13,892 nucleotides of DNA. Source: Candidatus Nanohalobium sp. (GTDB taxonomy: Archaea > Nanohalarchaeota > Nanosalinia > Nanosalinales > Nanosalinaceae). The stretch lies in the NCBI GenBank assembly GCA_042217545.1, contig JBDGSM010000044.1, positions 1 to 13,892 on the forward strand, read 5' to 3'. Within the stretch, counting starts at the first letter, position 1. Every line of letters begins with the position of its first letter. The notes under the pieces are model-generated. The model was not told the DNA's origin. It was given only the letters and a program-made list of their open reading frames with translations, and ran no database searches. This document shows, in pieces, positions 1 through 13,892 of this stretch. Made by a program: the position numbers and the translations under genes.

Positions 1-510
1 CAGATAATCGTAACCTCTCTCTGGAAAGAAGATCCTGATCCAAAGGGAATAACACGTGTAGGACCGCTCGCACAGGAAGGAGAAAGCGATGAAAGCATAG
101 AGGAATACGACGTTCTCATAAATCCGGGCACACACGGGGAAAACTTCGATAAGATAAATGAGAAACTTGAGGAGAAAGGCCTCGACGTGAGACAGGTAGG
201 AGACGATAAATGGGAAACCAAACCTGCAATGACGCCCTATACTGAAAAAGCAGATGTAGTTATCTGCACAGGATTCTCATCTATTGCGGACACGGTCGTG
301 GCAGGAACACCATGTATAATATACCCATTTCTCCCTTTCCAGAAGGCGCTTGGAGACAGGGTAGAAGAAAAAGGCCTCGAAGGAATCACAAAAGCCACTT
401 CAGTAGATGAGGTGGTGGAGAAAGCAGAGTACTTCACCAATGTGGCCTCAGAAAGCCCTGATTACGAAAACGGAGCGCCAGAGTTCGTGGACGTCCTTCT
501 GGACGGCTGA
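1..510 (+). CDS. GT-B fold glycosyltransferase, C-terminal part (GT28-C / MJ1255-like); 5' end outside the window
   Basis: Frame is open from base 1 (QIIVTSLWKEDPDPKGITRVGPLAQ...) and continues into the 187..510 ORF. Motifs 'VGPL', 'ADVVICTGFSSIADTVVAGTPCIIYP' and 'FQ' resemble the nucleotide-sugar-binding C-terminal domain of MurG/GT28-like enzymes. Confidence 0.75.
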   Translation, partial: QIIVTSLWKEDPDPKGITRVGPLAQEGESDESIEEYDVLINPGTHGENFDKINEKLEEKGLDVRQVGDDKWETKPAMTPYTEKADVVICTGFSSIADTVVAGTPCIIYPFLPFQKALGDRVEEKGLEGITKATSVDEVVEKAEYFTNVASESPDYENGAPEFVDVLLDG

Positions 511-531
511 AAACGCGTTATTCTCTTAAAG

Positions 532-1626
532 GTGAGCAAACTGAAAACGGAAGACGGGAAAGGAAACGAAGCCTCTGCACAGGGAAAAGGACTTAAGATA
601 GGTTTCTTCGCCGACAGCTACTTCCCGAGAAAGGACGGGCAGGTATACACGGTCAAGACGTGGAAACAGAAGCTGGAGGCCAGAGGCCACGAAGTATACG
701 TTATCTATCCTGGCTCCGACCATGAACCGGGTGAGTACGAGATAGCCTTGAGATCCGTTAAAAATCCGTGGTACAAGCATTACATAGGCCTTCCGTTGGG
801 AACCGGATCTCTTCCGGACCTTGACGTTGTACACTGCCATTCTCCAGGGCCTATAGGCCTTTTAGGCAGGTACTACGCTAGGAAAAAAGATATAGCTTCG
901 GTCTACACCTTCCATACGCCACTTGAGGAGTATATTCCGCAGGTTGTCAGGCCTGATTTTATCTCGACTGCTGTGAACCGTGCTTACCGATGGATCGATA
1001 ACAAGTTTCTGAACAGCTTTGATGCAGTAACGTCAAACACGGCTGAGATCCCGAGGGATATAGAGTTCACAGAGCTACCTGTCGGGATAGACATGGACTA
1101 CTTCCATGAAACTGGGGAATCGTTTGTGGATGAAATGGACGTGGAAAGACCTGTCCTCGGATACTCTGGAAGGCTCAGCGAGGAGAAGAAGATAGATCAG
1201 TTGATAGAGTTCTTCGAGGGACTTGAAGGCACGTTGATCATAGTAGGTGAGGGCAGGGACGAGGAAAGACTGAAGCAGAAGGCGTCGGAAAACGTGGTTT
1301 TCAGGGATTTCCTGCCGCGTGAGAAGCTTCCCGAGTTCTACTCAGGTATAGATGTCTTCGCCACCTGCTCCGAGTCCGACACTCTAAGCCTTACGACGCT
1401 GGAGGCCTCCGCCTGTGGAACTCCCGTGCTTGCGCCAGATGTTCATCCGTTTGACGGCACGATAAACGGCAATGGCGAATGTTTCAGGCCTGGAGACCGT
1501 GAGGACTTTGAGGCGAAACTTGAAAAAGTGCTGGAGAAAGATTACAGTACCCGGAAGGAAGTGGAGCGTTTCTCAATGGAGAAAAGTATAGATAAACTGA
1601 TTGAACTGTATCGAGAGGTGATGTAA
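532..1626 (+). CDS. GT4 family glycosyltransferase (resembles 1,2-diacylglycerol 3-alpha-glucosyltransferase-like group)
   Basis: Motifs: N-terminal 'KIGFFADSYFPRKDG', 'RGHEVYVIYP', 'DVVHCHSP', 'VYTFHT', 'YSGRLSEEKKID', and the D-x7-E motif 'DTLSLTTLEASACGTPV'. Start is uncertain (GTG at 532; no ATG at the usual MKIG position). Confidence 0.9.
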   Translation: MSKLKTEDGKGNEASAQGKGLKIGFFADSYFPRKDGQVYTVKTWKQKLEARGHEVYVIYPGSDHEPGEYEIALRSVKNPWYKHYIGLPLGTGSLPDLDVVHCHSPGPIGLLGRYYARKKDIASVYTFHTPLEEYIPQVVRPDFISTAVNRAYRWIDNKFLNSFDAVTSNTAEIPRDIEFTELPVGIDMDYFHETGESFVDEMDVERPVLGYSGRLSEEKKIDQLIEFFEGLEGTLIIVGEGRDEERLKQKASENVVFRDFLPREKLPEFYSGIDVFATCSESDTLSLTTLEASACGTPVLAPDVHPFDGTINGNGECFRPGDREDFEAKLEKVLEKDYSTRKEVERFSMEKSIDKLIELYREVM

Positions 1627-1627
1627 C

Positions 1628-3277
1628 TTGGGTTCAGACAACGTTGACATCTTCAAGAAAGTAATATTCCATATACCCGATTTCAGAACTATATTAGCTG
1701 CTGTAATAGGCCTGGGAGTGCTCTATTCTTCTTTAACATTTCTCGCATTCGATCTTATAGGTAACCGGTCATTCAGCCTGTGGGCAGTGCCTTTCATAGC
1801 GTTCTTTGTCTACATTTTCCCGGCTGTGGCTTCTGGAGAGGCCTATTACTATGTCCTTCCGGATTATCCAAGGAGCTGGGGCTACTTCCTGGCGATGAGC
1901 AATCAGCTGATGCTGTTTATCTACAGCCTGGTCTTAACGCTGTCGGGAAGCCTGGTAACAACCTGGAACATCATCTGGCTAGGCCTCATAACGATCTACC
2001 TGTCGAACTTCTTCGTACTCCTCCTGTCGGTAGGAACAGACCAGATGAAGAAAGTATCGCTGATAAGCCTGATCCAGCCACTGCTGATACTGGCCTCTTT
2101 CCACTTCTTCCTCGGAAGATACATGCAGATCCCCCTGGTCCTCTACCTCATGAACTTCGGATTCCTCTTCGTAATGGGATTCATACTGCTCATAGTCCTG
2201 CTCATGTTCGACTACCTGATGGGCAGCAACGTATCCAACTTCACAATAACAGGCATGGCATCAGCTCTACTCCAGAAACGCCAGGAAGCACTGGATCTTG
2301 GCTACCCGACAAGGCCTGATGTACAGGCCTTCAGACTTGAGAAACAGGATTCAGCGCTTAACGTTTCAATCCCGTGGGTGCATCCAGGTCCTCTTGAAGG
2401 CTTCGGAGGCGGAAAAGTCACGACGCATATGATCGACGCATTAAACGATGAAGAAGACGGTTTCTTCTTCCACGTGCCATCGACGCACCAGGCTGATCCA
2501 GCAGATCCGAGAGACACGGCAAAGCTCGTAGACGCAATGGAGAAACCAGAGACCACGGGAAAGGCCTCAAAACTTCACAAGAAAGAGTTCGAAAACGCCA
2601 CGTTCTACGGCAGAACTTTCGGAGACCAGAAGATTGTCTTCATGGATGTACACCGGTTCGACGACTACGAAATGGCAGTATTCAAGGAGATAATAGACCT
2701 CGAGAACACAACGATCATCGACATGCACAACCACAACCCGCACAAAGGCGAAAGACCTCTGATGTACTATGGAACCTCCATGGCCGACAAAATGCGGGAA
2801 AGAATGCATGAGTTCATCGAAGAACTTGAAGGCCTGGAACAGCATGAGTACCGGGCAGGCTACGAGGTAGAACTGAACGCACCATCCCTCTTCAGCCTGA
2901 TAGAGGAAGTAGACGGCCAGAAAACACTGCTGTTTGGAATAGAAGGAAACGGATCCTCCAGGAACCTTAGAGAACTTAGAGAAGAATACCAGGACCAGTT
3001 TGACGAAGTACTGCTGTTCAGCACCGACACACACAGCAGTATACATGAAATGGCAACAGAGAAACAGGTAGAGAAACCGAAAGTCCGTAAAGTCATAGAA
3101 AAAGCATCACAGAACATTTCAAAGGCCTCGATAGGCCTTTCACACGGCAAAGCTGAAAGGATGAGACTTCTGCAGAAGGACTACTCCTCGCTGATGACCA
3201 GCATCAACATCCTTCTCCGGCTGATACCTCTAACACTGGCCATATTCTATGTCATCCTCGTGGTCTGGGTTCTCTAG
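1628..3277 (+). CDS. DUF2070 family archaeal membrane protein
   Basis: About 6 N-terminal hydrophobic segments, a soluble domain with 'HPGPLEGFGGG', 'HVPSTH', 'DMHN' and 'STDTH', and a final C-terminal TM helix. TTG start preceded by SD GAGGTG (1615-1620). Confidence 0.85.
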   Translation: MGSDNVDIFKKVIFHIPDFRTILAAVIGLGVLYSSLTFLAFDLIGNRSFSLWAVPFIAFFVYIFPAVASGEAYYYVLPDYPRSWGYFLAMSNQLMLFIYSLVLTLSGSLVTTWNIIWLGLITIYLSNFFVLLLSVGTDQMKKVSLISLIQPLLILASFHFFLGRYMQIPLVLYLMNFGFLFVMGFILLIVLLMFDYLMGSNVSNFTITGMASALLQKRQEALDLGYPTRPDVQAFRLEKQDSALNVSIPWVHPGPLEGFGGGKVTTHMIDALNDEEDGFFFHVPSTHQADPADPRDTAKLVDAMEKPETTGKASKLHKKEFENATFYGRTFGDQKIVFMDVHRFDDYEMAVFKEIIDLENTTIIDMHNHNPHKGERPLMYYGTSMADKMRERMHEFIEELEGLEQHEYRAGYEVELNAPSLFSLIEEVDGQKTLLFGIEGNGSSRNLRELREEYQDQFDEVLLFSTDTHSSIHEMATEKQVEKPKVRKVIEKASQNISKASIGLSHGKAERMRLLQKDYSSLMTSINILLRLIPLTLAIFYVILVVWVL

Positions 3278-3309
3278 ATTTGAAATAACTTGGCCACAAA
3301 TCTCATGAT

Positions 3310-3630
3310 ATGCCTACCAAAGAAGAAGTCGAGGAACAGCTCAAGGAAGTGATCGACCCGGAACTCGACATAAACATAGTAGATTTAGGCCTTATAAGGG
3401 AGATAGATATCGAAGACGACTCCGTAGAGATCCTTATGACGCTGACAACTCCCGGATGCCCGCTCCACAGCGTATTCGACGAAATGGTCCGACAGGAAGT
3501 CGGAGGCCTGACAGATATCAACAAAGTCAACGTGGAACTGACCTTTGAACCACGCTGGACGCCAGAAGATATGAGCGACGAAGCAAGAAATGAAATGGGT
3601 AACATCCCCGGAATGGCCGGTGGATTCTAG
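3310..3630 (+). CDS. DUF59 / SufT / MIP18-like Fe-S cluster assembly factor
   Basis: 'LKEVIDPELDINIVDLGLI', 'MTLTTPGCP' and 'LTFEPRWTPEDMS' match the DPE-x-T-x-C DUF59 signature. Confidence 0.93.
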   Translation: MPTKEEVEEQLKEVIDPELDINIVDLGLIREIDIEDDSVEILMTLTTPGCPLHSVFDEMVRQEVGGLTDINKVNVELTFEPRWTPEDMSDEARNEMGNIPGMAGGF

Positions 3631-3631
3631 A

Positions 3632-3682
3632 CCAGTTGCAGATACAGCGACTGGGAGTGTTTGATGAGTCTAGGGACTCATC
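3632..3682. terminator. Two stem-loops between convergent genes; possible bidirectional terminator or stabiliser
   Basis: CCAGTTGC-agataca-GCGACTGG (3632-3654, one G.U pair) and a perfect GATGAGTC-tagg-GACTCATC (3663-3682) that overlaps the HD stop codon. Confidence 0.45.
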
Positions 3683-4646
3683 TCTCTTTGATATTTACGC
3701 TGTAGCCTGACTTCACGAACTCCATGTGTTCCTCGATCCTTTCCTCCAGCTCTTCTGAGAACTCTGAGGCCTTACGCACTTCTCCATCGACAAGCACCGG
3801 AGGATCAACGGCCCTGGCTTTTGTAGTAACCTCCATATCAGGGTCCTCAGCCTCTAACTCGATCTCGAAACCGTTGTCAAGCAGCTCAAGTTTTTCCTTG
3901 ATAACTTCGTTTTCAGCGGACCTGAGCGTCCCCATAACCTCTTCATCAGTACCGAAAAGCTCTTCCTCAGCCAGGATATCCTGTTTCAGGGCCTCTCTTA
4001 TAGCATCCGCAAATATCTCTGTTATAATGACTTCCTTGGGATTCGCCCACCACTTCTCGTCCGCCTCCGCGTACTTCTTTCCGTACTCGACCGCTTTCTC
4101 TTTATCGTCCAGGACGAACATGCCTTCGGCAGCGGTAATAGAATCCACGAAATGCTGAACTTTCCAGCCTCCGTAACGCTTCGAATCCCTGAGGAAATAA
4201 TCGATCCTGTCCGCGCAGAGATCCGGCGCATCTCTTTCCAGAAGGCCAAAGTTCTCCTCGTCAAGTATATAATCAACGTCAAGGCCGTGCCTCTCCAGTA
4301 TCTCCGGTATCTCCGAATCCTTCACAACTTTCTCCAGAAAACGGTCGTGATAATCATGTTCGTCCGTATCGTAGACGAAATCAGCAGTATGCGAGAAAGC
4401 TGTATGCGGAACATCGTGTAAAAGGCCTGCGATCTCCTCCTCGATACTTGCGCCGTGCTCGCGCAGCAAAAGCATAACGCCCAGAGAATGCTCGTACCTC
4501 GTCATCGGATACTTATCCATGAAAAACGGTTGAGGCCCTGCCTGATGAATATTTTTCAAACGCTGGAAAGGCCTTGAATCGATCAACTCCTTCAGTACTT
4601 CTTCTTCGACTTCTCTGTCGCCGTAGACCGCGTCCTCTATCAACAT
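3678..4646 (-). CDS. HD-domain phosphohydrolase (dNTP triphosphohydrolase / SAMHD1-like superfamily)
   Basis: Motifs 'FQRLKNIHQAG', 'TRYEHSLGV', 'LLHDVPHTAFSH' and 'ADRIDYFLRD'. Confidence 0.92.
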   Translation of the reverse strand: MLIEDAVYGDREVEEEVLKELIDSRPFQRLKNIHQAGPQPFFMDKYPMTRYEHSLGVMLLLREHGASIEEEIAGLLHDVPHTAFSHTADFVYDTDEHDYHDRFLEKVVKDSEIPEILERHGLDVDYILDEENFGLLERDAPDLCADRIDYFLRDSKRYGGWKVQHFVDSITAAEGMFVLDDKEKAVEYGKKYAEADEKWWANPKEVIITEIFADAIREALKQDILAEEELFGTDEEVMGTLRSAENEVIKEKLELLDNGFEIELEAEDPDMEVTTKARAVDPPVLVDGEVRKASEFSEELEERIEEHMEFVKSGYSVNIKER

Positions 4647-4754
4647 AGAAAAGACCTTTGAGAGAGAACATTAAATTCTCTTCCACTTGCTCAAGGAGAA
4701 GTTCGAAAGCCACCCAGCCGCGGCTTCAGATGATAAAACTCTCTATATGAGTTT

Positions 4755-4826
4755 TGCGGCGTCGGGGATTTGAACCCCGGTTACGCGCATGGCAAGCACG
4801 TGTCTTAGCCACTGGACCAACGCCGC
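4755..4826 (-). tRNA. tRNA-Gly (anticodon GCC), intronless, CCA not encoded
   Basis: Reverse complement reads GCGGCGTTGGTCCAGTGGCTAAGACACGTGCTTGCCATGCGCGTAACCGGGGTTCAAATCCCCGACGCCGCA. It has a 7-bp acceptor stem, anticodon loop TT-GCC-AT, T-loop TTCAAAT and discriminator A. Confidence 0.97.
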
Positions 4827-4954
4827 GGATTGAATCCGCTAAGTATCAGAAACTCCTTCCGGAGTTTCGTCAAAGCCGCATCGTGTTACGCTACGATTGC
4901 GCAGGGAGCCATGCGAGGCATCACTCTTCGATATGAAGATGTTGTTTGGTTATT

Positions 4955-4964
4955 TTATTAAATC
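4955..4964 (-). promoter_or_regulatory. Putative TATA box for the tRNA-Gly transcript
   Basis: Minus strand reads ATTTAATAAA, the clearest TATA-like run upstream of the tRNA. It implies a leader of about 100 nt. Confidence 0.45.
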
Positions 4965-5034
4965 GAGTGTTTTTCCGGGTGGAGGCCTCGCGGTGAGATG
5001 CACATTTTTGAAGTTTGGAAGACAACTTCAGGTT

Positions 5035-5496
5035 ATGAAGGATAAAAGTCCGGATATGGATGATGAGGCGAGGAAGGATTTCCTGGTTGACAGGGCGAAA
5101 GAAGCTATTGAAGAACAGCTTGAATCAGAGAATCCGCCTTTCGACGAGGAAAGGCCTGAAAGACCTGAGCTGAACAGGAAAAGCAGTTCTCTCGATGAGA
5201 GAGTCGAACATCAGGCCTCCAGCATGACGGATTCTGAATGGTCCCAGGAGGAGATCGAGTTCCTGAAGAACAACAGGACTGAGATGAGCAACAACGAGAT
5301 AGAGGAGTTCATGCAGAAGGACTCCAAGTTCCATAAAGTTGACTGGGAACCGTTCTCCCGTTCACAGGAAAGATACCTGATCCAGACCTACCAGACGTCG
5401 GACATCGACGAATTAGCGGACCAGATGGATCGTGAACCGAAAGTTCTACGCCTGAAGCTGAAGATGATGGGCCTTGAAGTTCCGGAGGCAGAGTGA
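5035..5496 (+). CDS. Acidic hypothetical protein (153 aa) with two Myb/SANT-like HTH repeats
   Basis: Likely start is ATG 5035 (TTTTTGAA box about 25 nt upstream; acidic composition begins here). Repeats are 'WSQEEIEFLKNNRTEMSNNEIEEFM' and 'FSRSQERYLIQTYQTSDIDELADQMDREPKVLRLKLKMMGL'. The stop is 1 nt before the nop5 ATG. Confidence 0.75.
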   Translation: MKDKSPDMDDEARKDFLVDRAKEAIEEQLESENPPFDEERPERPELNRKSSSLDERVEHQASSMTDSEWSQEEIEFLKNNRTEMSNNEIEEFMQKDSKFHKVDWEPFSRSQERYLIQTYQTSDIDELADQMDREPKVLRLKLKMMGLEVPEAE

Positions 5497-5497
5497 G

Positions 5498-6244
5498 ATG
5501 GATAGAGAGGAGCTCAGGGAGAAAGCACTTTCTGACACGAAGGAAGAGCTCCGGAGCGAGGTAGACCGGGACGAAATTCTTGTCAAAGCGGTGAAATATC
5601 TCGACCAGTTGAATGACAATATACACACGGAAGTCGAACGCCTGCGTGACTGGTACTCCCTGCATTTTCCGGAACTGGAGCAGGAGATCGGTGACAACGA
5701 GCATTTCGTAAAAATACTTGAGCGAGGCATCGACAGAGACGATCTCGATGCTTTCTCGGACATGGCAGATGCCTCCACAGGCATGTCATTGACAGAGGAA
5801 GACGAACTGATGATCGAAAGCACTGTCGACTCTATATCGGACAGGATGGAGCTCAGAGACCGTATAGAAAACTATGTCGAGTCAGGGGTGAAAGAGGAGA
5901 TACCCAACCTCTCAAAGCTTCTCGATCCTATTCTCGCAGCAAGACTTGTAGGCCTAGCAGGAAGCCTGGACGACCTGGCGAAGAAGCCAGCAAGCACAGT
6001 CCAGATGCTCGGCGCAGAAAAGGCTCTGTTCCGTTATCTCCGGGGAAACGGCACCCCGCCAAAACATGGCATCATTTTCCAGCACGAATACGTCAACCAG
6101 CTTCCAGAGGACAGGAGAGGCAAGATGGCGCGTTTTCTGGCGAACAAGGCCTCTATCGCTGCACGTCTCGACAACTACGGGGACAAGGATAAAGGTGCGG
6201 AGCTACGTGAAGAATGTGGCGAAAAGTTCGAGGAGCTGAGGTGA
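5498..6244 (+). CDS. nop5: Nop5 (Nop56/58) box C/D RNP protein, short form (248 aa)
   Basis: Motifs 'ERLRDWYSLHFPEL', 'PNLSKLL', 'LAKKPASTVQMLGAEKALFRYL' and 'PPKHGIIFQH...RGKMARFLANKASIAARLD'. ATG at 5498 follows the upstream TGA. Confidence 0.96.
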   Translation: MDREELREKALSDTKEELRSEVDRDEILVKAVKYLDQLNDNIHTEVERLRDWYSLHFPELEQEIGDNEHFVKILERGIDRDDLDAFSDMADASTGMSLTEEDELMIESTVDSISDRMELRDRIENYVESGVKEEIPNLSKLLDPILAARLVGLAGSLDDLAKKPASTVQMLGAEKALFRYLRGNGTPPKHGIIFQHEYVNQLPEDRRGKMARFLANKASIAARLDNYGDKDKGAELREECGEKFEELR

Positions 6245-6250
6245 TCCTTC

Positions 6251-6898
6251 TTGGAAGAGGTACAACCCGGAATCTTCCGGAACAAGGGAAGAATCTACAC
6301 GAAGAACGCTGATCCCGGCCACAAGGTCTATGGCGAAGGCCTGATCGAGTTTGAAGATGAAGAGTACAGGAGATGGGATGCTAACAGGAGTAAAGCAGCG
6401 GCAGCGGTTCAGAATGGTATGAAGTTAGGCCTTGAACATGATGACATGGTTCTGTATCTTGGCGCGGCTTCGGGAACTACTGTGTCACATTTCTCGGATA
6501 TACTGGAGGAAGGTTTTATCGTGGGCGTTGAATATTCTGATACTGTTATCAGAGGCCTTGTCGAGCTTGCTGAGCTAAGAGAAAACATTGCACCTTTCCT
6601 GGGTGATGCGAGGAAGCCTGAGGAGTACAGTGAGTACGTGGATGAAGCTGATATGGTTTTCCAGGATATCTCTCAGAGAGATCAGGCGGAGATATTCCTG
6701 AAGAACTGTAGAGAATACCTTAGAGAGGGCGGTGTAGGCCTCCTTGCGGTTAAGGCCCGTTCGATTTCGTCTTCAAAGAGTAAGGATGAGATCTTTGGCG
6801 ATGTGCGTGAGAAAGTTGCTTCGGAGTTCGATATAGTTAATGAGGTGGAGCTTGATCCCCATGAGAGGGAGCATCTCGTGTTAAAAATTGAAGGGTAG
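6251..6898 (+). CDS. flpA: Fibrillarin-like rRNA/tRNA 2'-O-methyltransferase
   Basis: Motifs 'KVYGE', 'YRRWDANRSKAAA', 'VLYLGAASGTTVSHFSDI', 'GDARKPEEY' and 'FQDISQRDQ'. TTG start with SD GAGGTGA (6238-6244). Lies directly after nop5. Confidence 0.97.
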   Translation: MEEVQPGIFRNKGRIYTKNADPGHKVYGEGLIEFEDEEYRRWDANRSKAAAAVQNGMKLGLEHDDMVLYLGAASGTTVSHFSDILEEGFIVGVEYSDTVIRGLVELAELRENIAPFLGDARKPEEYSEYVDEADMVFQDISQRDQAEIFLKNCREYLREGGVGLLAVKARSISSSKSKDEIFGDVREKVASEFDIVNEVELDPHEREHLVLKIEG

Positions 6899-6903
6899 GG
6901 GAT

Positions 6904-7110
6904 TTATGGAGTTATGCTTGGTAAATAGTTCATGGTCGATTTCTTCATGTTTTCGACGTAGCCGTGACGGTCTATGTACTCGGGACTGGCGCAGCACTCT
7001 GCTTTGTGATTTATCTTGTACGCGGCTCCAAGAACAGCGTGTTTCATAGGCATGATTTTCTCCTCCGTTTCTTCCCCACAGTTTTTGCATCTAAAAGAGA
7101 CTGTTTTCAT
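6904..7110 (-). CDS. Small Cys-rich, putative zinc-binding protein (68 aa)
   Basis: Contains 'FRCKNCGEE' (CxxCG) and 'HKAECC'. GAGGA lies just upstream of the ATG and TTATAAA near 7151-7157 on the minus strand. The ORF fills the gap convergent with fibrillarin. Confidence 0.65.
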   Translation of the reverse strand: MKTVSFRCKNCGEETEEKIMPMKHAVLGAAYKINHKAECCASPEYIDRHGYVENMKKSTMNYLPSITP

Positions 7111-7226
7111 CTAATTCCTCTCCCCCTACTTGAGTTTTACCCTTCTGGGGTTTATAATGAAATGGAGGGTGTACCGCAACTTCCGATAGGAAAAATTCTA
7201 TAAATTCCCGCTACGAATCGGTACGT

Positions 7227-7761
7227 GTGAGAGGGGCAGGAGGAGCACAGCAGCTTACACTTGAGATATACAAAGAGGATTACGAAGGCGATATACATAG
7301 CTCTCTTCCGCCAGCGATCTACAGAAGTCTGGAGGAAGACCAGGACGAGTACGTCGAACTTTTCGGTATTGAAGACCTAAACCGTGTTTTATTTGAGGGT
7401 GAAAGAGCTGGCTCCGGCTGCATAGTTGAAGACTTCGCTATCTCGGGCTCCAGACACGACGGTGAAATCGTTGTAGGGCAGTGCGTCTCCTGTCGAGGAA
7501 AAGAAAAAAGTTATGAAGAGAAACTGGTTGAAAGCCTTCTCTACAGTCCGAGAAACTTTCGCCCGGAAACCTATGAGCGTATGAACGGCGGATACGTTGT
7601 CGCGGTTGATGAAGCTATGGACGGCGTACGTGGGATAGAGGGAAGGGGCGGAAGACGAAATAGAAGAATACGGAGTCGCTGAAGTAGACATCTTGGTCCG
7701 TGAGATTGATAGAGAGCCAGACCTTTTCTCTGAAACTGTGGAAAACTTCTTCGCGGACTAG
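7227..7761 (+). pseudogene. Acidic hypothetical protein with an apparent +1 frameshift near 7640-7647 (pseudogene, sequencing error or recoding)
   Basis: The 7227 frame turns Arg/Gly-rich after 7640. The +1 frame reads EGAEDEIEEYGVAEVDILVREIDREPDLFSETVENFFAD* and its TAG (7759-7761) overlaps the convergent sufC stop. Promoter-like GAAAAATTCTATAAA at about 7190-7204. Confidence 0.65.
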
Positions 7762-8513
7762 GCCTGAGCCTGTTCCTTCGCCCAGTCGTAGCCCTCGTTC
7801 TCAAGCTTCTCGGCAAGCTCCTGGCCGCCGGACTCAACTATCTTCCCGTCCACCATAACATGGACACGGTCCGGCTCAACATAGTCCAGGATCCTCTGAT
7901 AATGTGTGATCATCAAAATTCCCTGGTCCTCGGAGGCAAGCTGGTTAATGCCCTTCGCCACAACCTTCAAAGCATCAATATCAAGGCCTGAATCGATCTC
8001 ATCCAGTATAGCGTACTTGGGTTGAAGCACAGCCATCTGAAGTATCTCGTTCCGCTTCTTCTCACCGCCGGAGAACCCCTCGTTCAGGTAACGCCTGGCG
8101 TAGTCCTCCTCCATATCAAGGAGGTCAAGCTTCTCTCGCAGAAGCTCATTGAATTCGCTCTGAGGCATTGCTTCCTCACCTTCCTCTTCTCTGCGAGCAT
8201 CGATCGCCTCCTTCAAAAACTCGGCAACAGTGATGCCGGAGATCTCCGCAGGATACTGGAAACCGAGGAAAAGGCCTTCCCTGGCACGTTCATCTGTCTC
8301 CTCGTCGGTCACGTCCTCTCCGTCCACAAGAATCTTCCCGCCATCTATACTGTACTCGGGGTTGCCCATCAGGGCCTTACAGAGCGTGGATTTTCCTGAA
8401 CCGTTCGGACCCATGATCGCGTGGATCTCTCCTGGTTCAATATCCAGGGAAACACCTCTTACAATGTCCTCGTCCTCAACGGATACCTCCAAGTTTTCAA
8501 CTTCTAAAGTCAT
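7758..8513 (-). CDS. sufC: Fe-S cluster assembly ATPase SufC
   Basis: Walker A 'GPNGSGKST', 'GLFLGFQYPAEISG', signature 'RYLNEGFSGGEKKRNEILQ', Walker B 'ILDEIDSGLDIDAL', and 'ITHYQRILDYVEPDRVHVM'. Confidence 0.97.
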   Translation of the reverse strand: MTLEVENLEVSVEDEDIVRGVSLDIEPGEIHAIMGPNGSGKSTLCKALMGNPEYSIDGGKILVDGEDVTDEETDERAREGLFLGFQYPAEISGITVAEFLKEAIDARREEEGEEAMPQSEFNELLREKLDLLDMEEDYARRYLNEGFSGGEKKRNEILQMAVLQPKYAILDEIDSGLDIDALKVVAKGINQLASEDQGILMITHYQRILDYVEPDRVHVMVDGKIVESGGQELAEKLENEGYDWAKEQAQA

Positions 8514-8637
8514 GAGAATTAGGTAGGCCTAAAACTTCTTAAGAACCCGGCCGGGGCAGGTAGAAGACTTCAAAGGCCCGACTTGGTAAACGGATAAAAA
8601 GTTATCTGGACGGATGTATAACCCCGGTGAACACATA

Positions 8638-8895
8638 ATGTCGGTATTTGAATACGAAGAAGCAGTTGAAAGTCTCCTGAAGGAGGTTAACGGATACGGC
8701 TTCTCCTGGAGCCTTGAAGCGGACCGTGAAAATATCAGGGAAGACGAAAACTTCCTCTACCTCGAACTGGAGTCCTCAGAGGATATATGGGATCAGTTCC
8801 AGGAACTTGGAAACTACCTGGATGCAAGAAGCACAGGACAGGTCAATAATGGAGAAAGTTACGTCCTATCGGTCGAAAAAGAACGATTCCAGTGA
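8638..8895 (+). CDS. Small acidic hypothetical protein (about 85 aa)
   Basis: Composition matches the acidic proteome. SD-like GGTGA (8626-8630) precedes ATG 8638, in frame with the 8614..8895 ORF. Confidence 0.65.
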   Translation: MSVFEYEEAVESLLKEVNGYGFSWSLEADRENIREDENFLYLELESSEDIWDQFQELGNYLDARSTGQVNNGESYVLSVEKERFQ

Positions 8896-8901
8896 AGAGA
8901 C

Positions 8902-9525
8902 TTACTTCTCTCCCCGCATCTCCGCCCTGAAACGCTCAACGAAATCCTTCACGTAGCTATGCCTTTTCTCCGCAACTTCAAGGCCTGAATCAGTGTACAC
9001 CCTGCTCTTGAGGTTCAGGATCTTCTTCTGCAGATGGTTGAACGAGTTGCTGCCGCCAGCTTCTTCATCCTGTTCCGCAGGAAGTTCTAGATCGGCGATA
9101 ACTCTTCCATGCTCGCCTCCGTAGCTGAAAGTCCTTGCAATCCCCGTGGCCCCCAGAGCGTCAAGATTATCAGCGTCTGAAAGAACCCTGGCTTCAAGAG
9201 TTTCCGGGTCAGGCATTTTAGAATACCTGTGGCTTCTAACACAGTGCTGAACCTTTTCGATAAACCCTTCACTGTATCCAAGGCCTTCAAGTATATCTCC
9301 TGCTTTATCAGCGCCCCACTCTGCGTGGTTCTCGATCTCGCCTTCATCTTCCTTCTTCCTGCCGATGTCATGCAGGAGAACGGAGGCCTTAACAACTTCT
9401 TTATCCGCGTCTTCTTTCTCTGCAAGTTTTTCAGCAAGGTTCTCCACTCTTCTTACATGTTTCCAGTCATGCGCAGGTTTAACATCGCCGAAGAAGCTCT
9501 TCGCCTTTTTTCTGATTTTTTCCAT
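8902..9525 (-). CDS. HD-domain phosphohydrolase (YedJ-like)
   Basis: Motifs 'AHDWKHVRRV', 'LLHDIGR', 'NHAEWGA', 'SHRYS', 'SDADNLDALGATGIARTF' and 'AEKRH'. ATG 9525 lies 2 nt after the NUDIX stop (alternative start TTG 9531). Confidence 0.92.
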   Translation of the reverse strand: MEKIRKKAKSFFGDVKPAHDWKHVRRVENLAEKLAEKEDADKEVVKASVLLHDIGRKKEDEGEIENHAEWGADKAGDILEGLGYSEGFIEKVQHCVRSHRYSKMPDPETLEARVLSDADNLDALGATGIARTFSYGGEHGRVIADLELPAEQDEEAGGSNSFNHLQKKILNLKSRVYTDSGLEVAEKRHSYVKDFVERFRAEMRGEK

Positions 9526-9527
9526 GC

Positions 9528-9971
9528 TCAACGGTAATCCCTCACCGCGTCAAGGCCTCCAATCTTATCATTTTGTACGTTCTCGATCGCATCAAGTATG
9601 AACGGAGTCCTCAGATCCATGTCTTCGATCTCATCCCTTGAGAAAAAGCCTGCGTCAAGAATCTCCTCTTCGTCTTCAGGATTCAGTTCCGGGTCACCGG
9701 AGATTTCGGAGTAGAAAACTATTACAATTACAGTCGCGTCCAGGTAGTCGCTGTCATCAAAGAAAACACCGGCCAGGCCTTTGATCTCGACTTCAAGGCC
9801 TGCTTCCTCCCATGCCTCACGTTCAGCAGCTTTTCTCGCTTCCTCTTCCTTTTCTATGCTGCCTGCGGGAACGTTCCACTGTCCCCTGACGTGCTCCTTG
9901 CCTTCCTGTACTAGAACGTACTCTCCGTCTTTCTCTATAAGGTTCCCAGCTACTAAGTGGTAGTCAGGCAT
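9528..9971 (-). CDS. NUDIX hydrolase
   Basis: Nudix box GSIEKEEEARKAAEREAWEEAGL matches G-x5-E-x7-RE-x2-EE-x-GL. Confidence 0.93.
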   Translation of the reverse strand: MPDYHLVAGNLIEKDGEYVLVQEGKEHVRGQWNVPAGSIEKEEEARKAAEREAWEEAGLEVEIKGLAGVFFDDSDYLDATVIVIVFYSEISGDPELNPEDEEEILDAGFFSRDEIEDMDLRTPFILDAIENVQNDKIGGLDAVRDYR

Positions 9972-9983
9972 TTCTGAGGCCTT

Positions 9984-10340
9984 TCAGTCTTCTTTCAGTG
10001 CTTCCTGTATGGTTTTGACGGGTAGCATGGCGCATTTGATCCTCATAGGTGAGAGGTCTACTTCGAGTTCGTCCTGCACCCAGTCGCTGTCAAGTTCTTT
10101 GACCTCCTCGACGCTCATGCCTACGAGTCTGTCGGAGAGGATGCTTGTGGATGCTGTGGAGATTGCACATCCGTCTGTTTCGTGTTTGATCTCCCTGATC
10201 TCGCCGTCCTCTACTTTGAGGTAGATGTCAGTTTCATCTCCACAGCTCGGGTTCTTTCCCTCTGTTTTTGCGTCTTCCTCATCGAGGCTTCCCTCGTTTC
10301 GAGGCCTTTTCGAGTGGTCCAGAATCTCTTCTCTATACAT
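9984..10340 (-). CDS. sufU: SufU/IscU-family (NifU-N) Fe-S scaffold or sulfur acceptor
   Basis: Motifs 'MYREEILDH', 'NPSCGD', 'DGCAISTAS' and 'RIKCAML' give three Cys plus the conserved Asp. No LPPVK motif. SD GAGGTG lies 7 nt upstream. Confidence 0.92.
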   Translation of the reverse strand: MYREEILDHSKRPRNEGSLDEEDAKTEGKNPSCGDETDIYLKVEDGEIREIKHETDGCAISTASTSILSDRLVGMSVEEVKELDSDWVQDELEVDLSPMRIKCAMLPVKTIQEALKED

Positions 10341-10343
10341 GTC

Positions 10344-10488
10344 GAAACACCTCAGTGTTTCTTAAATCCAGAAAATCTATGATTTTCGTCATCAGCCGAA
10401 AACCTCCGGTTTTCTGTGAATCTGAAAACGAAACTTCTCTTGGAGTTTCTTGCAGGAAATCCTAGGGATTTCCGAATCTTCGAGTTTC
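10344..10488. repeat. Array of 5-6 short GAAA..TTTC palindromic hairpins (REP-like)
   Basis: GAAACAC-ctca-GTGTTTC (10344-61), GAAAATC-tat-GATTTTC (10371-87), GAAAACC-tcc-GGTTTTC (10398-414), GAAACTTC-tctt-GGAGTTTC (10430-49), GGAAATCC-tag-GGATTTCC (10455-73), plus a degenerate copy (10474-88). Confidence 0.85.
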
Positions 10489-10494
10489 TTCATC

Positions 10495-11691
10495 CTAGAA
10501 AACCTCCTTAACCTTCTTTACCGCGTCCAAAAATTCTTTGACTTCTTCTTCGGTGTTGTAGAAGTATGGTGATGCCCTGACTGTTCCCGCTAGGTCGAGT
10601 TCCTGGTGCTGTGGCTGTGCGCAGTGGTGTCCTGCACGGACTGCGACTGCTTCTGTGTTGAGGACTTCTGCGACGTCGTGTGGGTGTGCTTCCTCCATGG
10701 TGAATGAGACGACGGAGGGTGTTTCGTCTTCCGGTGCGTGGATCTCGACGCCTGAGATCTCTTTGAGGCCTTCGATAATCATCTTGTTGAGCTTTCGTTC
10801 GTGCTGGTCGATGCCTGCAAGGCCTATGGACTGCAGGTACTCGGCTGCCTTCGCTAATCCGACCGCTCCCGCTATGTTGGGTGTGCCGGCTTCGAACCTG
10901 TCTGGTACTTCCCCGTATTTTACTTCGTCTTCCTCTACTGTTTCGATCATTCCGCCTCCTACCAGGAAGGGATCCATGTCTTCAAGCAGTTCTTTTTTGC
11001 CGTACAATGCTCCGGTTCCGGTCGGTCCGCACATCTTGTGGCCTGAGAAGCCCAGGAAGTCGATATCCGCCTCCTTGACATCTACAGGGACTCTCGGAAC
11101 GCTCTGAGCTCCGTCTACAAAGATGTAAGCGTCGTTTTCATGTGCGATCTCGGCGAGTTCTTCGACAGGGTTCCTGCATCCGAACACGTTGGAGATATGA
11201 GTAACTGAAACCAGCGCTGTATCCTCATCTATTATCTCTCTCACGGCATCCATGTCAAGCTCTCCCTCCTCTGTAGGAAGGAATTCAAGTTCAAGGCCTT
11301 CCCTTTTCGCTTTCTCTCGCCATGGAAGCTGCTCTGAGTGGTGGCTCATCTTCGGTACTGCGATCTTCCCGTCCAGGTCAAGGCCCTGTGCCACTACGTT
11401 TATGGATTCTGTCGTATTTCTGGTGAATATTATCTCGTCTTTCTCTGCCCCGACAAAGTCCGCTACTGTCGCTCTTGCGTTCTCGTAGGCGACCGTGGCT
11501 TTGTTCGCGAGTTTGTGAAGGCTTCTTCCCTCGTTGGAGTTTTCCTCTCTGTAAAATTTCTGGATTCTTTCGACTACCTGCTCAGGTGTGTGGGTGGTCG
11601 CTGCGTTGTCGAAGTATACTATCTGTTTTCCTTCAGACTTTTGCTTGAGGACTGGAAAGTCCTTCCTGTAGTTCTCCGGGTTAAGGCTCAT
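10495..11691 (-). CDS. sufS: Group II cysteine desulfurase SufS
   Basis: Motifs 'YFDNAATT', 'DGAQSVP', PLP-lysine 'FSGHKMCGPTG', 'FEAGTPNIAG', group II catalytic 'RAGHHCAQP' and 'RASPYFYNT'. SD GAGGAG upstream. Confidence 0.96.
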   Translation of the reverse strand: MSLNPENYRKDFPVLKQKSEGKQIVYFDNAATTHTPEQVVERIQKFYREENSNEGRSLHKLANKATVAYENARATVADFVGAEKDEIIFTRNTTESINVVAQGLDLDGKIAVPKMSHHSEQLPWREKAKREGLELEFLPTEEGELDMDAVREIIDEDTALVSVTHISNVFGCRNPVEELAEIAHENDAYIFVDGAQSVPRVPVDVKEADIDFLGFSGHKMCGPTGTGALYGKKELLEDMDPFLVGGGMIETVEEDEVKYGEVPDRFEAGTPNIAGAVGLAKAAEYLQSIGLAGIDQHERKLNKMIIEGLKEISGVEIHAPEDETPSVVSFTMEEAHPHDVAEVLNTEAVAVRAGHHCAQPQHQELDLAGTVRASPYFYNTEEEVKEFLDAVKKVKEVF

Positions 11692-11728
11692 AGAAAAATC
11701 CTCCTCTGTGAAAGTTTTGAACCCACTG

Positions 11729-11754
11729 CTTTTAAGGTAACCTCAAGGTCACCT
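11729..11754 (-). promoter_or_regulatory. Putative sufS promoter (TATA) with adjacent inverted repeat
   Basis: Minus strand reads AGGTGACC-ttga-GGTTACCT running into TTAAAAG about 40 nt upstream of the ATG. A T7 run (11770-11776, minus strand) downstream of MATE may terminate MATE. Confidence 0.4.
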
Positions 11755-11803
11755 GCACGACAGTACAAGAAAAAAGGGAATGAAAGGCCTCTGGACTGAG
11801 GTC

Positions 11804-13336
11804 CTAGGGCGTGATGTTTTTTACGAGGTTGAAAGGGTTCAGGAGTTTTTTCTTGATATTTTTTCCTGTATGGTCGCTGATTGTGCTTTCGAAGTCGTCT
11901 GCTTCCTCTGCTACTTCGCCCTGATTTCTCTTTTCCTCGTCCACGATTGATTCCTTCCAGGTTCCTCTGCGGTACCAGAGCCATGCTATCAGGCCTCCTA
12001 TCAGGTTGGAGGCTGCGAAGGCAATCCATACTGCTTCTGGACCGTTGTCTATGAAGACTGTTGAGCCTATGTAGGCTATTGGGAGTCTTACAAGGGCGAG
12101 TGCTGTGATGCTGATTGCTGCTGCAGTCATGGTGTTCCCTGCTCCCCTGAAGCTTCCTGTGTAGGCTCTCAGCACACCCATGAATCCAAAGGTTAGTGAT
12201 ACCCACCTTAGGAAGTCGGCTGCGACTGAGACAACTGCAGGATTGGTCGAGAATATTCCTGCGATCGGTGCTGCGAATATGAATGTTATTATGCCGATCA
12301 ATGTCAGGATTCCGAACATGTACTTGGCTGCGAGGTTTGCAGCTTCTTCTGCACGTTCTGGCTTTCCTGCTCCCAGGTTCTGCCCTGTCATTGTGGAGAC
12401 GGCCCATCCTCCGGCGATCGCTGGCAGGAAGATCAGTGAGAACATTCTTACCCCAATGCCGTAGCCTGAGACCACTTTTGTGCCGAAAAGATTTCCTACG
12501 ACAGCTACCAGTAAATTGACTGATACTGAACGGCCTACCCCGCCAAGGGTAGCGGGTGCTGCGATACCCATCATCCTCTTCAGGAATGAGAAGTCGGGAA
12601 CCATGTTCTCCAGTCGGATCTTTATACCCCTCTTACCGGTAAATAGTACGTAGAGGCCTGCTGCTAGGGCGAGTGCTCGTGAAAAGATCGTTGCTATCGC
12701 TGCTCCCGCTACTCCCATCTGTGGGAACATCGCCCATCCGTTGATCAGGAATGGGTCGAGCGCTATGTTCAGGATAACTGTGCCCAGCATAATCAGCATC
12801 GGAGTTACTACATCTCCGTATCCGCGCATTAATGACATGAAGACAGCGAATCCGAACATGAAGAACAGGCCTAGTGATATTATCTGCATGTAGCTTGTTG
12901 CGGAAGCTGCTACTGCTGCCTTTGCCCCGAAGAGGTCAACTATGTTTGGCATGACAAAGTAACCGATAGCTCCGAGAATTATCGACGCTATTAGGCTGAA
13001 AGTAATTGTCTGTGAGGCTGCGTAATCTCTTTCTTTCCCTTTTCCCGAGCCCTCGAACTGGGATACAAGCACGTTTCCGGCCACTGATAGGCCCATCCCG
13101 AGCGAGATCAGGAAGAACACCAGAGGGAATGCAAAGCTGATCGCTGCCAGCGCTTCCTTGGAGAACTGCCCCAGCCAGAACGTATCTCCAAGGTTGTACG
13201 CTGTCTGTAACAGATTGATCAGTACGATGGGGATAGCAAGGTATAGAAGATTTTCAGCAACCGGTCCTCCGGTGAGATCCAGATCCTCCTTTCCGCGGAA
13301 AAGGCCCTGGACACGCTCCACAATTTTGTTTATCAT
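11804..13336 (-). CDS. MATE family efflux transporter
   Basis: Motifs 'DLTGGPVAENLLYLAIPIVLINLLQTAYNLGDTFWLGQ', 'RGYGDVVTPM', 'NIALDPFLI', 'MGVAGAAIAT' and 'GQNLGAGKPERA'. About 12 TM segments in two halves. Confidence 0.96.
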   Translation of the reverse strand: MINKIVERVQGLFRGKEDLDLTGGPVAENLLYLAIPIVLINLLQTAYNLGDTFWLGQFSKEALAAISFAFPLVFFLISLGMGLSVAGNVLVSQFEGSGKGKERDYAASQTITFSLIASIILGAIGYFVMPNIVDLFGAKAAVAASATSYMQIISLGLFFMFGFAVFMSLMRGYGDVVTPMLIMLGTVILNIALDPFLINGWAMFPQMGVAGAAIATIFSRALALAAGLYVLFTGKRGIKIRLENMVPDFSFLKRMMGIAAPATLGGVGRSVSVNLLVAVVGNLFGTKVVSGYGIGVRMFSLIFLPAIAGGWAVSTMTGQNLGAGKPERAEEAANLAAKYMFGILTLIGIITFIFAAPIAGIFSTNPAVVSVAADFLRWVSLTFGFMGVLRAYTGSFRGAGNTMTAAAISITALALVRLPIAYIGSTVFIDNGPEAVWIAFAASNLIGGLIAWLWYRRGTWKESIVDEEKRNQGEVAEEADDFESTISDHTGKNIKKKLLNPFNLVKNITP

Positions 13337-13352
13337 ATGAATGGAGAGTCTG

Positions 13353-13401
13353 CCGAAAGTTTATAAAGGTGTTTCGAATCGAAATATTACGGACCGAAAG
13401 T
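13353..13401. promoter_or_regulatory. Divergent MATE/padR promoter region with candidate operators
   Basis: Palindromic TTTATAAA (13360-67), inverted repeat TTTCGA-A-TCGAAA (13372-84), a related TTACGGACCGAAA (13387-99), and direct repeat CCGAAAGT at 13353 and 13394. Confidence 0.5.
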
Positions 13402-13431
13402 AACTAAAGCTTTCAAGACCCCTTCTAAGTC

Positions 13432-13833
13432 ATGGGGAAGAAACTTCCCAGCGATATACTTCGCTTCATGGTACTAAAAAGTTTTCAAGACGATCCGAGC
13501 TATGGCTATGAAGTCGTCTCAACCATCGAAGAAGTCACAGATGACTACTGGAGCCCCAGCTATGGCACAATCTATCCCTTGATCCAGCGACTGGAAGAGG
13601 AAGGCCTTCTAACTGCTATAAGCTCCGAAGAGGCGGAGAGAAGAGGCCTTGATGATGGAGACCGCAAATACTTCGAACTTACAGATGAAGGTGAAGAGGA
13701 GATCTCCCCTGATGCGGATGAATCGGAGCTGAGGAAGCACTTTGAGGAGCTTATCCTTGGCTACCTGAAAATTTACCAGAACAAGTACGGGGAAGAGGCC
13801 ACAGAGGAGCTTCTGGAAGGTCTCGGAGATTAA
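13432..13833 (+). CDS. PadR family transcriptional regulator
   Basis: Motifs 'PSYGYEV', 'WSPSYGTIYPLIQRLEEEGL' and 'RKYFELTDEG'. Confidence 0.95.
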   Translation: MGKKLPSDILRFMVLKSFQDDPSYGYEVVSTIEEVTDDYWSPSYGTIYPLIQRLEEEGLLTAISSEEAERRGLDDGDRKYFELTDEGEEEISPDADESELRKHFEELILGYLKIYQNKYGEEATEELLEGLGD

Positions 13834-13836
13834 AAC

Positions 13837-13892
13837 ATGTCTCAAGCCCTTGCTGTGAAGGTTTCGGAACTGAAGAAAGTTTACGGTGAGGA
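13837..13892 (+). CDS. Probable ABC transporter ATP-binding protein, 5' fragment
   Basis: ATG lies 3 nt after the padR stop. MSQALAVKVSELKKVYGE resembles the 'I.V..L.K.YG' start of ABC ATPases. Only 18 codons are visible. Confidence 0.6.
   Translation, partial: MSQALAVKVSELKKVYGE

Follow-up and report, generated by a model that had tools for sequence, protein, structure and literature searches.

The palindrome AGGCCT is written into most of the places where DNA can hold it, in the nanohaloarchaeal genome that contains the analysed stretch (G000) and in some of its relatives. The sites are in large excess and are kept over time, follow a graded sequence specificity, interfere with one another locally, and are patchily present or absent among related genomes.

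AGGCCT sites in the window and across the genome

The window, namely, the whole analysed stretch of 13,892 nt on contig JBDGSM010000044.1, contains exactly 51 copies spanning 177..13649. All positions named in the preliminary description, which had counted about 51, were recovered, and its counts of the rare sister palindromes were reproduced (TGGCCA 2, CGGCCG 1, GGGCCC 0). In 200 dinucleotide-preserving shuffles of the window, the mean was 3.98 and the maximum 13, and none reached 51. According to our own gene calls, 48 sites lie within open reading frames (ORFs) and 3 between them; the ORF sites occupy all three frames in genes of both strands (+ strand 4/7/18, − strand 2/3/14), as first described. 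The sites were distributed as follows, with no strand assigned:

177..13649: 51 AGGCCT palindromes, first half, starting at 177, 372, 786, 855, 949, 1403, 1486, 1708, 1839, 1981, 2312, 2325, 2562, 2830, 3123, 3133, 3387, 3504, 3767, 4423, 4569, 4983, 5152, 5213, 5950
177..13649: 51 AGGCCT palindromes, second half, starting at 6147, 6337, 6427, 6553, 6736, 7760, 7984, 8272, 8525, 8981, 9281, 9384, 9553, 9775, 9796, 9977, 10302, 10766, 10820, 11294, 11785, 11991, 12654, 12867, 13602, 13644
1..13892: ten secondary sites (GGGCCT 4, AGGCCC 6) of the one-off class favoured genome-wide
8525..8530: intergenic AGGCCT upstream of a SufC-like ABC ATPase ORF (7758-8513)
9977..9982: intergenic AGGCCT between a SufU/NifU-like ORF (9984-10340) and a Nudix ORF (9528-9971)
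11785..11790: intergenic AGGCCT between a MATE transporter ORF (11804-13336) and a SufS-like ORF (10495-11691)
4983..4988: AGGCCT within the longest ORF 4897-5496, where homology starts near 5032

Four sites had been placed between genes. Three of them (8525, 9977 and 11785) are intergenic, whereas 4983, the fourth, is within the longest ORF (4897-5496); the homologue in a second positive genome (G003) aligns to this ORF only from about 5032, and site 4983 therefore probably lies upstream of the true start.

The 51 sites of the window are a sample of a genome-wide set. G000 carries 3,699 copies in 1.03 Mb (3.58 per kb), which are found on all 82 contigs at 1.3–5.9 per kb, so that the enrichment extends well beyond the window. 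AGGCCT is the commonest hexamer of this genome (15.1 times the order-0 and 13.0 times the order-1 expectation), and the next palindromic hexamer reaches 603 copies. Genic sites numbered 2,841 against 536 after synonymous shuffling (5.3-fold; by frame, 497/934/1,410 against 118/179/239), non-coding sites numbered 563 against 27 expected, and a model including codon-by-neighbouring-base terms still left a log-odds of 3.66. These results speak against codon usage as the cause, in agreement with the preliminary description, and support its reading of a HIP1-like signal in an archaeon, that is, a genome-wide and frame-independent force acting on the DNA.

Distribution, upkeep and graded preference

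Among 50 genomes of the family, 12 were strongly positive for the excess, 1 was intermediate and 37 were negative; the comparison with relatives suggested earlier thus reveals a patchy trait. One genus (g2) mixes both states, with four of its six genomes lacking the trait, and the RpoA1 phylogeny rejects a single clade of positives. Possible places for the site in RpoA1 (9.4 versus 9.4 and 8.9) show no amino-acid fossil difference, and a single origin with losses is therefore indistinguishable from repeated gains. G042 appears to be losing the preference, judging from its RpoA1 sequence, which fills 1 of 11 possible places and is one base off at all six places filled in its sister G043. Among the matches listed for other prokaryotes, none of 80 loci exceeded 1.4 AGGCCT per kb. 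Among those listed for viruses (163 loci of at least 3 kb), density stayed at or below 1.9 per kb once the three selected sites were set aside, and no locus was of nanohaloarchaeal appearance; protein routes and two published accessions also yielded no virus.

G000 and G003 have 310 of 376 same-residue sites in common, against approximately 38% identity at four-fold positions, and the sites are thus kept in orthologues beyond background; G000 and the negative genome G021 share 14 of 385. Occupancy of possible sites was 67–77% in every class of codon bias and conservation. Site density peaks just past stop codons, low-GC islands are sparse in sites, and promoters show no preferred site position. 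The preference has shifted protein sequences: the observed/expected ratio of the dipeptide RP was 1.41/1.52 in positives versus 0.81, and that of GL was 1.34/1.31 versus 0.99.

The consensus exerts its pull at each of the six positions and against each of the three other bases; where the other five bases match, 88–98% of synonymous sixth positions carry the consensus. The log-odds of AGGCCT was 3.66 in G000, 4.65 in G003 and −0.29 in G021. Values in G000 and G003 were lower for GGGCCT (1.51 and 2.92; range of the GGGCCT/AGGCCC class, 1.5–2.9), CGGCCT (0.40 and 1.18) and TGGCCT (0.38 and 0.98), and inner mismatches were at background (−0.01 to 0.64, with 0.09–0.36 in G021). The preference is approximately threefold weaker close to another AGGCCT: the pull falls within 45 bp in G000 (about 3.7–4.0 to 2.7–3.0) and within 25 bp in G003 (about 4.6 to 3.7–4.0), and control palindromes show no comparable drop. 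Flank preferences are symmetric, with A at +3/+4 in 39/34% and 46/42% of non-coding sites (controls, 30/27% and 34/32%) and T favoured at +9 to +12 in G003. No altered divergence was seen in flanks past 5 bp, although synonymous positions are near saturation. Short periodicity was limited to the codon period, and the spacing test proposed at the outset gave no significant period in the long range (10–90 kb), the best being 39 kb (permutation p 0.062, in G003 alone and over 980 kb of its 1,046 kb).

Candidate genes and possible causes

The preliminary description had suggested methylation-directed repair, a chromatin or segregation protein site, or an uptake mark. The methyltransferase link found no support, and a chromatin-protein site and a repair bias remain candidates. 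No DNA methyltransferase was common to the positives in searches with PF00145, PF01555, PF02086 and PF02384, for which coverage varied by genome. PF00145 had no match in G000, G001, G003, G019 or G023 and one in G022; PF01555 was above the cut-off only in G019 among seven positives searched, and its match in G000 is a tRNA methylase-like protein; PF02086 had no match in five of five positives; and of 12 positives, G003 and G019 alone had strong PF02384 matches. Scans for methyltransferase motifs, covering G000 and 980 kb of G003, likewise showed no shared enzyme. A regex motif scan of the same 980 kb found neither MutS nor MutL. NucS and RadA/RadB are present, NucS also in negatives.

Approximately 98 ORFs, some of them spurious, were common to G000 and G003 and weak or absent in the closed negative genome G021; the gene searches covered all but 66 kb of G003, all but about 8% of G000 and a minor part of G056. 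Conversely, 351 genes of G021 were absent from both positives. Each candidate of the subset tested across the family failed to track the trait. The PolB2 operon (negative G056, G057 and G059), DnaG (negative G056), an RHH protein (negative G057), a small wHTH protein and ATL (both in G057), a SWIM protein (four of four negative g2 genomes) and Cdc6 paralogues (negatives) were rejected by their occurrence. A Mre11/Rad50-like pair was rejected likewise (negative G048 and G014; the query found none in g18 and g21). Breadth of distribution led to rejection of the 'LGYP' family (30 of 50 genomes), an AbrB-type candidate (32 of 50, including negatives) and a widespread HD dNTPase; a 95-aa protein (5 of 50) and a 159-aa protein (9 of 50) were also rejected, as was CTAG/CCAA depletion as a companion signature, which is family-wide. 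Beyond those tested, the set includes two small SAM methyltransferases, ThiI, PadR/SdpI, a metallo-beta-lactamase-fold protein and ORFs of 81, 86, 44 and 253 aa. DNA-level searches miss real orthologues, and their blanks carry little weight.

Our leading, still tentative reading invokes a symmetric factor that binds the site and tilts repair or gene conversion in favour of AGGCCT. The putative factor, a two-fold symmetric, sequence-specific DNA-binding or DNA-processing protein, would recognise AGGCCT and, less well, GGGCCT/AGGCCC. In a heteroduplex between two alleles, the one with the site would prevail, since repair or gene conversion, carried out by ordinary machinery such as NucS and RadA, would be biased in its favour; sites would fill every tolerated place without individual jobs and would decay once the factor was lost. 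Polyploidy is known from haloarchaea; for the nanohaloarchaeal lineage, several copies of the chromosome, or recombination at high rates, would have to be presumed, which weakens this reading. The pull at all six positions, graded log-odds, interference, flat occupancy, site density around stop codons and in low-GC islands, shifted proteins, shared sites, G042, and NucS with RadA/RadB count in favour of drive; against it count that no factor was found among the candidates tested, that NucS occurs in negatives and that no altered flank divergence was seen past 5 bp. We infer the existence of the factor, its symmetry, and drive rather than fitness as the force from these patterns, although static sequence cannot separate conversion bias from selection. 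A wider version, to which we give slightly less credence, is a methylation-independent archaeal drive, in which a small mobile or losable factor would convert a whole genome, including its proteins, to an unmodified 6-bp palindrome and switch on and off between sister species.

True selection, in which a chromatin, protection or self-mark protein needs bound sites every few hundred bases, is the strongest rival, though unlikely. Interference over 25–45 bp is footprint-sized, the flanks are symmetric and sites are strongly conserved, and Xu et al. read HIP1 conservation as selection (PMC5861425). However, most g2 genomes do without the trait, 3,700–4,500 sites would each have to be selected, promoters lack a preferred position, and the best long-range period falls short of significance. 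Two histones and Alba also occur in negative G021, and the AbrB-type and RHH candidates in negatives.

Improbable, but less so than the readings below, is the methylation-directed repair ratchet that Elhai proposed for cyanobacterial HIPs, here with a methyltransferase that would have gone unrecognised, lie outside the chromosome or come from the host. The strict GGCC core and the tolerant outer pair mirror the one-off pattern of HIP1 (PMC4390886), Alcanivorax does methylate AGGCCT (PMC12128166), and symbiont-to-host methylation is reported for a nanohaloarchaeal consortium (PMC11001535). Besides the missing common enzyme and the MutS/MutL result, Elhai's model as given saturates near 1 site per kb, whereas densities here are 2–4.8 per kb with interference below 50 bp.

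Accumulation of AGGCCT by molecular drive as a DNA uptake sequence, like DUS/USS, appears more doubtful still. Known uptake sequences are longer than AGGCCT and non-palindromic, and the interference range would be far below the length of transforming fragments. Of the 50 family genomes, a single one, which is negative, encodes DprA (PF02481), and no positive does, which weakens the uptake-mark idea. In its favour, G003 has a type IV pilus-type ATPase, AGGCCT is like uptake sequences in its proteome footprint and in being missing from newly acquired genes (PMC2817400), and HIP1 raises transformation (10.1101/2024.09.10.611283; PMC13756078).

Explanations by codon or amino-acid bias, by a mutational bias, whether simple or of the Vsr type (T-to-C), or by assembly artefacts are largely refuted and have very little chance of being right: a fourth-order Markov model absorbs the excess (O/E 1.11), as expected for any very abundant word, but the excess survives synonymous shuffling and holds in non-coding DNA, transversions are corrected as well as transitions, CTAG/CCAA depletion does not follow the trait, depletion of all three alternative bases at all six positions rejects very short patch repair of the Vsr type, and an artefact is unlikely because 12 separately assembled genomes share the excess.

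Relation to known iterated palindromes

The literature found on the origin and role of highly iterated palindromes concerns only cyanobacteria, with methyltransferases as the main lead, and no paper was found on AGGCCT hyper-abundance in nanohaloarchaea. The present case is archaeal, lies in 1-Mb genomes, is denser than HIP1 and has no shared methyltransferase found. Restriction is expected to deplete sites, not to multiply them. In Alcanivorax borkumensis SK2, nearly all 1,674 sites of the same hexamer are methylated (PMC12128166), but by a type II restriction-modification system with named genes, of which no counterpart was found in the genomes searched here. DUS/USS likewise number thousands of copies, raise peptide frequencies and are missing from newly acquired genes (PMC2817400), but are tied to competence, whereas the positives lack DprA.

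The closest likeness is to HIP1 (GCGATCGC) and the alternate HIPs of cyanobacteria, which are short hyper-abundant palindromes found throughout the genome, whatever the frame and also outside genes, with conservation exceeding that of synonymous positions and a patchy distribution among relatives (PMC4390886; PMC5861425), with one-off variants mainly at the outer pair (PMC4390886). Synechococcus sp. PCC 6312 over-represents CAGGCCTG, an alternate HIP with an AGGCCT core and a cause described as unexplained (PMC5861425), but this is an octamer in one cyanobacterium, and G000 does not favour C...G flanks (324/7,398 strand counts). AGGCCT differs from HIP1 in being an archaeal hexamer at 2–4.8 rather than the approximately 1 per kb given by Elhai, in being on or off within one genus, possibly in its long-range spacing (no significant period in G003) and in having no cognate methyltransferase found, although Elhai notes that some HIP1 genomes likewise lack a CGATCG methylase. 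By analogy, AGGCCT may be regarded as an archaeal equivalent of the HIP1 repeat. In positive genomes, synonymous sites, and certain residues too, do not evolve freely, and the graded preference supplies a predicted binding order and footprint for the putative factor. Because positives and negatives coexist in a genus and the trait is apparently being lost from G042, the cause should be findable from about fifty small genomes. If true, methylation-independent drive would mean that highly iterated palindromes can arise by a new route, and matched on/off pairs could expose the mechanism that HIP1 has hidden for thirty years.

Abundance and placement of AGGCCT

Exactly 51 copies of AGGCCT were counted in the window, as against the estimate of about 51 in the preliminary description; 200 shuffles averaged 3.98 copies and none reached the observed number. 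The reported placement in all reading frames, in genes of both strands and between genes was confirmed. The genome-wide observed/expected analysis extended the excess beyond the window. The size of the source genome (G000; 1.03 Mb), its acidic archaeal proteins and the salt-lake origin of sequencing runs with this DNA point to nanohaloarchaea. G000 contains 3,699 copies (3.58 per kb) on 82 of 82 contigs, and AGGCCT is its commonest hexamer, with an excess of 15.1-, 13.0- and 5.1-fold under order-0, order-1 and order-2 Markov nulls, respectively. Pfam matches were obtained for 14 of the 16 window ORFs scanned, and the gene content (glycosyltransferase, DUF2070, Nop5, fibrillarin, Suf-type Fe-S genes, HD and Nudix hydrolases, MATE transporter and PadR) comprises ordinary functions, none of which accounts for the motif. 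An acidic ORF of 93 aa at 8614-8895 of the window, without a Pfam match and a candidate for the cause, is present in the positive relative G003 and was not found in the closed negative genome G021. The main contigs of two sequencing runs with this DNA differ from the window at 492, 3936, 3939, 11653 and 12721, and no difference falls within AGGCCT.

In agreement with the preliminary description, codon usage does not explain the motif: 2,841 coding copies were located in 931 genes of G000 (gene calls made in this analysis) against a mean of 536 and a maximum of 578 in 20 within-gene synonymous codon shuffles, and 563 non-coding copies were found against 27 expected. Protein-permitted places were occupied in 491/646, 934/1,544 and 1,410/1,927 cases in G000. 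Where five bases matched and the sixth was synonymous, the consensus was held at 88-98% at every one of the six positions and relative to each of the three alternative bases, thereby excluding a Vsr-type T-to-C bias. Occupancy was 67-77% in every codon-bias quintile and conservation class; density was highest directly past stop codons, at 8.4 and 9.2 per kb, and dropped at starts; low-GC islands with restriction genes carried 2-7 copies per 5 kb, and the strongest long-range period was 39 kb (p 0.062). Dipeptides encoded by AGGCCT were elevated in G000 and G003 but not in the single negative compared, G021, with ratios of 1.41 and 1.52 vs 0.81 for RP, 1.34 and 1.31 vs 0.99 for GL, and 1.25 and 1.30 vs 1.00 for AS. 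Conservation in orthologues was also checked: 310 of 376 same-residue sites were common to G000 and G003, at a four-fold position identity of about 38%, and 14 of 385 to G000 and G021. A geranylgeranyl reductase-like and prenyltransferase-like gene pair (G000:C17:12639-14450) contains no AGGCCT in 583 codons, shows 72% identity to G003, is absent from G021 and is possibly a recent transfer.

Shape of the preference

Synonymous choice was analysed using a conditional-logit model with terms for codon and neighbouring base (G003 fitted on its first 880 kb). The log-odds of AGGCCT were 3.66 in G000, 4.65 in G003 and -0.29 in G021, and those of GGGCCT/AGGCCC were 1.51, 2.92 and -0.75, respectively. 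CGGCCT and TGGCCT scored 0.38-1.18 in the two positives and -0.41 to -0.52 in G021, and the six inner mismatches -0.01 to 0.64 and 0.09-0.36. The GGCC core by itself carried no preference in this model, with TGGCCA and CGGCCG below zero. The filled fraction rose with distance from the next site, from 42% below 15 bp and 52% at 15-25 bp to about 60% at 25-45 bp and 72-75% at 60-400 bp; near another AGGCCT the log-odds fell by about 1, and control palindromes were flat. A was favoured at +3/+4, and in G003 also T at +9 to +12, each at most about 10 points above controls. From these preferences and the local interference, we infer graded recognition by a putative two-fold symmetric protein with a reach of 25-45 bp.

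Distribution among relatives

Twelve of the 50 family genomes were strongly positive (about 2-4.8 copies per kb, genome sizes rounded), namely 3/3, 3/3, 4/5 and 2/6 in genera g1, g18, g21 and g2; G042 was intermediate (about 0.95), and 37 did not exceed 0.7 per kb. Relative to the reversed control, AGGCCT stood at 4.3-17.2 in positives vs 0.15-1.63 in negatives, and all 16 genomes examined from the order's other families were negative. In a quick RpoA1 tree (SH-aLRT 100), all 13 carriers (the twelve and G042) fell inside one 26-row clade alongside 13 negatives, and a single clade of carriers was rejected in a test of this one gene with 28 of the 50 rows (p-AU 7e-97). G042 occupied 1 of 11 possible places in RpoA1 and had a single G/C-to-A/T difference at all six sites filled in its sister G043, which suggests, on the strength of these six sites, decay following a loss.

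The negatives G017, G018 and G021 avoid AGGCCT (ratio to control 0.15-0.28), perhaps owing to a GGCC restriction system, and G021 additionally avoids words with a GGCC core. CTAG, CCAA/TTGG and CTAA are depleted across the whole family, and several CAAGnnG heptamers rank with the most depleted words of G000. In the negative G056, the first 20 kb of L085, L087 and L088 have 30-37% GC vs 41-43% in its other contigs, and represent islands or foreign sequence.

Candidate causes and comparison with known palindromes

Negatives as well as positives carry NucS, uracil glycosylase, RadB, Alba and two histones. When G000 and 980 of the 1,046 kb of G003 were set against all of G021, 98 candidate ORFs emerged; no known site-specific DNA enzyme was found among those scanned (65 with Pfam, 28 with NCBIfam), and every ORF tested further as the cause failed. 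Other loci recorded were as follows:
G000:C37:1863-5787 and L172:6224-9333 (G003), a polymerase, small helical protein and neighbouring gene, the first and last of which we take to be PolB2-like and RadA-like; seen in G000, G003, G023, G056, G057 and G059, not in G021
G000:C12:128-3116 and L173:3727-6718, a second Mre11-like and Rad50/YhaN-like pair; patchy, with strong matches in 6 of the 50 family genomes
G000:C17:31283-32551 and L163:9141-12332, proteins of about 210 aa with a G-x-FLGYP motif and no Pfam/NCBIfam match; family in 30 of 50 genomes, tandem fusion in G000 and G001
G000:C9:32587-57504, an 8,305-aa ORF; the text of PMC10266531 describes giant surface proteins in the phylum

Transmission bias, which would spread AGGCCT through the genome, is the best fit to the even occupancy of sites, the altered proteins, the saturation at short range and the rapid loss in sister species, and we favour it tentatively, at somewhat less than even chances. 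Selection for bound sites predicts the same static pattern, and we consider it possible although rather unlikely. A hidden or host-supplied methylase is weaker than both and improbable, since the methyltransferase link proposed in the preliminary description was not borne out: no enzyme of PF00145, PF01555, PF02086 or PF02384 is common to the positives searched (G001, G003, G019 and G054 are each assembled as one contig, and the completeness of G000 is 92%). In profile searches, PF00145 was absent from G000, G001, G003, G019 and G023 and found in G022; PF01555 exceeded the cut-off among seven positives only in G019, apart from a G000 match rejected as a tRNA methylase-like protein; PF02086 was found in 0 of 5 positives; and strong PF02384 matches were limited to G003 and G019, with weak long-ORF matches in G001 and G055. 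An uptake drive, also weaker than the first two readings, is very improbable, as DprA occurs in just 1 of 50 family genomes.

The available text of Elhai 2015 (PMC4390886) mentions neither AGGCCT nor 'archae', and that of Xu 2018 (PMC5861425) lacks 'archae' and reports CAGGCCTG in Synechococcus PCC 6312. AGGCCT was absent from the main texts, as available, of PMC11001535, PMC10266531, PMC10609329 and 10.1101/2025.02.15.638363. No account of the trait appeared among the matches listed for AGGCCT in archaea, nanohaloarchaeal methylation, HIP1, overrepresented palindromic hexamers and Nanosalina oligonucleotides, a scope outside which lie supplements (possible motif tables) and most subscription literature. 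Beyond copy count, our analysis measured graded specificity, a short interference range, a within-genus switch, apparent decay in G042 and a set of rejected genes. AGGCCT behaves as a highly iterated palindrome (HIP), sharing four features with such palindromes; however, it fails the methyltransferase test and is therefore filed as a variant outside the methylase-linked HIPs.
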